Assembly: GCA_965205265.1 (NCBI GenBank)
Contig: CBDBGH010000003.1
Coordinates: forward strand, 2,464,001-2,528,000
From: Alphaproteobacteria bacterium
GTDB lineage: Bacteria; Pseudomonadota; Alphaproteobacteria; Bin95
Length of the DNA stretch: 64,000 nucleotides
Direction: 5' to 3'
Shown: piece by piece, positions 1 to 64,000 of the stretch
How the letters are laid out: every line of letters starts with the position of its first letter
Position numbering within the stretch: position 1 is the stretch's first letter
Position numbers and translations under genes: made by a program
The notes under the pieces: generated by a model
What the model was told of the DNA's origin: nothing
What the model saw: the letters and a program-made list of their open reading frames with translations, nothing else
Database searches by the model: none

Positions 1-1116
1 AATCGCGGCGCCCAGCGCCACCACCTCGTCCGGATTGACGCCGCGATGCGGCTCCCGCCCGAAGAAGGTCTTCACCGTCTCGATCACCTTGGGCATCCGC
101 GTCATGCCGCCCACCAGCACGACCTCGGAAATGTCGGAGGCGCGCAGACCCGCATCCTCGAGCGCCTTGCGGCAGGGCCCGACGGTGCGCTGGACAAGGT
201 CGTCCACCAGCGCCTCCAGCTTGGCGCGCGAAAGCTTGATGTTCAGGTGCTTCGGCCCGGACTGGTCAGCCGTGATGAAGGGCAGGTTGATCTCGGTCTG
301 CGCGGTGGAGCTCAGCTCGATCTTGGCCTTCTCCGCCGCCTCCTTGAGGCGCTGCAGGGCGAGCTTGTCGCCGCGCAGGTCGATTCCCTGCTCCTTGCGG
401 AACTCTTCGGCCAGATATTCGATGATGCGGTTGTCGAAGTCCTCGCCGCCGAGATGGGTGTCGCCATTGGTGGACTTGACCTCGAAAACGCCGTCGCCGA
501 TCTCCAGCACGGAAACGTCGAAGGTGCCGCCGCCGAGGTCGTACACGGCGATGACGCCGCCTTCCTTCTTGTCGAGGCCGTAGGCAAGCGCGGCCGCGGT
601 CGGCTCGTTGACGATGCGCAGCACCTCCAGGCCGGCGATGCGGCCGGCATCCTTGGTCGCCTGGCGCTGGGAATCGTTGAAATAGGCCGGCACGGTAATG
701 ACCGCGTCGGTCACCGCCTCGCCGAGAAACGCCTCCGCCGTCTCCTTCATCTTCTGGAGGATGAAGGCGCTGATCTGGCTGGGCGCATAGTTCTCCTCGC
801 CGGCCTTGACCCAGGCGTCGCCATTGTCCGCCCTGACCAGCGCGAAGGGCAGGACGCCCTTCTCCTCCTGGATCACCGGATCCTGGTAGGTGCGGCCGAT
901 CAGCCGCTTGATGCCGAACAGCGTGTTGGCCGGGTTCGTCACCGCCTGGCGCTTGGCGGGCTGGCCGACCAGGCGTTCGCCGTCCCCGGTCACGGCCACC
1001 ATGGAAGGCGTGGTCCTTGCGCCCTCGGTGTTCTCGATGACCCTGGGTTCGCTGCCGTCCATCACGGCGACGCAGGAATTGGTCGTGCCGAGATCGATTC
1101 CGATAACCTTGCTCAT
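1..1116 (-). CDS. dnaK: Chaperone DnaK (Hsp70), 5' part; runs off the window
   Basis: Reverse strand reads [21 protein letters not shown]..., [43 protein letters not shown]. Confidence 0.97.
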
Positions 1117-1233
1117 GAAGCCCGTCCCTACCCGTGAGGCGAACCCGGACCGCCTGCCGACGCAGCGCCTGTCCCGGCCCCCTTCGATGACAATGGAAAA
1201 CCGGGCCCGCGCCCGACTTCCCGTTGCGCGGGT

Positions 1234-1262
1234 ATATATGGACGCCCCTTTTGCCCTACAAG
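1234..1262 (-). promoter_or_regulatory. Putative RpoH (sigma32) promoter of dnaK
   Basis: Minus strand CTTG-N17-CCATATAT about 120 nt upstream of dnaK, resembling the alphaproteobacterial RpoH consensus. Confidence 0.6.
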
Positions 1263-1314
1263 ACCCGGCCGCCTTGCCCGAGGTGCGGCAAAAAATGCCA
1301 ATTCAGGCGAAAAA

Positions 1315-2139
1315 ATGACAAAGACCGTCGTTTCCGCAAGCTACCGCACGGACATCCCGGCCTTTTACGGCGACTGGTTCGCGCGCCGCCTCGCCGCCGG
1401 ATATGCGCTGGTCCGCAACCCGTGGTCCGGCAGCGCCTACCGGGTGGATCTCGCGCCCGAAGCCGTCGCCGGCTATGTCTTCTGGACCCGCAACCCCGCC
1501 CCCTTCATGCCCGTCCTGGCGGGGCTGGAGCGCCCTTTCGCCGTCCAGTTCACGATCACCGGCTACGGACGCCGGCTCGAGCCCTCGGTGCCCGCCCCCG
1601 AACGCGCCGTCGAGGCCGCCCATGCGCTCGCCGCGCTCTACGGCCCCCGATGCGTGGTCTGGCGCTACGACCCGATCCTGTCGCCGACCCAGGACCATGT
1701 CGAGGCCGCCGGGCGGCTGGCCGAATCGCTGCGGGGCGTCACCGACGAATGCGTCGTCTCCTTCGCATCCTTCTACCGCAAGACGGCCCGCAACCTGGCG
1801 GCGGCCGGCTTCGCCTGGGAGGACCCGGAGCCCGACCGCCGCCTCCGGCTGATCGAAGCGCTGGCGGATGCCGTCTCCCCGCTCCGCCTCACGGTCTGCG
1901 CGCAACCGGAACTGACCGGCGGCGCGGCCGAGCCGGCGCGCTGCATCGACCCCGCCCGGCTCGGCCTGGGCACGCTTCCGGAAAAAGGCAACCGGCCCGG
2001 CTGCGCCTGCGCCGCCAGCCGGGACATCGGCGCCTACGACACCTGCCCGCACGGCTGCCTTTACTGCTACGCCAATGCCTCGCCGCACGCCGCCCGGCGC
2101 CGCTTCAAGGCGCACGACCCCGAAGCCGAAATGCTTTAG
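1315..2139 (+). CDS. DUF1848 family protein
   Basis: N-terminal SASYRTDIPAFY, FWTRNP, WRYDPI, C-terminal CACAASRDIGAYDTCPHGCLYCYAN. Confidence 0.9.
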   Translation: MTKTVVSASYRTDIPAFYGDWFARRLAAGYALVRNPWSGSAYRVDLAPEAVAGYVFWTRNPAPFMPVLAGLERPFAVQFTITGYGRRLEPSVPAPERAVEAAHALAALYGPRCVVWRYDPILSPTQDHVEAAGRLAESLRGVTDECVVSFASFYRKTARNLAAAGFAWEDPEPDRRLRLIEALADAVSPLRLTVCAQPELTGGAAEPARCIDPARLGLGTLPEKGNRPGCACAASRDIGAYDTCPHGCLYCYANASPHAARRRFKAHDPEAEML

Positions 2140-2777
2140 CCGACCGCCTTCAGCATGCCCCCGACGGCCGCTTCGAACATGGCCGGGGTCAGCCGCCCGG
2201 TATTGGTGTTGTAGCGCGAACAATGGTAGCTGTCCGCCAGCAGGCGGCCGCAGGCGAGCCGGTGCAGGGCGCCGTGGGCGAACGGCCGGGCGGCGCGTTT
2301 CTCGCCCAGCGCGGCAAGCACCGCATCGTGGGCGACGCGCCCGAGCGCCAGCACCGCACCGCCTTCCGGCAGGTCTTCGAGTTCGCCCGCGAGGAAGGGG
2401 CGGCAGGCGGCCACTTCCGCGCCGACGGGCCTGTTTTGCGGCGGGACGCAGCGCACCGCATTGACGATGCGGCAGCCGGCGGGCGCGAAGCCGTCTTCGG
2501 CATGGCCGCCATAGCACCCCCGCGCCAGGCCGAACTTGAGCAGCGTTGCGAACAGCAGGTCGCCGGCATAGTCGCCGGTAAAGGGCCTGCCGGTCCGGTT
2601 CGCGCCGCGCAGGCCGGGCGCGAGGCCGACGATCAGGACCTTCGCGCCGCGCGGCCCGAATCCCGGCACAGGAGCATTGAACCAGCCGGGCTCCGCTTCC
2701 CGCCAACGATGCCGGAACGCCCGCAGGCGCGGACAGAAGGGACAGTCCGGATCAGGCTCCATACCGCTCTTCGACAC
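2136..2777 (-). CDS. Uracil-DNA glycosylase, family 5 (UdgB-like); start may be 2762
   Basis: CPFCPRL, GLAPGLRGANRTGRPFTGD, NAVRCVPPQN, SYHCSRYNTNTG. Confidence 0.9.
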   Translation of the reverse strand: MSKSGMEPDPDCPFCPRLRAFRHRWREAEPGWFNAPVPGFGPRGAKVLIVGLAPGLRGANRTGRPFTGDYAGDLLFATLLKFGLARGCYGGHAEDGFAPAGCRIVNAVRCVPPQNRPVGAEVAACRPFLAGELEDLPEGGAVLALGRVAHDAVLAALGEKRAARPFAHGALHRLACGRLLADSYHCSRYNTNTGRLTPAMFEAAVGGMLKAVG

Positions 2778-3375
2778 CGTCCTGCGCCCCCTCGAAACGC
2801 AGGCTCTCCCGCTGGGCGCGGCGCATCTGGGCCGCTTCCCGCTCGTCCTCGTCGCGCATGATCGACGGCGCCAGATCGAGCAGGTCCATGAAGAAATCGG
2901 CCTGCCGGCGCAGGTCGTCGGAGACCATGGGCGGCTGGCTCTTCATCGTGCTGACGACGGTCACGCGCACGCCGCGCCGCTGCAGCGCCTCCACGAGGCG
3001 GCGGAAATCGCCGTCGCCGGAGAACAGCACGATATGCTCCAGATGATCGGCCATCTCCATCGCATCGACGGCGAGCTCTATATCCATGTTTCCCTTGATT
3101 TTTCGCCGGCCCATGGCGTCTGTGAACTCGCGCGCCGGCTTGGTGACCATGGTGAAGCCGTTATAGTCGAGCCAGTCCACCAGCGGGCGGATCGGCGAAT
3201 AGTCCTGATCCTCGATCAGCGCCGTGTAATAGAAGGCGCGGATGAGCCGCCCGCGCTTCGAGAAATAGTCGAGCATCCGCTTGTAATCGATATTGATGTT
3301 CAGGCCGCGCGCGGCTGCGTAAAGGTTCGCGCCGTCGATGAAAAGCGCGGTGCGTTCTTCCATATAGGTGCGCAT
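2752..3375 (-). CDS. NYN domain (LabA/DUF88) protein
   Basis: ALFIDGANLY, KGNMDIELAVDAM, LFSGDGDF; usual neighbour of udg and folK in Alphaproteobacteria. Confidence 0.92.
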   Translation of the reverse strand: MRTYMEERTALFIDGANLYAAARGLNINIDYKRMLDYFSKRGRLIRAFYYTALIEDQDYSPIRPLVDWLDYNGFTMVTKPAREFTDAMGRRKIKGNMDIELAVDAMEMADHLEHIVLFSGDGDFRRLVEALQRRGVRVTVVSTMKSQPPMVSDDLRRQADFFMDLLDLAPSIMRDEDEREAAQMRRAQRESLRFEGAQDGVEERYGA

Positions 3376-3461
3376 GGGAAACTCCGAAAACGGCGGCAAT
3401 CCGCTAAAGTGCTGCCGGCAAACTAGGCGAGACGCAGCCGCGCGACAAGAGGCCGCCGGGG

Positions 3462-3956
3462 ATGATTCTGATCGGATTGGGGGCGAACCTGCCGTCGCCG
3501 GAGCACGGGCCGCCGCAGGCGACGCTGGCGGCGGCGCTGGAGGCGCTGGCGGCGCGCGGCGCAAGGGTGTTGCGCCGTTCGCCCTGGTATGAGAGCGCGC
3601 CGGTGCCGCCGAGCGGCCAGCCCTGGTACGTCAACGCCGTGGCGGAGGTGGAAAGCCGGCTCTCCCCGCCGGCGCTGCTCGACGCCCTTCTCGCCGTCGA
3701 GGCGGGTTTCGGCAGGACCCGCGGCGCCCGCAATGCGTCGCGCTCGGTCGATCTCGACCTCCTGGACTATGGCGGCCTGGTGACGGGGCCGGACGAGAAG
3801 CCCGAACTGCCCCATCCCCGCCTGCATGAGCGCGCCTTCGTGCTGCTGCCCTTGCGCGACATCGCGCCCGGCTGGCGCCATCCTGCCTCCGGCCGGACGG
3901 TGGAGGCGCTGATCGAAGCCCTCGGCCGGGCCGGTCCGGTCCGGCGGCTGCCCTAG
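3462..3956 (+). CDS. folK: 2-amino-4-hydroxy-6-hydroxymethyldihydropteridine diphosphokinase
   Basis: [36 protein letters not shown]. Confidence 0.95.
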
Positions 3957-4125
3957 CCCTTGCGGAAAGGCGTTGCCGCGCCTGCGGCATTGGGTTAGAC
4001 TCGCGCCTTCTCCAGCCCTTGCCCGCCGCCCGGCGGGAGTTTCGGCCCCTTCCCCTCGCGTTCGAATCTTCCGCCTCCCGCGGGCGAGCCGGCTTTCAAC
4101 ATCAACGGATGGACGGTCCGAGGTC

Positions 4126-5427
<1,302 letters not shown>

Positions 5428-5442
5428 CGCCGGGAGGCCGCG

Positions 5443-5787
5443 ATGGAGCCCGGACCGGCCGCAATCCGGGAGGAAGGCGAAAGCCGGACGGAGCGCACGC
5501 TGCTCCGTCTCGCGGACAGCTATATCTGGTGGAAGACGCCGGAAGAGGCCGTCCGCTATCCGGACCGCGTGCTGGCGCAGGTCATGGACATCGGCACGTT
5601 GGAAGACTGCCGCGCCATGAGGGCGGCCTTCGGCGACGAGCGCCTCCGCGGGGTGCTGCACCGCGCCGAGCCCGGCTGGTTCCGCGCGCGGAGCTGGGCT
5701 TTCTGGCAGGCGGCGCTCGGCATCGACGCCGGCCCCCGCCCCGTCCGCCGCAAACTGCCGCCCGCCCCTTGGGAACGCCCGGCATGA
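5443..5787 (+). CDS. Small protein, putative partner/antitoxin of the downstream AbiEii nucleotidyltransferase
   Basis: 114 aa with YIWW...RVLAQVMDIGT...SWAFW pattern; ATGA overlap with the next gene. Confidence 0.6.
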   Translation: MEPGPAAIREEGESRTERTLLRLADSYIWWKTPEEAVRYPDRVLAQVMDIGTLEDCRAMRAAFGDERLRGVLHRAEPGWFRARSWAFWQAALGIDAGPRPVRRKLPPAPWERPA

Positions 5788-6431
5788 CGGGCTTTACGCC
5801 GCGCACGGACATCCTGCCGCCGGCACAGGCGGCGCTCTGGCCGGCACTTGCGCCTGTGGCCAGCCTCGGCTTTACGCTTTACGGCGGAACCGCCATCGCG
5901 CTCCGGCTCGGGCACCGGGTATCGGAGGATTTCGACCTCTTCAGCGCCGCGCCGCTCGACAGCGACGCGATCCGCCGGGCCTGCCCCTTCCTGGCAAACA
6001 GGCCGGCGCTGCGCGAAGACGAGGACAGCTTCATCGTCAGGACGGCCGAGGACGTGCTGCTTTCCTTCTTCGGCGGCATCGACAACGGCACGGTCGCGCC
6101 GCCCGATACGGCTCCGGAGAACGGCCTGCCCGTCGCGTCCGCGCTGGACCTGCTGGCGACGAAGCTCAAGACGATCCTGCAGCGGGCCGCCGCCAAGGAT
6201 TATGCGGATATCGCGGCGCTGCTCCGGTCCGGCATCGCGCTGGAACGAGGCCTCGGCGCGGCCCGTGCGCTTTACGGGCCGGGCTACCCGCCCATGGAAT
6301 CGGTGCGCGCGCTCTGCTGGTTCGGCGACGGCGACCTCGGCACGCTTGCCGAGGAGGACCGCGGGCTGCTCGCCGATGCAGCGGCCGCAGCCGCAGGCCG
6401 GCCGGTCCCGGTCGTGCCGCTGCTCCGGTGA
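5784..6431 (+). CDS. Nucleotidyltransferase, AbiEii/AbiGii toxin family
   Basis: LYGGTAIALRLGHRVSEDFDLF, KLKTILQRAAAKDYADI. Confidence 0.88.
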   Translation: MTGFTPRTDILPPAQAALWPALAPVASLGFTLYGGTAIALRLGHRVSEDFDLFSAAPLDSDAIRRACPFLANRPALREDEDSFIVRTAEDVLLSFFGGIDNGTVAPPDTAPENGLPVASALDLLATKLKTILQRAAAKDYADIAALLRSGIALERGLGAARALYGPGYPPMESVRALCWFGDGDLGTLAEEDRGLLADAAAAAAGRPVPVVPLLR

Positions 6432-6762
6432 TTTCCGGGCGGACGGGCGACGGCGTTCGGAATTCGGGATTTATTTCCGCAAAAAGCTTGCAAATTGCCG
6501 GCAGCCGCCCTATGTCCGGCAGCGTGGCAGGAGCCGAACGCGAGAGCATGACCTGGACCTGAGACCGGCGGCGGACCGTCCGCCCCGTGCGATGCTTGCA
6601 ACCCGTAGTGGAGACAACCGCCCGGGCAGCGGACGGGACAGGTGCGGCCGCTCGCATGCTTCCGGGCGGAAAATGTCGAAACGGGTTGGATATGCTTGCA
6701 CAGAGTTGCTCCGGTTTTCGTTTCACCGCCTGACGGAATTGGACGGGTCGCGCGCCGGCAGC

Positions 6763-7173
6763 TCAGGGTATCCGGACAGATTTGCATCGCGGCGGCCGGG
6801 CCGGCGTCCGCCGGGCGGGGCGGCGGCCGCGCCTGCGCTTGAAGCCGTGGCGCTTGAGGAACATGCGCACCGTGCCGTAGCCGAAGACGAGGCCCTGCTC
6901 GCGGAGCGCCGCCCGCAGGGCGTTTATGGGAAGTTCCGGGTCCTCCTCCAACAGGGCGAGGATCGCCCCGCTCGCGGCCTCGATGCGCCAGGAGCGGCGG
7001 TCGCCGCCCGTCTTCCGCGGCCGTGCATCGCCCCGCTCGCGCTCCAGCCGCCGCCAGCGCACGATGGTCGCCACGCCGACATCGAAGGTCTCCGCCGCCT
7101 CCACGAAGGTCATCCCCTCCGCAAGCGACGCAAGCACCCGGCTCCGCAATTCGATGGGCAGCGCTTTCGGCAT
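6763..7173 (-). CDS. IS630-family transposase N-terminal HTH protein (no DDE domain present)
   Basis: MPKALPIELRSRVL...AAETFDVGVATIVRW...GGDRRS..., typical IS630 ORF-A; no catalytic ORF-B follows. Confidence 0.7.
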   Translation of the reverse strand: MPKALPIELRSRVLASLAEGMTFVEAAETFDVGVATIVRWRRLERERGDARPRKTGGDRRSWRIEAASGAILALLEEDPELPINALRAALREQGLVFGYGTVRMFLKRHGFKRRRGRRPARRTPARPPRCKSVRIP

Positions 7174-7280
7174 CTTCCCCGGACCTCCTTGGCCGGTGGA
7201 CACGAAATAGAACAAATGAGGAATATTGTAAAGACGACTCTGGCCAGACCCCGCAAGAGTTACCGGGCGCAGCGGAGCCC

Positions 7281-7328
7281 TTGACAACAATCTCGTTGCC
7301 AACAATATTGTTGCCAAGAAAATTGTTG
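7281..7328. repeat. Three imperfect 15-bp tandem repeats containing a 14-bp palindrome; probable operator/promoter
   Basis: TTGACAACAATCTCG / TTGCCAACAATATTG / TTGCCAAGAAAATTG; CAACAATATTGTTG at 7300-7313; begins with TTGACA; ends just before the ATG at 7340. Confidence 0.75.
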
Positions 7329-7339
7329 GGAATTGCGCA

Positions 7340-8618
7340 ATGCTGCAAAAAGGCGGAAGCAACTGGGTCGAGGGAGACCGCTTCTTCGACCGGGAGGTCG
7401 AGCTTGAGATCCTGACGGACCGCATGCGGGACGGAAATCACACCCTGGTGACCGCACAACGGCGCATGGGCAAGACGAGCCTCGTGCGGGAACTGCTGCG
7501 GCGCCTGGCGGAGGGCGGCGAATTCGAGACGGTCTTCGTCGATCTGGAAGCCGTCCTGGACCAGGCCGATACCATGGCCGAAATCACGGTTCGCGCCCGG
7601 CCTGTGAGCGGGGCATGGGGGCGGATCGAAGCCGGTTTCGTCAACATCCTGAAAGAAGTCGGCGGCCGAATCGAGGAACTGTCGGTCTCCGACCTGAAAG
7701 TGAAGCTGCGGGCCGGAATCGATGCCGGCAATTGGCCCCAGCGGGGCGATGCGGTCTTCGCCGCGCTCGCCGACAGCAACCGGCCGGTCGTGCTCGCCAT
7801 CGACGAACTGCCGATTCTCGTCAACCGCCTGCTCAAGGACGACAGCGGGCGAATCACGCCGGAAGGCAGGAAGGAAGCGGATGTGTTTCTGAGCTGGCTG
7901 CGCCGGAACGGGCAGGCCCATCGGGGACAGGTAACCATGATGCTGTCCGGCAGCGTCGGCCTTGAGCCGCTTCTCGAACAGGCTGGGCTGAGCGCCCACG
8001 CCAACATCTTCTCTGCCTACGACCATGAAGCCCTGGGATGAAGAGACCGCGGTATCGTGCCTGTCGGAGCTTGCCGGGAGCTACGAGGTCGGCCTGCCGC
8101 ACGGGATATGCCGGGACATGTGCCGGCGGCTCCGCTGCTGCATTCCCCACCATGTGCAGATGTATTTCGACAAGCTCCACGACCGTCTCAGGCACGCCGG
8201 TCGGCAGGCCGCAACGGAGGAGGATGCGGAAAGGGTCTATCTGCACGAGATGTTGAGCGTCCGGGGCCAGATGGACCTTCAACACTATGAAGACCGGTTG
8301 AGGACGATACTCGGAACGGCAGGCTATCCGGTCGCCATGGAGATACTGACCGCAACCGCTGTCGGCGGCCTTCTGGACGGCGATGCCGTTGGCCGTTACC
8401 GGGCGCATTTCGCGGCCGGGGCCGGGGATATCGAACCGGGCGGTCCGTCGGTCGGGGATGTGCTGCACGTCCTGCTCCATGACGGCTATCCGGAGCCGCA
8501 GGACGGCGGCTACCGGTTCAGGTCGGGTCTTCTCGAGGACTGGTGGCGGAACCGCTGGGGCGGAAGCTTCCGGCCCGTCATCGACGACGGGCGGCGGAGC
8601 GGGGGAGCGGGCCGATGA
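7340..8618 (+). pseudogene. P-loop ATPase (STAND-like, likely wHTH) split by a +1 frameshift near 8025
   Basis: FFDREVEL, Walker A AQRRMGKTS, Walker B VLAIDELP, LSGSVGL; deleting A8025 gives continuous YDLKPWDEE joining ORFs 7340-8041 and 8025-8618. Confidence 0.75.
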
Positions 8619-11600
8619 CCGCCAGGAAATACAATCCGGGGTTCCTGTCCGACGACGAACTCGTCGCGACCTTCTGCGTGCGGACCCGGGAATTCGCCTC
8701 GATCGTCGAAACGCTCGGGGAATGCGACGGAAACTCGAACACGCACCAGATCGTCATCGGGCCGCGCGGCAGCGGCAAGACGAGCCTGCTGTTGCGGGTC
8801 GCGGCCGAGATAGACCGGGATGCCGGGCTCGCCTCGCGCTTCTTCCCGGTGGTCTTCGCGGAGGAGAGCTACGAAGTCTCGACTGTCGGGGAGTTCTGGC
8901 TCGAATGCCTATCGCGTCTGGCCGACCGGGCGCCGCAGCGCGAAGACGGTCCCGATCTGCGGCGCAGTTTCGAGGAACTGCGGGCCGTCCGGGACGACCG
9001 GGCGCTCGGGGACCGTTGCCTCGGCGCCCTGCAGGACTTCGCAGACCGTGAAGGCAAGCGCCTGGTGCTGTTCGTCGAGAACCTGAACATGATGTTCCGG
9101 GACATGGCGGACAAAGATGCCGGATGGAAGCTGCGCCACACGCTCCAGACCGAGCCGCGGATTGTCCTGCTGGCGAGCGCAACCAGCCGGTTCGACGAGA
9201 TGGACAGCCCGGACAAGGCCTTCTACGACCTCTTCCGGGTGCTGTTCCTGCGTCCTCTGGATACCGGCGACTGCGCGACCCTCTGGCAGCAGGTCTCGGG
9301 CCAGAGCCGGGCGCCGCAGACAATCCAGGCGTTGCGGATTCTCACCGGCGGCAGCCCCCGGCTTCTGACCATCGTGGCCCGTTTCGGGGCGAAGCTCTCG
9401 TTCCGCGAACTGATGGCCGACCTCCTGAACCTCGTGGATGACCATACCGAGTATTTCAAGAGCCACCTCGATGCGCTTCCCGCCCAGGAACGCCGTGTCT
9501 ATCTGGCCCTCGCTGCGTTATGGAAACCTGCGACTGCTCGCGAAATCGCTGACCGGGCGCGACTCGACACCAGCAAATGCAGCGCGCAACTCGCGCGACT
9601 GATCGATCGCGGCGCAGTCGAGACAACGGGCGGCAGCCCGCGGCGCAAGTTCTATTACCTCGCCGAGCGGCTCTACAACATCTACTACCTGATGCGCCGC
9701 GCCCGGGGACCCGCACCCCTGATCGAAGCGCTGGTCCGCTTCATGGAGGGATACTACTCGGCGGATGAGTTGAAGGAGTTCGGGGCCCGGATTGCGAGGG
9801 AGGCGCTGGAAACCGACGGCAAGGACCTGCCGCATTACCGGACCGCATTCCAGCAACTGGTCCGACTCCCGTCCCTGTCAGCGTACCGCGACGAATTGTT
9901 GTCGCTGACGCCGGCTGCGTTTGGCTTCGGCGAAGAGGGAAGCGGTTATTCCGCCGCGGACGGGCGTCCGGTATCGGCAAGGGAGCTTTTCGAGAACGGC
10001 CATGCCCTGGCCGAGGGCGGACGACTAAAGGAAGCTGTTGCGGCGTGGAAAGACCTCGTCCGCCGTTTCGGGGAAAGCGAAGCGGTGGACGACCGCAATC
10101 GGGTCTCGCTGGCGCTCGTAAATATGGGGACGGCGCTCGGGCGCCTGAACCGTTTCGAAGAGGCCCTTGCGGCCTGGGACGATGTTGTGCGGCGCTTCGG
10201 GGGAAACCGGGAACCTGCAATTCCTAATGCTGTCGCCACGGCCCTGCTAAAAACAGCGTTCCTGCACACCGAGGAGAACCGCCCGCTGGAAGCGCTGGCC
10301 GCATGCGACGAAGTCCTGCTGCGCTTTCGGGAGACGCGGATCGAGTCGCTTCAAAGTCTGCTCGCGAATGCGCTGATCGGCAAGACTGTTGCGCTTATGG
10401 CGTTGAACCGGCCGAACGAGGCTTTGGCCGCCTGCGACGAACTTTTGGGGCGTTTCGGCGCAAGCGCAGCGCCCGAATTCCTCGGCAGCATCGCCGCGGC
10501 CATGGCCGGTAGAGGCTCCGCCCTTCTCGCCCTTGGCCGTCTCGACGCAGCCGCGGCTGCATGGAGCCGGGTGGCGGAGCACTTCGGAAGCAGCGAGATT
10601 CCGGAAGCCATCGACCATGTTGCCATGGCGCTCGGCAACAAGGCGTCCGCTCTTGCCGGGCTCGGTCGCCCTGAAGAAGCGCTCGCCATATGCGAAGAGG
10701 TCCTGCACCGCTATACGGATGACCGTCGGCCGACACGGCGGGAACCGACCGCCGCCGCCTTGCTCCACAAGGGCAACGCCCTCGGTCTGTTGGGCCGCCA
10801 AGAGGAAGCGCTCGCCGCATGGAGTGAGTGCGCACAGCGCTTCGGTTCCGAACCGAACGAGCAAGTGCCGGTGGCATTGGCGCTGATGAGCACGGGCATG
10901 ACGCTGCTTCAAACAGACCGACCGGAAGAAGCATTGCCTGTCTGGGGCGACATCGTCCAACGCTTCGGAACGAGCGATCAGCCCCAGATACGTGCGGTTA
11001 TCGTCAAAGCTTTCACTCAAATGGGCACCTTGCTGGAGCACTTGGCCCGGCATGAGGAGGCTCTCGCCGTTTGGGAGGATGCCGAGCAGCGCTACGGAAC
11101 CGGAGTAGAGCCGGAATTTCTGGAACTGGTTGCCGGCTCTCTAGTCAACAGGGGCGCCACCCTCATCGAACTGGGCCGACTGGAGGAGGCGCTGGCGGTA
11201 TTCGACCGGGCGGTGCACCAATTCGAAACGAGCGAAGCGCCGGAGATCGTTTATTCCGTTGCAGCCGCTCTGCACAACAAGGGTTCTGTGCTCAACATGC
11301 TGAACCGGGCGGAAGAGGCGGTTGCGGTCTGGAATGAATTGATAAGCCGGTATGGCAACAGCAACGAGCCTTCAATCCTCAAGCAAGTTGCGGGTGCGGT
11401 TGTCGGCAAAGGTGCCGCGCTAGCCGGCATGGGTCGAATGGAAGAAGCGCTTACGGCCTGCGACGAGGTTCTCCATCGCTTCGGAGCGGACGCCGGACCG
11501 ACATATATCGAGGAGATGTGGACGGCTCTTTCCAACAAGATTACCGTTCTCGCCTTCCTGAACCGTCCGGAGGAGGCGCTGGCAGTCTGCGAGGAAGGTG

Positions 11601-12217
11601 TCCGGCGCTTTGAGGCCGGCACCGACACCGCAGCAGCGAACGCAATCGCCGCTTGCTTCGCGAAGAAAGGCGACCTGCTTGCCCAATTGGACAGGACCGA
11701 TGAGGCGGTCGCGGCCTGGAAGGAGGCGGTGCGGCGCTTTGGGGCCAGCGACGCGCCGGCGCTGCGCCAAACCGCCGATACGGCCCTGATCGGACTCGCC
11801 GGGCATGAGTTGAAGCAGGGGAACGCCGGGGCGGCCGTGGAGGCCGCAGACCGGGTTCTGCAACATGAGAAAGGAACGCCGGACAGCCGGTGGCGCGCCC
11901 TCTTCGTCCGCGCCTTGGCCCATCTTAAGGAAGGAGACAGAGCCGCATGCGCCCTCGACATCGAGGCGGGACTGGAGGTCCTTCCCGGCCTCGACATTCT
12001 CCCGAAGGATGCCCTGGACGCCCTGTCGGACATCGCTCTGGTATTCGGCCTGGCCGAAACGGGCGATCTCATCCGCAAGTCGCCAGCCTCCGACCTGCTG
12101 CTTCCCCTGACAACGGCCTTTGAGTTGGAACTGGGCCTGGAGCCGCGCGTGGCGAAGGAAGTCGAGGAAGTTGCCGAAGACATCCGGCGGGATTTGCGGG
12201 AGCGGCAAGGAAATTGA
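8615..12217 (+). CDS. STAND-type NTPase with wHTH and a long TPR-like repeat array (~1200 aa)
   Basis: Walker A GPRGSGKT, atypical Walker B LFVENL, TGGSPRL, wHTH (AREIADRARL), then many ~44-aa EEALAxxDEVxxRFG...ALxNKG repeats; ATGA coupled to upstream ORF. Confidence 0.88.
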   Translation: MTARKYNPGFLSDDELVATFCVRTREFASIVETLGECDGNSNTHQIVIGPRGSGKTSLLLRVAAEIDRDAGLASRFFPVVFAEESYEVSTVGEFWLECLSRLADRAPQREDGPDLRRSFEELRAVRDDRALGDRCLGALQDFADREGKRLVLFVENLNMMFRDMADKDAGWKLRHTLQTEPRIVLLASATSRFDEMDSPDKAFYDLFRVLFLRPLDTGDCATLWQQVSGQSRAPQTIQALRILTGGSPRLLTIVARFGAKLSFRELMADLLNLVDDHTEYFKSHLDALPAQERRVYLALAALWKPATAREIADRARLDTSKCSAQLARLIDRGAVETTGGSPRRKFYYLAERLYNIYYLMRRARGPAPLIEALVRFMEGYYSADELKEFGARIAREALETDGKDLPHYRTAFQQLVRLPSLSAYRDELLSLTPAAFGFGEEGSGYSAADGRPVSARELFENGHALAEGGRLKEAVAAWKDLVRRFGESEAVDDRNRVSLALVNMGTALGRLNRFEEALAAWDDVVRRFGGNREPAIPNAVATALLKTAFLHTEENRPLEALAACDEVLLRFRETRIESLQSLLANALIGKTVALMALNRPNEALAACDELLGRFGASAAPEFLGSIAAAMAGRGSALLALGRLDAAAAAWSRVAEHFGSSEIPEAIDHVAMALGNKASALAGLGRPEEALAICEEVLHRYTDDRRPTRREPTAAALLHKGNALGLLGRQEEALAAWSECAQRFGSEPNEQVPVALALMSTGMTLLQTDRPEEALPVWGDIVQRFGTSDQPQIRAVIVKAFTQMGTLLEHLARHEEALAVWEDAEQRYGTGVEPEFLELVAGSLVNRGATLIELGRLEEALAVFDRAVHQFETSEAPEIVYSVAAALHNKGSVLNMLNRAEEAVAVWNELISRYGNSNEPSILKQVAGAVVGKGAALAGMGRMEEALTACDEVLHRFGADAGPTYIEEMWTALSNKITVLAFLNRPEEALAVCEEGVRRFEAGTDTAAANAIAACFAKKGDLLAQLDRTDEAVAAWKEAVRRFGASDAPALRQTADTALIGLAGHELKQGNAGAAVEAADRVLQHEKGTPDSRWRALFVRALAHLKEGDRAACALDIEAGLEVLPGLDILPKDALDALSDIALVFGLAETGDLIRKSPASDLLLPLTTAFELELGLEPRVAKEVEEVAEDIRRDLRERQGN

Positions 12218-12328
12218 GTTGCTGTCCGGCGCCCTTTCCGTCGGCAACCCCGCTTTCCGTTGTTCTCCGGCGGTGCAACATTCTGCGGGTTGGGCGGGGC
12301 GCGGCCCCTGCCACCCGGCCCGCAGGCC

Positions 12329-12357
12329 TTGCCACCGCCCCGCGGCCGCTATAGGGT
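12329..12357 (+). promoter_or_regulatory. Putative sigma70 promoter for the argD leader
   Basis: TTGCCA-N17-TAGGGT; predicted +1 falls at or just before the leader ATG at 12366. Confidence 0.5.
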
Positions 12358-12365
12358 CCGCCGCC

Positions 12366-12416
12366 ATGAGCCCACGGACCTGCATCTGCGTTTCCCGACG
12401 CCGCGCCTGCGTGTAG
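12366..12416 (+). CDS. Putative 16-aa leader peptide [16 protein letters not shown]
   Basis: Short ORF with tandem Arg codons CGA-CGC-CGC upstream of argD, embedded in alternative RNA hairpins. Confidence 0.6.
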
Positions 12417-12491
12417 GCGGTCGCGGGCTCGTTCACTAAGCACCACAATCCAGACAGCCGCGACTGCCGCCGGGAGGCGGGGTCCCTTTTG
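12394..12491 (+). promoter_or_regulatory. Putative transcription attenuator (protector / antiterminator / terminator)
   Basis: GGCGGTCGCGGGCT (12416-12429) pairs with AGCCGCGACTGCC (12456-12468), which overlaps hairpin CCGCC-GGGA-GGCGG (12467-12480) followed by TTTT. Confidence 0.6.
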
Positions 12492-12531
12492 CTGTCCTTG
12501 TCCTCGGCGCCCGAGCGGGAAGGACAGGACC

Positions 12532-13737
12532 ATGACGACACTCGCAGAGCCGCAGGCGGAAAACGCGGCGCACGACCCCTATAGGGCCCTGATGGAAATC
12601 ACCCGGCGGCCCGCCATCACCTTCACGCACGGGCGGGGCGGGCTGCTCTGGGACAGCGAGGGCAACCGCTATCTGGACTTCATCCAAGGCTGGGCGGTGA
12701 ACTGCCTCGGGCATAGCCCCCCGGCCGTCGCCCGCGCGCTGGCGGAGCAGTCGGCCCGGCTGCTCAACTGCAGCCCCGCCTATTACAGCGAGCCGATGAT
12801 GCGCTATGCGAATGCGCTGACGGCGGCGGCGGGCCTGGAGCGGGTCTTCTTCGCCAATAGCGGCGCGGAGGCGAATGAGGGCGCCATAAAGCTCGCGCGG
12901 AAATGGGGCGCGAAGCACCGCGGCGGCACCTATGAGATCGTCACCACCGTCGGCGGCTTCCACGGCCGGACGCTCGCCACCATGTCCGCATCGGGCAAGG
13001 CGGGCTGGGACGGGCTGTTCGAACCGAAGGTGGCCGGGTTCCCGAAAGTGCCGTTGAACGACCTGGCGGCCGTCGAGGCCGCGGTCGGGGACCGGACCGC
13101 CGCCGTCATGCTGGAGCCGATCCAGGGCGAGTCCGGCGTGTGGCCCGCGGATGACGGCTATCTGAGGTCCCTGCGCGCCCTGGCCGACCGGCGGGGCATC
13201 CTGCTGATCCTCGACGAGATCCAGACCGGCATGGGCCGGACCGGAAGCCTGTTCTGCTTCGAGCATGCCGGCGTCCGCCCGGACATCGTGACGCTCGGCA
13301 AGGGGATCGGGGCCGGAACTCCTCTCGCGGCGCTGCTCGCGCGCGAGGAAGTCTGCTGTTTCGAGCCGGGCGACCAGGGCGGCACCTATAACGGCAATGC
13401 GCTGATGGCCGCGGTCGGCCATGCGGTGCTCGAAGAGCTCACTGCGGACGGCTTCCTCGAGCGCGTCTGCGAGGCCGGGGCGGCGCTGCGGCGCGGCTTG
13501 GAGAGCCTCAGCGGGAAATACGGCCTCGGCGGCGTGCGCGGCAGGGGGCTGCTGCTTGCCCTCGACCTGACGCCGCGTTCCGACGGGTTCGCCCTCGTCG
13601 AGAAGGCGCTGGCGAAGGGACTGCTGCTCAACGCCCCCGCCCCCGACGCGCTCCGCTTCGTGCCGGCGCTCAACGTTACCGATGCGGAAATCGCCGAGAT
13701 GCTGGATGTGCTGGACGGCTTGCTGGAAGGCCGGTAG
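12532..13737 (+). CDS. argD: Acetylornithine aminotransferase (class III PLP)
   Basis: [61 protein letters not shown]. Confidence 0.9.
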
Positions 13738-13826
13738 CCGGCGGTGCGGCGGGTGCGGCGGCAGAGGCGGCAAGACAAACAGTTCGCTTATTCGCTTCAC
13801 CGCTGCGATTGCCTTTGCTAACCTAG

Positions 13827-14013
13827 ACTTCCTCTTAGCTGGGTGCTCTCGAATGACTCGACTTGAGGTCACTCTATGCCGGGTGTTTAGCCAGGCTGCA
13901 TGCAATTGCGCGAGTTTGGGCGCCGACTTGGCCGAGCCAAGGCGCACCCGGCTCCGCTCGGGCCCGCCTTGGCTCGGCCAAGTCGGCTTCGCTAGGTAAG
14001 AGGCAGAGGAAGT
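13827..14013 (+). ncRNA. Retron msr-msd non-coding RNA
   Basis: a1 ACTTCCTCTTA then G13838 (TTAG branch context); a2 TAAGAGG..AAGT at 13997-14013; perfect 23-bp msd stem 13922-13944 / 13965-13987; small msr hairpin 13854-13871; directly upstream of effector and RT. Confidence 0.85.
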
Positions 14014-14926
14014 GGACCATCCGCTTCTCAGCGCGGACCAAGCCGCGCTACGCCGGCGGTTGGTCCACTTCCTCAAAACTGCCCTTTCTGTCCAGCGCTC
14101 CAGCAATATCATATTTTTGTGTGGGGGCACCAACTCCAACGATTTGCGAATGACCTTTAAGGAGTACTGCCAAAACCATCTACAAGAATATCAAATTTTT
14201 CTGCCTGAGGCAGCTATGACGCCCCTCTTCTCTGACGACCTACAAGAACCTTTTGATCTCACAGATTTTGAGGTCCTTGTTGGCCGAATATCGCTAGCCA
14301 TCGTTCTCTTTCCTGAAGCCGCTGGCTCCTATGCTGAAACCGGTTATTTTTCTGCAATTCCAGCTCTCGCTCAAAAATGCATCCTTGTTTTGGATCGAAA
14401 ATACCAATCTGACGACAGCTTCTTGTCACTTGGCCCTGCAAAAAAAATCTCCGAACAGTCGATCTTTCATCCGAACATCACTCTCGATTACTGTCAACCA
14501 GACTTTGAAACAATAACCACCAGACTACGTTCTCGAAAACTTTCTAAGAAACGTAAATCTTTGCAAATTGACAAATTTTCTGATTTGTCCGAATACGAAA
14601 TCATTGTTGTGTTAGATATGATTGTAAGGCTTTGTAAAATTGCAACTCTATCAGATATAAATTACTTGCTAGCCGCGATTTTCAAAAATAGATTTTCACA
14701 ATCAAAAATTCAGAAACTTTTGTCGATTTTAGTTGGCTCAAATTATCTTCAAGAGATTGGTCCATATGGTCACTTTACCAGTGGTAACGACAAGCTATCT
14801 CTCGCGATTGTTCGGGAAGGTTTCAAAAATGACGAACAAGAATTGCGATTGTCATTAACAACAATTTGCCAAAAGGCAGAGCCGGATTTTGTGAATCTAA
14901 TTAGGGCACCGACCTATGTTGATTGA
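14012..14926 (+). CDS. Retron effector, nucleoside deoxyribosyltransferase-like (Ec73/St85 type) with probable C-terminal wHTH
   Basis: IIFLCGG, DLTDFE, IVLFPEAAGSYAETGYF, SFLSLGP; low GC; overlaps RT start. Confidence 0.85.
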   Translation: MDHPLLSADQAALRRRLVHFLKTALSVQRSSNIIFLCGGTNSNDLRMTFKEYCQNHLQEYQIFLPEAAMTPLFSDDLQEPFDLTDFEVLVGRISLAIVLFPEAAGSYAETGYFSAIPALAQKCILVLDRKYQSDDSFLSLGPAKKISEQSIFHPNITLDYCQPDFETITTRLRSRKLSKKRKSLQIDKFSDLSEYEIIVVLDMIVRLCKIATLSDINYLLAAIFKNRFSQSKIQKLLSILVGSNYLQEIGPYGHFTSGNDKLSLAIVREGFKNDEQELRLSLTTICQKAEPDFVNLIRAPTYVD

Positions 14927-15851
14927 AGATCTTCAAATTCAGTCAGGACTTTCACGCCAGCAATTACTCTATCTGTCCAACACGGCATCAAAGAGATATA
15001 AATCTTATACGATTCAGAAACGCAATGGAGGATCGCGAACGATTCACCATCCTAGTAGGACGCTAAAGGCAATTCAGCGATGGCTTAATTTGGTTCTAAT
15101 TTCTAACCTGCCAGTACATGATAGCGCAACTGCATACAGGAAAGGACAAAGCATTCGATCGAATGCCATGATGCATGCGAAAACACGGTTCACATTGCGA
15201 ATGGACTTCAGAGAATTTTTTCCATCCTTTTGCGTCCATCATGTCCGAGAATTTATCGAAAGGAAAGGATCGGAAATCGGTTGGGAATTAAGTGACGATG
15301 ATTTAGAATTTGTAGCGAAAATAAGTACCAGATTTGATTTTTTAACTATAGGAGCCCCATCATCACCGACCTTGACTAATGCGATGATGTATGGATTTGA
15401 TTATCGTGTGTCGGATTGGGCAGATGCAGAAGGATTGATTTATACTCGATACGCTGATGATCTGTTTATTTCGTCTCGAAGACCTAACAAATTAGCGGCA
15501 GCGCGGGATAGAATATTGGAAGAAAGTGCACAATTTAAATACGCAAAACTAATCATAAATGACAAGAAAACAGCATACTTGTCGCGGCGATATCGACGAA
15601 CAATTACTGGCTTGGTTGTAACACCGGGGGAGCGAGTATCCATTGGACGGGGACGTAAGCGCGAAATAAAAAGTATGGTTCACAGGTTTATGGCAGGGTC
15701 GATGACAATCGGAGAAATAGACAAGTTGCGCGGACTAGTCGGGTATTCTAAGGGAGTGGAACCAAGCTTTTATGATTCTGTTTGTGTCAAGTATGGGAAA
15801 TCGGTGTTAGAGAAGGTGCTCAAGGGAGATTTGGAGGCGAAGCGCGTTTAG
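14916..15851 (+). CDS. Retron reverse transcriptase
   Basis: NAMMH (retron NAxxH), MDFREFFPS, GAPSSPTLTN, YTRYADDL, ITGLVV (VTG-like); 311 aa with no maturase domain. Confidence 0.93.
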   Translation: MLIEDLQIQSGLSRQQLLYLSNTASKRYKSYTIQKRNGGSRTIHHPSRTLKAIQRWLNLVLISNLPVHDSATAYRKGQSIRSNAMMHAKTRFTLRMDFREFFPSFCVHHVREFIERKGSEIGWELSDDDLEFVAKISTRFDFLTIGAPSSPTLTNAMMYGFDYRVSDWADAEGLIYTRYADDLFISSRRPNKLAAARDRILEESAQFKYAKLIINDKKTAYLSRRYRRTITGLVVTPGERVSIGRGRKREIKSMVHRFMAGSMTIGEIDKLRGLVGYSKGVEPSFYDSVCVKYGKSVLEKVLKGDLEAKRV

Positions 15852-15884
15852 CAGAGAAAACGAAAGACAAGCTCACTTTCGAGA

Positions 15885-16098
15885 ATGCGGCGGTCTGCTC
15901 AGGACCGGCATGGCCGCCGACATCGTGGTGTTCGACGAGGCGGCGGTGAAGCCCTGCCTGCCGACGGTGGAACACGACCTGCCCGGCGGCGAGCACCGGC
16001 TGGTGCAGAAGGCCGAGGGCATCGACGCCACCATCGTCAACGGCGAGAGCACCGGTGCCGTTCCGGGCGGAGTCATAAGGGGCCCGCTCGCGGCTTAG
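15885..16098 (+). pseudogene. C-terminal remnant of an N-acyl-D-amino-acid deacylase/amidohydrolase
   Basis: GMAADIVVFD...DLPGGEHRLVQKAEGIDATIVNG...PGGVIRG; 5' part absent, GC content jumps at the retron boundary. Confidence 0.65.
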
Positions 16099-16130
16099 CG
16101 GCGTCCCCTCCTCCGGCCTGTCCGAGCGGA

Positions 16131-16358
16131 CTAACCGTCCCCCTCCGCGATATCCGTCTTCAGCGCCCGTTTCACGCCCTCGCTGCGGCTGTGGATCGGG
16201 GCGAACTGGCCGTTCAGGCGGAGGAACTGGTTCAGTTGGTTGCCGAAACCGAGCGCGCCGTGCAGCGCCATGTCCTCCGCCAGCCGGCAGGTGGTCCTGG
16301 TGCGCCGGACGGCCTAGGGCACGCGGCCGGTCAGCGTGCCGAAGAACACCGCCATCGC
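16131..16358 (-). pseudogene. Degenerate copy of the 3' end of the enoyl-CoA hydratase at 17133-17948
   Basis: 16144-16358 aligns colinearly with 17158-17372 (offset 1014 nt); Trp codon TGG changed to TAG. Confidence 0.85.
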
Positions 16359-16379
16359 TTTGGAGAATCTGCTTAACCA

Positions 16380-16395
16380 AGCCTTGACCAAGGCT
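16380..16395. promoter_or_regulatory. Palindrome upstream of the Phd/VapC pair, probable autorepression operator
   Basis: AGCCTTG-AC-CAAGGCT. Confidence 0.45.
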
Positions 16396-16448
16396 GTAAT
16401 GGCGGTTATCTGCGGGCGGACACGGACATGCGGACAGGAACAGGGTCC

Positions 16449-16682
16449 ATGCCTCCCACCTTCAATATCGGCGATGCCAAGACGCGGTTGTCGCATCTGA
16501 TCGCCCAGGCCGAGGAAGGCCGGGATGTCGTCATCGCGCGCAACGGCGTGCCGGCAGCCCGCATTGTGCCGATACGGGAACCGGTCGCCCGCACCGTCGA
16601 ACTGTTGAGGCAGGAACGGAAGGAGCGCCCCGCCGTCTCCGCCGAGGAGATTCGCGCCGCCAGGGACGAGGGCCGCGCCTGA
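16449..16682 (+). CDS. Phd/YefM-family antitoxin
   Basis: FNIGDAKTRLSHLIAQAEEGRDVVIARNGVPAARIVP; ends EEIRAARDEGR. Confidence 0.88.
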   Translation: MPPTFNIGDAKTRLSHLIAQAEEGRDVVIARNGVPAARIVPIREPVARTVELLRQERKERPAVSAEEIRAARDEGRA

Positions 16683-17083
16683 TGGCTGTCGTTATCGACG
16701 CCTCCATCGCGGCGGCATGGTGCTTCCCCGACGAGCGGGCGCAGGCGGCCGAGCAAGTTCTGGATATGCTGCCGCAAACCGGAGGCGTCGTTCCCGGACT
16801 CTTCCGGCATGAAATCCGCAATATACTGATCGTGAACGAACGCCGCGGCCGTATCGACCGCACCCAAAGCCTGCGGTTCCTGACACGTTTGCGGAGCCTG
16901 CAACTGGTGCAGGACGATTCTCATGACGAAGACACGGTCCTCGCGCTCGCCCGCAATCGCCGCCTGTCCGCCTACGACGCTTCCTATCTGGAGACCGCGT
17001 TGCGCCGGGGCGACAGCCTTGCGACGCTCGATCGCGCCCTTGCCCGCGCGGCCTCCGCCGAAGGTGTAACCGTCATCGCCTGA
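16682..17083 (+). CDS. vapC: VapC PIN-domain toxin
   Basis: VVIDASIAAAW..DE, EIRN, LSAYDASYLE, LATLDRAL; TGATG coupling. Confidence 0.9.
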   Translation: MAVVIDASIAAAWCFPDERAQAAEQVLDMLPQTGGVVPGLFRHEIRNILIVNERRGRIDRTQSLRFLTRLRSLQLVQDDSHDEDTVLALARNRRLSAYDASYLETALRRGDSLATLDRALARAASAEGVTVIA

Positions 17084-17132
17084 ACGGGCCTCGCTCCGAC
17101 ACGGCGCCGGGCGGCCTCCTTCCTGCGGCGGC

Positions 17133-17948
17133 TTACCCGCCTTCCACCGCCTCCTCATCCGCAATATCCGTCTTGAGGGCCTGTTTCACGCCCTCGCTGC
17201 GGCTGTGGATCGGCGCGATCTGGCCGTTCAGGCGGAGGAGCTGGTTCAGCTGGTTGCCGAAATTGAGCGCGCCGTGCAGCGCCATGTCCTCGGCGAGGCG
17301 GTAGGTCGTCTTGGTGCGCCGGACCGCCCAGGGCGCGCGGTCCGCGAGCGTGCCGACGAAGGCGGCCACCGCCCCGGCCAGCCCGCCCGGCTCCGCCAGC
17401 CGGTTCACCAGGCCGAACTCGCGATACTGCTCGGCGGTGTAGAGGTCGCCGGTCATGGCGATCTCCAGCCCCCGGCGCCGCCCGATCTGGCGCGTGAGCA
17501 GCGCGATGTTCATGGCGGCCGGGAAGCCGTAGGCCATCTCCACATTGCCGAACCGCGCGCCGCGCTCGGCCACGACGAAATCGCAGGCGAGCGACATGGC
17601 CTGCCCGCCGCCGAGCGCCATGCCGTGCACAGCCGCAATCGTCGGCTTCGGCGATTCGATCAGCAGCGAGAGCGCCTCCAGGAAGATGTCCACCGCCGCG
17701 TCCACGGACATGTCCTGGAGAATGGCGGCCTCCTCGAATTCGGAGGCGTCGCGACCGGAGGTGAAGCAGTCGCCCGCGCCCCGGACGACGATGGCGCGCA
17801 CCTCGTCATCCGCAATGGCGCTGCGCACGGCCGCTGCGAACGCTGCCAGCAGCGCGTCGTTCATCGCGTTCTTCTTCTCCGGGCGGTTGAGCGTCAGCAC
17901 GGCGGCGCGGCCCTCTTGCGAGACGAGCACGAGCGGTCGGTCCGGCAT
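17133..17948 (-). CDS. Enoyl-CoA hydratase/isomerase family protein
   Basis: LTLNRPEKKNAM, FTSGRD, KPTIAAVHGMALGGG, ACDF. Confidence 0.9.
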   Translation of the reverse strand: MPDRPLVLVSQEGRAAVLTLNRPEKKNAMNDALLAAFAAAVRSAIADDEVRAIVVRGAGDCFTSGRDASEFEEAAILQDMSVDAAVDIFLEALSLLIESPKPTIAAVHGMALGGGQAMSLACDFVVAERGARFGNVEMAYGFPAAMNIALLTRQIGRRRGLEIAMTGDLYTAEQYREFGLVNRLAEPGGLAGAVAAFVGTLADRAPWAVRRTKTTYRLAEDMALHGALNFGNQLNQLLRLNGQIAPIHSRSEGVKQALKTDIADEEAVEGG

Positions 17949-17998
17949 GAAACAAGCTCCTCGGGTTCCGGGCAGTCCGGCGGGCGGTGGGCTTCGCT

Positions 17999-18304
17999 TT
18001 AACCCGACGCGCGCAGCCGGTCATCGGTATCGAGCGTAGGCAGGCGGGCAATCTCCACTCCGCTCTTTCGCTCCGCCAGCCGCAATTCGTAGAGCTTTTG
18101 AAGGTTCAGCCAGAACTCGCCGGACGTCCCAAAGAAACGGCCCAGGCGCAGCGCCGTGTCCCCGGTGACGGCGCGGCGCCCGTTCAGGATTTCGGTAATC
18201 CGGTTTACCGGAACCTCAATCCGCCGGGCCAGTTCGGCCGCGCTCATGCCCAGCGCATCGAGGTCCTCCCTCAGGGTCTCGCCCGGATGGATGGGGTCAC
18301 GCAT
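17999..18304 (-). CDS. higA: HigA antitoxin (XRE HTH)
   Basis: PIHPGETLRE, NRITEILNGRRAVTGDTALRLGRFFGTSGEFWLNLQ. Confidence 0.92.
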   Translation of the reverse strand: MRDPIHPGETLREDLDALGMSAAELARRIEVPVNRITEILNGRRAVTGDTALRLGRFFGTSGEFWLNLQKLYELRLAERKSGVEIARLPTLDTDDRLRASG

Positions 18305-18321
18305 CGCGATGAGCCTCCTCG

Positions 18322-18603
18322 TCAGTGGTAATCGACAATTTCCACGTCTGTCGGGCCGGAGCTTCCATCCGGCCACCTAAAGCAAATCCGCCACTGGTCA
18401 TTGATCCGTATACTCCATTGCCCCCGTCGCCGGCCTCTCAGGGCTTCGAGTCGATTGCCCGGCCGCGCCAGGTCGCGCAGACCGGTCGCTGCATCGAGTT
18501 GGTCCAGCTTGCGCGAGGCGGTGCGCGCAAAGCCGGAAAAGGCCGGAACCCTGCGGCCCCGGTAGAACGCTTCCGTCCTCTTGTCCCCGAAGCCAACGAT
18601 CAA
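18322..18603 (-). CDS. higB: HigB toxin (RelE/ParE family)
   Basis: PGNRLEALRG, QWSIRINDQWRICF, ends VEIVDYH; toxin precedes antitoxin. Confidence 0.92.
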   Translation of the reverse strand: MIVGFGDKRTEAFYRGRRVPAFSGFARTASRKLDQLDAATGLRDLARPGNRLEALRGRRRGQWSIRINDQWRICFRWPDGSSGPTDVEIVDYH

Positions 18604-18655
18604 TGCGCTTCCAGCCGGGCTACCGCCAACCCGACGACCTTAGGTGCTCGATCCG

Positions 18656-18674
18656 CATTACGTCAAGCGTAATG
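18656..18674. promoter_or_regulatory. Probable HigA operator palindrome
   Basis: CATTACG-TCAAG-CGTAATG upstream of higB. Confidence 0.55.
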
Positions 18675-18729
18675 GCTTGTCATCCCGACTCGCGCTGCCC
18701 GGCGGCTGTAGCCCGAACCTTGCAGGCGT

Positions 18730-19503
18730 TCACGCCGTCCAAATGTCCCGGCTTCGGAACACCCGCTTCAGGAGCTCCGCCTCGTCGGTCATGATCCCGT
18801 CCACGCCGAGATCGAGCAGGCGGTTCATCTCCGCTTCCCCGTTGATGGTCCAGGCATGCACCGGCAGCCCGCGGGCGTGCGCGGCCGCCATGAACGCGCG
18901 GTCGATGACCGGAACGCCGTAGCGGTGCGTCGGGACCTGCACGCAATCGGCCGCAAAGCCGCCGGGAGGCAGGCCGCGGCCGGCCAGCCAGAGACGGACG
19001 GCTTCGGCCGTGCCCATGGACGTGCAGAGCCGGTCGCCGGCCGCCGCCCGGATGCGGCGAAGACGCCGGCTGGATGACGAGCCCACGCAAACCCGGTCCC
19101 ACGCGCCGGTGTCCCGGAGAACATCGAGCAGGGGTCCGGCGGCGCTGTCCTGCTTCGGGTCTATGTTGACCCTGAGCCACTCCCAGGTCGTCAACAGCTC
19201 CTCGAGGCGCGGAATCGGTTCCCGTCCGCAGACGCGGACGCGGCGAAGCTCCGGCCAGTTCATCTCCGAGAGGGCGCCGCGCCTGTCCGTGAGGCGGTCC
19301 AGGCGGCTGTCGTGAAACACGACCGGGACGTTGTCGGCGGTGGCGTGAACGTCGGTCTCGACAATCCGGTAGCCGAGCTCGACCGCGGCGGCGAAGGCGG
19401 CCATCGTGTTTTCGGGATAGCGGGCGGAGTATCCGCGATGCGCGATGGCCGCCGGCAGCGGATGGCCGGGATGGCGGAGAAACGGATGCAGGTCGCGCGT
19501 CAT
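18730..19503 (-). CDS. Glycerophosphodiester phosphodiesterase
   Basis: IAHRG, PENTMAAF, VETDV, HDSRLDR, HAWTIN, GVDGIMTD. Confidence 0.92.
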   Translation of the reverse strand: MTRDLHPFLRHPGHPLPAAIAHRGYSARYPENTMAAFAAAVELGYRIVETDVHATADNVPVVFHDSRLDRLTDRRGALSEMNWPELRRVRVCGREPIPRLEELLTTWEWLRVNIDPKQDSAAGPLLDVLRDTGAWDRVCVGSSSSRRLRRIRAAAGDRLCTSMGTAEAVRLWLAGRGLPPGGFAADCVQVPTHRYGVPVIDRAFMAAAHARGLPVHAWTINGEAEMNRLLDLGVDGIMTDEAELLKRVFRSRDIWTA

Positions 19504-19617
19504 GTCTTCACCCCCGGACGGTCGGAGCGGCTCCGGCAAGGATAAGGCCCGATCCGGGTCCGGCGGAAATCGCGTAAGCTGGCGCCGCCCGGCATTCGGG
19601 AATCGGGAGGGAACAGC

Positions 19618-20532
19618 ATGGCGAGACCCTGGCGCGGCGTGTGGCCGGTCGTTCCGACCGTCTTCACCGAAACCGGAGACCTCGACCTCGATGGCCAGAG
19701 GCGGGTCATCGACTGCATGGTGGACCAGGGCTCGGACGGGCTCTGCATCCTCGCCAACTATTCCGAGCAGTTCCTGATCTCGGACGAGGAGCGCGAGACG
19801 CTTGCCCGGACCTGCCTGGAGCATGTCGCGGGCCGCCTGCCGGTCATTGTCGCCGCCTCGCATTTCTCGACCCGCATCGTGGTGGAGCGCTGCCGCCGGG
19901 CGGCGGAGCTCGGCGCAGCGATGGTCATGCTGATGCCGCCCTATCACGGGACCGGACTAAGAGGCACGGAGACGCAGACATACGAGCAGTTCGCACAGGC
20001 CGCCGGGGCGGGCCTGCCGATCATGGTGCAGGACGCGCCGCTCTCGGGCGTGACGCTCTCCGTGCCGTTCCTCGCCCGGCTCGCGAAGGAGATCGGCGGG
20101 GTCGCCTATTTCAAGATCGAGACGCCGCAGGCCGCGGCCAAGCTGCGCGCGCTCGTCCGCGCGGGCGGCGAGGTGATCGAGGGGCCGTTCGACGGCGAGG
20201 AGGCGATCGCCCTGATGGCCGACCTCGACGCCGGCGCCACCGGCACCATGCCGAGCGCGCTGCTGCCGGACCTGCTGAAGCCCGTGGTGGACGCCCACCG
20301 CGACGGCCGCCGCGAGGAAGCCGCCGCCGCCTATGCCCGCGTGCTGCCGCTCGTCAACTACGAGAACCGCCAGTGCGGCCTGCGCGCTTCGAAGGCCGCC
20401 ATGAAGGCCGGCGGCGTCATCCGCTCCGACCATGTCCGCGCCCCGCTCGCGCCTCTGGAGCCGGAGGTTCTCTCCGGTCTCATGGAACTCGCCCGCCCGC
20501 TCGACCTGCTGGCGCTGCGCTGGGGGCTTTGA
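19618..20532 (+). CDS. DapA-family lyase (2-keto-3-deoxy-pentonate dehydratase-like)
   Basis: GVWPVVPT, ILANYSEQF, MLMPPYH, IMVQDAP, YFKIE. Confidence 0.85.
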   Translation: MARPWRGVWPVVPTVFTETGDLDLDGQRRVIDCMVDQGSDGLCILANYSEQFLISDEERETLARTCLEHVAGRLPVIVAASHFSTRIVVERCRRAAELGAAMVMLMPPYHGTGLRGTETQTYEQFAQAAGAGLPIMVQDAPLSGVTLSVPFLARLAKEIGGVAYFKIETPQAAAKLRALVRAGGEVIEGPFDGEEAIALMADLDAGATGTMPSALLPDLLKPVVDAHRDGRREEAAAAYARVLPLVNYENRQCGLRASKAAMKAGGVIRSDHVRAPLAPLEPEVLSGLMELARPLDLLALRWGL

Positions 20533-20568
20533 GGGGCGTTGGCCGGAACGCCCGGACTCTTGATTGAT

Positions 20569-20586
20569 TGTAAACTGTAGTTTACA
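20569..20586. promoter_or_regulatory. Operator palindrome of the addiction module
   Basis: TGTAAACT-GT-AGTTTACA, 8 nt before the toxin ATG. Confidence 0.65.
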
Positions 20587-20594
20587 TTTCGGGC

Positions 20595-20891
20595 ATGATC
20601 GAAATCGTCGAAAGCTCTACCTTCAAGAGGTGGCTTCGCGATTTGCGGGACCGGGGCGCGGTCGCCCGAGTTAATGCAAGACTGCGGAACATATCGCTTG
20701 GAAATTTTGGCGATGCGAGGAACCTGGGCGGCGGCATATCCGAGATGCGCATTCACCACGGACCCGGCTACCGCCTCTATTTCATGCGCGACGGGACAAC
20801 TGCAGTCATGCTTTGCGGTGGCGACAAGGACAGCCAGCAGCGAGACATCCCGCGCGCCAGACGCTTGGCAATGGGTTGGAGGCAGGCATGA
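20595..20891 (+). CDS. RelE/ParE-family addiction module killer protein (HI1419-like)
   Basis: FKRWLRDLRD, GNFGD, SEMRIHHGPGYRLYF, LCGGDKDSQQRDI. Confidence 0.9.
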   Translation: MIEIVESSTFKRWLRDLRDRGAVARVNARLRNISLGNFGDARNLGGGISEMRIHHGPGYRLYFMRDGTTAVMLCGGDKDSQQRDIPRARRLAMGWRQA

Positions 20892-21175
20892 CCGAAACTT
20901 TCACGCGATGGGACGCCGCAGAGCATCTTCACGACAAGGAGGATGCGCGTCTTTATCTCGAAGCCTGCGCGGAGGAGGACCCCGGCGATGGCAGCCTGGT
21001 CCGCGCTGCGTTGAACGACATCGCCCGCGCACAGAACATGAGTCGTCTCGCGCGGGACGCCGGCATGACACGCGAGGGGCTCTACAAGGCGTTGTCGGAA
21101 AACGGAAACCCGACCTTCGCCACCGTCATGCGGATTACCCGCGCGCTGGGAATGCATCTGCGCTTCACGACATAG
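20888..21175 (+). CDS. Addiction module antidote protein (HI1420-like HTH)
   Basis: WDAAEHL, ALNDIARAQNMSRLA, REGLYKALSENGNPTFAT; ATGA overlap. Confidence 0.9.
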   Translation: MTETFTRWDAAEHLHDKEDARLYLEACAEEDPGDGSLVRAALNDIARAQNMSRLARDAGMTREGLYKALSENGNPTFATVMRITRALGMHLRFTT

Positions 21176-21199
21176 TGCAAGGCCGGGAGGCAACCGGCT

Positions 21200-21709
21200 A
21201 TGAGCCCCCGCATTCAAGCGCATACGGCCGGCTCCATCCGCCCGGAGACCGCCGATGACCGGGAGGCGGTAAAGCAGCTCCTGCTGGCGGCGTTTCCGAC
21301 CTCCGACGAGGCGAGGCTTGTGGAACGGCTTCGCGGGGACGGGGATGCGGTGCTGTCGCTGGTTGCCGTCGAGGCGGAGGCGGTCGTCGGCCATGTGCTG
21401 TTTTCGCGGCTGCGCGCGCCGGCCGCCGCCCTTGCCCTGGCGCCGCTCGCGGTTGCGGCGGGATGCCGGCGGCGGGGCATCGGCGCGCGGCTGGTCGAGG
21501 CGGGACTCGACCGGGCGAAGCGGGAGGGCTGGCGGGCCGTTATCGTGCTGGGCGATCCGGCCTATTACAGCCGCTTCGGCTTCCGGCCGGAAGCGGTGCG
21601 CGGCATGGCCTCCCCCTATGCCGGCCCCGCCTTGACGGGGCTTGCGCTCGCGGAAGGCGGCCTGAGCGGTCCCCGCATCGAGCACGCCCCGGCCTTCGCC
21701 TCCCTGTAG
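21200..21709 (+). CDS. GNAT N-acetyltransferase (YhbS-like)
   Basis: LAPLAV..RRRGIG, VLGDPAYYSRFGF. Confidence 0.88.
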   Translation: MSPRIQAHTAGSIRPETADDREAVKQLLLAAFPTSDEARLVERLRGDGDAVLSLVAVEAEAVVGHVLFSRLRAPAAALALAPLAVAAGCRRRGIGARLVEAGLDRAKREGWRAVIVLGDPAYYSRFGFRPEAVRGMASPYAGPALTGLALAEGGLSGPRIEHAPAFASL

Positions 21710-21720
21710 CGCCCGCCCCT

Positions 21721-21916
21721 CTGGTGCACGATTCTTTCAGGCTGAAACGAACGTCCGGCCGTCCCTCGATACGCGGCTGGCGCCGCTACTCGGGATGAGG
21801 AAATTCTTGGAACTCTGCCTTCCTGCCTTCCCTCACCCTGAGTAGTGCCCGCGCCAGCGGGTGCGTATCGAAGGGCGGCTGCCGCTCCGGTTCAACCTGA
21901 AAGGGTCCTGCTCTAG
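21721..21916. repeat. Palindromic intergenic element / MITE-like with ~80-bp imperfect inverted arms
   Basis: Left CTGGTGCACGATTCTTTCAGGCTGAA...CGATACGC...CTACTCGGGATGAGG mirrors the reverse complement of the right arm CTAGAGCAGGACCCTTTCAGGTTGAA...CGATACGC...CTACTCAGGGTGAGG. Confidence 0.7.
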
Positions 21917-23004
21917 CCCGGCCGGTGGCCCGCCAGCGCCTCCCAGTCGAAGGCGATGCCGTGGCCGGGGCGGTCGGGGGCGCGGGCGTAGCCGTCTTCG
22001 ACCGTCAGCGGGTCCGCCATGAACTGGTCGAGGCCGAAGGCGTGCCATTCCAGATAGGCCGCGTTCGGGGCCGCGGCGAGCAGGTGGATATGCAGGTCGT
22101 GCGCGCCGTGGCTCATCACCGGCAGGCCGTTCGCCTCGGCGAGCCGGGCCACCTTCATGAAGGGCGTGACGCCGCCGCATGTGGTGAGGTCGGGCTCGGG
22201 AAAATCGACCCCGCCCGCGCCGATGAGCGCGGCGAACTCCGCGAGCGTGTGGTGGTTCTCGCCCGCCGCCAGCGGCACCTTGCCCATCGCGCGCAGATGC
22301 GCGTAGCCGACGGTGTTGTCGGGCGCAATCGGCTCCTCCAGCCAGACGAGGTCGAAGGGCTGCAGCTGGGTCATGGCGCGCATCGCCTGCTCCACCCGCC
22401 AGGCCTCGTTCGCATCCGCCATCAGCTCGATCTCGTCCGGCAGGCGGTCGCGCATCGCCTCCACGCGCGCGATGTCCTCCCTGAGCGTCGGGCGGCCGAG
22501 CCGCATCTTGACCGACCGGAAGCCCGCCTCGACGCTCGCCATGCCGCCCGCCAGCAGCCTGTCCACCGGGAAGTTGAGGTCGATATTGCCGGCATAGGCG
22601 CGCACGCTCGGGTTCGCCCCGCCGAGCAGGCGCCAGAGCGGGGAGCCCAGCCTGTTGCCCTTCAGGTCCCAGAGCGCGACATCCACCGCCGCCATCGCGA
22701 AGCCTGTGGCCCCGCCGCGCCCGGCATAGTGGTGGCGCTTGTAGAGGTCCCGCCAGATCGCCTCGATCAGGTCCGGGTCCTTGCCCTCGATGCTGGAGCG
22801 GAAGGAGCCGTCGCACATCGCCGCGATCGGGCCGCCCTGCCCTTCATGCATCACGGTGTAGCCCACCCCCGACGCGCCGTCGCTGTCGGTAATCCGCGCC
22901 GTCACCATGTCGAAGGCGGTCATCACGCCCGCGGCCGAGGCCTCCATCACCACCGGCAGCGGCAGGCGGAACAGGTCGATGTCCAGCTTGTCGATTGTCG
23001 CCAC
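21913..23004 (-). CDS. Mandelate racemase/muconate lactonizing enzyme family protein
   Basis: AVDVALWDLKG, KMRLG, MADAN, WLEEP, AAGEN; GTG start. Confidence 0.9.
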   Translation of the reverse strand: MATIDKLDIDLFRLPLPVVMEASAAGVMTAFDMVTARITDSDGASGVGYTVMHEGQGGPIAAMCDGSFRSSIEGKDPDLIEAIWRDLYKRHHYAGRGGATGFAMAAVDVALWDLKGNRLGSPLWRLLGGANPSVRAYAGNIDLNFPVDRLLAGGMASVEAGFRSVKMRLGRPTLREDIARVEAMRDRLPDEIELMADANEAWRVEQAMRAMTQLQPFDLVWLEEPIAPDNTVGYAHLRAMGKVPLAAGENHHTLAEFAALIGAGGVDFPEPDLTTCGGVTPFMKVARLAEANGLPVMSHGAHDLHIHLLAAAPNAAYLEWHAFGLDQFMADPLTVEDGYARAPDRPGHGIAFDWEALAGHRPG

Positions 23005-23105
23005 GGTCCCGGTCCCCCCTCTGGCCTGCATGCGGCGGTCTTGTTGCCGGGATAATTCACCATGCGCTATAGGGAGGCAACCGGAGGCCAGCGGAGCCAG
23101 CGCCC

Positions 23106-24185
23106 ATGCCCTACGATGCCGACCGCCTGCACGAGGTTCCCGACGACCCGCTCGCCGCCATCGACTATTGCTACGAGCAGGGTTGGACCGACGGCCTGCC
23201 CGTCGTGCCGCCGGCGCCCGGGCGCGTCGAAGAGATGCTGGGCTATGAGGGCCGCCCGCCCGAGACGCCCATCGCCCACCACCCGGCGACGGGGCTGGAA
23301 TGCACTGTCCATGCCGCGGCGGTCAACGCCGTCATGGCCGGCTGCCGGCCCGAATATTTCCCGGTTCTGGTCGCGGCCTTCGAGGCCATGAACGAGCCCG
23401 GCTTCAACTTCCACGGCTCGACCGCCTCCACCGGCGGCTCGGCCCCGCTGCTGGTCGTCAGCGGCCCCGTCGCCGACGACATCGGCATGAACGCGGACGT
23501 GAACCTGTTCGGCCCCGGCAACCGCGCCAACGCCACCATCGGCCGCGCCGTGCGCCTCATCCTGATGAACGTCTTCCGGATGGTCCCCGGCATTTCCGAC
23601 AAATCGACCCAGGGCCATCCGGGCAAGTTCAGCTTCTGCATCGCGGAGCGCAGCCGCGGCAATCCCTGGCCGCTCTTGTGCGAGGAGCAGGGCTATCCGG
23701 AAGGGGTGAGCAGCGTCACGGCGTTCGCCGGCGGCGGCTTCTGCAATATCGAGAATCACGGCGGCAACACGCCGGAGCACATCCTGGCGACGGTGGCCGA
23801 CGCCATGGCGAATTACGGCTGCATCACGCTCGGCCAGTCCGTCGTGGTGCTGGCGCCGGAGCATATGCGCATCCTCGCCGGCGCCGGCTGGACGCGGAAA
23901 GAGGCGCAGGAATACCTGTTCGCCCATGCGAGCCGCCCGGTCGAGGGCATGAAGGCCGTCGGCAAGCACCGTGACGTCGAATACGGGAAGCAGCACGGCG
24001 AGGAGGGCGCGCACCCGCTGGCGGGCGACGGCAGGTTCCACCGCGGCCTCGGCCCCGACGACATCCTCATCCTGATGGGCGGCGGCGACGCCGGCGGCCA
24101 TTCCAGCTTCATCCCCTCCTGGAGCCGCGGCCGCGGCTCGCTCATGCAGTCGAAACCCATCGGCGTGTGCATCGACTGCGAGTAG
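23106..24185 (+). CDS. Conserved hypothetical protein of the type found beside UGSC selenoproteins
   Basis: GWTDGLPVVPP, AVNAVMAGCRPEYFPV, GNRANATIGRA, C-terminal CIDC. Confidence 0.8.
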   Translation: MPYDADRLHEVPDDPLAAIDYCYEQGWTDGLPVVPPAPGRVEEMLGYEGRPPETPIAHHPATGLECTVHAAAVNAVMAGCRPEYFPVLVAAFEAMNEPGFNFHGSTASTGGSAPLLVVSGPVADDIGMNADVNLFGPGNRANATIGRAVRLILMNVFRMVPGISDKSTQGHPGKFSFCIAERSRGNPWPLLCEEQGYPEGVSSVTAFAGGGFCNIENHGGNTPEHILATVADAMANYGCITLGQSVVVLAPEHMRILAGAGWTRKEAQEYLFAHASRPVEGMKAVGKHRDVEYGKQHGEEGAHPLAGDGRFHRGLGPDDILILMGGGDAGGHSSFIPSWSRGRGSLMQSKPIGVCIDCE

Positions 24186-24204
24186 GCGGGGCACGCGGAA
24201 GACC

Positions 24205-24441
24205 ATGAGCGACAACCGGCAGTTCGACGAGGATGAGGCGCGGAGCCTCAAGTCGGGCGTCGTGGACGATGACAAGCGCGAGGACGGCGCGGTCGAGGAA
24301 GACATGGACGCCAAGCGCGCCGCCTTCTGGGCCATGGTCGATCCCTTGCGGCGTGCGACGGAGGGGCGCGAACATACGCCTGCCGAGGAGTTGATCCGCG
24401 GAGACCGCGACCGCGGCCACCGCCCCCATCTCGGCTTCTGA
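24205..24441 (+). CDS. Small hypothetical protein, C-terminus resembles VapB/FitA-like antitoxins
   Basis: AFWAMVDPLRRATEGREHTPAEELIRGDRDRGH. Confidence 0.35.
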   Translation: MSDNRQFDEDEARSLKSGVVDDDKREDGAVEEDMDAKRAAFWAMVDPLRRATEGREHTPAEELIRGDRDRGHRPHLGF

Positions 24442-24590
24442 AGGGTTCGACCGTGGGCGCCACATCCTCGCCCCGGCCCGGATCGCCGCGCTGCCAGGGG
24501 TGACAATCGGGGTTCCCGGCCGCAACATGCGGCCTCAATTGACGGGCGTGGATCGGGGCCCGGAACGACAACCGACTGGAGACGACAGGC

Positions 24591-25115
24591 ATGCTTCTTT
24601 GCGACCCCACGGTTCCGGGGCCGGAGCGGAACCTCTCCCGCGCGGCGGCGCTGGCCGGGCTGGAGGGCCGGACCGTCGGCCTTCTGGAGAACGGCAAGCT
24701 CAACGCCGTTTCCATGCTCCGCGAGACCGCCCGGCTCTTCGAGCAACGGCACGGCTGCACGGTGGTGCCGATCTGGTCCAAGTGGAACGCCAGCGCGCCC
24801 GCGCCCGAGGAGACGCTGCGGGAGGCGGCGGACAAGGTCGATTTCCTGATAACGGGACTGGGCGACTGAGGCTCCTGTTCGACGTGCAGTTTGCATGACG
24901 GCATCAGCTTCGAGCAGCTCGGCAAGCGCGCGGCGGTCATCTGCACCGAACCCTTCGAGGTGACGGCGCGGAACATCGCCCGGACGCTGGGCCTCCCGGA
25001 CTATCCCTTCATCACGGTCGAGCATCCCATCGGCAGCCGCCGGCCGGACGAGATCCGGGTCCTGGCCGAAGCGGCCTACCGGCAGGCCCTGCCGATCCTG
25101 ACCGCGGCCGCCTGA
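24591..25115 (+). CDS. UGSC-family selenoprotein (in-frame UGA at 24867-24869 read as Sec)
   Basis: Frame continues through TGA: LITGLGD-U-GSCSTCSLHDG; ORFs 24591-24869 and 24891-25115 are in the same frame; NGKLNA motif. Confidence 0.85.
24870..24900 (+). promoter_or_regulatory. Candidate bacterial SECIS hairpin
   Basis: CGTGCA-GTT-TGCATG stem-loop with a G-first apical loop about 20 nt after the UGA. Confidence 0.5.
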
Positions 25116-25152
25116 GCGGCCCCGCAATCTCCGCCCCAGGGAGGCCAGAAGC

Positions 25153-26793
25153 GTGACCGCCACGATCTATTCCGCGCGCAAGATCGTCACCATGAACCCG
25201 GCCCGCCCGCACGCCAGCCATGTGGCGGTGCGGGAGGGACGCATCCTCGGCGCCGGGACGCTGGAGGAGCTGGCCGGCTGGGGCGACTACCGGCTGGACG
25301 ACCGCTTCGCGGACAAGGTGCTGATGCCGGGCCTTGTGGAAGGCCACAGCCATGTCATGGAAGGCTCGCTCTGGGCCTATGTCTATTGCGGCTTCTTCGA
25401 CCGCATGGACCCCGAAGGCAGGGTCTGGGCGGGCCTCAAGTCCATCGACGCCGTGGTCGAACGGCTCGCCGAGGCGGCGGGAGCGCTGGACGACCCGGCG
25501 GCGCCGCTCGCCGGCTGGTCGCTCGACGCGATCTACTATGGCGGCCGGCGCGTGAACCGCCACGACCTCGACCGGGTCTCGACGGAGCGCGCCGTCGGCG
25601 TGCTGAACGCCTCCGGCCATATCCTCAATGTCAACACGAAGGCGCTGGAGCGCGCCGGGCTGCTGCGCGCAGGCGTCAACCATCCCGGCATCCCGCTCGG
25701 CGCGGACGGCCTGCCGACCGGCGAGATGAAGGGGCCGGACGCGATGGCCCCGCTCGGCGTCCATACCGGCTTCGACCGCGACCTCCTGGCCTGCGACGAG
25801 CCGGGCCTGCGCCGCTTCGCGAAACTCTGCGTGCGCACCGGCGTCACCACCGCCGCCGACCTCGCCAACCTGCTGCCGGAAGACGCGGTCGAAATGATGC
25901 TGCGCGTGACAAGCGAGCCGGACTACCCGGCGCGCATCGTCTCGCTCCGGCGCTTCTACGGCCTGACTCCCGAAGAGCTGATCGACCGCGCGCTGGAACT
26001 GAAGGGCCGCAGCCGGGACAGGCTCCGCCTCGGCATCATCAAGGTGGTGGCGGACGGCTCGATCCAGGGCTTCTCCGCCCGGCTGCGCTGGCCCGGCTAT
26101 TACAACGGCGCGCCGGAAGGGCTCTGGTACGTGCCGCCGGAGCACCTGCTGGAGATCTACGAGCGAGCGCTCGCCGCCGGCCTCCAGGTCCACACCCACA
26201 CCAATGGCGACGAGGCGACCGACCTCGCGCTCGACTGCATGGAAACGGCGCTGCGCAAGCATCCCGCGCCCGACCACCGCTTCACCCTCCAGCACTGCCA
26301 GCTTGCCGACGCCGCGCAGTTCCGCCGTATCCGCGCCCTCGGCCTCTGCGTCAACCTCTTCCCCAACCACCATTTCTACTGGGGCGACCAGCATTACGCC
26401 GTCACGGTCGGGCCGGAGCGCGCCGAGCGGATGAACGCCGGCGCAACGGCGCTCCGCGAGGGCGTGCCGCTCGCCATCCACTCCGATGCGCCGGTGACGC
26501 CGCTGGGCCCGCTCTTCACCGCCTGGTGCGCCGTCAACCGCCGCACGGCCTCCGGGCGCACCCTCGGCGAACAGGAGCGGATCGGCGCCGGCGACGCACT
26601 CCGCACGATCACCCTGGGCGCGGCCTACACGCTCGGGCTCGACGGCGAGGTGGGCTCCATCGAGACCGGCAAGCGCGCCGATTTCGCCGTGCTGGAGAAC
26701 GACCCGGAGACTATCGGCGGCGAGCGGCTGAAGGATGTGCGCGTCTGGGGCACCGTCCAAGGCGGCCGCATCTTCCCGGCCGCCGATCTTTGA
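25153..26793 (+). CDS. Amidohydrolase, YtcJ-like (Amidohydro_3)
   Basis: PGLVEGHSH, KVVADGSIQG, HTNGD, LQHCQ, HSDAPV, GSIETGKRADF. Confidence 0.9.
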   Translation: MTATIYSARKIVTMNPARPHASHVAVREGRILGAGTLEELAGWGDYRLDDRFADKVLMPGLVEGHSHVMEGSLWAYVYCGFFDRMDPEGRVWAGLKSIDAVVERLAEAAGALDDPAAPLAGWSLDAIYYGGRRVNRHDLDRVSTERAVGVLNASGHILNVNTKALERAGLLRAGVNHPGIPLGADGLPTGEMKGPDAMAPLGVHTGFDRDLLACDEPGLRRFAKLCVRTGVTTAADLANLLPEDAVEMMLRVTSEPDYPARIVSLRRFYGLTPEELIDRALELKGRSRDRLRLGIIKVVADGSIQGFSARLRWPGYYNGAPEGLWYVPPEHLLEIYERALAAGLQVHTHTNGDEATDLALDCMETALRKHPAPDHRFTLQHCQLADAAQFRRIRALGLCVNLFPNHHFYWGDQHYAVTVGPERAERMNAGATALREGVPLAIHSDAPVTPLGPLFTAWCAVNRRTASGRTLGEQERIGAGDALRTITLGAAYTLGLDGEVGSIETGKRADFAVLENDPETIGGERLKDVRVWGTVQGGRIFPAADL

Positions 26794-26911
26794 GGCGGCC
26801 CCGAAGCGGCTTTCAACGGCGCCGCCGCGCGCCTATATTGGAAAACTACCGGCGACCGGCCGCTAGTCCCCTGCGGCGCCCGGTCGCTTCCGCAACACCG
26901 GATGCGCATTC

Positions 26912-28096
26912 ATGTCCAGCCCGGTCGGCCGCCTGTCGGCGCTGCTGAAACACGAAGCCGCCGGCGGCGTGCTGTTGATGCTGGCCGCCGTCGCGGCGCT
27001 GGCGCTCGACAACTCGCCGCTCGCCCATCTCTACGACGCCCTGCTGACAATCCCGGTGGTGGTGCAGGTCGGCGCGCTGGCGCTGGAGAAGCCGCTGCTG
27101 CTCTGGATAAACGACGGGCTGATGGCGATGTTCTTCCTGCTGGTCGGGCTGGAGATAAAGCGCGAGTTCCTGGAAGGGAACCTGTCGTCCTGGCGCCAGG
27201 CCGCGCTGCCGGCGCTCGCCGCGCTCGGGGGCATGGCGGCGCCGGCGCTGATCTACGCGGCGCTCAATGCCGGCGATCCGGTGGCGCTGCGCGGCTGGGC
27301 GATCCCGGCCGCGACCGACATCGCCTTCGCCGTCGGCATACTGGCCCTGCTCGGCAGCCGGGCGCCGGTGGGGCTCAAGGTGTTCCTGCTGGCGCTGGCG
27401 GTGATAGACGACCTGGGCGCAATCCTCATCATCGCGGTCTTCTATACGGCCGACCTGTCGCTGGCCTCGCTCGCCATCGCCGCCGCCGGCGCGGCTGCGC
27501 TGCTGGCGCTGAACCTGGCCGGGGTGACGCGGCTGCTGCCTTACATCCTGGTCGGCCTCGTCATGTGGGTGGCGGTGCTGAAGTCCGGGGTCCATGCGAC
27601 GCTTGCCGGCGTGGTCATTGCGCTGTTCATTCCGCTGCGCACAAAGGACGCCGCCTCGGCCCCGCCGCCGCTGGTGCGGGCGGAGCACGGCCTGCACGGG
27701 TTCGTGGCGCTGTTCGTCATGCCGGTCTTCGCCTTCGCCAATGCCGGCGTGAATCTGGGCGGCCTCTCGCTCGGCGATTTCCTCTCGCCGATCCCGCTCG
27801 GCATCGCCGCCGGGCTGGTGGCCGGCAAACAGGTCGGCATTTTCGGCCTGACATGGGCCGGCGTGCGGCTCGGCATCTGCCGGCTGCCCGAGGGGGTGAC
27901 CTGGCTGCAGGTTTACGGCGCGTCGGCGCTGGCGGGCATCGGCTTCACCATGAGCCTCTTCATCGGCACGCTCGCTTTCGACGACCCGGCGCATCAGGCG
28001 GCGGTGCGGCTCGGCGTGCTGTCGGGCTCGCTGCTCTCGGGCATCGTCGGCTATGCGGTCCTGCGCCGGTTCGCCGGCGGCGGGCGCGCGGCATGA
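26912..28096 (+). CDS. nhaA: Na+/H+ antiporter NhaA
   Basis: WINDGLMAMFF, GWAIPAATDIAF, LAVIDDLGA, KSGVHATLAG, GIGFTMSLFI. Confidence 0.96.
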   Translation: MSSPVGRLSALLKHEAAGGVLLMLAAVAALALDNSPLAHLYDALLTIPVVVQVGALALEKPLLLWINDGLMAMFFLLVGLEIKREFLEGNLSSWRQAALPALAALGGMAAPALIYAALNAGDPVALRGWAIPAATDIAFAVGILALLGSRAPVGLKVFLLALAVIDDLGAILIIAVFYTADLSLASLAIAAAGAAALLALNLAGVTRLLPYILVGLVMWVAVLKSGVHATLAGVVIALFIPLRTKDAASAPPPLVRAEHGLHGFVALFVMPVFAFANAGVNLGGLSLGDFLSPIPLGIAAGLVAGKQVGIFGLTWAGVRLGICRLPEGVTWLQVYGASALAGIGFTMSLFIGTLAFDDPAHQAAVRLGVLSGSLLSGIVGYAVLRRFAGGGRAA

Positions 28097-28998
28097 CCGC
28101 CGCCGCCCCGCTGCCCGTCACCGTCGTCGGCGGCTATCTGGGCGCGGGCAAGACGACGCTCGTCAACAGCCTGCTCCGGCAGGCGGACGGCAGGCGGCTC
28201 GCCGTGATGGTGAACGAATTCGGCGCGCTTCCCATCGACGCAAGCCTCGTCGAGGCGGCGGACGACCGGATCGTCAGCCTCACCGGCGGCTGCGTCTGCT
28301 GCAGCTATGGCGAGGACCTCGTGTCGTCGCTGGTCATGCTGGCCGCGCTGGAGCCGAGGCCGGACCATGTGCTGCTGGAGGCGAGCGGCGTCGCCTTTCC
28401 GGGCGCCATTGCCGGCACGGTCGGCCTGCTGCGGGACTTCGCGCTGGACGGCGCGGTCGTGCTGGCCGACGCCGAGACCGTGCGCGGCCGGGCCGGGGAC
28501 CGCTATCTCGGCAGCACTGTGCGCCGGCAGCTGGCGAAAGCGGACCTCATCCTGCTCAACAAGTGCGACCTCGCGGGCGACGCCGACGCCGTGGAAACCT
28601 GGCTCGGCGAGACGGCGCCGGAGGCGCGGGTCCTGCGTACGGTGCGCTCGGAGGCGCCCATCGACATCGTGCTGGGCGCCTGGACCGGCCGCGCCGCCCT
28701 GCCCGCAGCCGGCGGCCCGTTCGACCACACGCACGGCTACACGACGACCACGCTCGACCCGCCCCCCGGAGCCGAACCGGAAGCAGTCGCCCGCATCCTC
28801 GCCGACCCCGCCCGCGGCCTGCTGCGCGCCAAGGGCTTCATGCCTCGCCCCGGCGGCGGCATGGCCGCCATCCAGACCGTCGGCAACCGCTGGACGGTCT
28901 CGGACGCGCCCGCCGACGCGCCCGCGGGCCTCGTCTGCATCGGCCTCGAAGCCCGCACGGACTTCGCCGCGCTCCGGCGGGCAATCGGCTGCTCCTGA
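28093..28998 (+). CDS. CobW/COG0523 family GTPase
   Basis: GYLGAGKTT, NEFG, GCVCC, EASG, NKCD. Confidence 0.92.
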   Translation: MTAAAPLPVTVVGGYLGAGKTTLVNSLLRQADGRRLAVMVNEFGALPIDASLVEAADDRIVSLTGGCVCCSYGEDLVSSLVMLAALEPRPDHVLLEASGVAFPGAIAGTVGLLRDFALDGAVVLADAETVRGRAGDRYLGSTVRRQLAKADLILLNKCDLAGDADAVETWLGETAPEARVLRTVRSEAPIDIVLGAWTGRAALPAAGGPFDHTHGYTTTTLDPPPGAEPEAVARILADPARGLLRAKGFMPRPGGGMAAIQTVGNRWTVSDAPADAPAGLVCIGLEARTDFAALRRAIGCS

Positions 28999-29123
28999 TA
29001 CCGAAGACCATCGATCGGAACCCGCACCCGTAGCTGCCCGAAAGCTCCTTTCCTGCCCGCGGAGAGATGCCGCACGAACTCTCCTCCCCGCTTGCGAGGG
29101 AGACCGGGTGGAGCGCGGGTCCG

Positions 29124-30569
29124 CTATTGCGCCCCCGCCGCGTGGCGGCCGGCGCGGCGGCCGAACACGGCGCCGCGCATGACGGAGGTGGCGCCCGTAT
29201 AGTCGCCGTAGTAGAGCCCGGCGGTCTCGCCCGCCGCGTAGAGGCCGGGGATCGGGTCGCCGTCGAGGTCGATCACGCGCCCGTTCCTGTCGATGCGCAG
29301 GCCGCCGAAGGTGAAGCAGTTGGCGCAGATCACCGGCCAGACGCGGAAGGGCGGCCGGAGGAGCGGCCGGGCCCAGTTGCTCTTCGCCGGGCGGAGCCCC
29401 CGCGTGGCGAGGCCGTCCGGCCCGTCCGGGCGGAAGGCGGATGCATCCTCCGGGCAGGCGTCGTTATAGGCGGAAAGCGTCGCCGCGAGCGCCGCCGGGT
29501 CGAGGCCGGCCGCTTCGGCCAGCGCCCCGACCGTCGGCGCTTCCAGCGGCTTGCGGTCGCTGCGCACCGTCACCCGCCAGTGCGGCGCATCCTCGAGCCC
29601 GGCGTCGAACACCGCCCAGGCAAGGCCCTCCGGCTGCTCCAGCACGGCGCGCGCGACCCGCTCATAGCCGGCATCGACCGGCCCGGCCGCCTCGTCCGTG
29701 AAGCGCGCGCCCTCTCGGTTCACCAGCACGCCGTAGCCGTAATGCAGCACCACCGGCTCGATGGCCCCGGAGCGCGGATCGACCGGCTGCGCATGGAACG
29801 CGCCGAACTCGCCCGCCGGCGCGGCGCCCGCGGCAAGCCCCATCGCCACGCCCTCGCCCCGGTTGTAATAGCCGCCGCGCGCTACCGGCCGCGTCCATTG
29901 CGCCTTCGGCCCGATATAGCGCGCCAGCATTTCGGGATTGCCCTCGAAGCCGCCGCACGCCAGCACGACTCGGCCGAGGAAATGGCCGGGCCGGCCGCGC
30001 TGCACCGCCTCGATGCCGACGATCCCGCCCTCGTCGCTGAGCACAAGGCCCCGCGCGGCGGTTTCGTAGAAGAAGCGCACGCCGCGCCGCTCCGCCTCCG
30101 CCGCCAGCGCCTCCACCAGCGCCAGGCTCCCGCCGACCGGCGCAATCCTTGTGGTGGACTGGTAGGGGAAATATGTGGGCAGGAAGTCCCAGCGAACGCC
30201 GAACCCTTCCAGCCAGCGCAGCGTCGGGCCGGCGTCCTCGCCCCAGACGCGGATCAGCTCCGGGTCGGTGAAGCCGAAGGCGCGCAGCGGGCGCGGCCAG
30301 TCCTCGTAAGCGCGGCCCGCGTCCTTCACGAATTCCGGGTCGAAATGCCCGCCGGCGTTGCTTGCCAGCCTTTCGTCGAAATCGTGCGCGACCGTGTCGC
30401 GGTCCCGCATCCGCCAGAAGCTCTCCGTGTAGCGGGTGTTGCCGCCCCGCTCCTCTTCTGCCGCCCGTTCCAGCACCGCCACGGACGCGCCCGCCTCCAG
30501 CGCCGAGACGGCCGCCGACAGGCCCGCAATGCCCGATCCGACGACCACAACATCGAAAGATCCGCCCAT
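29124..30569 (-). CDS. FAD-dependent oxidoreductase, TcuA/flavocytochrome-like
   Basis: VVGSGIAG, RGGNTRYT, LACGGFEGN, FTFGGL, GLYAAGE. Confidence 0.85.
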   Translation of the reverse strand: MGGSFDVVVVGSGIAGLSAAVSALEAGASVAVLERAAEEERGGNTRYTESFWRMRDRDTVAHDFDERLASNAGGHFDPEFVKDAGRAYEDWPRPLRAFGFTDPELIRVWGEDAGPTLRWLEGFGVRWDFLPTYFPYQSTTRIAPVGGSLALVEALAAEAERRGVRFFYETAARGLVLSDEGGIVGIEAVQRGRPGHFLGRVVLACGGFEGNPEMLARYIGPKAQWTRPVARGGYYNRGEGVAMGLAAGAAPAGEFGAFHAQPVDPRSGAIEPVVLHYGYGVLVNREGARFTDEAAGPVDAGYERVARAVLEQPEGLAWAVFDAGLEDAPHWRVTVRSDRKPLEAPTVGALAEAAGLDPAALAATLSAYNDACPEDASAFRPDGPDGLATRGLRPAKSNWARPLLRPPFRVWPVICANCFTFGGLRIDRNGRVIDLDGDPIPGLYAAGETAGLYYGDYTGATSVMRGAVFGRRAGRHAAGAQ

Positions 30570-30650
30570 GGGCCGCGACCATAGCCCGGACGGCGCCCGG
30601 CCGCACACCCGTCCTTGCCTCCGCCGCCCGCGGCGGCGAGAGTGCGGGCC

Positions 30651-31586
30651 ATGACCGTGCGCGACCCCCTTGCCGCAACCGACATCCGCATCCGGGGCGC
30701 CTGGGAGCGGACGATCCCGCTTCGGTTCGTGCCCTATTCGCGGCTCGCGCGCTGGGACCGGCCCATCGGCGCCTGGCTGCTGCTGCTACCCTGCTGGTGG
30801 GGCGCGGCGCTGGCAGTGGCGGGCGCGCCCGGCTTCTCCGCGCCCGACACGCTTTGGCTGTTCGCGCTGTTCGCCGTCGGCGCCTTTGCGATGCGGGGGG
30901 CGGGCTGCACCTGGAACGACATCGTGGACCGGGACTTCGACGCCCGCGTCTCGCGCACCGCGATCCGCCCCCTGCCGGCCGGCCACACCACCGTCTTCCG
31001 CGCTTGGGCGTTCATCGTGCTGCAGTGTGCGGCCGGGCTCGCCGTGCTGCTGGCGCTGGAGCCGGGCGCGGTCCTGGTAGGGCTCGGCTCGATCCCGCTG
31101 GTGCTGGCCTATCCTTTCATGAAGCGGGTGAGCCACTGGCCGCAGGCCTGGCTCGGCCTCACCTTCAACTGGGGCGCGCTGGTCGGCTGGGCGGCGGTCC
31201 AGGGCGAGGTCTCGGGGCCGGCCTATGCGCTCTACGCCGCCGGCATCGCCTGGACGCTCGGCTACGACACCGTCTATGCCCACCAGGACAAGGAGGACGA
31301 TGCGCTGGTGGGCGTGAAATCGACGGCGCTGCTGTTCGGCGCGCGCACCCGGCCCTGGGTCGCGGGCTTCTACGCCGCCGCGCTCGCCCTGCTGGCGCTC
31401 GCCGGCTGGCTGGCGGCGCTGGGCTGGCCGTTCTACGCGGGCCTCGGAGCCGTCGCGGTCCAGTTCGCCTGGCAGGTCCGCAGCCTCGACATCGACGACC
31501 CGGACCGCTGCCTCGCCATCTTCAAGTCGAACCGGCTCGGAGGTTTGCTAGTGCTCGCCAGCATCGCGCTCGGCATGACGGTTTAG
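30651..31586 (+). CDS. ubiA: 4-hydroxybenzoate polyprenyltransferase
   Basis: RWDRPIG, MRGAGCTWNDIVDRDFD, YPFMKR, YDTVYAHQDKEDD. Confidence 0.95.
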   Translation: MTVRDPLAATDIRIRGAWERTIPLRFVPYSRLARWDRPIGAWLLLLPCWWGAALAVAGAPGFSAPDTLWLFALFAVGAFAMRGAGCTWNDIVDRDFDARVSRTAIRPLPAGHTTVFRAWAFIVLQCAAGLAVLLALEPGAVLVGLGSIPLVLAYPFMKRVSHWPQAWLGLTFNWGALVGWAAVQGEVSGPAYALYAAGIAWTLGYDTVYAHQDKEDDALVGVKSTALLFGARTRPWVAGFYAAALALLALAGWLAALGWPFYAGLGAVAVQFAWQVRSLDIDDPDRCLAIFKSNRLGGLLVLASIALGMTV

Positions 31587-32324
31587 CCCCAGCGCCGACG
31601 CCAGCGCGTCGCCGATGCGGCCGGCCCAGAGGGCGGCGCCGGCCTCGTCGCGGATGAGGTCGTTGCGGATCTCCAGGCCGAGATGCGGGATGCCGCGCGG
31701 CTCGGCATGACGGCGGGTGGTGTAGCCGCGCCGCGAGCGGCCGGAATAGGGAAGATTGTCGCCGACGAGGATGCCGGGCTCCGCCAGCGCCGCCATGAAC
31801 GGCCGGGCGAGCTCCTCGCTCTCGTTCCAGAAGGTGCCGACATGCCAGGGCCGCAGGTCGCCGCCGGCCAGGCGCGGCGTGAAGCTGTGGACCGAGACGA
31901 AGGCCCGGAGCGCGCCGCAGCCGTCCAGCATGTCCTCGATCGCGGCGTGGTAGGGCTCGAACAGCGCGTCCCGGCGCCAGGCGCGCGCGGCGGCGTCGAG
32001 GCCCCGATTGCCGGGCACGGGCACGCCGTCGCTCTCCTCCAGAATCGAGGTCGGGTCGTCCGGGTCGCGGTTGCAGTCCATGGCGAGGCGCGAATAGCCG
32101 GAGAAGGCCGCCGGGGCCTCGAAGCGCGCCGCCAGCAGCGCCGCGACGGCAGCCGCGCCCGGGTCCCAGCCGATATGGTGGCGAAGCTCGGCCCCGGATA
32201 CGCCGAGATCGCCGAGCCGGGCCGGCAGCACATGGCTCGCATGGTCGCAGACGAAGGCCACGGGCGAGTCCGTCCGCCCGGGCCTCACGCGGAACGGCGG
32301 CGGGTCTCCGGGGGCGAGCGTCAT
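31548..32324 (-). CDS. N-formylglutamate amidohydrolase family protein
   Basis: CDHAS, HIGWDPG, SRLAMDCNR, PYH, SVHSFTP, EIRNDL. Confidence 0.9.
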   Translation of the reverse strand: MTLAPGDPPPFRVRPGRTDSPVAFVCDHASHVLPARLGDLGVSGAELRHHIGWDPGAAAVAALLAARFEAPAAFSGYSRLAMDCNRDPDDPTSILEESDGVPVPGNRGLDAAARAWRRDALFEPYHAAIEDMLDGCGALRAFVSVHSFTPRLAGGDLRPWHVGTFWNESEELARPFMAALAEPGILVGDNLPYSGRSRRGYTTRRHAEPRGIPHLGLEIRNDLIRDEAGAALWAGRIGDALASALGLNRHAERDAGEH

Positions 32325-32392
32325 GCGAAGCGCCCGCCTTCCGGTCCGGGCTTCATCGCGGCAGGATGCAGGCGCCCCGCCGGGAGACCGCC

Positions 32393-33310
32393 ATGCCCGA
32401 TGCCGACCTGCCGATCGTCGATGCCCACCACCATCTCTGGGACCTGGGCGCGCTCCGCTATCCGTGGCTTCACGACCCGGAGCCGCATGGCGGGTTCTTC
32501 CTCGGCGACTATGCCCCGCTCCGCCGGAACTACCTGCCGGCGGACTACCGCCGCGACGCCGCCGGCCACAATGTCGTCGCGACCGTCCATGTCGAGGCGG
32601 AATGCGACCGGAGCCTCCAGGTCGAGGAGACCCTCTGGGTGGACGGCATCGCCGAGGAGCACGGCATGCCGGCCGCCATTGTCGGCCATGTCTGGTTCCA
32701 CAGGGAGGACTGCGCGGAGGTGCTGGAGCGCCACATCGCCGCCTCCCCGCGCTTCCGGGGCGTGCGCTCCAAGCCGGCGACCGCGGCCCGGCCGGGCCTT
32801 TCGGTGCAGGGCCGGCCCGGCACGATGCAGGACGAAGCCTGGCTCCGGGGCTTCGCGCTGCTGGAGCGCTACGGCCTTTCCTGGGACCTGCGCGTGCCGG
32901 CCTGGCATCTGGAGGAGGCGGCCGACGTCGCCCGCGCTTTCCCCGCCATTCCCGTCGTGCTCAACCACACGGGCTTTCCCTGGGACCGCTCGCCGGAAGG
33001 GCTCGACCTCTGGCGGCGCGGCATGGCGGCGCTCGCGGCCTGCCCGAATGTCTCGGTCAAGCTCTCCTGCCTTTGCTTGCCGGACGGCCCCTGGCGCGAG
33101 GAGGAGAACGGCCCGCTCGTGCGCGAGACGATCCGCCTGTTCGGCGCGGACCGTTGCATGTTCGCGAGCAACTTCCCGGTGGACGGGCTGAGGACCGGTT
33201 TCAGCGCCATGATGAGCGCCTACAAGCGCATGGTCCGCGACCTGCCGGCTGCGGACCGGCGCGCCCTCTTCCACGACACGGCCGCCCGCTTCTACCGCCT
33301 CGACGCATGA
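32393..33310 (+). CDS. Amidohydrolase_2 family protein (lactonase-like)
   Basis: IVDAHHHLWD, TVHVEA, VLNHTG, RCMFASNFPVD. Confidence 0.9.
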   Translation: MPDADLPIVDAHHHLWDLGALRYPWLHDPEPHGGFFLGDYAPLRRNYLPADYRRDAAGHNVVATVHVEAECDRSLQVEETLWVDGIAEEHGMPAAIVGHVWFHREDCAEVLERHIAASPRFRGVRSKPATAARPGLSVQGRPGTMQDEAWLRGFALLERYGLSWDLRVPAWHLEEAADVARAFPAIPVVLNHTGFPWDRSPEGLDLWRRGMAALAACPNVSVKLSCLCLPDGPWREEENGPLVRETIRLFGADRCMFASNFPVDGLRTGFSAMMSAYKRMVRDLPAADRRALFHDTAARFYRLDA

Positions 33311-33549
33311 CGGCCGGCGGATTCGCGCATCGGTCTGGAGCTTTTCCATTGGCGGGACTGTATCCGGAGCCCGCCCGCAGGCCCCGCTGAGCCCCGACCG
33401 GCGCCCCGGCGGGCTACGATACGGCTGCGGATGTTACACCGGGTCGGTTGCAGGCCGCCAGAGCGGATAAAGTGCATGGGCGGCGCCGCGCGGTTGCGCC
33501 GCCCATGCAGCGGCGGGAAAGCCGGAGGAGGACCTTCCCGCCGTTCGGC

Positions 33550-34557
33550 TCAGCCGTCGTAGTCCACCCGGTCCACCATCCGGCCGGCTTCCCCGCGCAG
33601 TTCCGCCACGCGGGCGAGCGGCAGGTCGTCCGCCTTGAAGGCCGTGAGCCTTTCGGGGTCTGCGACACCGGGCTTCACCGGATATTCGCCGTTCACCCTG
33701 GCATAGATGTTCTGGCCTTCCTCGCCGGACGCGAATTCGAGCAGTGCTATCGCGTTGTCGCGATTGGGCGCGCCCTTCACCAGCGAGGCGCCGGAAATGT
33801 TGACATGCGCGCCGCGCCCGGCCTGGTTCGGGAAGACCACCCTGACCGACTCGGCCCAGTCCCTCTGCTTCGGGTCGTCCAGCATCTTGTGGTAGTAATA
33901 GTGGTTGCCGATGGAGACATCGCACTCGCCGGCATGGATGGCCTTGACCTGCGCGCGGTCATTGCCCTGAGGCCGGCGCGCCAGATTCGCCTTCAGGCCG
34001 GCCAGCCAGTCCTTCGCCTTTTCCTCGCCGTGATGCGCGATCATCGAGGCGGCCAGCGCAATCATATACGCATGCTTTCCGCTGCGCGTGCAGATGCGCC
34101 CCTTCCATTCCGGGTCCGTGAGTTGCTCATAGGTCCCGATGCCGCCTTCCGGCACGCGGTCCTTCGAGACGAAGAAGAGGCGCGCGCGGGTCGTCAGCCC
34201 GTACCAGTTGCCGTCCGGGTCGCGCAGGGAGGCGGGGATGTTGGCCGAGAGCGTACCGGTCTTGACGGGCTCCACGACGCCGGCCTTCACCGCGTCGTGG
34301 AGCCGGCCGATATCCACGGTGAAGATCAGGTCCGCCGGGCTTGCCGTTCCCTCGGTCCTGAGCCGTTCGACCAGACCCCTCTTCGCGAAGACGACATTGA
34401 CCGCGATGCCGGTCTTGTCGGTGAACGCCTTGAACAACGGCTCGACGAGAAAGGGCTGGCGGTAGGAATAGACATTGACGTCGGTCGCCTGTGCCGACGC
34501 GGCCGCGATGGCTGCGATTCCGGCAGCCGCAGCGATTTCAACAATCCGGCTACGCAT
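33550..34557 (-). CDS. Fe(3+) ABC transporter substrate-binding protein (FutA/FbpA-like)
   Basis: Signal peptide, VYSYRQ, ICTRSGKHAY, PQGNDR, NHYY, HVNISG, NGEYP. Confidence 0.9.
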   Translation of the reverse strand: MRSRIVEIAAAAGIAAIAAASAQATDVNVYSYRQPFLVEPLFKAFTDKTGIAVNVVFAKRGLVERLRTEGTASPADLIFTVDIGRLHDAVKAGVVEPVKTGTLSANIPASLRDPDGNWYGLTTRARLFFVSKDRVPEGGIGTYEQLTDPEWKGRICTRSGKHAYMIALAASMIAHHGEEKAKDWLAGLKANLARRPQGNDRAQVKAIHAGECDVSIGNHYYYHKMLDDPKQRDWAESVRVVFPNQAGRGAHVNISGASLVKGAPNRDNAIALLEFASGEEGQNIYARVNGEYPVKPGVADPERLTAFKADDLPLARVAELRGEAGRMVDRVDYDG

Positions 34558-34584
34558 TGCTTCCTCCGCATACTGATATGCGAT

Positions 34585-34644
34585 TGATAGTCATTCGCAA
34601 ATATACAATGCTGCCAGGAACGCGCAAGATGCGAACACTTCTCA
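34585..34644. promoter_or_regulatory. Two Fur-like boxes upstream of the iron-binding protein
   Basis: TGATAGTCATTCGCA (34585-34599) and TGCGAACACTTCTCA (34630-34644), 7-1-7-like, in an AT-rich promoter. Confidence 0.55.
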
Positions 34645-34804
34645 TTATCGCGACAAAGCAGCACAGTTGCCGGACAGCCGGAGGCATGTCCCGGCCGAGC
34701 CCGCCCTTGTCGCCCTGCTAACGGTCAGGCGCGGTCGAACTCTTCGGCCGGATTGCAGGAGGCCGGCCGGCGGCTCACCGCCCGCCCGAAGGCCGGGGCT
34801 GGCT

Positions 34805-35905
34805 TTATGCTGCGGTGGCGGCCTCTGGCTTGAGGTGGCTCACCCGCGGCAGCACCTCGTTCATCAGCAGGCCCATGGAGGTGCGCCAGGCTTCCGGCTT
34901 GTCGGCGTAGTCGAAGCAGAACAGCAGCAGCTGCCCGAAGCCGCCAACATCGTCATAGACCGCCTCCAGCTTCTCGGCGACGGTCTCCGGCGAGCCGACC
35001 AGCCAGTTGTGCTTCGCGCAGTATTCCGGCGTCACGTCGCTGTCCGGCACGTCCCGGTCGTGCTTCAGGAACTCCAGGAAGCCGAAATTGGCGAGCAGCG
35101 GCAGGAAGTAGTCCCCCATCATCCGGCCCATCATGTCGCCGACCGAGAGCCGCCAAGCCTCCTCGTCCGTCTCGGCGACGAACACCTCGCGCACCATGCG
35201 CCACTCGCCGCGGTCGGCGGTGCGCCCGGCCCTCGCCGCGCCCTCCTCCACAGCGTCCCAGTGGCTGCCGACATAGGCCGGGTTCAGGTTCAGGCTCATC
35301 GGCAGGAAGCCGCGCTCGCCGGCGAGCTTGAGCGTGTCGGAGTTCTTGGAGAGGCCTGCGACGCCGATGGGCGGATGCGGCTTCTGCAGGGGAAACAGGT
35401 GCGGGCGCAGGAAGCCGAACATCTCCGCGCCCTTGGTCACATGCCAGAACCTGCCCTTGTAGTCGAACTCCGGCTCGTCCGACCAGAGCCGCAGGATGAT
35501 GTCGAGCGCCTCGCGGGTCATGTCGCGGTTCTCGCCGGACATGCCGTCCACATTGAACATCTGCCAGTCGCTCGGCAGTCCGCTTGCGGCGACGCCGAAA
35601 TTGAGCCGCCCCTGGCTCAGCCGGTCCATCATCGCAATCCGGTTGGCGAGCTCGGCCGGGTGGTGGTAGGGCAGCAGGAAGCCGCCGGGGCCGAGCCGGA
35701 TGGTCTCCGTCTGCCGGAGGCCCTCGATCACCAGGAAATCGGGCGCGGGATGCGGCTCCCAGGGCGCGGTGTGGTGCTCGCCGATCCAGCCCTCGGTGAA
35801 GCCGAGTTCGTCCGCCCAGCGGATGTGCTGGAGGTCCCATTCGTGGCCCTCGCGCAGGTCGCGCTCGGGCGGGTGCGAGGGCATGCTGAAAAAGCCGATC
35901 TCCAT
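34805..35905 (-). CDS. LLM-class flavin-dependent monooxygenase
   Basis: ADELGFTEGWIGEHH, LLPYHHP, SQGRLNFG, PLQKPHPPI, VGSPETV. Confidence 0.92.
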   Translation of the reverse strand: MEIGFFSMPSHPPERDLREGHEWDLQHIRWADELGFTEGWIGEHHTAPWEPHPAPDFLVIEGLRQTETIRLGPGGFLLPYHHPAELANRIAMMDRLSQGRLNFGVAASGLPSDWQMFNVDGMSGENRDMTREALDIILRLWSDEPEFDYKGRFWHVTKGAEMFGFLRPHLFPLQKPHPPIGVAGLSKNSDTLKLAGERGFLPMSLNLNPAYVGSHWDAVEEGAARAGRTADRGEWRMVREVFVAETDEEAWRLSVGDMMGRMMGDYFLPLLANFGFLEFLKHDRDVPDSDVTPEYCAKHNWLVGSPETVAEKLEAVYDDVGGFGQLLLFCFDYADKPEAWRTSMGLLMNEVLPRVSHLKPEAATAA

Positions 35906-35981
35906 CGGGGCGTATCCTCTCGTCGTCGCTGTGCCGGCGCCCGGCAGACGGATGAAACTTTCGGGGCGCGCGCGTGCGGAG

Positions 35982-37160
35982 TCAATCGGCCTCCGGCACC
36001 CGCACCAGCCAGCGATGGGCGGAGAAGGACACCAGCCCGCAGACCGCGACCGTGAGCGCGAGCGGCAGCGCCGTGCCGTCATGGAACTGGCCGACAGCGA
36101 GGCCGGACAGCGTGCCGAGCGCGAAATGCCCCGCGCCGATGAGCGCGATCGCGGTGCCGGCGAGCTCCGCCTTGTCGGCCGTCGCGATGACGATGGTGTT
36201 GGCGGCGATCAGGTTGAGCGCGAACATGAAACAGAGGAGCGCGGCGACAATGGCGGCGAGGCTCCCGGGAAGCAGCAGGACGACAAGGACCAGCGCAAGG
36301 CCGGCCGCCAGCAGCAGGCGCGTGCCTGCGGTCATCATGCCGGCGGGCCCGACGCGCGCGACCAGCCGGCGGTTGGTCCAGGCGCCGGCCATGATCGCCA
36401 GGATATGGACCGCGAACAGCAGCCCGTAGGTTTGCGGCGAGACGCCGAACACCTCCATGAACACGAAGGGCGTGCCGGAGATATAGGCGAACATGCCGGC
36501 GAAGGCGCCGCCGCTTGCGAGCGCGCAGCCGAGCGTCCGCCGCTCTGAGACGAGCCGGGCGTAGTTCACGAAGATCGAGCCGAGGCCCGCGCGGATGCGC
36601 GTCTCGGGAGGCCGCGTCTCCGGGAGCAGGAAGAGGACCGCCAGCAGCGCCAGCGCGCCCCAGCCGGCCAGGATCAGGAAGATCGCGCGCCAGTCGGCGA
36701 ACAGCAGCACCTGCGCGCCGAGCGAGGGCGCCAGCAGGGGCGCGGCCGCCATGATGAGCATGAGCGTGGAGAGCATGCGCGCGGCTTCCGCGCCCGAATG
36801 GCGGTCGCGCACGCAGGCCCGCGCGATCACCGTCGCCGCCCCGCCGCCGAGCGCCTGGAGGAAGCGCGCCAGGGCGAGCGCGGCGATATCCGGCGCCAGG
36901 GCCGCGCCCGCGCTCGCCGCCAGATAGACCGAGACGCCGAAGAGCAGCATCGGCCGCCGCCCGTAGCGGTCCGACAGCGGCCCGTAGAGGAGCTGCCCGA
37001 TGCCGAAGCCGACGAAGAAGGCCGAGAGCGTGAGCTGCACGTCGCCCGCGGACGCGCCCAGCTCCCGCCCGATGGCCGGCAGGCTCGGCAGATACATGTC
37101 GATGGAAAGCGGCCCGAACGCCGCCAGCATGGCAAGCACGGGCAGGAAGAAGATGGCCAA
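35982..37160 (-). CDS. Bcr/CflA-family multidrug MFS transporter
   Basis: SIDMYLPSLP, GPLSDRYGRRP, RFLQALGG, hydrophobic helices. Confidence 0.92.
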   Translation of the reverse strand: MAIFFLPVLAMLAAFGPLSIDMYLPSLPAIGRELGASAGDVQLTLSAFFVGFGIGQLLYGPLSDRYGRRPMLLFGVSVYLAASAGAALAPDIAALALARFLQALGGGAATVIARACVRDRHSGAEAARMLSTLMLIMAAAPLLAPSLGAQVLLFADWRAIFLILAGWGALALLAVLFLLPETRPPETRIRAGLGSIFVNYARLVSERRTLGCALASGGAFAGMFAYISGTPFVFMEVFGVSPQTYGLLFAVHILAIMAGAWTNRRLVARVGPAGMMTAGTRLLLAAGLALVLVVLLLPGSLAAIVAALLCFMFALNLIAANTIVIATADKAELAGTAIALIGAGHFALGTLSGLAVGQFHDGTALPLALTVAVCGLVSFSAHRWLVRVPEAD

Positions 37161-37262
37161 GGCTTTCCCGGGATGCTGCGGGAAACGGGGAAATTAGGCG
37201 GCGCTTGCGCGGCGGCAAGGCGGGGGTAGAGAGACGCTCAACGCCGCAATCGTCGCCTCCGG

Positions 37263-37727
37263 CTATTCTTTTCGGATGATGACCGAACCCGTCCGGCCGT
37301 CATAAGTCATCGTGAACGCCTGGAGGAAATGCCGGCCTATCAGTGCCAGATGCTGCTGTCCGCCAGCCTTCAGGTGAACGCCGGCGAATTCGCCGTAAAC
37401 GACATGCTGCAAGGTTGGAATGTAGATCTGTGCCAAGTGCATGTTGACTTCTTGGGCTCCGTGAACGCCAGCCACAGGCTTCCGGTCCACTACAGGCAGA
37501 TCGAGCAGCACCGCTAGATCGGAGTCGATGCAGCTTAGAGAAGCGCCGGTATCCACGAGCCCCGGATGAAGGCTGGATGGTAGCGCCGGCAAACGTCCTA
37601 TCCCGGGTCGATATTGTTCATCGAACCCAATCTGGACTCCCAGCGTAGGACCGAGGATAAGAAGCAGATCGGATGCAGCCTCGACCGACATCTCCATCTG
37701 CGCCGTCCCGCATTGCACTTCAAGCAT
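37263..37727 (-). CDS. Retropepsin-like aspartyl protease
   Basis: GLVDTGASLSCID and ALIGRHFL motifs; start overlaps the upstream stop. Confidence 0.85.
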   Translation of the reverse strand: MLEVQCGTAQMEMSVEAASDLLLILGPTLGVQIGFDEQYRPGIGRLPALPSSLHPGLVDTGASLSCIDSDLAVLLDLPVVDRKPVAGVHGAQEVNMHLAQIYIPTLQHVVYGEFAGVHLKAGGQQHLALIGRHFLQAFTMTYDGRTGSVIIRKE

Positions 37728-37962
37728 GCGTTGGAACGTACAAGACGGATGCAGGCAAGGCGACGGGCCCTTCCCCAACTTTTCTGATCAGGTAAGGCCC
37801 GCGCCCGAACTGTTCCACAGCGAACTCCGCAGCCGCCTCGAAGGTATCGAAGCTTCCGGTCAATTCCAGATTGTGGATAACCACCCACCGTCCTAGGTGC
37901 TCAGTCTCAAGCACACCGCGCATTCGATCATACGCTGCGATCTCGTCATTCAATGTCGCCAT
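37720..37962 (-). CDS. Small DUF5678-like protein
   Basis: LETEHLGRWVVIH..ELTGSFDTFEAA...FGRGPYLIRKVG. Confidence 0.7.
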   Translation of the reverse strand: MATLNDEIAAYDRMRGVLETEHLGRWVVIHNLELTGSFDTFEAAAEFAVEQFGRGPYLIRKVGEGPVALPASVLYVPTHA

Positions 37963-38249
37963 CGCCCGCCTCCGCACCAACCCATGCAAGAATGCCGGGG
38001 CTTCGTTAAGCCGTAAAGTCATAGTAATGGTGTGCATGTGCCTGTGGCGATACGAAATCCTGTTGTCGTTCGCTCGTCACCAACTATGGCATTCAAATTC
38101 CTGTCCGTCGGCCGACAGGCTCGGCAGACACGCGTCGATGGACAGCGGCCCGAACCCCTTACCTCTTGCAGAATCCAGAAGACTTCGCCATACCCAGCAC
38201 ATCGTGGCACAAAAAACAGATATTTTTGCCGATCGGTATGATTATTTAG

Positions 38250-38266
38250 TTGACAGTGCCGCACTG
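38250..38266 (+). promoter_or_regulatory. TTGACA overlapped by a palindrome upstream of the DndB-like gene
   Basis: TTGACA at 38250-38255; CAGTGC-C-GCACTG at 38254-38266. Confidence 0.4.
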
Positions 38267-38367
38267 ATAGGAATATTAGGTTGAAACGGCTGGTCGAGCA
38301 CCATGTCGGCAGCCGGCTTCCAAGAGGGCGACGATGGGCGTCGCCCGCCTATAATGGAGTACCTGCC

Positions 38368-39657
38368 ATGCTGCGTTTGCCTGCTGTCCGATGCGTGCAG
38401 AGCGTCCATGCCGACGCCTACCAGACAGCAATGACCGTCCATGATCTGGTTCCGTATCTCCTCAATAGTCGTGATCCTCGCAGACAGAATTGGAAGAACC
38501 TGCCTGCGCCGGTCCGGGAGATGTATGAGAAGTTGCAGCGCAAGACTTCCAAGGCGCGGCGCACCGAGATGCGCAACTACATCCTTCGCCGGATGGCGCC
38601 TGAATCATACTGGATCGGTGCCATCCCGCCGATTGTCGTCGGGATGCAACTTGGCCAGGTCTTTGAGCCGCAGGAGGAAGATGGCAATTTGGGCTACGTT
38701 CGCGTCAGCACCCGTCTCGACCGACCCAATATCTTGCTGGACGGCCTCGGCCGCATCACCGGCTTCCTTGATGTCATGTATGACGACAGCCTGGATGAAA
38801 AAGTTCGCCAGTGGGCAGGTGACGCTGTGATCCCGGTCATGCTGCTGACGCCGCCAAGCCGGGAGAACAGCCTTGACCTAGAGCAACTCGGACAGGTCTT
38901 TCACGACATGAACGTGCTCTCCACTCCTGTTGCCAAGGGCCAGGCGGTGGACCTCGACCGCAGCGACAGGTACATTCAGACGGTCAACCGGGTGGCAGCG
39001 CTTTTTGTCATTGCCGAGAATGGCGGGTGCGACCATCGGGCCGTCTCGATTTCCAAGAAGTCCGGCGCCTGGTGCACCAAGACCGTTCTCCTCAAAGCGG
39101 TTCGCGCTGCGTCGGAAGGTCCCGGATCGCATGTGGACCACATCCGGGATCAGCCCGAAACGCCGTTCCTGGTGGGCGATGCACAGATGAGCGAGATCGT
39201 GGACCGGTTCGACCACGGTCTTCTAACGGTGTCCTCGATGATGGCTGAAGGCAAGGTTCCGGCTAACGATACCCTGCTGCGAACGCCCTCTTGGTGGGTT
39301 GCCTTCGGACTTGTTCTGCATGACCTGCACAAGGTCTATGCAGGCCACCAAATTTCGCCCGAGCGTCGGGATGCACTTCTCAGGAAGATCGGCGCTTTGG
39401 ACTGGGGCCTTGGCAACCCGGACTTCAGGTTCCTTGGAGACTCGGTGGAGGAAAAGGCGACTGGTGCGAGGCCGAAGGACGCCGAAGGTCGCGAGATGCT
39501 CAACCGCTTCTTCGGGGGACAGAAGGCATACTACAATCTGGCAGCCTACATCCGCGAGAAGATCGGACTGAAGGAGAACATCGACTACGGAGATGACTAC
39601 GGCGCAACCCTGAGATTCGACGCTCCTGCTCATACACTATCTGAGGCTGCGGAATAG
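38368..39657 (+). CDS. DndB/DGQHR-like (ParB superfamily) protein with variant motif DGLGR
   Basis: MRNYIL..IPPIVV, LLDGLGR, IPVML, QVFHDMN..TPV...DLDRSD; GGAG RBS before ATG 38368. Confidence 0.7.
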   Translation: MLRLPAVRCVQSVHADAYQTAMTVHDLVPYLLNSRDPRRQNWKNLPAPVREMYEKLQRKTSKARRTEMRNYILRRMAPESYWIGAIPPIVVGMQLGQVFEPQEEDGNLGYVRVSTRLDRPNILLDGLGRITGFLDVMYDDSLDEKVRQWAGDAVIPVMLLTPPSRENSLDLEQLGQVFHDMNVLSTPVAKGQAVDLDRSDRYIQTVNRVAALFVIAENGGCDHRAVSISKKSGAWCTKTVLLKAVRAASEGPGSHVDHIRDQPETPFLVGDAQMSEIVDRFDHGLLTVSSMMAEGKVPANDTLLRTPSWWVAFGLVLHDLHKVYAGHQISPERRDALLRKIGALDWGLGNPDFRFLGDSVEEKATGARPKDAEGREMLNRFFGGQKAYYNLAAYIREKIGLKENIDYGDDYGATLRFDAPAHTLSEAAE

Positions 39658-39663
39658 ACCGGT

Positions 39664-39697
39664 TCCGGGCGTCGCCAAACAGATGGCGACGCCCGGA
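39664..39697. terminator. 14-bp stem-loop after the DndB-like gene
   Basis: TCCGGGCGTCGCCA-AACAGA-TGGCGACGCCCGGA. Confidence 0.65.
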
Positions 39698-39748
39698 TAA
39701 ATTTCCAAATCCGCGTCAGAGACTAATGATCAGAACTCCGGGCGTCAT

Positions 39749-40537
39749 ATGTTTGGCAACGATAATGAATTCGACAGGTTGATTGAAAAGGTGTTCTTCG
39801 ACAATTATCGTGAAGGAATGACCGAATTCGAATTTACTTTTGAAGATATTGAGAAAGCAGCAAATGACCTTGGAATTGTACTGCCTGAAAATTTTGAAGA
39901 TGTTCTACTTTCCTTCGAGAATTATGGTAGTTCCCCTCGCGAACACGAGAGACTGCAATCAGAATCTCATCAGACAACAAGCAACAAGGCGCAACAGGGC
40001 CATTGCATGGTCAAAGCATCAAGTAACAACCATGTTGTACCGCGCAATGACATCGCTGTTACACAAATATTCGATTTGACGCCGAAACAACTCCATGCCT
40101 ACGCGCTGGACGATGAACAGGCGCTTCTGGCCATCATCCGCTACAACCGCCTGATCGACACCTTTCTCGGGCTGACCGCCTACAGCCTGCAGAACCATCT
40201 TCGGACGACCGTCAAGGGCATGGGGCAGATCGAGATCGACGAACTCTATATCGGCCTCGACAGGAACGGCTGCCACCATGTCATTCCCGTCCAGGCGAAG
40301 GGCGGGAGAGACCGCATCGGCATCGTGCAGACCGCGCAGGACATTCGTTTCGCCGAACAGCGCTTCCCCGGCATGCGCTGCCGGGCCATCGCCGCCCAGT
40401 TCATGGAAGACGACATTATCGCGTTGTTCGAGCTGACCTTGCGGGACGACGACGTGAGGGTCATGGAAGAGCGGCACTACCGGCTCGTCCCGGCGGACAG
40501 GCTCGACCCGGCAGCGGTGCGGAATTACCGGGACTGA
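39749..40537 (+). CDS. PD-(D/E)xK restriction endonuclease-like protein
   Basis: DEQALLA.IRYNRLID, QIEIDELY, VIPVQAKGG catalytic-like motif. Confidence 0.7.
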   Translation: MFGNDNEFDRLIEKVFFDNYREGMTEFEFTFEDIEKAANDLGIVLPENFEDVLLSFENYGSSPREHERLQSESHQTTSNKAQQGHCMVKASSNNHVVPRNDIAVTQIFDLTPKQLHAYALDDEQALLAIIRYNRLIDTFLGLTAYSLQNHLRTTVKGMGQIEIDELYIGLDRNGCHHVIPVQAKGGRDRIGIVQTAQDIRFAEQRFPGMRCRAIAAQFMEDDIIALFELTLRDDDVRVMEERHYRLVPADRLDPAAVRNYRD

Positions 40538-40552
40538 CGGACGGCGCGGCGC

Positions 40553-41929
40553 CTACAGCTCGCCGTCGGCTTTCAGCATGTCGAGGGAGCGGGCGAAAGC
40601 GGCGACGGTGGCGTCGATCTCGGCTTCGCCGTGGGTGGCGGAGATCGTGCCGCCCGGCCAGCCGGTCAGGTCCACACCGTTCACATTCATCGCCAGCCTC
40701 AGCTTGTGCGCCGCGCCGGGCGCATTGCCCCGGAGCTCCTCATAGCCGCAGGCGAACGGGTCGAACGTGTCCGGCGAGACATCCTCCCGTCCGGCGGGGT
40801 TGGTGAAGATGTGGAAGACCGAGAAAGTGCCGTAGGCCGCCCAGGGGACGCCGGCGGCGCGGATGGCGTCGTTCAGGCCGGCGCGTATCCTGTCGCCCAT
40901 GGCGTTGGCGCGCGCGCAGGCGCCCGTCGCCTCCAGTTTGGTCAGCGCCGCAAGGCCCGCGGCCGCGGCCACCGGGTTGGCGTTGTAGGTGCCCTGGTGG
41001 CCAACCTTCTCGATGCCCTTCTCTCGGGTGACGTCGAAGTCGAGCCGCTCGAAGAAGTCCGCGCGCCCGGCAAGCGCTCCGCCCGGCAGGCCGCCGGAGA
41101 CGATCTTGGCGAAGGCCGTCAGGTCCGGGCGGATGCCGTAATGGCCCTGCGCGCCGCCCGGCGAGACGCGGAAGCCGGTCACCACCTCGTCGAAGATGAG
41201 CGCCGTCCCGGTCTCCGCCGTCGCCTCGCGCAGCCCTTCGAGAAATGCCGGGGAGGCCGGCACCATGCCGGTGGAGGAGCCCGTCGGCTCCAGGATGGCG
41301 GCGGCGACATCGCCGCCGGCGAGCCCGTCGCGCACGGCCTCCAGGTCCTCGGGATCGACCAGCACCGTGCTCTCGGCGATGCCGGGAACGAGGCCGATGG
41401 CCGAGGAGCCGTCGAAATGCGAGTTCTGGCCGGACGCCATATGGTCGTGCCAGCCGTGGAAGTGGGTGCGCACGCGCATGATCTTCGTGCGCCCGGTCGC
41501 CGTCCGCGCAAGGCGGAGCGCCAGCAGCGTCGCTTCCGTGCCGGAGGAGGTGAAGCGCACCTTCTCCGCCGAAGGCACCAGCGACTGGATCTTCTGCGCC
41601 CAGCGCAGCTCGCCCTGATGGCTTGCGCCGAAATGCGTGCCGCAGGCAAGCGCTTCCGAGATCGCCGCGTCCACATCGGGGTCGTTGTGGCCCAGCAGCA
41701 GCGCGCCGTGGCCGCCGAAATAGTCGATATATTCGTTGCCGTCGACATCCCATTTGCGCGGCCCCTGGGCGCGCTCGACATAGATGCCGTAGGGTTCGAT
41801 CCGGCGGCTGTCATGCGTGATGCCGGAAGGGAAGGTGCGGCAGGCCTCCTCGAACAGTTTTGCGCTGGTCGGCGTCTTTTCCCGATAGGCGGCCAGAATG
41901 CCGGAATTGCTGAGCGGGGCTTGCGCCAT
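40553..41929 (-). CDS. Class III aminotransferase (glutamate-1-semialdehyde aminomutase-like)
   Basis: WDVDGNEYID, FTSSGTEA, FHGWHD, FDEVVTGFR, AKIVSGGLP. Confidence 0.9.
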   Translation of the reverse strand: MAQAPLSNSGILAAYREKTPTSAKLFEEACRTFPSGITHDSRRIEPYGIYVERAQGPRKWDVDGNEYIDYFGGHGALLLGHNDPDVDAAISEALACGTHFGASHQGELRWAQKIQSLVPSAEKVRFTSSGTEATLLALRLARTATGRTKIMRVRTHFHGWHDHMASGQNSHFDGSSAIGLVPGIAESTVLVDPEDLEAVRDGLAGGDVAAAILEPTGSSTGMVPASPAFLEGLREATAETGTALIFDEVVTGFRVSPGGAQGHYGIRPDLTAFAKIVSGGLPGGALAGRADFFERLDFDVTREKGIEKVGHQGTYNANPVAAAAGLAALTKLEATGACARANAMGDRIRAGLNDAIRAAGVPWAAYGTFSVFHIFTNPAGREDVSPDTFDPFACGYEELRGNAPGAAHKLRLAMNVNGVDLTGWPGGTISATHGEAEIDATVAAFARSLDMLKADGEL

Positions 41930-41934
41930 GGGTT

Positions 41935-42975
41935 TCACTCTCCGTCGAGTTTGTAGAAGCGCCGCGCGGTGCCGGCGAACAGGTCGGCCTTCTCGCCCTC
42001 CGACGCGCCGGAGGCAAGCTTCTTGAAGGCGTTCCACATGACAGCATAGCTGCAGGACGCCTTGTCCACGGGAAAATTGCTCTCGAACATGCAGCGCGAA
42101 GGGCCGAACGCCTCGATACAGGTCTCGATATAGGGCCGCCAGACCGCGGCAAGCGTGTCGGAACCGGGCGCCCGGTCCTGCTTGTGGAAGTCGAACCCGT
42201 AAACCTTCATGCCGAGGCCGCCGAGCTTGACATGAACGTTTTCGCAGGCGGCGATGGCCCGGATGCCGTCCCGCCAGCCGGGGAAAATCTCCTCATGGCG
42301 CCCGGCATAGGGGCCGATGCCGAGCGGCCCGCCGACATGGTTCAGCACGATGCGCGCCTCCGGGAAGGCGCTGGCGAGGCCGACCGCATCCGCAAGCTGC
42401 GTGTGGTAGAGCCACGCCTCGAAAGTGAGGTCCAGCGCGGCGAGCCTGGCGAAGCCCTCGCGGAAGGCCGGATCGTCGAACAGGCCCGGCGGCGGGTTCG
42501 TGTGGCTGTTGCGCACGTCCGGACTCGGATCGTATCCGGCGGCGTGCCGGATGCCGCGAAAGCGCCCGTTGCCGGCGGCGATCTCGGCCAGCAGCACGTC
42601 TTCGGCCGCAGCGCCGAGCGTAAGGTCCGCAAAGCCGACAATGCCGGCGCAGGCCTGCGTCTCGCCGTAGCGCCCGGATGCGCTCATCGCGGCCGTGCCG
42701 TTGACGAATTCGACCTCGCCTATCGGCGCCTCCGCCTCCGGCCCGGCCGCCCGGTACATCGAGCCGCACTCGACGAACACCGTCGCGCGCACATTGTGGC
42801 CGCTGCCGGTGTCCTCCAGCAGCTCGTGCAGCAGGTAGCGGTGGAAGGGGAAATCCCAGAGATGGTGGTGCGGATCGACGATCGGCAGGTCCGGCTCCAG
42901 AATCTCCTCCTCTGTCGTGGCCAGCCAAGCGTCGTCGATGGCGGTCATCCGCGACTCGACGGAGTTTGCGGTCAT
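41935..42975 (-). CDS. Amidohydrolase_2 family protein
   Basis: IVDPHHHLWD, TVFVEC, VLNHVGGP, RCMFESNFPVDK. Confidence 0.9.
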   Translation of the reverse strand: MTANSVESRMTAIDDAWLATTEEEILEPDLPIVDPHHHLWDFPFHRYLLHELLEDTGSGHNVRATVFVECGSMYRAAGPEAEAPIGEVEFVNGTAAMSASGRYGETQACAGIVGFADLTLGAAAEDVLLAEIAAGNGRFRGIRHAAGYDPSPDVRNSHTNPPPGLFDDPAFREGFARLAALDLTFEAWLYHTQLADAVGLASAFPEARIVLNHVGGPLGIGPYAGRHEEIFPGWRDGIRAIAACENVHVKLGGLGMKVYGFDFHKQDRAPGSDTLAAVWRPYIETCIEAFGPSRCMFESNFPVDKASCSYAVMWNAFKKLASGASEGEKADLFAGTARRFYKLDGE

Positions 42976-43937
42976 TCCAGTCCGATCTCCTCTCTCTCCC
43001 CCGGCTCCAGCGCCGCATGGAGCTTCGCCAGCCGATCGTAGCACTTGGCCTGGTAGCGGAAATGCGGCTGACGGAAGCGGTGCCCCGCCAGCAGGGTATC
43101 GACATCGCCGGCCGCATTGGCCTTGAGGAACGGCCAGTAGATCTCGCGCGCCATCTCCGCGAGCGCGACGACGGCCGGCCCCGGCTCCTCCCAGTCGCCC
43201 TCGACGCCGGAAAGGTCGTCCGCGCGCCGGACCCAGGCGTCGGTGCGCGGGGCGCGGGCGCGCATGACCGCCATCGGCGTCGGGTCGGTGCCGAGCGTCT
43301 TCAACTGGCCGAACAGCGCGAGGTCGGCGACCGAGGGGCGCGTGCCGAACAGGAACCGTCCGTTTGCGACCGTGCTTTCCAGCGCGTCCAGAACGCGCAG
43401 ATAGCTCGCCTCGAAGAGCGGCGCGGCGTCCGGTGTGGCGCCCACCAGGCTCATGCGTCCGGTCTGGCGTTCCACGAAGGGCGGAACGGCTGCGGCGTGT
43501 TCCTCTGCGGAGAGGTCGTCGCGCGCATCGTCCATCACCCAGCGCGCTGCGAATTCGCCGTCCTCCGGCGCGTTGAAGCGGTAGAAGAACAGGCATTTGG
43601 TCAGCCATTCGTCGGCCATGTCCTCGATCAACCGGGCGAGGAAGCGGTCGCGCGGGCGCTCCGGCAGCAGCGAGCGGTTCGGCCCGTGGCGCTTTTCCAG
43701 CTCCTCCAGTATGGGCGTGCTGTCGGTCCGGAGTTCGCCGTCGGGAAACCGGAGCACCGGCATCAATTGCGGGCGCACATGGGCGAGCGGCTCATACATC
43801 CGCACGGAGCGGCAGATCCAGCGATAGGGCAGCCGGCGGTAGCGCAGCGCCGCCCGGAGCTTGACGGTATAGGGGGAGGCCTCGACGCCGTAGAGGACAT
43901 AGGGGCGTCCGCCCGGCTCGCCGTCCGTGCGGGTCAA
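42972..43937 (-). CDS. Glutathione S-transferase family protein
   Basis: [44 protein letters not shown]; TTG start overlapping the aapP stop. Confidence 0.82.
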
Positions 43938-44725
43938 TGGGACAGGATCTGGCTGAGGAACAGTTTCGTCCGGTCCGACTGCGGATTGTTGAAGAAGGCT
44001 TCCGGCTCGTTCTGCTCCACGATCTGGCCTTCGTCCATGAAGATGATGCGGTGCGCGACCTGGCGCGCGAAGCCCATTTCGTGGGAGACGACCAGCATGG
44101 TCATGCCGCTTTCCGCGAGATCGACCATGACATCGAGCACTTCCTTGATCATTTCCGGGTCGAGGGCGGATGTCGGCTCGTCGAACAGCATGATGCGCGG
44201 CTGCATGCAGAGCGAGCGCGCAATCGCGACGCGCTGCTGCTGGCCGCCCGAAAGCTGGCCCGGATATTTCAGCGCCTGGTCGCCGATCTTCACGCGCTCC
44301 AGGAAATAGCGCGCGCGGTCCTCGGCCTCCTTTTTCGGCTCCCGGCGGACCCAGATGGGCGCGAGGGTGCAGTTTTCGATAACCGAGAGGTGGGGGAAGA
44401 GGTTGAAGTGCTGGAAGCACATGCCGACCTCGGAGCGGATGCGGTCGATATTCTTGATGTCGGAAGACAGCTCCGTGCCTTCGACGACGATCCTGCCGGC
44501 CTGGTGGTTCTCCAGCGCGTTAATGCAGCGGATAAGCGTGGACTTGCCGGACCCCGACGGCCCGCAGACGACGATCCGCTCGCCGCGATAGACGGTGAGG
44601 TTTATGTCCCGAAGCACATGGAACTCGCCGAACCACTTGTTCATGCCGGCGATCTCGATCGCAACCTCGCCGGACGCCGTCATCGCGCGGCGTTCCTCGT
44701 CCCGTTCGGTGGCGGCAGCGGTCAT
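43934..44725 (-). CDS. aapP: General L-amino acid ABC transporter ATP-binding protein
   Basis: [34 protein letters not shown]; ends FLSQILSH. Confidence 0.93.
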
Positions 44726-44738
44726 GGCGCCCTCCCTG

Positions 44739-46052
44739 CTATCGGTGTCCGACATCGAGGTTGCGTTCCAGATACATGGAATAGCGCGACATGGCGAAAC
44801 AGAAGATGAAGAAGAACAGCGCGATGAAGCCGTAGAGCTCCCACACAATGCCGTTCCAGTTCTGGTCGGCGCGGATCGGCTGCAGCAGGCCCACCGGGTC
44901 CAGCAGCCCGATGATGATGACGAGGGTCGTGTCCTTGAACAGGCCGATGAAGGTGTTGACGATTCCCGGAATGGAAATCTTGAGCGCCTGCGGCAGGATT
45001 ATGAGGCGCATCGATTTCCAGTAGTCGAGCCCGAGGGAATCGGCGGCCTCGTACTGCCCTGCGGGCAGCCCTGCGAGCCCGCCGCGGATGACCTCCGCCA
45101 TATAGGCCGAGGCGAAGGCGGTCACCATGATGACCACGCGCAGGATCAGGTCGAATTCCGTGCCGGGCGGCAGGAAGTAGGAGAGCAGCAGCCAGGCGAC
45201 GAACAGGAGCGTGATCAGCGGCACGCCGCGAATGAACTCGATGAACCCGACGCAGACTGCCTTGATGAGGATGAGGTTCGACTGCCGCCCGAGCGCCAGC
45301 ACGATCCCGATGGGCAGCGAGCCTGCAATGCCGGAGACGCCGATGATGGTGGACAGGAGGAAACCGCCGAGCCTGGCGGACTCCACCGGCTCCAGGCCGA
45401 TTGCCAGCACGGCGCTCAGCGCGTCCTCGAAGGCGACGACGCAGAACAGCCACCAGAGCGCCGCCCCGAGAATTCCCGCGCCGACCGCCGCCAGGAACGC
45501 GATCCCCTCATCCAGCCTTCCGCGCGCAAGCGGCGGCAGGAAGCGGATACAGGCCCAGCCGATGGCGATGCCGACGACGGCGCCCACGGGCCCCCAGAGC
45601 GAGCCGCCCCAGATGAGCCAGTAAGCGAGAAGCGGGTAGAGCGCGCTGAAGACGAGCAGCTTGCGCGGGGCGGAACTGAAGAGCGCGGGCCAGATCGCAA
45701 CGAACAGCAGCACGAAGGCCAGGACCGGCCGCCAGCGCAGCTCTTCCGGATAGAACCCGAACACGAACTGCAGGAACCGTTCGTTGATGACGGCGAGACA
45801 GGCGCCGTCGTCCACTGCGCGGCACCCCTGCAGCGAAGAGGCGTTCCACACGGAATCGAGGAACAGCCAGGGCACCACCATGGCGAGGATATAGGCGACG
45901 AACGCCAGCGACAGCAGGGTCGCGACCGAGTTGAAGACGCCCGAGAACAGGTTGTCGCGCGCCCAGCCGAGCGCGCCGCCCGTCCTGACCGGCGGCGGCG
46001 ACGGCGGGATCTGCCGCTCGGCAACGAATGCGACGGGCTTTTCGCCGGCCAT
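44739..46052 (-). CDS. aapM: General L-amino acid ABC transporter permease
   Basis: [32 protein letters not shown]. Confidence 0.92.
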
Positions 46053-46053
46053 C

Positions 46054-47268
46054 TCAGCGCTCCTTTAGCCTGACGCTTCTGTTGTAGGCGTTCATGCCTG
46101 CGGAGATCGTCAGCGAGGTCGCGAGGTAGAAGGCCATCAGGAGCAGGATGCACTCCATCTCGCGGCCCGTCTGGTTCAGCGTGATGCCGCCGAGCGTGCC
46201 CGTGGCGTCCATGTATCCCACCGCAATGGCGAGCGAGGAGTTCTTGGTGAGGTTGAGGAACTGGCTGATGAGCGGCGGCACGATGACGCGGAGCGCCTGG
46301 GGCAGCACGACGAGGCTCATGGTGCGCCCGGGCCTGAGGCCGAGCGCATAGGCCGCCTCCGTCTGGCCCTTGCTGATCGCGAGGATGCCGGCGCGCACGA
46401 TCTCGGCGATGAAGGCGCCGGTATAGACCGAGAGCGCCAGCCACAGGCCGATCAGGCTGTCGCGCATGTAGATTCCGCCCTTGAAGTTGAAACCCTTGAG
46501 GGCGGGAATCTCCAGCGAGACCGGCGAGCCCGCGGCGAAGAACGCAAGCAGGACCGGGACCGCGAGAATGGCGAGCCGGCCCCAGAACACCGGCAGGATC
46601 TGCCCGGTCGCCGCCTGCCGGGCCCTGGCCCAGCGGCCGAAATACCAGGCTGCGGCTATCGACAGCAGCAGGACCGCCCCGACCGCGGCCGAACCCGCTT
46701 CGAAGACCGGCGCCGGAATGTAGAAGCCCCTGTTGGTGATGAACACGCTGTCGAACAGCAGGCCGCTCAGCGCATCCTCGCCCCGGAAAGACCTCACGCC
46801 CGGCAGGACTTCGTTGACGATGGCGACCGTGAACAGGATCCAGATAAGGACCGGAATGTTGCGGACCGTCTCGATATAGACCGTCATCAGCCGCGCGACG
46901 ACCCAGTTGCGGGAAAGCCGGAGCACGCCGGCGAGAACGCCGATGACCGTGGCGGTGACACAGCCCATGACCGCGACGAGGATGGTGTTGATAATGCCGA
47001 TGAGGGCGGCGCGCCCGTGTGTGGACGTCGAATCGTAGTCGAGCAGGTGCTGGTTGATGTCGTAGGCGGAGGTTTCGAAGATGAAGCCGAAGTCGATGTC
47101 CTTGCCGAGCGCCTCCAGGTTCCGCACGGCGTTGTCTATCGCCCAGGCGAAGGCCAGCATGATGACGGCCAGCGCAAAGATCTGAATCGTGTAGGAACGG
47201 TATCGGGTGTCGTAAAGAAGCTGGCTGACGCGGAACGGCTCCGGAGGCGGCTGTCCTGTGCTGGACAT
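46054..47268 (-). CDS. aapQ: General L-amino acid ABC transporter permease
   Basis: RNIPVL, AFIAEIVRAGI, LNLTKNSSLAIAVGY. Confidence 0.92.
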   Translation of the reverse strand: MSSTGQPPPEPFRVSQLLYDTRYRSYTIQIFALAVIMLAFAWAIDNAVRNLEALGKDIDFGFIFETSAYDINQHLLDYDSTSTHGRAALIGIINTILVAVMGCVTATVIGVLAGVLRLSRNWVVARLMTVYIETVRNIPVLIWILFTVAIVNEVLPGVRSFRGEDALSGLLFDSVFITNRGFYIPAPVFEAGSAAVGAVLLLSIAAAWYFGRWARARQAATGQILPVFWGRLAILAVPVLLAFFAAGSPVSLEIPALKGFNFKGGIYMRDSLIGLWLALSVYTGAFIAEIVRAGILAISKGQTEAAYALGLRPGRTMSLVVLPQALRVIVPPLISQFLNLTKNSSLAIAVGYMDATGTLGGITLNQTGREMECILLLMAFYLATSLTISAGMNAYNRSVRLKER

Positions 47269-47335
47269 GCGTCACAGCTCCCCGTCAAACGCGGCCGAAG
47301 GCCTCGCCGTCACAAGGCCCCGGCCCGGACAAAGA

Positions 47336-47363
47336 AAGGGCGCTTCCCCACGGAAGCGCCCTT
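47336..47363. terminator. Intercistronic hairpin after aapJ
   Basis: AAGGGCGCTTCC-CCAC-GGAAGCGCCCTT followed on the minus strand by a T-rich run. Confidence 0.65.
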
Positions 47364-47376
47364 CGAGGTGTAGTGC

Positions 47377-48396
47377 TTACCGGAACGGCGGGGCGTAGAG
47401 GATGCCGCCCTCGGTCCAGAGCGCGTTCAGGCCCCGGGCGAGGCCGATCGCGGTGTTCTCGCCGATATGCTTCTCGAAGATCTCGCCGTAATTGCCGCCG
47501 GTCTTGATGGCGTTCACGGCCCAGTCGGAGGAGAGGCCGAGCATCTCGCCGTAATTGCCCTCGACGCCGAGCAGGCGCTTGACCTCGGGATCCTTGGTGT
47601 CGGCAGAGGCCATGCTGTCCACATTCGCCGCCGTGATGCCCTTCTCCTCGGCGATGATGAGCGCGTTCAGCACCCAGCGCACGATGTCGCCCCAGGCGTT
47701 GTCACCGTGGCGGACCAGCGGTCCGAGCGGCTCCTTGGAGATGATTTCCGGCAGGATGACATGGTCGCCCGGGTTCTCGAAGGTGGCGCGGGTCGCGGCC
47801 AGGCCGGAGGCGTCCGTGGTGTAGACGTCGCAGGCATTCGCGAGATATTTCTGCTGCGCCTCGGCGTTGGTCTCGATCGGCACCGGCTCGTAGCTCATGT
47901 TGTTGGCGCGGAAGAAGTCGGCCAGGTTGAGCTCGGTGGTGGTGCCGGTCTGGATGCACACGGTCGCGCCGTCGAGCTCGGAGGCCGACGAAACGCCCAT
48001 GTCCTTGCGGATCATGAAGCCCTGGCCATCATAATAGTTGACGCCCAGGAACGAGAATTTCAGGTCCACGTCCCGGCTCAGCGTCCAGGTCGTGTTCCGG
48101 TACAGGATGTCGATTTCGCCCGAGGCGAGCGCCGTGAAGCGGGTCTTGCCGGTCGTCGGCGTGAACTTGATCGCATTCGGGTCGCCGAACACGGCCGCCG
48201 CCGTCGCGCGGCAGAAGACGACGTCGAACCCGTCCCAGTTGCCGTCGGAGTCCGTGAACGCGAAGCCGGCGAGGCCGGTGGAAACGCCGCACTGGATGAA
48301 GCCCTTGGCCTTCACGTCATCCAGCGTCGCCGCGTGGGCCCCGACGGAGAACGTCGCGGCCGCGGCAGCGGCAACCAATGTCGTTTTGAGTCTCAT
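47377..48396 (-). CDS. aapJ: General L-amino acid ABC transporter substrate-binding protein
   Basis: CGVSTGLAGF, RNTTWT, YYDGQGF, GTTTELN, ISKEPLGP, ends YAPPFR. Confidence 0.95.
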   Translation of the reverse strand: MRLKTTLVAAAAAATFSVGAHAATLDDVKAKGFIQCGVSTGLAGFAFTDSDGNWDGFDVVFCRATAAAVFGDPNAIKFTPTTGKTRFTALASGEIDILYRNTTWTLSRDVDLKFSFLGVNYYDGQGFMIRKDMGVSSASELDGATVCIQTGTTTELNLADFFRANNMSYEPVPIETNAEAQQKYLANACDVYTTDASGLAATRATFENPGDHVILPEIISKEPLGPLVRHGDNAWGDIVRWVLNALIIAEEKGITAANVDSMASADTKDPEVKRLLGVEGNYGEMLGLSSDWAVNAIKTGGNYGEIFEKHIGENTAIGLARGLNALWTEGGILYAPPFR

Positions 48397-48575
48397 GGGT
48401 CTTTGATCTCCCGTTCGAGTGCTTTGCACAATTGCGCGGAATCGTGCTGCTTTACTGCTCGGTGGAATCGCCCCCAACTACCGAACGCGACCTCCGCGCT
48501 CATGTTACCAACCGGCGCGCCGCTCGGCAACCGGATGTCACCGGACGAGGCCAGGCTTTTCGGCGCAGCGGCGGC

Positions 48576-49373
48576 TCAGGCTGCGGCGAATTCCCGGAAG
48601 GCCAGCGCGCCCTCCGCCGCATGGCTGAGCGCGATTCCATGGCGGGCGCCGGGGAAGACCTGGAGCCGGGCGTCGGGCAGGACGTCCAGCAGCTCGGCGG
48701 CGACGGCCATCGGCAGGAACGGGCTCGAATCCGGGTGCAGCAGCAGCACCGGGCAGGCAATTTGCCGAAAGGTGTCGGAAAGCGCCGCGCCCATCAGCAG
48801 GTCGGCTGCATCCAGCAGCGACGACGGCGCCGTGCGGCTCTGCACCTCGTGCATCCATTCCCGCTCGGCCCGGCCCACCTTGCCGTCGGCGAAGCGGCGC
48901 GGGACCATCTCTTCCGACCAGCGCTCCATGCCACCCGCCTCCACCGCCGCGCGCCAGACAGCTACATTCCGGATCGCCGGCCCGTAATGCCCGGTCGAGC
49001 AGGCGCAGACGCTCGCGACCCGCTCCGGCTTCCTGGCGGCCGTAAACAGGCAGGCCGTGCCGCCGAGCGACTCGCCGACGAGGTGGAACCGCTCGAACCC
49101 GGCGGCGTCCGCGACCGCCAGTATGTCGTCCGCCAGCCCGTCGAAGGACCAGCGGTGGTCCGGCCCCGGCAGGGTCGAGCGCCCGAAGCCGCAAAGATCG
49201 AAGCGGGCGATGCGGAACCGGTCGATCAGGCCGGGCAACCAGCCGGACCAGATGTCGCAATCGACCGCGACGCCGTGGCAGAACAGCACCGCCTCGCCGG
49301 GCGCGTTCCAGGGCGGCACGAGGTCCACGGTCTCCATGTGTAGGGCGTGGCCGGGTCGCTGGAGCATGGTCAT
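48576..49373 (-). CDS. Alpha/beta fold hydrolase
   Basis: FCHG, DLCGFGRS, VGESLGG nucleophile elbow, GARH. Confidence 0.88.
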   Translation of the reverse strand: MTMLQRPGHALHMETVDLVPPWNAPGEAVLFCHGVAVDCDIWSGWLPGLIDRFRIARFDLCGFGRSTLPGPDHRWSFDGLADDILAVADAAGFERFHLVGESLGGTACLFTAARKPERVASVCACSTGHYGPAIRNVAVWRAAVEAGGMERWSEEMVPRRFADGKVGRAEREWMHEVQSRTAPSSLLDAADLLMGAALSDTFRQIACPVLLLHPDSSPFLPMAVAAELLDVLPDARLQVFPGARHGIALSHAAEGALAFREFAAA

Positions 49374-49666
49374 GGGAGCACATGAAACGCACTCGCCCCC
49401 GGCTTGTCAAAACCGGCCGCTATCGCTGTGCGACCGTCCTGCTCAGGAGCAACCAAACGCCTCGATTATCCTTGTATTTCTGGAACCGCATTCCACGATT
49501 GCAAGGATGACGCCGCACCGGCCGGGCAAGACCGCACCGGCCGAAATCATTGCCAAAGAGTAAACGAGTGCCGGCCTCGATCTTGAGGACAAGCCGGACC
49601 GGGGTGGCAGTGCTACATAAACGCGCCTGCTGCTTGCTTGCGAAAAGTGGGTAGGATGAAGTCGCC

Positions 49667-50404
49667 ATGGCGATGCTCGAAGTGGAAATCTGGCGCGGAG
49701 AGGGCGGGGACGGCGCCTGGCGGCGTTACGCCGTGCCGCATGAGGCCAACCAGACTGTGCTCGATGTGGTGACGCATGTGCAGCGCTATCTGGACCCTTC
49801 GCTCGCCTACCGCTTCGCCTGCCGGGTCGGCATGTGCGGCTCCTGCGCGATGTCCGTAAACGGCCGCCCGCGCTGGACCTGCCGCACCCATGTCTCGCGC
49901 GCCGCCCGCAAGGGCCGGCTGCGCATCGGGCCGCTGCGCAACCTGCCGGTCATCAGGGACCTCGCGGTCGATATGGCGCCCTTCTTCGAGAAATGGCGCG
50001 ACGCCGAGGCGCGGTTCGTCCCCTCCGCGGCGCCCCCGGACGAGCCGGTCCGGCCGGACGAGCCGGTCCGGCCGGACGAGCCGGAACGCATGGCCGCCGA
50101 CGCCGGCATCGAGTGCATCAACTGCGCGGTCTGCTACGCCGCTTGCGACAGCGTGGCCTGGAATCCGGACTATCCGGGGCCGGCCGTGCTGAACCGCCTC
50201 TGGACGCTGGTGAACGACCGGCGCGACGGCGACCGCGACGGCCATCTGGACGCCGCCGGCGCGGGCTGCCACCTCTGCCGCAGCCACCAGGAATGCGCCG
50301 ACGCCTGCCCGACCGGCCTCAACCCGACCGCCGCCATCGCCGGCCTCAAGCGCGAGGTCTTCCGCCGCACGCTCGGACGACCGGCGCGGGAGCCCCGGCA
50401 GTGA
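49667..50404 (+). CDS. Succinate dehydrogenase/fumarate reductase-type iron-sulfur subunit
   Basis: CRVGMCGSC, CINCAVCYAAC, CRSHQECADACP. Confidence 0.9.
   Translation: MAMLEVEIWRGEGGDGAWRRYAVPHEANQTVLDVVTHVQRYLDPSLAYRFACRVGMCGSCAMSVNGRPRWTCRTHVSRAARKGRLRIGPLRNLPVIRDLAVDMAPFFEKWRDAEARFVPSAAPPDEPVRPDEPVRPDEPERMAADAGIECINCAVCYAACDSVAWNPDYPGPAVLNRLWTLVNDRRDGDRDGHLDAAGAGCHLCRSHQECADACPTGLNPTAAIAGLKREVFRRTLGRPAREPRQ
50036..50084 (+). repeat. In-frame 18-bp tandem repeat (about 2.7 copies; PDEPVR)
   Basis: CCGGACGAGCCGGTCCGG twice plus a 13-nt partial third copy. Confidence 0.9.
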
Positions 50405-50727
50405 AGGAGGCCTGGCTGTTCGCGGCCCAGCGCATTTCGGCGATGGTGCTCGCGCCGCTGGTGCTGCTGCATCTGGGCGTCATCCTCTATGCGATCCGCG
50501 GCGGGCTCTCGGCCGAGGCAATCCTCGCGCGCACCGAGGGCAGCCTGTTCTGGGGCGCGGTTTACGGGCTGTTCGTGCTGGCCGCGGCCGTGCATGCGCC
50601 CATCGGCCTGCGCGCCGTGCTGAGCGAATGGTGCCGCTGGCGGGGCGCGGGTCTCGACATCGCCATGGGGCTGTTCGGCTTCGTCCTGCTGGCGCTCGGT
50701 TTGCGCGCCGTGGCGGCCGTGCTGTGA
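50401..50727 (+). CDS. Sdh/Frd-type membrane anchor subunit 1
   Basis: QRISAMVLAPLVLLH...VHAPIGLR; hydrophobic; GTGA overlap. Confidence 0.8.
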   Translation: MKEAWLFAAQRISAMVLAPLVLLHLGVILYAIRGGLSAEAILARTEGSLFWGAVYGLFVLAAAVHAPIGLRAVLSEWCRWRGAGLDIAMGLFGFVLLALGLRAVAAVL

Positions 50728-51050
50728 AACGCGGACCCTGGTGGGCGTTCCTGCTGCACCGGCTTTCCGGCGTGGCGCTCGCGGTCTTCCTGCCGTTCCA
50801 TTTCCTCGTGCTCGGCCTCGCGGTGGAGCGCGCGGCGCTCGATCGCGTGCTCGACTGGACGGACAACCCCTGGGTCAAGCTCGCCGAGGCGGGGCTGGTC
50901 GTGCTGCTGGCGCTCCACCTGACGGGGGGGCTGCGCGTGCTGCTGCTCGAGTTCGGGCGCTGGTCCGACCGCCAGCAGTCGCGGATCGCGCTTGCCGGCG
51001 GCCTCGCGCTGCTGGCGGGTTTCGGCTTTCTGGCGGCGGCCTTCGCATGA
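50724..51050 (+). CDS. Sdh/Frd-type cytochrome b membrane anchor subunit 2
   Basis: LHRLSG...FLPFH...LHLTGGLR; GTGA overlap. Confidence 0.8.
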   Translation: MKRGPWWAFLLHRLSGVALAVFLPFHFLVLGLAVERAALDRVLDWTDNPWVKLAEAGLVVLLALHLTGGLRVLLLEFGRWSDRQQSRIALAGGLALLAGFGFLAAAFA

Positions 51051-52792
51051 TCGAGCGGCTGGACAGGGACATACTGATCCTCGGCTCCGGGGGCGCGGGG
51101 CTGTTCGCCGCGCTCCACGCCTACCGCGCCGACCCCGCGCTCGACATCGCTATCGCGGCCAAGGGCCTGCTCGGCAAGAGCGGCTGCACCCGCATGGTGC
51201 AGGGCGGCTACAATGTGGCGCTCGCGCCCGGCGACAGCCTCGAACGCCATTTCATGGACACGATCGAGGGCGGGGCCTGGATCAACCACCAGGAGCTCGC
51301 CTGGACGCTGATCGAGGGGGCGGTCGAGCGCATCCGCGAGTTGGAAGACGAGATCGGCTGCTATTTCGACCGCAACCCCGACGGCAGCATCCACCAGAAG
51401 GCGTTCGCCGGGCAGACCTTCGACCGCACCGTCCACAAGGGGGACCTGACCGGCATCGAGATCGTCAACCGGCTGATGGAGCAGGTCTGGGCGCGGGCGG
51501 TGACGCGGCTGGAGGAGCACCGGGCGGCGGCGCTGATCCCGTCCCGCGACGGCTCGCGCCTCGCCGGCGTCCTCCTGATCGACATTCGCACGGGCGCGCT
51601 GCGCTTCGTGCGGGCCAAGGCCGTGCTGCTCGCGACCGGCGGCGGGCCGACCATGTACCGCTACCACACGCCGTCGGGCGACAAGACCTGCGACGGCATG
51701 GCGATGGCGCTCGAGGCGGGCCTCTCGCTGCGCGATATGGAGATGGTCCAGTTCCACCCGACCGGGCTCTATGCCGGCCCCGGCACGAGGATGACCGGCA
51801 CCGTGCTGGAAGAGGGCCTGCGCGGCGCCGGCGGCTATCTGCTCGGCGGCGACGGGACGCGCTTCATGGAGCGCTACGACCCGCGTCTGGAGCGCGCCAC
51901 CCGCGACATCGTGAGCCGCGCCATGGCGAGCGAGATGCGCGCCGGGAACGTGACCGAGAGCGGCGGGCTCTACATCTCCATGGCCCATCTGGGCCCGGAG
52001 TCGGTGGCGGCGCGCTTCAAGGGCATGGTCGAACGCTGCCGGGACTGCGGCTTCGACCTTGCCGGCGGGCTGGTCGAGGTCGTGCCGACCGCGCATTACA
52101 TGATGGGCGGCGTCGCCTTCGAGCCCGACACGACAACGGCGCTGCCGGGGCTCTACGCCGCCGGCGAGGACACGGGCGGCGTCCACGGCGCGAACCGGCT
52201 CGGCGGCAACGGCGTCGCCAATTCCACCGTCTATGGCGGCATTGCCGGCGACCGGATGGCGGCGGATGCGGGCCGCGAGCGCGCCTTCCCCGACCCCGAC
52301 GAAGCGGTTCTGGAGGAGGCCGCCGCGCGCTGCCTCGGGGTGTTCGACCGGCCGCCCGGCGATCTCGCCGGCGTCCGCGAGCGCCTCTCGGACCTGATGT
52401 GGGACGAGGTCGGCATATTGCGCTCGGCCGAAAGCCTCGACCGCGCGGAGGCCGGGCTTGCCGCGCTCGCGGCGGAGGTGGAGGCGGCCGGCGCGGCCGG
52501 CGGCGGGCGGGCCTTCAACCTCGCCTGGCAGGAACGCCTGAACATGGAGAGCCTCGTCACCGTCTCGCGCGCCATTGCGGCGGCGGCCCGCGCCCGCGAG
52601 GACTCGCGCGGCGCGCATTACCGCGAGGACTTCCCCGAGACGGGCGATCTCGCCGCCACGCGCTATACCGCCGTGCGCCTGGAGGACGGCGAATTCGTCT
52701 CCGCCTCCGAACCCGTCGCCTTCACCCGCGTCAGGCCCGGCGAGTCGCTGCTGGATCGAAGCCCGGATTCGGTGCGCGGCGGGAGGCTTTGA
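51047..52792 (+). CDS. Sdh/Frd/NadB-family flavoprotein subunit
   Basis: GSGGAG, KSGCTRMVQGG, QFHPTG, EGLRG, RDIVSR, HYMMGG, HGANRLGGN, EDSRGAHYRED. Confidence 0.92.
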   Translation: MIERLDRDILILGSGGAGLFAALHAYRADPALDIAIAAKGLLGKSGCTRMVQGGYNVALAPGDSLERHFMDTIEGGAWINHQELAWTLIEGAVERIRELEDEIGCYFDRNPDGSIHQKAFAGQTFDRTVHKGDLTGIEIVNRLMEQVWARAVTRLEEHRAAALIPSRDGSRLAGVLLIDIRTGALRFVRAKAVLLATGGGPTMYRYHTPSGDKTCDGMAMALEAGLSLRDMEMVQFHPTGLYAGPGTRMTGTVLEEGLRGAGGYLLGGDGTRFMERYDPRLERATRDIVSRAMASEMRAGNVTESGGLYISMAHLGPESVAARFKGMVERCRDCGFDLAGGLVEVVPTAHYMMGGVAFEPDTTTALPGLYAAGEDTGGVHGANRLGGNGVANSTVYGGIAGDRMAADAGRERAFPDPDEAVLEEAAARCLGVFDRPPGDLAGVRERLSDLMWDEVGILRSAESLDRAEAGLAALAAEVEAAGAAGGGRAFNLAWQERLNMESLVTVSRAIAAAARAREDSRGAHYREDFPETGDLAATRYTAVRLEDGEFVSASEPVAFTRVRPGESLLDRSPDSVRGGRL

Positions 52793-52845
52793 GCGGCAAG
52801 TTCCGGGCCGCGCTGCGGGCGGCCTTTCGCCTTCGGGAGCCAGCC

Positions 52846-53661
52846 ATGAAGATTGTCCAGTTGACCGACCTCCACCTCACCCGGCCCGGAGAGACCGTCG
52901 GGGGGCGGGACCCGAATGCGAATCTGGACCGCGCGCTGGCCCATGCGCTCGAGCAGCATCCCGATGCGGAAGCCCTGGTCATCACCGGCGATTTGTCGGA
53001 CCGGGGCGACCGCGGCGACTACGAGCGGCTGAAGGGCCGCCTCGCGGGGCTGCCGATCCCGGCCCGCCTCGCCATCGGCAACCATGACGACAGGACAGCG
53101 TTCCTCGAGGTCTTTCCGGAGCTCGCGGACGAGGACGGGCATGTGCAGCAGGCCTTCGAGCTCAGCCGGGGCACGGGACTCGTTCTCGACAGCTGGGGTC
53201 CGGACTCCCATGCCGGTTTCTATTGCGCGAGACGCTGCGCCTGGCTGCGCAGGGCGCTGGCGGCGGCCGGCGGACCGGCATACCTCTTCATCCACCACCA
53301 CCCGATTCCCACGCATATCGTCCCGATGGACCGGGTGATGCTCCGGGACGCAGAGGCGTTCGGCGCCGTCGTGGCGGAACACCGGAGCAAGATCGCCCAT
53401 ATCTTCTTCGGGCACTGCCACCTGCCCCTTGCCGGATCGTTCCACGGCGTGCCCGTGAGCGCACCGCGCGGCACCAACCATGCGCTCTTCGCGGATTTCC
53501 TCGAAAAGGAGCGGCTTCTCTCATCCGACCTGCCCGAATCCTATGCGGTCATCACCGTCGAGGGGCCATCCGTCACCGTGCTGATGCAGGAATACGGATA
53601 TCGGGGCGAGGTGCGCGCAGGCGGCGCCCCCTACAATCCCGCCCGCGACAGGGCTTCGTAA
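52846..53661 (+). CDS. Metallophosphoesterase (CpdA/Icc-like phosphodiesterase)
   Basis: LTDLH, TGDLSD, GNHD, HHHP, GHCH. Confidence 0.92.
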   Translation: MKIVQLTDLHLTRPGETVGGRDPNANLDRALAHALEQHPDAEALVITGDLSDRGDRGDYERLKGRLAGLPIPARLAIGNHDDRTAFLEVFPELADEDGHVQQAFELSRGTGLVLDSWGPDSHAGFYCARRCAWLRRALAAAGGPAYLFIHHHPIPTHIVPMDRVMLRDAEAFGAVVAEHRSKIAHIFFGHCHLPLAGSFHGVPVSAPRGTNHALFADFLEKERLLSSDLPESYAVITVEGPSVTVLMQEYGYRGEVRAGGAPYNPARDRAS

Positions 53662-54415
53662 GCCGGCAACAGGCAGGCTAGGCGACAGGATATCGCACTC
53701 GAATCAGTAAACTTTCCAGCCTCCGAACGGAATAAGGCAATGTTGGAAGCAGGGGAGTTGCATCGATAACAGGCTCACGCAGAATGCCGGGGAAACGCAG
53801 TCGGTATTTGCAGGGCGCCGGAGCCGGCCGATGAGGCTCCGCATCCACAGGGGCGCCAAGGAGGTCGGTGGTACCTGCATCGAGGCGGAGGCAAGAGGCA
53901 GGCGCCTCGTGCTGGATGTCGGCCTACCGCGCGGCGCGCCGGACGAGGCGCAGGACCGGCTGCTTTCCGAGGTTCCGGGAGCACTGCCGGACGCTTTCCA
54001 GTTTTAAGCGCCTCAAATTCGATCAGGAGTGCGCTATTGTTACTTTCGTTGACCCTGCCCCTTTTTCTTGATGTCGAAGGAATACCTTGAAATGCTTCCC
54101 AAGCTAGTCACAATGTCTTGAGTTTTCGTCGGCCCCTTGACACGGGTTTTGACACAATCATATAGGGTTGAAATTGACCGCAAGCCTCCTCTCAGTACCA
54201 GGAACAAGTTTCATGCCATGACCTGATTTTACAGAACTAATCTTTGGATATGTTTTTCTGAGAGAATTTGAACAGAATTACGTCCCGGGTGGTCACTTCC
54301 CGAAAGCTCCTGATTTTCTTAGTCAGGTGATCGAAGCCACCCGAGGATACGATGTAGAAATTTCCTTAAGAGATACGGTGCCTGTATATTTGCAACTAAA
54401 GAGATCATATGTATT

Positions 54416-54663
54416 GGGGCTTATATGGATAGGTTGACAACAGGTTTGGGAGGCTTCGCACCTTCTCTCCGGCGTCCAACCCGCCTCCATATCGTCATAC
54501 CCGGACTTGTTCCGGGTATCCATGCGGCCGTCCGGCGGCAGCGGTGGAGAGAGATACCCGGAACAAGTCCGGGTATGACGGAGGGGACGTGACGGAGGGG
54601 GCGTTGAGGTATGACGGAAGAAATGTCGTCGGTCTCCCCCGTCAACCTATCTTTGTAATCTCC
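54416..54663. mobile_element. 248-bp MITE with GG-starting imperfect TIRs and an 8-bp target duplication (IS1595-like)
   Basis: TSD TATGTATT at 54408-54415 and 54664-54671; TIR core GATAGGTTGAC / GTCAACCTATC. Confidence 0.8.
54493..54580. repeat. REP/RPE-like doublet: perfect 28-bp inverted repeat whose arms are themselves hairpins
   Basis: CGTCATACCCGGACTTGTTCCGGGTATC (54493-54520) / GATACCCGGAACAAGTCCGGGTATGACG (54553-54580). Confidence 0.85.
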
Positions 54664-55084
54664 TATGTATTAGAGCGAAGAAATGTCAAAGAGATACAAG
54701 ATGGGATTTAAGACAACCTTCTTATTCACTGGATGCACCTGCGTAAGAATATAGGAGAGTGGGCTTACCTGTACTCTACAGAACTTAAACAGTTTCGTCG
54801 TAAATTCTCCAACACTGATGTCTGGATTTCACATTTGCATAGAAGGAGATTGAGGCTCGAAGATAATCGACGAATACTTTCCGAAATTGTAAAATTTCTT
54901 GTCACCAAGCTCCGCTCCAGTGACCCTTTGCAAAGCTTAGCCGCGGGGAAGATTATAGAACAACAAGCTTTCATCTTAGCTTATTTCCTTCTCGATGCTC
55001 AACTCACATTCGTTAAGGAAGAGGAAGCGTAGTCGTCGAGGACAGACGGAGGCCAAACCAGCCCTTGGATCAGTTACGTCTGCT

Positions 55085-55822
55085 CTACTCCAGCATCGCC
55101 GCCCTGAGCTGCGCCCGGTCCTCTGCACCGAAGCCCACCGCGCTGTCGAGCCAGCCTTCCAACCCGCCATGCTCCCTGTCCAGCGTGGCCCATGAAGCTG
55201 CCAGATACTCCTCCCGCGCCGAGAAGACGGGCTCGTAGATTTCGCGGTGCAGGCCCTGGGGTTCGCGGTTGCCGCGGTCCCAGTGGCGGTTGGTGAGCAG
55301 GTAGTCCTCCATGATCGTGGTGCGCGGCACGCCGAGCGCCTCCAGCACCACGGCGGCGGCGAAGCCGGTGCGGTCCTTGCCGGCGGTGCAGTGGAAGAGC
55401 AGCGGCGGCGCGTCTTCCGCGATCAGCCGGCGCAGGATGACCCCGCAGGCGCATGCGTATTTCTCCGGATAGCGGGCATAGCTGTCCCTGAGGCGCGTCC
55501 ACGCCGCTTCGGCCGAGGACACGCCGCCCGCATGCATCGTCTCCAGCAGCGAGTTCGCCGGCTGGTCGGGAAGGCCGATATGCACGCTTGCGACCGACTC
55601 CGGCAGGCGGGCCGGCTCGCCCGCGCGCTCCGGCCCGTAGCGCAGGTCCAGCGCCTCCTCGAGGCCGAGCGCCGCCAGCGTCCCGCCGTCGCCGGAGGTC
55701 AGCCGGTGCAGCCCGTCGGCCCGGAACAGGCGCCGCCAGCGGACCCGGCGGCCGTCAAGGGCCTCGTAGCCGCCGAGGTCGCGGAAATTCGTGGCGCCCT
55801 CAAGCGCGATCAGCCGGTGCAT
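55085..55822 (-). CDS. Tyrosine-protein phosphatase family (Y_phosphatase3)
   Basis: NFRDLGGY, DLR, FHCTAGKDRTG, DYLLTN. Confidence 0.92.
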   Translation of the reverse strand: MHRLIALEGATNFRDLGGYEALDGRRVRWRRLFRADGLHRLTSGDGGTLAALGLEEALDLRYGPERAGEPARLPESVASVHIGLPDQPANSLLETMHAGGVSSAEAAWTRLRDSYARYPEKYACACGVILRRLIAEDAPPLLFHCTAGKDRTGFAAAVVLEALGVPRTTIMEDYLLTNRHWDRGNREPQGLHREIYEPVFSAREEYLAASWATLDREHGGLEGWLDSAVGFGAEDRAQLRAAMLE

Positions 55823-55860
55823 GGCGGCGGTTATCCCCCCTTTCCAGAATATCCCCAGAG

Positions 55861-55927
55861 ACTCGACTATAGTGCCCCGGTCTAATGGCGCTCCCATGAC
55901 AGCACAAGCCGATCCCTGGTTCGCCGA
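55861..55927 (+). repeat. Left copy of the 67-bp target-site duplication (right copy 57844-57910)
   Basis: Identical ACTCGACTATAG...GGTTCGCCGA on both sides of the IS; contains the dnaB start codon. Confidence 0.92.
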
Positions 55928-57843
55928 CCTGACTTCGACGGTTGGGCTGACTTCTGACCGATCTCGCGTCTGGAGTTTTCAGTAAAGCCAATGAGTTGGC
56001 AGTTGCGGTGCGGTCAAGCTGCGTTGTAGTGCCTAGTAAATCTTTGAGACTGTCAATGCCTCCGCCACGCGCTACACTCCCCCCATGTTCGTGCGCATCA
56101 AGACCTCCCCCAACAGCCCGCGACGCTCGGTCCAGATCGTCGAGGCCGTGCGCGACGGCGGCAAGGTCCGACAGCGCATCGTCCGCCATGTCGGCGTGGC
56201 CATGGACGAGGACGAGCTCGAGCGCCTGAGGCAGCTCGGCGAGTACGTCAAGGCGAAGCTGGAGGACGAGCGTCAGCCGGCATTGTTTGCGCCCGAGAAG
56301 ATCGCTGAGCAGGCGATCCGTGTCGGCCGCCGGGGGGACGGCAAGGAGGAACTCCCGGTCGACCTCAAGCAGCTTGAAGAGGAGCAGCGCCTGATCACAG
56401 GCATCCACGAGGTCTATGGCGAGATCTACCGGCTGCTGGGCCTCGACGCGCTGCTGCCGCGCTCGCGCTACCGGGCCTCCCATGACGCGCTGTTCCATGT
56501 GGTGATGGCGCGGGTAGCCAACCCCGACAGCAAGCGGGGCAGCGTGCGCCGGCTCGAGGAGGACTTCGGCGTGAGTCTTCCGCTCGAGAAGGTCTACCGG
56601 ATGATGGATCAGCTCGACGCGACGGTGATCGAGCGACTGCGCACGCGCGTCGGCGAGGCGAGCCGGTCGCTGCTGCCGGAGCCGGTCGCGATCCTCTTCT
56701 TCGATTGCACCACGCTCTACTTCGAGACGGCCGCCGAGGACGAGCTTCGCCAGCACGGCTTCAGCAAGGACGGCAAACACAAGGACTCGCAGGTTCTGCT
56801 GGCGCTGATGGTGACGCGCGAAGGGCTGCCGATCAGCTACGAGGTCTTCCCCGGCGCCACCTACGAGGGACACAGCATGGTCCCGGTCCTGCAGGACATG
56901 CAGCGCCGCCACCAGGTGGAGCGCACGGTATGCGTGGCCGACCGGGGCATGCTGAGCGCCGACAACCTCGACGCCATGGACGCCATCGGCGGCGAGTATG
57001 TCGTCGGCGCGCGGCTGCGCAAGCTGCCGCTCGCGCTGCTGGGGCAGGTTCTCGACCCCGGGACCTATGCCCCGCTGGAGGGCTCACAGGACCGCCGGGT
57101 CGGCGAGTGGGAGTACAAGGGCCGTCGCCTGATCGTCGTCTTCTGCCCCCAGCGCGCACGCAAGGACGCGCACGAGCGCCGCCATCAGGTGGAACGCCTG
57201 CTCGACAGGCTGGCCCGCAGCGACAATCCCAGGGAACTGCTCTCCAATCACGGGGCGAAGCGCTTCATCGCCGTCGAGGGCGACGCACGGCTCACGGTGA
57301 ACCCGGAGAAGATCGCCGAGGCCGCACGATGGGACGGGCTCACCGGCGTCATCACCAATCTGCGCGACGCGCGCGTCACCGAAGTGATGGCTCACTACCA
57401 GGGGCTCTGGCAGGTCGAGGAGAGCTTCCGGATCACCAAACACGACCTGAAGATACGTCCCATCTGGCACTGGAACCCGGACCGGATCCGCGCTCACATC
57501 GCCATCGCCTTCCTGGCCTTCGCCTGCGTTCGACACCTTGCGTACCGCGTCGCCATCCAGAAGCGGCGGATGTCCCCGGAGGTCATCCGCTCCGCCCTCG
57601 TCCACCGCCAGTGCTCCCTGCTGCGCTGTCGGCAATCGGGCAACCGCTACGTCATCCCCTCGAAGCCGACACCGGCGGCGGAGCAGATTTACGCAACCAT
57701 GGGGCTGCCCCTGACGATCACCCCGTATCAACTCGCCTGACCGTCGACGAAGCACGGCTCGAAGAAATGCCGGATGTAGTGCCTAGCCGAAATGAGAACC
57801 AGGCAATATCAACTACTTATGCGAATCAACCGTCGAAGTCAGG
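55928..57843 (+). mobile_element. IS1634-family insertion sequence (1916 bp)
   Basis: Perfect 17-bp TIRs CCTGACTTCGACGGTTG / CAACCGTCGAAGTCAGG; internal direct repeat TGTAGTGCCTAG near both ends; single transposase. Confidence 0.92.
56085..57740 (+). CDS. IS1634-family DDE transposase
   Basis: FFDCTTLYFE, GFSKDGK, VADRGM, YQGLWQVEESFR.TK.DL..RP..H...RIRAH. Confidence 0.93.
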   Translation: MFVRIKTSPNSPRRSVQIVEAVRDGGKVRQRIVRHVGVAMDEDELERLRQLGEYVKAKLEDERQPALFAPEKIAEQAIRVGRRGDGKEELPVDLKQLEEEQRLITGIHEVYGEIYRLLGLDALLPRSRYRASHDALFHVVMARVANPDSKRGSVRRLEEDFGVSLPLEKVYRMMDQLDATVIERLRTRVGEASRSLLPEPVAILFFDCTTLYFETAAEDELRQHGFSKDGKHKDSQVLLALMVTREGLPISYEVFPGATYEGHSMVPVLQDMQRRHQVERTVCVADRGMLSADNLDAMDAIGGEYVVGARLRKLPLALLGQVLDPGTYAPLEGSQDRRVGEWEYKGRRLIVVFCPQRARKDAHERRHQVERLLDRLARSDNPRELLSNHGAKRFIAVEGDARLTVNPEKIAEAARWDGLTGVITNLRDARVTEVMAHYQGLWQVEESFRITKHDLKIRPIWHWNPDRIRAHIAIAFLAFACVRHLAYRVAIQKRRMSPEVIRSALVHRQCSLLRCRQSGNRYVIPSKPTPAAEQIYATMGLPLTITPYQLA

Positions 57844-57878
57844 ACTCGACTATAGTGCCCCGGTCTAATGGCGCTCCC

Positions 57879-59396
57879 ATGACAGCACAAGCCGATCCCT
57901 GGTTCGCCGAAGAACCGCCCTTCGAGGCCCCGCCCGACGACGGCCCCGCTTACCGCGAGCTTCCGGCCAATCTGGAGGTCGAGATGGCGCTGCTCGGCGC
58001 GATCCTGGTGGACAACCGTCTTCTGGAGCAGGTTGGCGACTTCCTGGAGCCGGACCATTTCTTCGACCCGAGCCACCGGCGCATCTACGAGGCCGTCCAG
58101 CGGGTGACCGAGCGCGGCGGCCAGGCGAGCCCCGCAACGCTGAGGGACCATTTCCAGCAGCAGGACCGGCTGGCCGATGTCGGCGGGCCGCGCTACCTCG
58201 CCGAACTGGCCGCGAGCGCCATCGGCGTCATCGACGCGGTCTCCTTCGGACAGGCCATCCACGACCTGCATCTGCGCCGCGCGCTCATCTCCATCGGCGG
58301 CGAGGTGGTCAACGAGGCCTATGACAGCGACCTCGAACTGACCGCCGCCGGCCGGATCGAAAAGGCGGAGCACCGGCTGTTCGAGCTCGCCACGACCGGA
58401 GCCGAGCACACGGGCTTCCGCCCCTTCTACGGCACGCTCGCCTCCGCTATCGACATGGCCGAAAGCGCCTTCCGCCGGGAAGGCAGCCTGACGGGCGTGA
58501 CCACCGGCTTCCGGGACATCGACGCAAAGCTGGGCGGCCTCCAGCGCTCCGACCTGCTCGTGCTGGCCGGGCGGCCCGGCATGGGCAAGACCGCGCTCGC
58601 GACCAATATCGCCTTCAACGCCGCGCGGGCGCGCGTCCGGGAACGCGGCGAGGACGACGAGGTCCACGAGATCGACGGCTACGCGGTCGCCTTCTTCTCG
58701 CTGGAGATGTCGGCCGAGCAGCTGGCGCTGCGCATCCTGTCCGAGCAGGCGCAGGTGTCCTCCGACGAGATCCGGCGCGGGCGCATCAGCCAGGCCGAGT
58801 TCGACGCGGTGTTCCGGGCAAGCCAGGACCTGGAAGACCTGAAGCTCTTTATCGACGACACGCCGGCGATCAGCGTTTCGCAGCTTCGCACCCGCGCCCG
58901 GCGCCTGCTGCGGAGCAACGGGCGCCTGGACCTGATCGTGGTGGACTATATCCAGCTCATGCAGCCGGGCGCCGGGCGGCGGCCGGAAAACCGCGTGCAG
59001 GAAGTCTCCGAGATCACCCGCGGCCTCAAGACCGTGGCCAAGGAGCTCGACCTGCCGATCCTCGCCCTCTCCCAGCTTTCCCGCGCCGTGGAGCAGCGCG
59101 AGGACAAGCGCCCCCACCTTGCGGACCTGCGCGAATCGGGCTCTATCGAGCAGGACTCCGACGTGGTGATGTTCATCTACCGCGAGGACTATTACCTCGC
59201 CCGCCAGGAGCCGCCGGCAGGCACCGACAAGCATATCGAGTGGCAAGAGCAGATGAACGAGGTCCACAATCTGGCCGATGTCATCGTCGCCAAGCAGCGC
59301 CACGGGCCGACCGGCAGGATCAAGCTCTTTTTCGAGGGCCAGTTCACCCGCTTCGCCGACCTCGAAAAGCATCGAGATGACGAACCGCCAAGCTGA
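57879..59396 (+). CDS. dnaB: Replicative DNA helicase
   Basis: LAGRPGMGKT, FFSLEMS, VDYIQLM, LSQLSR, DLRESGSIEQDSD, KQRHGP. Confidence 0.97.
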   Translation: MTAQADPWFAEEPPFEAPPDDGPAYRELPANLEVEMALLGAILVDNRLLEQVGDFLEPDHFFDPSHRRIYEAVQRVTERGGQASPATLRDHFQQQDRLADVGGPRYLAELAASAIGVIDAVSFGQAIHDLHLRRALISIGGEVVNEAYDSDLELTAAGRIEKAEHRLFELATTGAEHTGFRPFYGTLASAIDMAESAFRREGSLTGVTTGFRDIDAKLGGLQRSDLLVLAGRPGMGKTALATNIAFNAARARVRERGEDDEVHEIDGYAVAFFSLEMSAEQLALRILSEQAQVSSDEIRRGRISQAEFDAVFRASQDLEDLKLFIDDTPAISVSQLRTRARRLLRSNGRLDLIVVDYIQLMQPGAGRRPENRVQEVSEITRGLKTVAKELDLPILALSQLSRAVEQREDKRPHLADLRESGSIEQDSDVVMFIYREDYYLARQEPPAGTDKHIEWQEQMNEVHNLADVIVAKQRHGPTGRIKLFFEGQFTRFADLEKHRDDEPPS

Positions 59397-60456
59397 GGCC
59401 CCGGCCTCGCCGGGCCGGCTCACCATCGACCTCGACGCCATCGCCGGCAATTGGCGCAAGCTTTGCGGTCCGGCGGCGCCGGCGGCCGTCGCCGGCGTCG
59501 TCAAGGCGGACGCCTACGGGCTCGGCATGGATCGGGTGGCGCCGGCGCTCCAGCGGGCCGGCTGCTCCCTGTTCTTCGTGGCCGGGCTGGAGGAGGGCGC
59601 GGCGCTCAGGGCGCTGCTGCCCGATGCGGAGATCGCCGTGCTGAGCGCGCCGGTGGATGGCTTCCAGGCGGCCTATCGCGACTGCCGCCTGCTGCCGGTC
59701 CTGAACCATGCGGGCGACCTCGCCGCCTGGCCGGGCGAGGACGCCGTGCTGCATATCGACACCGGCATGACCCGCCTCGGCCTCGACGCCGCCGATGCAG
59801 CCGCGCTCGACCGGCGCCGCTTCCGCCTGGTGATGAGCCATCTCGCCTGCGCCGACGAACCGGACCATCCACTGAACGACGCCCAGCGGCGCCTGTTCGC
59901 GGAGCTGGCCGCCCGGTTCGACGCCCCTGCGAGCCTCGCCAACTCCGCCGGCATCTTCCTCGGCCCCGGCTACCGGTTCGACACCGTCCGGCCGGGCATG
60001 GCGCTGTACGGCCTCAACCCGACGCCGGACCGGGCGAACCCGATGCAGCCGGTCGTCCGCCTGGAGGCCCGCGTGCTCCAGGTCCGCGAGGTGGACCGGC
60101 CGCTCACCGTCGGCTACGGCGCCACGGCCGAAGTCCGCGCCGGCCAGCGGCTGGCCACGGTTGCCGCCGGCTATGCAGACGGCTATCTACGCGCCGCAAG
60201 CCCGAGGGCCGGCGCGCTGCTGCACGGCCGGAGGGCGCCGTTGGTCGGGCGCGTGTCGATGGATTCGATCGTAGTGGATGTGACCGGGCTGCCGCCGGGC
60301 TCCGTGAAGCCCGGCGACTGGGCCGTGCTGCTCGGCGAGGGCATGGACGCCGACGAACTGGCGGCGGCCGCCGGCACCATCGGCTACGAAATCCTGACCT
60401 CGCTCGGCGCGCGCTATGCGCGGTCTTATACCGGCGGCGGGGGCTCCGGCGCTTGA
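59377..60456 (+). CDS. alr: Alanine racemase
   Basis: VVKADAYG, HIDTGMTRLG, MSHLACAD, GYADG, GRVSMD, TIGYE. Confidence 0.96.
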   Translation: MTNRQAEAPASPGRLTIDLDAIAGNWRKLCGPAAPAAVAGVVKADAYGLGMDRVAPALQRAGCSLFFVAGLEEGAALRALLPDAEIAVLSAPVDGFQAAYRDCRLLPVLNHAGDLAAWPGEDAVLHIDTGMTRLGLDAADAAALDRRRFRLVMSHLACADEPDHPLNDAQRRLFAELAARFDAPASLANSAGIFLGPGYRFDTVRPGMALYGLNPTPDRANPMQPVVRLEARVLQVREVDRPLTVGYGATAEVRAGQRLATVAAGYADGYLRAASPRAGALLHGRRAPLVGRVSMDSIVVDVTGLPPGSVKPGDWAVLLGEGMDADELAAAAGTIGYEILTSLGARYARSYTGGGGSGA

Positions 60457-61226
60457 ACCCGCTGGCCGCCATCGGCCGGGCCTTTCTCGCCCTGCTGGAG
60501 GCGATGGGGTGCCTGGTGCTGTTCGCGGGCGCCGCGGTGTCGCACATCGTCCGCCCGCCCTTCTATCCGCGCGTGCTGCTGCGCCAGATGGTCGATATCG
60601 GCTACTACTCGCTGCCGGTGGTGGCGCTGACGACGCTGTTCAGCGGCATGGTGCTGGCGCTCCAGAGCCATACGGGCTTTGCGCGCTTTTCGGCCGAGGG
60701 CGCGGTCGCGGGCGTGGTCTCGCTCGCGATCACGCGCGAACTCGCGCCGGTGCTGGCGGGCCTCATGGTCGCCGGGCGGGTCGGCGCGTCCATGGCGGCG
60801 GAGCTCGGCACGATGCGCGTCACCGAGCAGATCGACGCGCTCTCCACCCTCTCGACCGACCCGATGAAATATCTGGTGGCGCCGCGCATCCTCGCGGGCT
60901 TCGCCATGCTGCCGCTGCTGGTGCTGGTCGGCGACATCATCGGCATATTCGGCGGCTATATCGTCGGCATCTACAAGCTCGATTTCGCGCCCGCCGCCTA
61001 TATCGACCAGACATGGCGGTTCGTCGAAGTCCACGATGTCGCGACGGGGCTGGTCAAGGCCGCGGTCTTCGGTTTCCTCGTCTCGCTGATGGGCTGCTAT
61101 CACGGCTACCGCTCGGAGGGCGGCGCGCAGGGCGTCGGGCGGGCGGCGACGGATGCGGTAGTCTCCTCAGCCATCCTCATCCTGGTGTTCAACTACATCA
61201 TCACCGAACTGTTCTTCGCCAAATGA
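60453..61226 (+). CDS. mlaE: MlaE-family ABC permease
   Basis: RELAPV, GRVGASMAAELGTMRVTEQIDAL, GGAQGVG; TTG start overlapping the alr stop. Confidence 0.92.
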   Translation: MNPLAAIGRAFLALLEAMGCLVLFAGAAVSHIVRPPFYPRVLLRQMVDIGYYSLPVVALTTLFSGMVLALQSHTGFARFSAEGAVAGVVSLAITRELAPVLAGLMVAGRVGASMAAELGTMRVTEQIDALSTLSTDPMKYLVAPRILAGFAMLPLLVLVGDIIGIFGGYIVGIYKLDFAPAAYIDQTWRFVEVHDVATGLVKAAVFGFLVSLMGCYHGYRSEGGAQGVGRAATDAVVSSAILILVFNYIITELFFAK

Positions 61227-62002
61227 GCGGCGCGGGCGAACCGAAGATCCGCATCCGGGGCCTGCACAAGGCCTTCGGTGCGAAACGCGTGCTGCAGGGC
61301 GTCGATCTCGATGTCGGCGCGGGCGAGTCGGTGGTCGTCATCGGCGGGTCGGGCACCGGCAAGTCGGTCACGGTCAAATGCGCGCTCGGCCTGGTCGAGC
61401 CGGACAGCGGCAGCATCCTGATCGACGGGGTGGAGTCGGTCGGGCTGAAGGGCGCGGCGCGCGAGGCGGTCAATGCGCGCATGGGCATGCTGTTCCAGGG
61501 CGGCGCGTTGTTCGACAGCCTCTCCGTCTGGGAAAATGTGGCCTTCGGTCTGGTGGCGGCCGGAGAGAAGTCCCGCAGGGAGGCGAAGCCGGTCGCGCTG
61601 GACACGCTCGCCCAGGTCGGCCTCGGCCCCGAAGTCGGCGAGCTGATGCCGGCGGAGCTTTCCGGCGGGATGCAGAAGCGCGTGGCGCTCGCCCGCGCCA
61701 TCGCCGCCCGGCCGGACATCGTCTTCTTCGACGAGCCGACCACGGGCCTCGACCCGATCATGGCCGATGTCATCAACGACCTGATCGTCGAATGCGTGCG
61801 CGAGCTGGGCGCGACGGCGCTCTCGATCACCCACGACATGGCCAGCGTGCGCAAGATCGCCGACCGCATCGCCATGCTGCATGACGGGCGGATTGTCTGG
61901 TCGGGGCCGGTCTCGGAGATCGACGAGAGCGGCGATCCTCATGTGGACCAGTTCATCCACGGCCGCGCGACCGGGCCGATCCGCATGGCGGTGCGCCGGT
62001 GA
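61223..62002 (+). CDS. mlaF: MlaF-family ABC ATP-binding protein
   Basis: GGSGTGKS, LFQGGALFDSL, LSGGMQKRVALAR, DEPTTGLDP. Confidence 0.92.
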   Translation: MSGAGEPKIRIRGLHKAFGAKRVLQGVDLDVGAGESVVVIGGSGTGKSVTVKCALGLVEPDSGSILIDGVESVGLKGAAREAVNARMGMLFQGGALFDSLSVWENVAFGLVAAGEKSRREAKPVALDTLAQVGLGPEVGELMPAELSGGMQKRVALARAIAARPDIVFFDEPTTGLDPIMADVINDLIVECVRELGATALSITHDMASVRKIADRIAMLHDGRIVWSGPVSEIDESGDPHVDQFIHGRATGPIRMAVRR

Positions 62003-63375
62003 GCCGCAAGGACCGCAGCTATGTCTGCCAGACCTGCGGGGCGGCGGCTCCGCTCTGGTCGGGGCGCTGCGCAAGCTGCGGGGCGTGGAACAGCCTTGTC
62101 GAGGAAGCGGCGGCGCCGGCCGCCGCCGGGCGGGCCGGCCGGAAGCTCGACCTGGTGCCGCTCGACGCGGCGCCGCCTCCCGTCGAGCGCCGCGCCACCG
62201 GCATCGCCGAGTTCGACCGGGTGCTGGGCGGCGGGCTGGTGCCGGGAAGCTGCGTGCTCATCGGCGGCGACCCCGGCATCGGCAAATCCACGCTTTTGCT
62301 GCAGGCAGCTGCGAAGCTGGCCGTCCGCGGCCATGACTGCCTCTATGTCACCGGCGAGGAAGCGGTCTCGCAAATCGCCATGCGGGCGCGCCGCCTCGGC
62401 ATGGCGGATGCGCCCGTTGCGCTTGCGGCCGCCACGGCGGCGGGCGACATCGCGGCCACCCTCTCCGAGCGGGGCGAGGTGGCGGTGGTCGATTCGATCC
62501 AGACCGTGCATCTCGACGGCCTCGAGTCGGCGGCCGGCTCGGTCGCCCAGGTGCGCGCCTCCGCCCAGGCGCTGATCGAGGTCGCCCGGCGGCGCGGGGC
62601 CGCGCTGCTGCTGGTCGGCCACGTCACCAAGGACGGCGCCATAGCGGGCCCGCGCGTGCTGGAGCACATGGTCGATACCGTGCTCTATTTCGAGGGCGAG
62701 CGCGGCCACCATTTCCGCATATTGCGCGCCGTGAAGAACCGCTACGGTGCGACCGACGAGATCGGCGTGTTCGAGATGACCGACCGGGGGCTCGGCGAGG
62801 TCGCCAATCCTTCTGCGCTGTTCCTCGGAGACCGGCAGGACGGCGCCGCGCTCGCCGGCACGGCGGTGTTTGCGGGTGTCGAGGGCGCGCGCCCGCTGCT
62901 GGTGGAAATCCAGGCGCTGGTCGGCCCGCCCGCCGCCGGCTCGCCGCGCCGGGCCGTCGTCGGCTGGGACGCGGGCCGGCTCGCCATGGTGCTGGCCGTG
63001 CTGGAGGCCCGCGCCGGGATCGCGCTCGGCGGGCGCGACATCTATCTCAATGTCGCGGGCGGGCTGCGCATTTCCGAGCCGGCGGCCGATCTCGCCGTGG
63101 CCGCCGCGCTCGTCTCCTCGCTCGAGGGCGCGGCCGCGCCGGCCGGGAGCGTGTGGTTCGGCGAAATCGGGCTCACCGGCGAGGTCCGCCCGGTCGCGCA
63201 TGGCGACACGCGGCTCAGGGAAGCGCGGAAGCTCGGCTTCGAGACCGCCGTCATGCCCTCGGCAAGGAAGCCCGCCGGAAGCGGCGGGCTGCGCATCGAG
63301 ACGATCGGCCATGTCGCGGAGGTCGCCGCCAGGCTCGGCGCGGGCCTCCCGGCCGAGAGGCGCGCGCGCGCATGA
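61999..63375 (+). CDS. radA: DNA repair protein RadA/Sms
   Basis: CQTCG...CASC zinc finger, GDPGIGKST, KNRYG, DLAVA. Confidence 0.96.
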   Translation: MSRKDRSYVCQTCGAAAPLWSGRCASCGAWNSLVEEAAAPAAAGRAGRKLDLVPLDAAPPPVERRATGIAEFDRVLGGGLVPGSCVLIGGDPGIGKSTLLLQAAAKLAVRGHDCLYVTGEEAVSQIAMRARRLGMADAPVALAAATAAGDIAATLSERGEVAVVDSIQTVHLDGLESAAGSVAQVRASAQALIEVARRRGAALLLVGHVTKDGAIAGPRVLEHMVDTVLYFEGERGHHFRILRAVKNRYGATDEIGVFEMTDRGLGEVANPSALFLGDRQDGAALAGTAVFAGVEGARPLLVEIQALVGPPAAGSPRRAVVGWDAGRLAMVLAVLEARAGIALGGRDIYLNVAGGLRISEPAADLAVAAALVSSLEGAAAPAGSVWFGEIGLTGEVRPVAHGDTRLREARKLGFETAVMPSARKPAGSGGLRIETIGHVAEVAARLGAGLPAERRARA

Positions 63376-64000
63376 CCGATATCTACACGCTCGACCTCGC
63401 GCTCTTCGCCGTCGTCGTCGGCTCGGCCATCATCGCCTATCTGCGCGGTTTCGTGCGCGAGGTGTTTTCGCTCGCAAGCTGGATCGGCGCGGCGGTCGTC
63501 GCCTGGCTGGCCTTCGCGCCGCTCACCGCCCTGTTGTCGCAATATCTGCAGCCTGCGGTGCTGGCGCGGATCGCGGCCGGCGCGGGCGGGTTCCTCGCCG
63601 CACTGGTGCTTCTGTCCCTCATTGCGGGACGGATAGCAGGGCGGGTGGAGCGGTCCAGCCACAGCGCGCTGGACCGCGCGCTCGGCTTCCTGTTCGGCAT
63701 CGTCAGGGGTGCCGTCATCATCTGCGCGCTCTACCTCGTGGGCACGCGGCTCGTGCCGCCCGACCACCAGCCGGGCTGGGTGCAGGACGCGCGCAGCATC
63801 CCCCTGGTGGCAGCGGGCGCCCGGGAGATCCAACGGCTCCTGCCCTCCGGCATTGCCGATTACGGCACCACGAAGGCCGACCGCATCCAGCAGGAGATCG
63901 ACCGGATCGAGGCAGGCAAGCGCCTCTACGAGAAGCTGGAACGGCCCGAGGCGGAGCCGGAAACGGCTGCAAAAACCCCGCCCAAGGGGTATAACGAACA
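63372..64000 (+). CDS. cvpA: CvpA-family membrane protein (3' end beyond the window)
   Basis: RGFVREVFSL, DRALGFLFGIVRG; conserved radA-cvpA synteny. Confidence 0.88.
   Translation, partial: MTDIYTLDLALFAVVVGSAIIAYLRGFVREVFSLASWIGAAVVAWLAFAPLTALLSQYLQPAVLARIAAGAGGFLAALVLLSLIAGRIAGRVERSSHSALDRALGFLFGIVRGAVIICALYLVGTRLVPPDHQPGWVQDARSIPLVAAGAREIQRLLPSGIADYGTTKADRIQQEIDRIEAGKRLYEKLERPEAEPETAAKTPPKGYNE

Follow-up and report, generated by a model that had tools for sequence, protein, structure and literature searches.

The locus upstream of argD

The window, by which we mean the whole 64,000-nucleotide stretch of DNA that was analysed, carries a gene for a PRK03715-type acetylornithine transaminase, argD. 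It is the second copy in this genome; the contig carries a further argD-like gene elsewhere, next to argF. A first-pass annotation, made from the letters alone, had proposed that the short region upstream of argD is an arginine-sensing leader-peptide attenuator. The parts of the region and the gene are as follows.

12329-12334, + strand: predicted -35 box, TTGCCA, kept in 7 of 7 intact leaders of the genus
12352-12357, + strand: predicted -10 box, TAGGGT, with a 17-nt spacer from the -35 box
about 12365, + strand: predicted transcription start site, 1 nt 5' of the AUG, with the spacing of a mapped Bradyrhizobium promoter
12366-12416, + strand: putative leaderless leader ORF of 16 codons, stop codon TAG at 12414-12416
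12396-12404, + strand: Arg run CGA-CGC-CGC, the predicted sensor
12401-12426, + strand: helix 1:2 (12401-12410 with 12417-12426), -16.3 kcal/mol, predicted to form without a ribosome
12416-12468, + strand: helix 2:3 (12416-12426 with 12458-12468), the predicted ON structure, whole fold -22.8 kcal/mol
12462-12484, + strand: helix 3:4 with a GGGA loop, a weak terminator and the predicted OFF structure, -13.5 kcal/mol
12487-12490, + strand: four-U tail, following helix 3:4 and a CC
12471-12506, + strand: helix 4:5, an alternative that would hold the anti-RBS strand, -12.1 kcal/mol
12492-12527, + strand: helix 5:6 over the argD ribosome-binding site (RBS; 12520-12529), -22.9 kcal/mol
12532-13737, + strand: argD (NF002985, 585.8 bits against a cut-off of 568)

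The promoter boxes with their 17-nt spacer, the ATG at 12366, the 16-codon ORF and the Arg codons lie exactly where the first-pass annotation had placed them, and helices 1:2, 2:3 and 3:4 fold as it claimed, at the energies listed. The ATG is 8 nt past the -10 box. The proposed overlap between segment 3 and the hairpin needed amending: the 5-bp core originally described shares just 2 nt with segment 3, and the extended stem from 12462 is required for the two to exclude each other. Helix 5:6, the stronger hairpin, was absent from the earlier reading.

The genes on either side were also noted. A St85-type retron (13818-15851, + strand) follows directly after argD, and a group of ORFs precedes the leader (7340-12217, + strand).

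7340-8041 and 8025-8618, + strand: split ATPase-like ORFs
8543-12217, + strand: 1224-aa AAA-ATPase/HTH/TPR protein, STAND-like, after the split ATPase-like ORFs
13818-13840 and 13992-14013: retron inverted repeats
13922-13987: 29-bp hairpin, with the repeats as expected for msr-msd RNA
14012-14926, + strand: retron effector, over its NCBIfam cut-off
14916-15851, + strand: retron reverse transcriptase, over its NCBIfam cut-off

Taken by itself the locus is statistically unremarkable and makes a weak case. A consensus scanner finds no promoter there (0 found), the terminator scan of the window, which the tail of helix 3:4 passes, returns 1 site against 0.4 expected by chance, the folding z-score of the whole leader (-0.97) is not unusual, and Rfam has no match to positions 11800-12800 at E values up to 1. 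Such single-locus numbers would fit a chance ORF with hairpins in G+C-rich DNA, but this reading is scarcely credible in view of the family-wide controls described below and of RNA ends mapped in two homologues. We regard the leader as more than chance because it is conserved among relatives.

Within the genus, PRK03715-type argD occurs in 9 of 17 genomes, and it is found in 0 of 20 genomes of two other genera. Eight of the genus copies have upstream DNA, and seven of these keep the leader. In the eighth, L003 (genome G005), unrelated DNA that is possibly an insertion sequence stands in place of the promoter, the leader ORF and segment 2, and helices 3:4 and 5:6 are retained, a natural leader deletion. 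The argD match of L005 holds one TAA and L008 has a rearranged 5' end; both are possibly broken copies behind intact leaders. The DNA 5' of the promoter varies among the genus loci L001-L008, and at L163 a tRNA gene (L163:601-682) lies directly upstream of the leader. The leader-argD unit looks patchy and mobile. No argF gene was found downstream of argD at any of 146 loci; argD stands alone, and its biosynthetic role therefore rests on family annotation.

Conservation of the leader and its Arg codons

We collected 242 argD loci, of which 219 had enough upstream DNA to be scored and 23 were dropped as truncated; an order-level genome search for further loci added none. The motif sought was an ORF that starts with ATG, runs for 10-45 codons and has an RRR whose first residue falls within codons 6-17. 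Among the 161 loci with at least 53% identity, which we call the clade, the conservation that the first-pass annotation had called for was found, with an RRR leader ORF upstream of 103. The same 161 loci gave 9 hits on the antisense strand, 12 for AAA, 5 for SSS, 4 for PPP and 1 for GGG. The leader precedes 1 of 19 canonical argD loci and 3 of 39 distant ones. Leaders lying 130-380 nt before the anchor number 101 and form 26 sequence clusters from alpha- and betaproteobacteria, including Bradyrhizobium, Paraburkholderia, Caballeronia, Trinickia, Caldimonas and several other families; Bradyrhizobium-type loci weigh heavily in this sample (53 of 101), and kin are not independent. Sixty of the 161 clade loci were scored as lacking the strict motif. 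By eye, 18 of these show the same arrangement of promoter boxes followed by an RR variant, and many of the remainder closely follow an upstream gene. In a tree of 133 proteins, built by a quick method and with most Bradyrhizobium-type rows left out, leaders occur throughout the 117-row PRK03715 clade and in none of the 16 rows outside it.

Across clusters the leader peptides share only arginine, which makes up 180 of 587 residues in the 26 cluster representatives. In 19 of 26 clusters CGA is the first codon of the Arg run, whereas the argD genes behind these leaders use it for 17 of their 562 Arg codons. In the window's genome 3.1% of Arg codons are CGA and we found no TCG-anticodon tRNA; CGA lacking such a tRNA is read by inosine wobble, which would therefore be how it is read here. 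The three Cys codons of the window's leader, which had been offered as a possible second input, do not hold up: Cys6 is Arg in all six other intact leaders of the genus, for which reason we reject the idea. The L163 leader has no Cys, Cys contributes 17 of the 587 residues, and no conserved poly-Cys tract was seen in the genus leaders or the 26 representatives. Bradyrhizobium-type leaders use CGT or CGC in the first Arg run, and the length of their ORF changes in multiples of three. In these leaders (L031-L211) we also observed a second Arg cluster, GTC-CGA-CGA, near the end of the ORF and downstream of segment 2. A ribosome stalled at that cluster would favour termination, so that these leaders may read arginine at two points.

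The position of the start codon points to leaderless translation. In 95 of 101 leaders the AUG comes 6-9 nt past a -10 box that scores well; of the other ATGs in these regions, 24 of 669 are so placed. Where two ATGs were possible, the one with the better promoter was taken. Most leaders of the family have a TTGACA-like -35 box, and a Shine-Dalgarno-like motif precedes the AUG in 1 of 101.

Bacterial arginine biosynthesis is classically under the control of ArgR. We found ArgR (PF01316) in 1 of 59 genomes with PRK03715-type argD, the window's genome (G000) not being the one, and in 9 of 14 control genomes. Pseudomonads have an AraC-type ArgR, which falls outside the PF01316 search. An Arg-codon leader with attenuator geometry before argD, as first proposed for the window, is thus a conserved arrangement in bacteria where ArgR was not found.

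Published RNA maps bear on two homologues. The Rfam model RF02884 (BcKCsr7) spans the AUG, the Arg run and the terminator and matches the argD locus L050 with 92.6 bits against a cut-off of 59; L050 alone of seven argD loci passes, and the window's leader is not matched. In Burkholderia cenocepacia J2315 the corresponding RNA is listed under BCAL2701 (aminotransferase class III) as a short 5'UTR of 156 nt, with 194 nt from start site to coding sequence and the terminator entered as 'yes' (PMC5688073 Table S3); the sequence given there starts at the leader AUG and ends in the U tail. The leader match and the spacing suggest that BCAL2701 is a PRK03715-type argD. The same RNA is nc5U30, or Bc_KC_sr7, detected by Northern blot in strain KC-01 (PMC6321483 Table S1), and is listed as RIT34 (PMC10987360). 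In Bradyrhizobium diazoefficiens, blr4582 (argD2) has one sense start site, 5073555, given with 60 upstream bases (PMC4842269 Tables S3, S7). From published offsets (PMC10888616) and homologue spacing, we infer that it falls about 1 nt before the leader AUG. A 12-nt spacing is found in 43 of 47 homologous Bradyrhizobium promoters, and the window's promoter has the same spacing. The first-pass placement of the start site beside the ATG agrees with these homologues (at the AUG in Burkholderia, about 1 nt before it in Bradyrhizobium). Public RNA runs offer only contigs of related strains, and those of 4 of 22 runs were aligned to L135; three span both leader and gene, and one shows a gap near the terminator. 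They are not used as evidence because contigs cannot show ends.

These catalogues bear on whether the leader might serve chiefly as a small RNA acting in trans or as a constitutive terminator, its Arg codons a by-product of G+C-rich pairing. The Burkholderia RNA does accumulate and is catalogued as an sRNA (RF02884), and G+C-rich DNA abounds in Arg codons, which here are paired in helix 1:2. Yet neither the antisense strand nor equally G+C-rich triplets are enriched, the frame, the AUG position and CGA are kept across unrelated leaders, A+T-richer genomes included, and the Bradyrhizobium-type ORF changes length by whole codons. We consider this explanation very improbable.

A signal other than the supply of arginine, read by the CGA run, is less easily dismissed, though still quite improbable. 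The candidates are a general slowing of ribosomes, the inosine state of tRNA-Arg(ICG), ribosome-targeting antibiotics acting at an R-x-R motif, or a small ligand acting through the nascent peptide, as in speF. CGA is rare here and read by wobble, an Arg-Leu-Arg motif occurs in antibiotic-sensing leaders according to the accessible text of PMC8632094, and a second CGA-CGA-CGA leader, described below, stands before a GNAT gene that is not known to take part in arginine synthesis. Moreover, blr4582 is a reported PhaR target (48.9-fold), and the peak at its start site reads 93 in nodules and 8 in free-living cells (PMC4842269, PMC10888616). Against such sensing, the regulated gene encodes acetylornithine transaminase, Bradyrhizobium-type leaders use CGT and CGC in the first run, and the peptide is conserved only in its Arg residues, a pattern that speaks against a ligand acting through the peptide. 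Of the PhaR sites predicted for blr4582, one (-170) lies inside the leader ORF.

Competing helices and the output of the proposed switch

We propose that the conserved argD leader works as a ribosome-mediated arginine attenuator. Transcription would start at the AUG or 1 nt before it, and the ORF would therefore be translated leaderless. When charged tRNA-Arg is low, a ribosome would wait at CGA-CGC-CGC, covering the RNA to about 12409-12415 and leaving segment 2 (12416-12426) free to pair with segment 3. The full 3:4 hairpin could then not form, since segment 3 would be held by segment 2; the freed strand 4 could hold the anti-RBS strand, and argD would be expressed. With ample arginine the ribosome would reach the stop codon and cover segment 2, and 3:4 would form, which in most of the family would act as a U-tailed intrinsic terminator. 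Judged from sequence comparison, the leader probably works in just this way, and it is with somewhat greater probability an arginine-sensing ribosome switch with one output or the other.

In 25 of 26 clusters, 13-35 nt separate the first Arg codon from the start of segment 2, and in all 26 that start precedes stop+12. Of the 24 clusters scored, 21 have U-rich tails behind the hairpin; the hairpins of L096 and L097 were not found, those of L001 and L163 were mis-picked, and the 24-cluster scoring therefore says nothing about the window. Helix 2:3 beats shuffled sequences at p<0.05 in 9 of 26 clusters, with a mean z of -1.25. Of the covarying stems that the first-pass annotation had called for, two were found: in 45 Bradyrhizobium-type leaders helices 1:2 and 3:4 covary, with 4 two-sided pairs in 14 cells, a result reached in 0 of 500 shuffles. 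Helix 2:3 is 93% paired in these leaders and showed no covariation in the first register examined; a second register, picked after looking, yielded a single pair whose 6 two-sided cells probably go back to one event. In the window's own group of eight sequences, 97.7% of helix 2:3 cells are paired, with no two-sided change.

Equilibrium folding with a mask for the stalled ribosome leaves the terminator the winner in most clusters (mean 0.83); the hairpin is lost upon stalling in 2 of 24 clusters and the reverse is seen in 1. Since the terminator mostly wins at equilibrium even when the ribosome is stalled, control on this model must be kinetic, as would be expected of attenuators. A proxy in which we asked whether the hairpin arm was pre-paired gave 18 of 24 clusters with 0 in reverse. 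We set it aside as evidence for a switch because a longer mask can only remove partners and the outcome is partly built in.

The window's lineage departs from the rest of the family downstream of the sensor. The genus, L163 (78% ArgD identity, MSQRIINSVSRRRAFA) and L060 form one clade (support 93), in which every member has a hairpin covering the RBS, of 13 bp in L060. The U tail is short in this lineage, broken in L002 and L005, and absent in L163 and L060, the closest relatives outside the genus. It might be, then, that the lineage has kept the same sensor and that its output is purely translational or Rho-dependent, with no intrinsic termination near 12490. The tails and the retained RBS hairpin would fit this, as would helix 4:5, which joins strand 4 to the anti-RBS strand and appears in at least 8 of 9 sequences when truncated transcripts are folded with the stalled mask. 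There is also precedent in the accessible text on mycobacterial poly-Cys leaderless ORFs (10.1101/834739). Equilibrium folding speaks for it in L163 alone, where RBS opening is favoured by 3.4 kcal/mol when the ribosome is stalled. A switch at the RBS found no support in the same calculation in 7 of 8 sequences, the seven of the genus, in which opening costs 1-6 kcal/mol more when stalled; helix 4:5 is not favoured at equilibrium, and the window's own tail passes the terminator scan. We judge a purely translational or Rho-dependent output somewhat unlikely, and it would leave the sensor of the attenuator reading as it is, only the output being different. The Arg-codon sensor is well supported in the window's lineage, and the OFF state here is most likely a combination, in whatever proportion, of 3:4 acting as a weak terminator and hairpin 5:6 closing the RBS.

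A second Arg-run leader and known leader systems

A scan of the window's genome for a promoter followed by a leaderless ORF returned 36 candidates, three of them with RRR, the argD leader among these. A second lies outside the window:

G000:C3 near 4027332 (L243/L245), - strand: leader MVRWLRRRRG, with CGA-CGA-CGA

Its ORF is placed 96 nt upstream of a GNAT acetyltransferase gene, between dnaQ and a LysE-type exporter gene. By eye, an Arg-run ORF precedes the GNAT gene at 25 of 25 loci of the family, with RRK instead of RRR in two. Class-wide, in 28 of the 58 positive genomes, the leader was found at 20 of 28 loci, against 3 on the antisense strand and 0 for AAA, PPP and GGG. The GNAT leader has no Rfam match. 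We tentatively suggest, and hold it to be somewhat short of an even chance, that alpha- and betaproteobacteria without ArgR run a ribosome-read arginine regulon by means of leaderless CGA-run ORFs, comprising argD and, separately, in Alphaproteobacteria, the YhbS-like GNAT gene, and that the window's lineage has rewired its argD switch from termination to the RBS.

To our knowledge, arginine is absent from the usual list of amino acids under leader-peptide attenuation. The argD leader resembles the trpL/hisL-type attenuators in having a short ORF, a cluster of rare codons for the end product, competing 1:2, 2:3 and 3:4 helices and a terminator before the gene; the defining features of trpL, hisL, leuL, pheL, thrL and ilvL are summarised in the accessible text of PMC2836559. 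It differs from them in its use of arginine, in its leaderless ORF and in serving one stand-alone gene, and the window's lineage further adds the RBS hairpin, with a U tail that is weak or missing.

The leaderless sensor ORF is shared with the mycobacterial poly-Cys ORFs (Ms5788A class; 10.1101/834739). According to the accessible text, stalling there blocks RBS-sequestering structures, and several loci make up a ribosome-read regulon. That system concerns cysteine, Actinobacteria and control of translation only, whereas a terminator closes most argD leaders. Upstream Arg codons, tandem or rare, also confer arginine-dependent expression, according to the accessible text, in Salmonella speF orf34 (PMC6386406) and Staphylococcus aureus rbfL (PMC13009471). 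Those systems control ornithine decarboxylase and a biofilm regulator by way of Rho, RNase G and RBS occlusion, whereas the argD leader would control arginine synthesis through a terminator switch. In Escherichia coli argL-argF (10.1101/511675), expression of an arginine-synthesis gene is likewise influenced by a small ORF located at the 5' end of the gene; argL overlaps argF, blocking argL translation raises argF, and the accessible text mentions neither an Arg-run attenuator nor an arginine response. Rfam riboswitches and T-boxes, speF RF00518 included, do not match the argD leader, and the alpha-proteobacterial speF motif, as given in the accessible part of PMC1273637, matches neither the argD nor the GNAT leader.

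The first-pass annotation knew of no description of the element. This holds for the leader peptide and its link to arginine: full-text literature searches, with subscription papers mostly outside their reach, returned no Arg leader peptide on argD, and no prior description occurs in the accessible main text of PMC8632094, PMC2836559, PMC2965389 and PMC13285730. It does not hold for the RNA, the Burkholderia member of the argD-leader family being RF02884 BcKCsr7 (nc5U30, RIT34, Bc_KC_sr7). It is filed as an sRNA or short 5'UTR, with no mention of the ORF or of arginine in the accessible text of these sources; the words 'leader' and 'arginine' do not occur in the main text of PMC5688073.

The class of mechanism is a textbook one, and the surprise lies in its specificity and spread, not in its kind. 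The family would add arginine to the attenuated pathways, in bacteria where ArgR was not found, would give RF02884, catalogued as a Burkholderia sRNA, a new reading as an attenuated leader, and would add a leaderless attenuator in Proteobacteria. If the wider regulon is real, the GNAT enzyme would be tied to arginine or polyamine metabolism.

Follow-up and report, generated by a model that had tools for sequence, protein, structure and literature searches.

The window analysed here, 64,000 nt of an alphaproteobacterial contig, contains a short segment of low GC content in which a retron had been predicted from the sequence. The locus raises the question of whether this segment is a complete retron of a known type, and how synthesis of its effector would be balanced against synthesis of msDNA. 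It is very probable that the segment is an intact type II-A1 retron of the St85/Sen2/Ec73 family that arrived by horizontal transfer and would work by the mechanism proposed below, to which a control of effector translation may be added.

Borders and origin of the cassette

The cassette spans positions 13773–15889, as delimited by GC content and by a break in homology: alignment with genomes of the same genus is lost at 13770–13772 and returns at 15890–15892. It has a GC content of 44.3%, whereas the 2 kb on either side reach 69.5% and 68.5%. The ncRNA alone, at 63.6% GC, lies above the value for the entire cassette. The earlier description of an inserted low-GC cassette is therefore borne out both by composition (44.3% against approximately 69%) and by comparison with same-genus genomes. 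All parts of the approximately 2.1-kb cassette lie on the + strand as one unit, and the list of ORFs contains no gene in it beyond the ncRNA, effector and reverse transcriptase (RT).

In the same-genus genome G412, a full-length amidohydrolase gene of 572 aa stands where the window has the cassette. Only the last ~68 codons of such a gene are found in the window, as an Amidohydro_3 remnant (15892–16098, + strand) that is cut at the right edge of the cassette and shares 84% identity with residues 498–572 of the G412 gene at the equivalent site. Both junctions are spanned without differences by one contig in each of the sequencing runs X1 and X3, and are covered without differences by separate pieces in run X5. 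Each of these runs belongs to a different study, and one of them is possibly the source sample. Sequence comparison thus supports a recent horizontal acquisition, in which the cassette replaced most of a resident amidohydrolase gene. The locus is useful because the 2.1-kb cassette has sharp borders and a relative offers a nearly empty site for comparison. A 7-nt repeat noted by eye, AAGACAA (13772–13778 and 15865–15871), was considered as a target-site duplication and rejected, because it misses the right junction.

The non-coding RNA and its predicted msDNA

The a1 arm (CCTCTTA, 13831–13837) pairs with the a2 arm (TAAGAGG, 13997–14003) in both the MFE and consensus folds. The duplex is 7 bp long in the window, and a duplex of 6–11 bp, with covarying outer positions, was found in 33 of 34 loci of the family, as was the msd hairpin (33/34). 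The predicted branching guanosine, the G of TTAG at position 13838, sits unpaired between helices in both folds, and the surrounding CTCTTAG is invariant in all eight loci of the alignment. The inverted repeats and the TTAG branching G of the original prediction are hence present in the proposed pairing, and the 2′-OH of G13838 is the predicted priming site.

The msr part (13841–13896) comprises two hairpins in the consensus structure, one at 13841–13845/13870–13874 and another, with a GUGUUUAG-type loop, at 13878–13884/13890–13896. A scan of metagenomes for the msr motif returned 61 loci, 37 of which encode an effector and/or RT at the matching offset; the second hairpin and its GUGUUUAG-type loop are kept among these 37, and this hairpin is also recognisable in a Klebsiella phage St85-type retron. 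The metagenome loci gathered here make for a well-defined ncRNA family. The same motif gave no match in viral contigs, and an Rfam scan of 13500–16200 with E-values up to 10 returned chance miRNA-type hairpins and no retron msr family.

The msd stem-loop, located by an inverted repeat search and by the MFE fold, occupies 13918–13992. The perfect 23-bp stem described earlier is real (arms 13922–13944 and 13965–13987), and it extends past a 2-nt mismatch by four further pairs to give 29-nt arms of 93% complementarity. The region 13815–14080 folds at −152 kcal/mol (z = −9.5), and none of 200 dinucleotide shuffles was as stable. Compensatory changes were observed in 21 of the 65 consensus pairs of the eight-locus alignment, and many pairs of the msd stem are changed on both sides in relatives (columns 130–147/176–193). 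An alternative pairing of ACTTCCTCT (13827–13835) with 14005–14013 was also considered as a switch, and was rejected because its register is not kept in the relatives compared.

In retrons, the template starts at the position directly 5′ of a2. The predicted msd template accordingly runs from position 13996, which is set by a2, to a far end placed by guesswork at 13905–13912. If the 3′ end of the msDNA lies there, the product would be 85–92 nt long with 72–74% GC, an unusually GC-rich msDNA, and would fold at −43 kcal/mol with DNA parameters. The very GC-rich msDNA of roughly 70–90 nt that had been proposed is plausible on these figures, its length, approximately 85–92 nt, depending on the guessed 3′ end.

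The trigger of Sen2, the closest characterised relative and the one whose trigger is best studied, involves a single GATC site in the msd that is methylated by phage Dam. No GATC occurs between 13838 and 14003 in the window, and among 31 further family loci inspected, 29 likewise lack the site in their msd region. The Dam trigger described for Sen2 therefore cannot apply here as such, and a trigger different from that of Sen2 would be needed. Of 32 family loci, 15 have CcrM-type GANTC sites in their msd region; the predicted msd of the window contains none.

The effector, the reverse transcriptase and the type of retron

The effector gene (14012–14926, GTG start) encodes 304 aa and corresponds to RcaT, the ‘retron St85 family effector’. 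Its start is set by the N-terminus MDHPL, in which M1, H3, P4 and L5 are each present in at least 90% of 32 aligned proteins. The ORF and its motifs read as originally reported, with IFLCGG at residues 34–39 and ExxGSxxE formed by E102, G105, S106 and E109. The protein is laid out as an NDT-like N-domain followed by a C-terminal helical/winged-helix part. It scores 163.6 bits against the PADLOC model NDT_II-A (residues 23–281) and 163.2 bits against NCBIfam NF038232, ‘retron St85 family effector protein’, for which the cut-off is 100. The protein gave no match in the Pfam copy searched, and PF28093 is precomputed for effector homologues in a protein database.

An AlphaFold model of the effector (pLDDT 88.9, pTM 0.87) has Ec86/Eco1 effector chains as its best three PDB matches (E = 2e-11 to 2e-9), with TM scores of 0.52–0.58 over the full length and 17–19% identity in the structural alignments. 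The Ec86 effector is also found by sequence (7v9x_C, E = 1.8e-11). Residue E109 of the window effector aligns with the Glu that is replaced by Ala in the 8qbl chain, titled ‘inactive effector E106A’, and is invariant across 32 homologues. On this alignment, Glu109 is the predicted catalytic Glu of the NDT-like domain.

The RT gene (14916–15851, ATG start) encodes 311 aa, and its first 11 nt are shared with the end of the effector gene. The motifs NAxxH, YADD and a VTG-like motif are marks of retron RTs. Their counterparts in the translation are NAMMH (83–87), YADD (179–182) and ITG (230–232), exactly as claimed for this ORF. The RT scores 320.6 bits against NCBIfam retron_St85_RT (NF038233; cut-off 235) and 339.4 bits against PADLOC RT_II-A. 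The PADLOC check suggested with the original prediction thus places both proteins best on type II-A models.

The order of ncRNA, effector and RT on one strand is found likewise in the loci L001, L002 and L005 and in the metagenome loci. Ec73 has the same order. The proposed Ec73-like type II-A assignment, gene order included, agrees with the PADLOC and NCBIfam scores and with the classification of Mestre et al. 2020 (PMC7736814). Table 1 of that work groups Retron-Sen2 (St85), Vc81 and Eco3 (Ec73) in type II-A1, which it describes by RT clade 1 and an effector with NDT plus DNA-binding parts. The published text also gives types I-A and II-A1 a common RT clade and ncRNA type (PMC7736814), and a preprint ranks type II first in abundance among retron families (bioRxiv 10.64898/2026.10.13.758329). 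The window would add to this most abundant type one more uncharacterised retron from a high-GC host.

Could the RT belong to another system, either a type I-A retron or a DRT/Abi defence RT, with the upstream hairpins unrelated to it? RT_I-A is the second PADLOC model at 267.7 bits, and the solved RTs closest to that of the window, all of them from retrons, include the type I-A RTs Ec83 and Ec78 as the nearest of those named by system, followed by Ec86. The second place of RT_I-A is, however, expected from the RT clade and ncRNA type common to types I-A and II-A1 (PMC7736814), and RT_II-A leads by approximately 70 bits in addition to the St85 RT cut-off being passed. The Drt2 and Drt3a models stay below their cut-offs, with 33 bits where 390 are required and 24 bits where 200 are required. 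Type I-A effectors consist of an ATPase and an HNH nuclease, whereas the neighbour here is an NDT-like effector and the cassette contains no further gene. An RT of another system is accordingly exceedingly improbable.

It is also very unlikely, if less so, that the cassette is a passenger, silent or in decay, that makes no msDNA and gives no defence in its host, for example as promoterless or silenced low-GC DNA. Such a state would fit the strongly foreign base composition and the scans for transcription signals, in which no sigma-70-like promoter was detected 5′ of a1, no terminator-like site was detected 3′ of the RT gene, and the four promoter-like sites, against 2.7 expected, all lay within genes. 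A weak promoter picked out by eye (TTCACC-17-TAACCT, 13796–13824) was backed by no tool. The listed sequencing runs that contain this DNA included no RNA run, which weighs neither for nor against silence. Nevertheless, both ORFs are full length with complete catalytic motifs, both lengths are unchanged in the closest relatives, whose RTs are 85–88% identical and whose effectors fall into one 90% cluster with that of the window, and the ncRNA pairs are kept by compensatory change. An aminotransferase gene on the + strand ends at 13737, and read-through from it into the cassette could supply transcripts.

The reading as an intact type II-A1 retron can be set beside the characterised systems. Sen2 (St85) of Salmonella Typhimurium, with msr-msd, rcaT and RT, has a gene order like that of the window, and both window proteins pass the St85-family models. 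As in Sen2, an NDT-like domain with a catalytic Glu is present, and an RT-msDNA antitoxin of RcaT would be expected. The mutation E107Q is reported to remove the toxicity of Sen2 (bioRxiv 10.64898/2026.10.13.758329). In contrast with Sen2, the window comes from a high-GC host, its named retron relatives are alphaproteobacteria, and its msd is without the GATC of the Dam single-site trigger. Eco3 (Ec73) is likened to the window by its published type, II-A1 (PMC7736814, Table 1). The preprint reports a dimeric, non-toxic RcaT for Ec73 and divides RcaT proteins into toxic, tetramer-forming and non-toxic, dimeric clades, its criterion for a toxic RcaT being a predicted tetramer with an ipTM of at least 0.7 (bioRxiv 10.64898/2026.10.13.758329).

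Eco1 (Ec86) is of type II-A3, and its effector, seen in structures 7v9x, 7xjg, 8qbk and 8qbl, is a relative of the window effector in sequence and fold. The Eco1 RT is also related to that of the window (E about 6e-42), but is placed in a different clade, clade 9, in Table 1 of PMC7736814. Searches of phage and plasmid collections with the window effector returned only distant enterobacterial St85-type matches (~29% identity), and in a class-wide genome sample the effector was present in two of 400 other genomes.

Proposed mechanism and the start of the effector gene

The mechanism proposed for the window draws on published accounts of the family (bioRxiv 10.64898/2026.10.13.758329 and PMC7736814). 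The a1/a2 duplex would set the 2′-OH of G13838 beside the template base 13996, and reverse transcription of the msd would yield a GC-rich, hairpin-shaped msDNA of ~85–92 nt, still joined to the msr RNA. The resulting RT-msDNA complex would bind the effector and hold it inactive. Phage activity that alters the msDNA, by modification, degradation or binding, would release the effector, and its NDT-like/NAD-directed activity, acting through Glu109, would then stop the infected cell.

A further layer of control is suggested by the sequence around the effector start. A second hairpin (14006–14074), absent from the original prediction, covers the start codon and codons 1–21, with 19-nt arms of 95% complementarity and a z-score of −7.1. 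All eight loci of the subgroup have excess structure here (z = −2.6 to −7.1). In the conserved core (14016–14025/14055–14064), 96.3% of cells are paired across these loci, which none of 500 shuffles matched, and three pairs are changed on both sides. The eight loci on which these tests rest are related and mutually non-independent. The start hairpin is absent from part of the family: 15 of 24 other loci show no excess structure at this place, nor does the retron of Klebsiella phage 4LV2017, the sole enterobacterial St85-type locus folded.

None of the eight subgroup loci starts its effector gene with ATG; all use GTG or TTG. The a2 arm doubles as a Shine–Dalgarno-like sequence, lying 8 nt 5′ of GTG 14012 in the window and 5–10 nt from the start codon in each of the eight loci. 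An overlap of a2 with the Shine–Dalgarno sequence and a start hairpin were not found described in the retron literature searched.

The complementarity of the hairpin has another possible source. Its arms code for conserved peptides (DHPL and K/R-R-M/V-V) that are antisense to one another, and constraint on the protein explains part of it. The hairpin might then be a by-product of DHPL and KRMV-like motifs with reverse-complement codons and have no function as an RNA element. Across 32 effector homologues, residues M1, H3, P4, L5, L13 and R14 are each conserved in 90% or more, and the HP...R-V-like motifs remain across much of the wider family even where the hairpin is missing. Synonymous codons nonetheless favour pairing in the subgroup: all eight loci (8/8) use CGG for the paired Arg, although only 12 of the 105 remaining Arg codons of these genes are CGG, and the Pro4 codon is CCG in 8/8, compared with 30/86 elsewhere. 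The wobble base of the His codon (CAT/CAC) covaries with ATG/GTG on the opposite arm (three CG, three UA, one UG and one mismatch), and slid registers of the core pair at merely 27–56%. A by-product without RNA function thus has some plausibility but is the less likely explanation. On these patterns, the hairpin appears to be maintained by compensatory changes and biased codons, and may restrain effector translation.

In the subgroup, effector translation would be kept low by the combination of a2 acting as Shine–Dalgarno sequence, a GTG or TTG start codon and the selected hairpin at 14006–14074. These three features would place ribosome loading and RT priming in competition on one transcript, and hold toxin low relative to msDNA. 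A stricter form of this control, in which the effector is translated only where the a1/a2 duplex has been opened or removed and toxin synthesis is thereby tied to earlier msDNA synthesis, is doubtful; a possible opener would be reverse transcription followed by removal of the template by RNase H. RT translation, for its part, looks coupled to that of the effector through the 11-nt overlap, an arrangement awkward for holding down the effector alone. If functional, the start features would constitute a new control layer in the toxin–antitoxin balance of retrons. An ncRNA cut at a2 loses the native translation signals of the effector, which would matter when such retrons are moved into expression vectors.

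Retron genes and family assignment

The retron predicted in the window, with an ncRNA, an NDT-like effector and a reverse transcriptase (RT), was confirmed with small coordinate corrections. The 304-residue effector is encoded on the forward strand at 14012–14926 from a GTG start codon and the 311-residue RT, on the same strand, at 14916–15851 from an ATG start codon, such that effector stop and RT start overlap by 11 nt. The motifs in the original prediction are legible in both translations: IFLCGG and E102xxG105S106xxE109 in the effector, and NAMMH (residues 83–87), YADD (179–182) and ITG (230–232) in the RT.

The proposed Ec73-like, type II-A identity is supported by two sets of models. PADLOC, the check suggested for it, ranked RT_II-A first (339.4 bits) and RT_I-A second (267.7 bits) for the RT, with NDT_II-A the best model for the effector (163.6 bits). 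Both proteins also exceeded the cut-offs of the curated NCBIfam models for the retron St85 family, the RT with 320.6 bits against 235 and the effector with 163.2 bits against 100. Scores on the NCBIfam models for DRT and group II intron RTs were far under the cut-offs of those models. In the local Pfam copy, RVT_1 was the sole match in the RT, and the effector had no match. The window retron is a further example of a known, abundant kind.

In sequence, the effector matches that of Ec86 (PDB 7v9x; E = 1.8e-11), and Glu109 aligns with the glutamate replaced by alanine in the chain of 8qbl, the title of which describes an inactive E106A effector. The effector structure predicted from 32 homologues (pLDDT 88.9, pTM 0.87) resembled only three PDB chains at E < 0.001, all Ec86/Eco1 effectors, which this model matched over the full length with TM scores of 0.52–0.58. 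The closest solved RTs are all retron RTs, those named in the PDB being Ec83 and Ec78 (both type I-A), then Ec86. In Mestre et al. (2020; PMC7736814), Sen2 (St85), Vc81 and Eco3 (Ec73) are all assigned to type II-A1, and an RT clade and ncRNA type are common to II-A1 and type I-A; the proximity of type I-A retron RTs agrees with that shared clade.

The window RT is the only retron RT in the genome, and the other RVT_1 genes are present as multiple identical copies. Seven of these (L085–L091; G000 contig 3, outside the window) fall into two sets of identical score, the first with 442-aa open frames and the second with open frames of 506 and 420 aa, and probably represent multi-copy group II introns.

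Structure, conservation and expected function of the ncRNA

A strongly structured region of 190 nt lies immediately upstream of the two genes. The predicted branching G13838 is located within TTAG, and the a1/a2 inverted repeats were recovered as CCTCTTA (13831–13837) and its complement TAAGAGG (13997–14003). The msd stem of 23 perfect base pairs was also found as proposed, with arms at 13922–13944 and 13965–13987, and it continues past a 2-nt mismatch with four further pairs. The fold of 13815–14080 reaches −152 kcal/mol (z = −9.5), which none of 200 dinucleotide shuffles equalled; no Rfam family matched the ncRNA. If the msDNA starts opposite 13996 and ends near 13905–13912, a far end that we take by analogy with Ec86, its predicted length is 85–92 nt. 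So delimited, it would be 72–74% GC and fold as DNA at about −43 kcal/mol.

The retron ncRNA is genuine. Among representative genomes, a Brevundimonas MAG and Paracoccus spongiarum both encode RT relatives of 48–50% identity in identical gene order, and the upstream regions of both loci can be aligned to that of the window. Scanning metagenomes with a degenerate 22-letter msr motif gave 61 loci, 37 of which have an effector and/or RT relative downstream at equal offset; the other 24 comprise four truncated loci that carry the CTCTTAG motif and 20 unrelated ones. The same scan over viral contigs gave zero matches. CTCTTAG is unchanged throughout the alignment of the subgroup to which the window locus belongs (eight loci), and the consensus fold has 65 pairs with compensatory changes in 21, chiefly in the msd stem. 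Among 34 distinct family loci, a1/a2 spans 6–11 bp in 33, the exception having four contiguous pairs, and covariation is seen at the positions flanking the CTTA/TAAG core. An msd hairpin occurs in 33/34 and was lost in one small group of identical loci.

Several metagenome loci depart from this arrangement. L010, L016, L036 and L047, which are identical or near-identical, keep a1, the msr hairpin, effector and RT without an msd hairpin, and TAAGGG follows just 44 nt past the msr motif; these could be retrons minus the msDNA template, or another arrangement. In L062 and L026 the msr part is followed by unrelated sequence with no effector or RT found downstream, and both are probably truncated retrons. 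In Klebsiella phage 4LV2017 (L084, 1367–2419), a 'retron St85 family effector' CDS is annotated from within the apparent msr–msd region (CCTTAG at about 1344–1349; msd hairpin at about 1420–1475). Judged by eye, translation of this effector probably begins at the ATG near 1504.

From St85 family membership, the RT would prime from the 2′-OH of G13838 and copy the msd, the RT–msDNA complex would keep the RcaT-type effector inactive, and phage activity disturbing the msDNA would end that inactivity. In the preprint from which this picture is drawn (bioRxiv 10.64898/2026.10.13.758329), the Sen2 trigger is Dam methylation at a single msd GATC, and toxic RcaTs form tetramers, whereas the non-toxic RcaTs of Eco1 and Eco3 form dimers only. 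Unlike that of Sen2, the window msd contains no GATC, so the Dam trigger described for Sen2 cannot apply to it in that form. GATC occurs in the msd region of just two of the 32 family loci checked. The CcrM-type motif GANTC occurs in 15/32, with up to four per msd (L001, L005, L019, L041, L061 and L013 are included), and is absent from the window msd.

A hairpin over the effector start codon

A second hairpin, absent from the original prediction, lies directly 3′ of a2 at 14006–14074 (19-nt arms, 95% complementarity, z = −7.1) and encloses the GTG start and codons 1–21 of the effector. Conservation places this start securely: M1, H3, P4 and L5 each occur in at least 90% of 32 aligned homologues, most of which start MDHPL. 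A homologous hairpin is found in all eight subgroup loci (z = −2.6 to −7.1), where its 10-pair core is 96.3% paired and both sides have changed in three pairs. In 500 shuffles, neither the pairing nor the covariation score of the real loci was ever attained, and shifted registers were 27–56% paired.

The peptides encoded by the two hairpin arms, DHPL and K/R-R-M/V-V, are mutually antisense, which means that conservation of the protein adds to arm complementarity. The Arg codon facing Pro4 is CGG in 8/8 loci, compared with 12 of the 105 Arg codons elsewhere in the same effector genes; the Pro4 codon is CCG in 8/8, compared with 30/86 elsewhere, and the His wobble base follows the ATG or GTG of the opposite arm. 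This synonymous codon choice points to selection for pairing in the start hairpin.

By eye, a2 is the only Shine–Dalgarno-like sequence before the effector start in the subgroup, ending 5–10 nt from a start codon that is GTG or TTG in all eight loci. Combined, the start hairpin, a2 as Shine–Dalgarno sequence and the non-ATG start suggest that effector translation may be held low and in competition with a1/a2 pairing on one transcript. Against a general role of the hairpin, no excess structure is present in the 100 nt from a2 in 15 of 24 other family loci or in a Klebsiella phage St85-type retron, and the eight subgroup loci are mutually related. Furthermore, the 11-nt overlap means that the RT may itself rely on effector translation. 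Among the matches listed from openly available articles, no publication deals with this start hairpin or with a2 as Shine–Dalgarno sequence: of 35 matches on retron RcaT, none of the 15 listed mentions both RcaT and Shine–Dalgarno, and one study, in two versions, concerns Eco11, which is another retron type. Further work may be justified only for the hairpin at the translation start and for the dual role of a2.

Insertion site and neighbouring genes

The proposed insertion as a low-GC cassette is borne out by GC contrast and by a homology break at both edges against same-genus genomes. The cassette (13773–15889) is 44.3% GC, between 2-kb flanks of 69.5% and 68.5%. In several of these genomes homology covers the upstream class-III aminotransferase gene, ends at 13770–13772 and restarts at 15890–15892. 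One of them (G412) has 2.2 kb of DNA (68% GC) between these points, including a 572-aa Amidohydro_3 gene, of which the window retains a remnant 84% identical to residues 498–572 of the G412 protein. Another (G405) has 143 bp at this site without a retron, apparently through an internal deletion of that gene. From these comparisons, about 2 kb of resident DNA was lost when the retron arrived. Contigs from three sequencing runs bridge both cassette junctions without differences: X1 and X3 each have one contig that covers both, whereas X5 has separate pieces. The runs represent three studies, and one may be the source sample.

The retron neighbours a 1224-aa AAA_16/TPR protein, a Phd/PIN pair and a HigB/HTH pair. 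The first, encoded two genes upstream (8543–12217), carries an AAA_16/STAND-like NTPase at its N terminus, together with a TrmB-like winged helix and long TPR arrays, and is possibly a further defence or signalling NTPase. The Phd/PIN toxin–antitoxin pair (16428–17083) is flanked by a 221-nt direct repeat (16138–16358 and 17152–17372; 86% identity). As the second copy overlaps the ORF at 17133–17948, each copy seems to correspond to the 3′ end of the enoyl-CoA hydratase gene, and the pair may also be an insertion, with its target duplicated. On the reverse strand (17999–18603), a HigB-like toxin gene (18322–18603) overlaps an HTH_3 antitoxin-like gene (17999–18376), forming a third small toxin–antitoxin-type module inside 5 kb of the retron.
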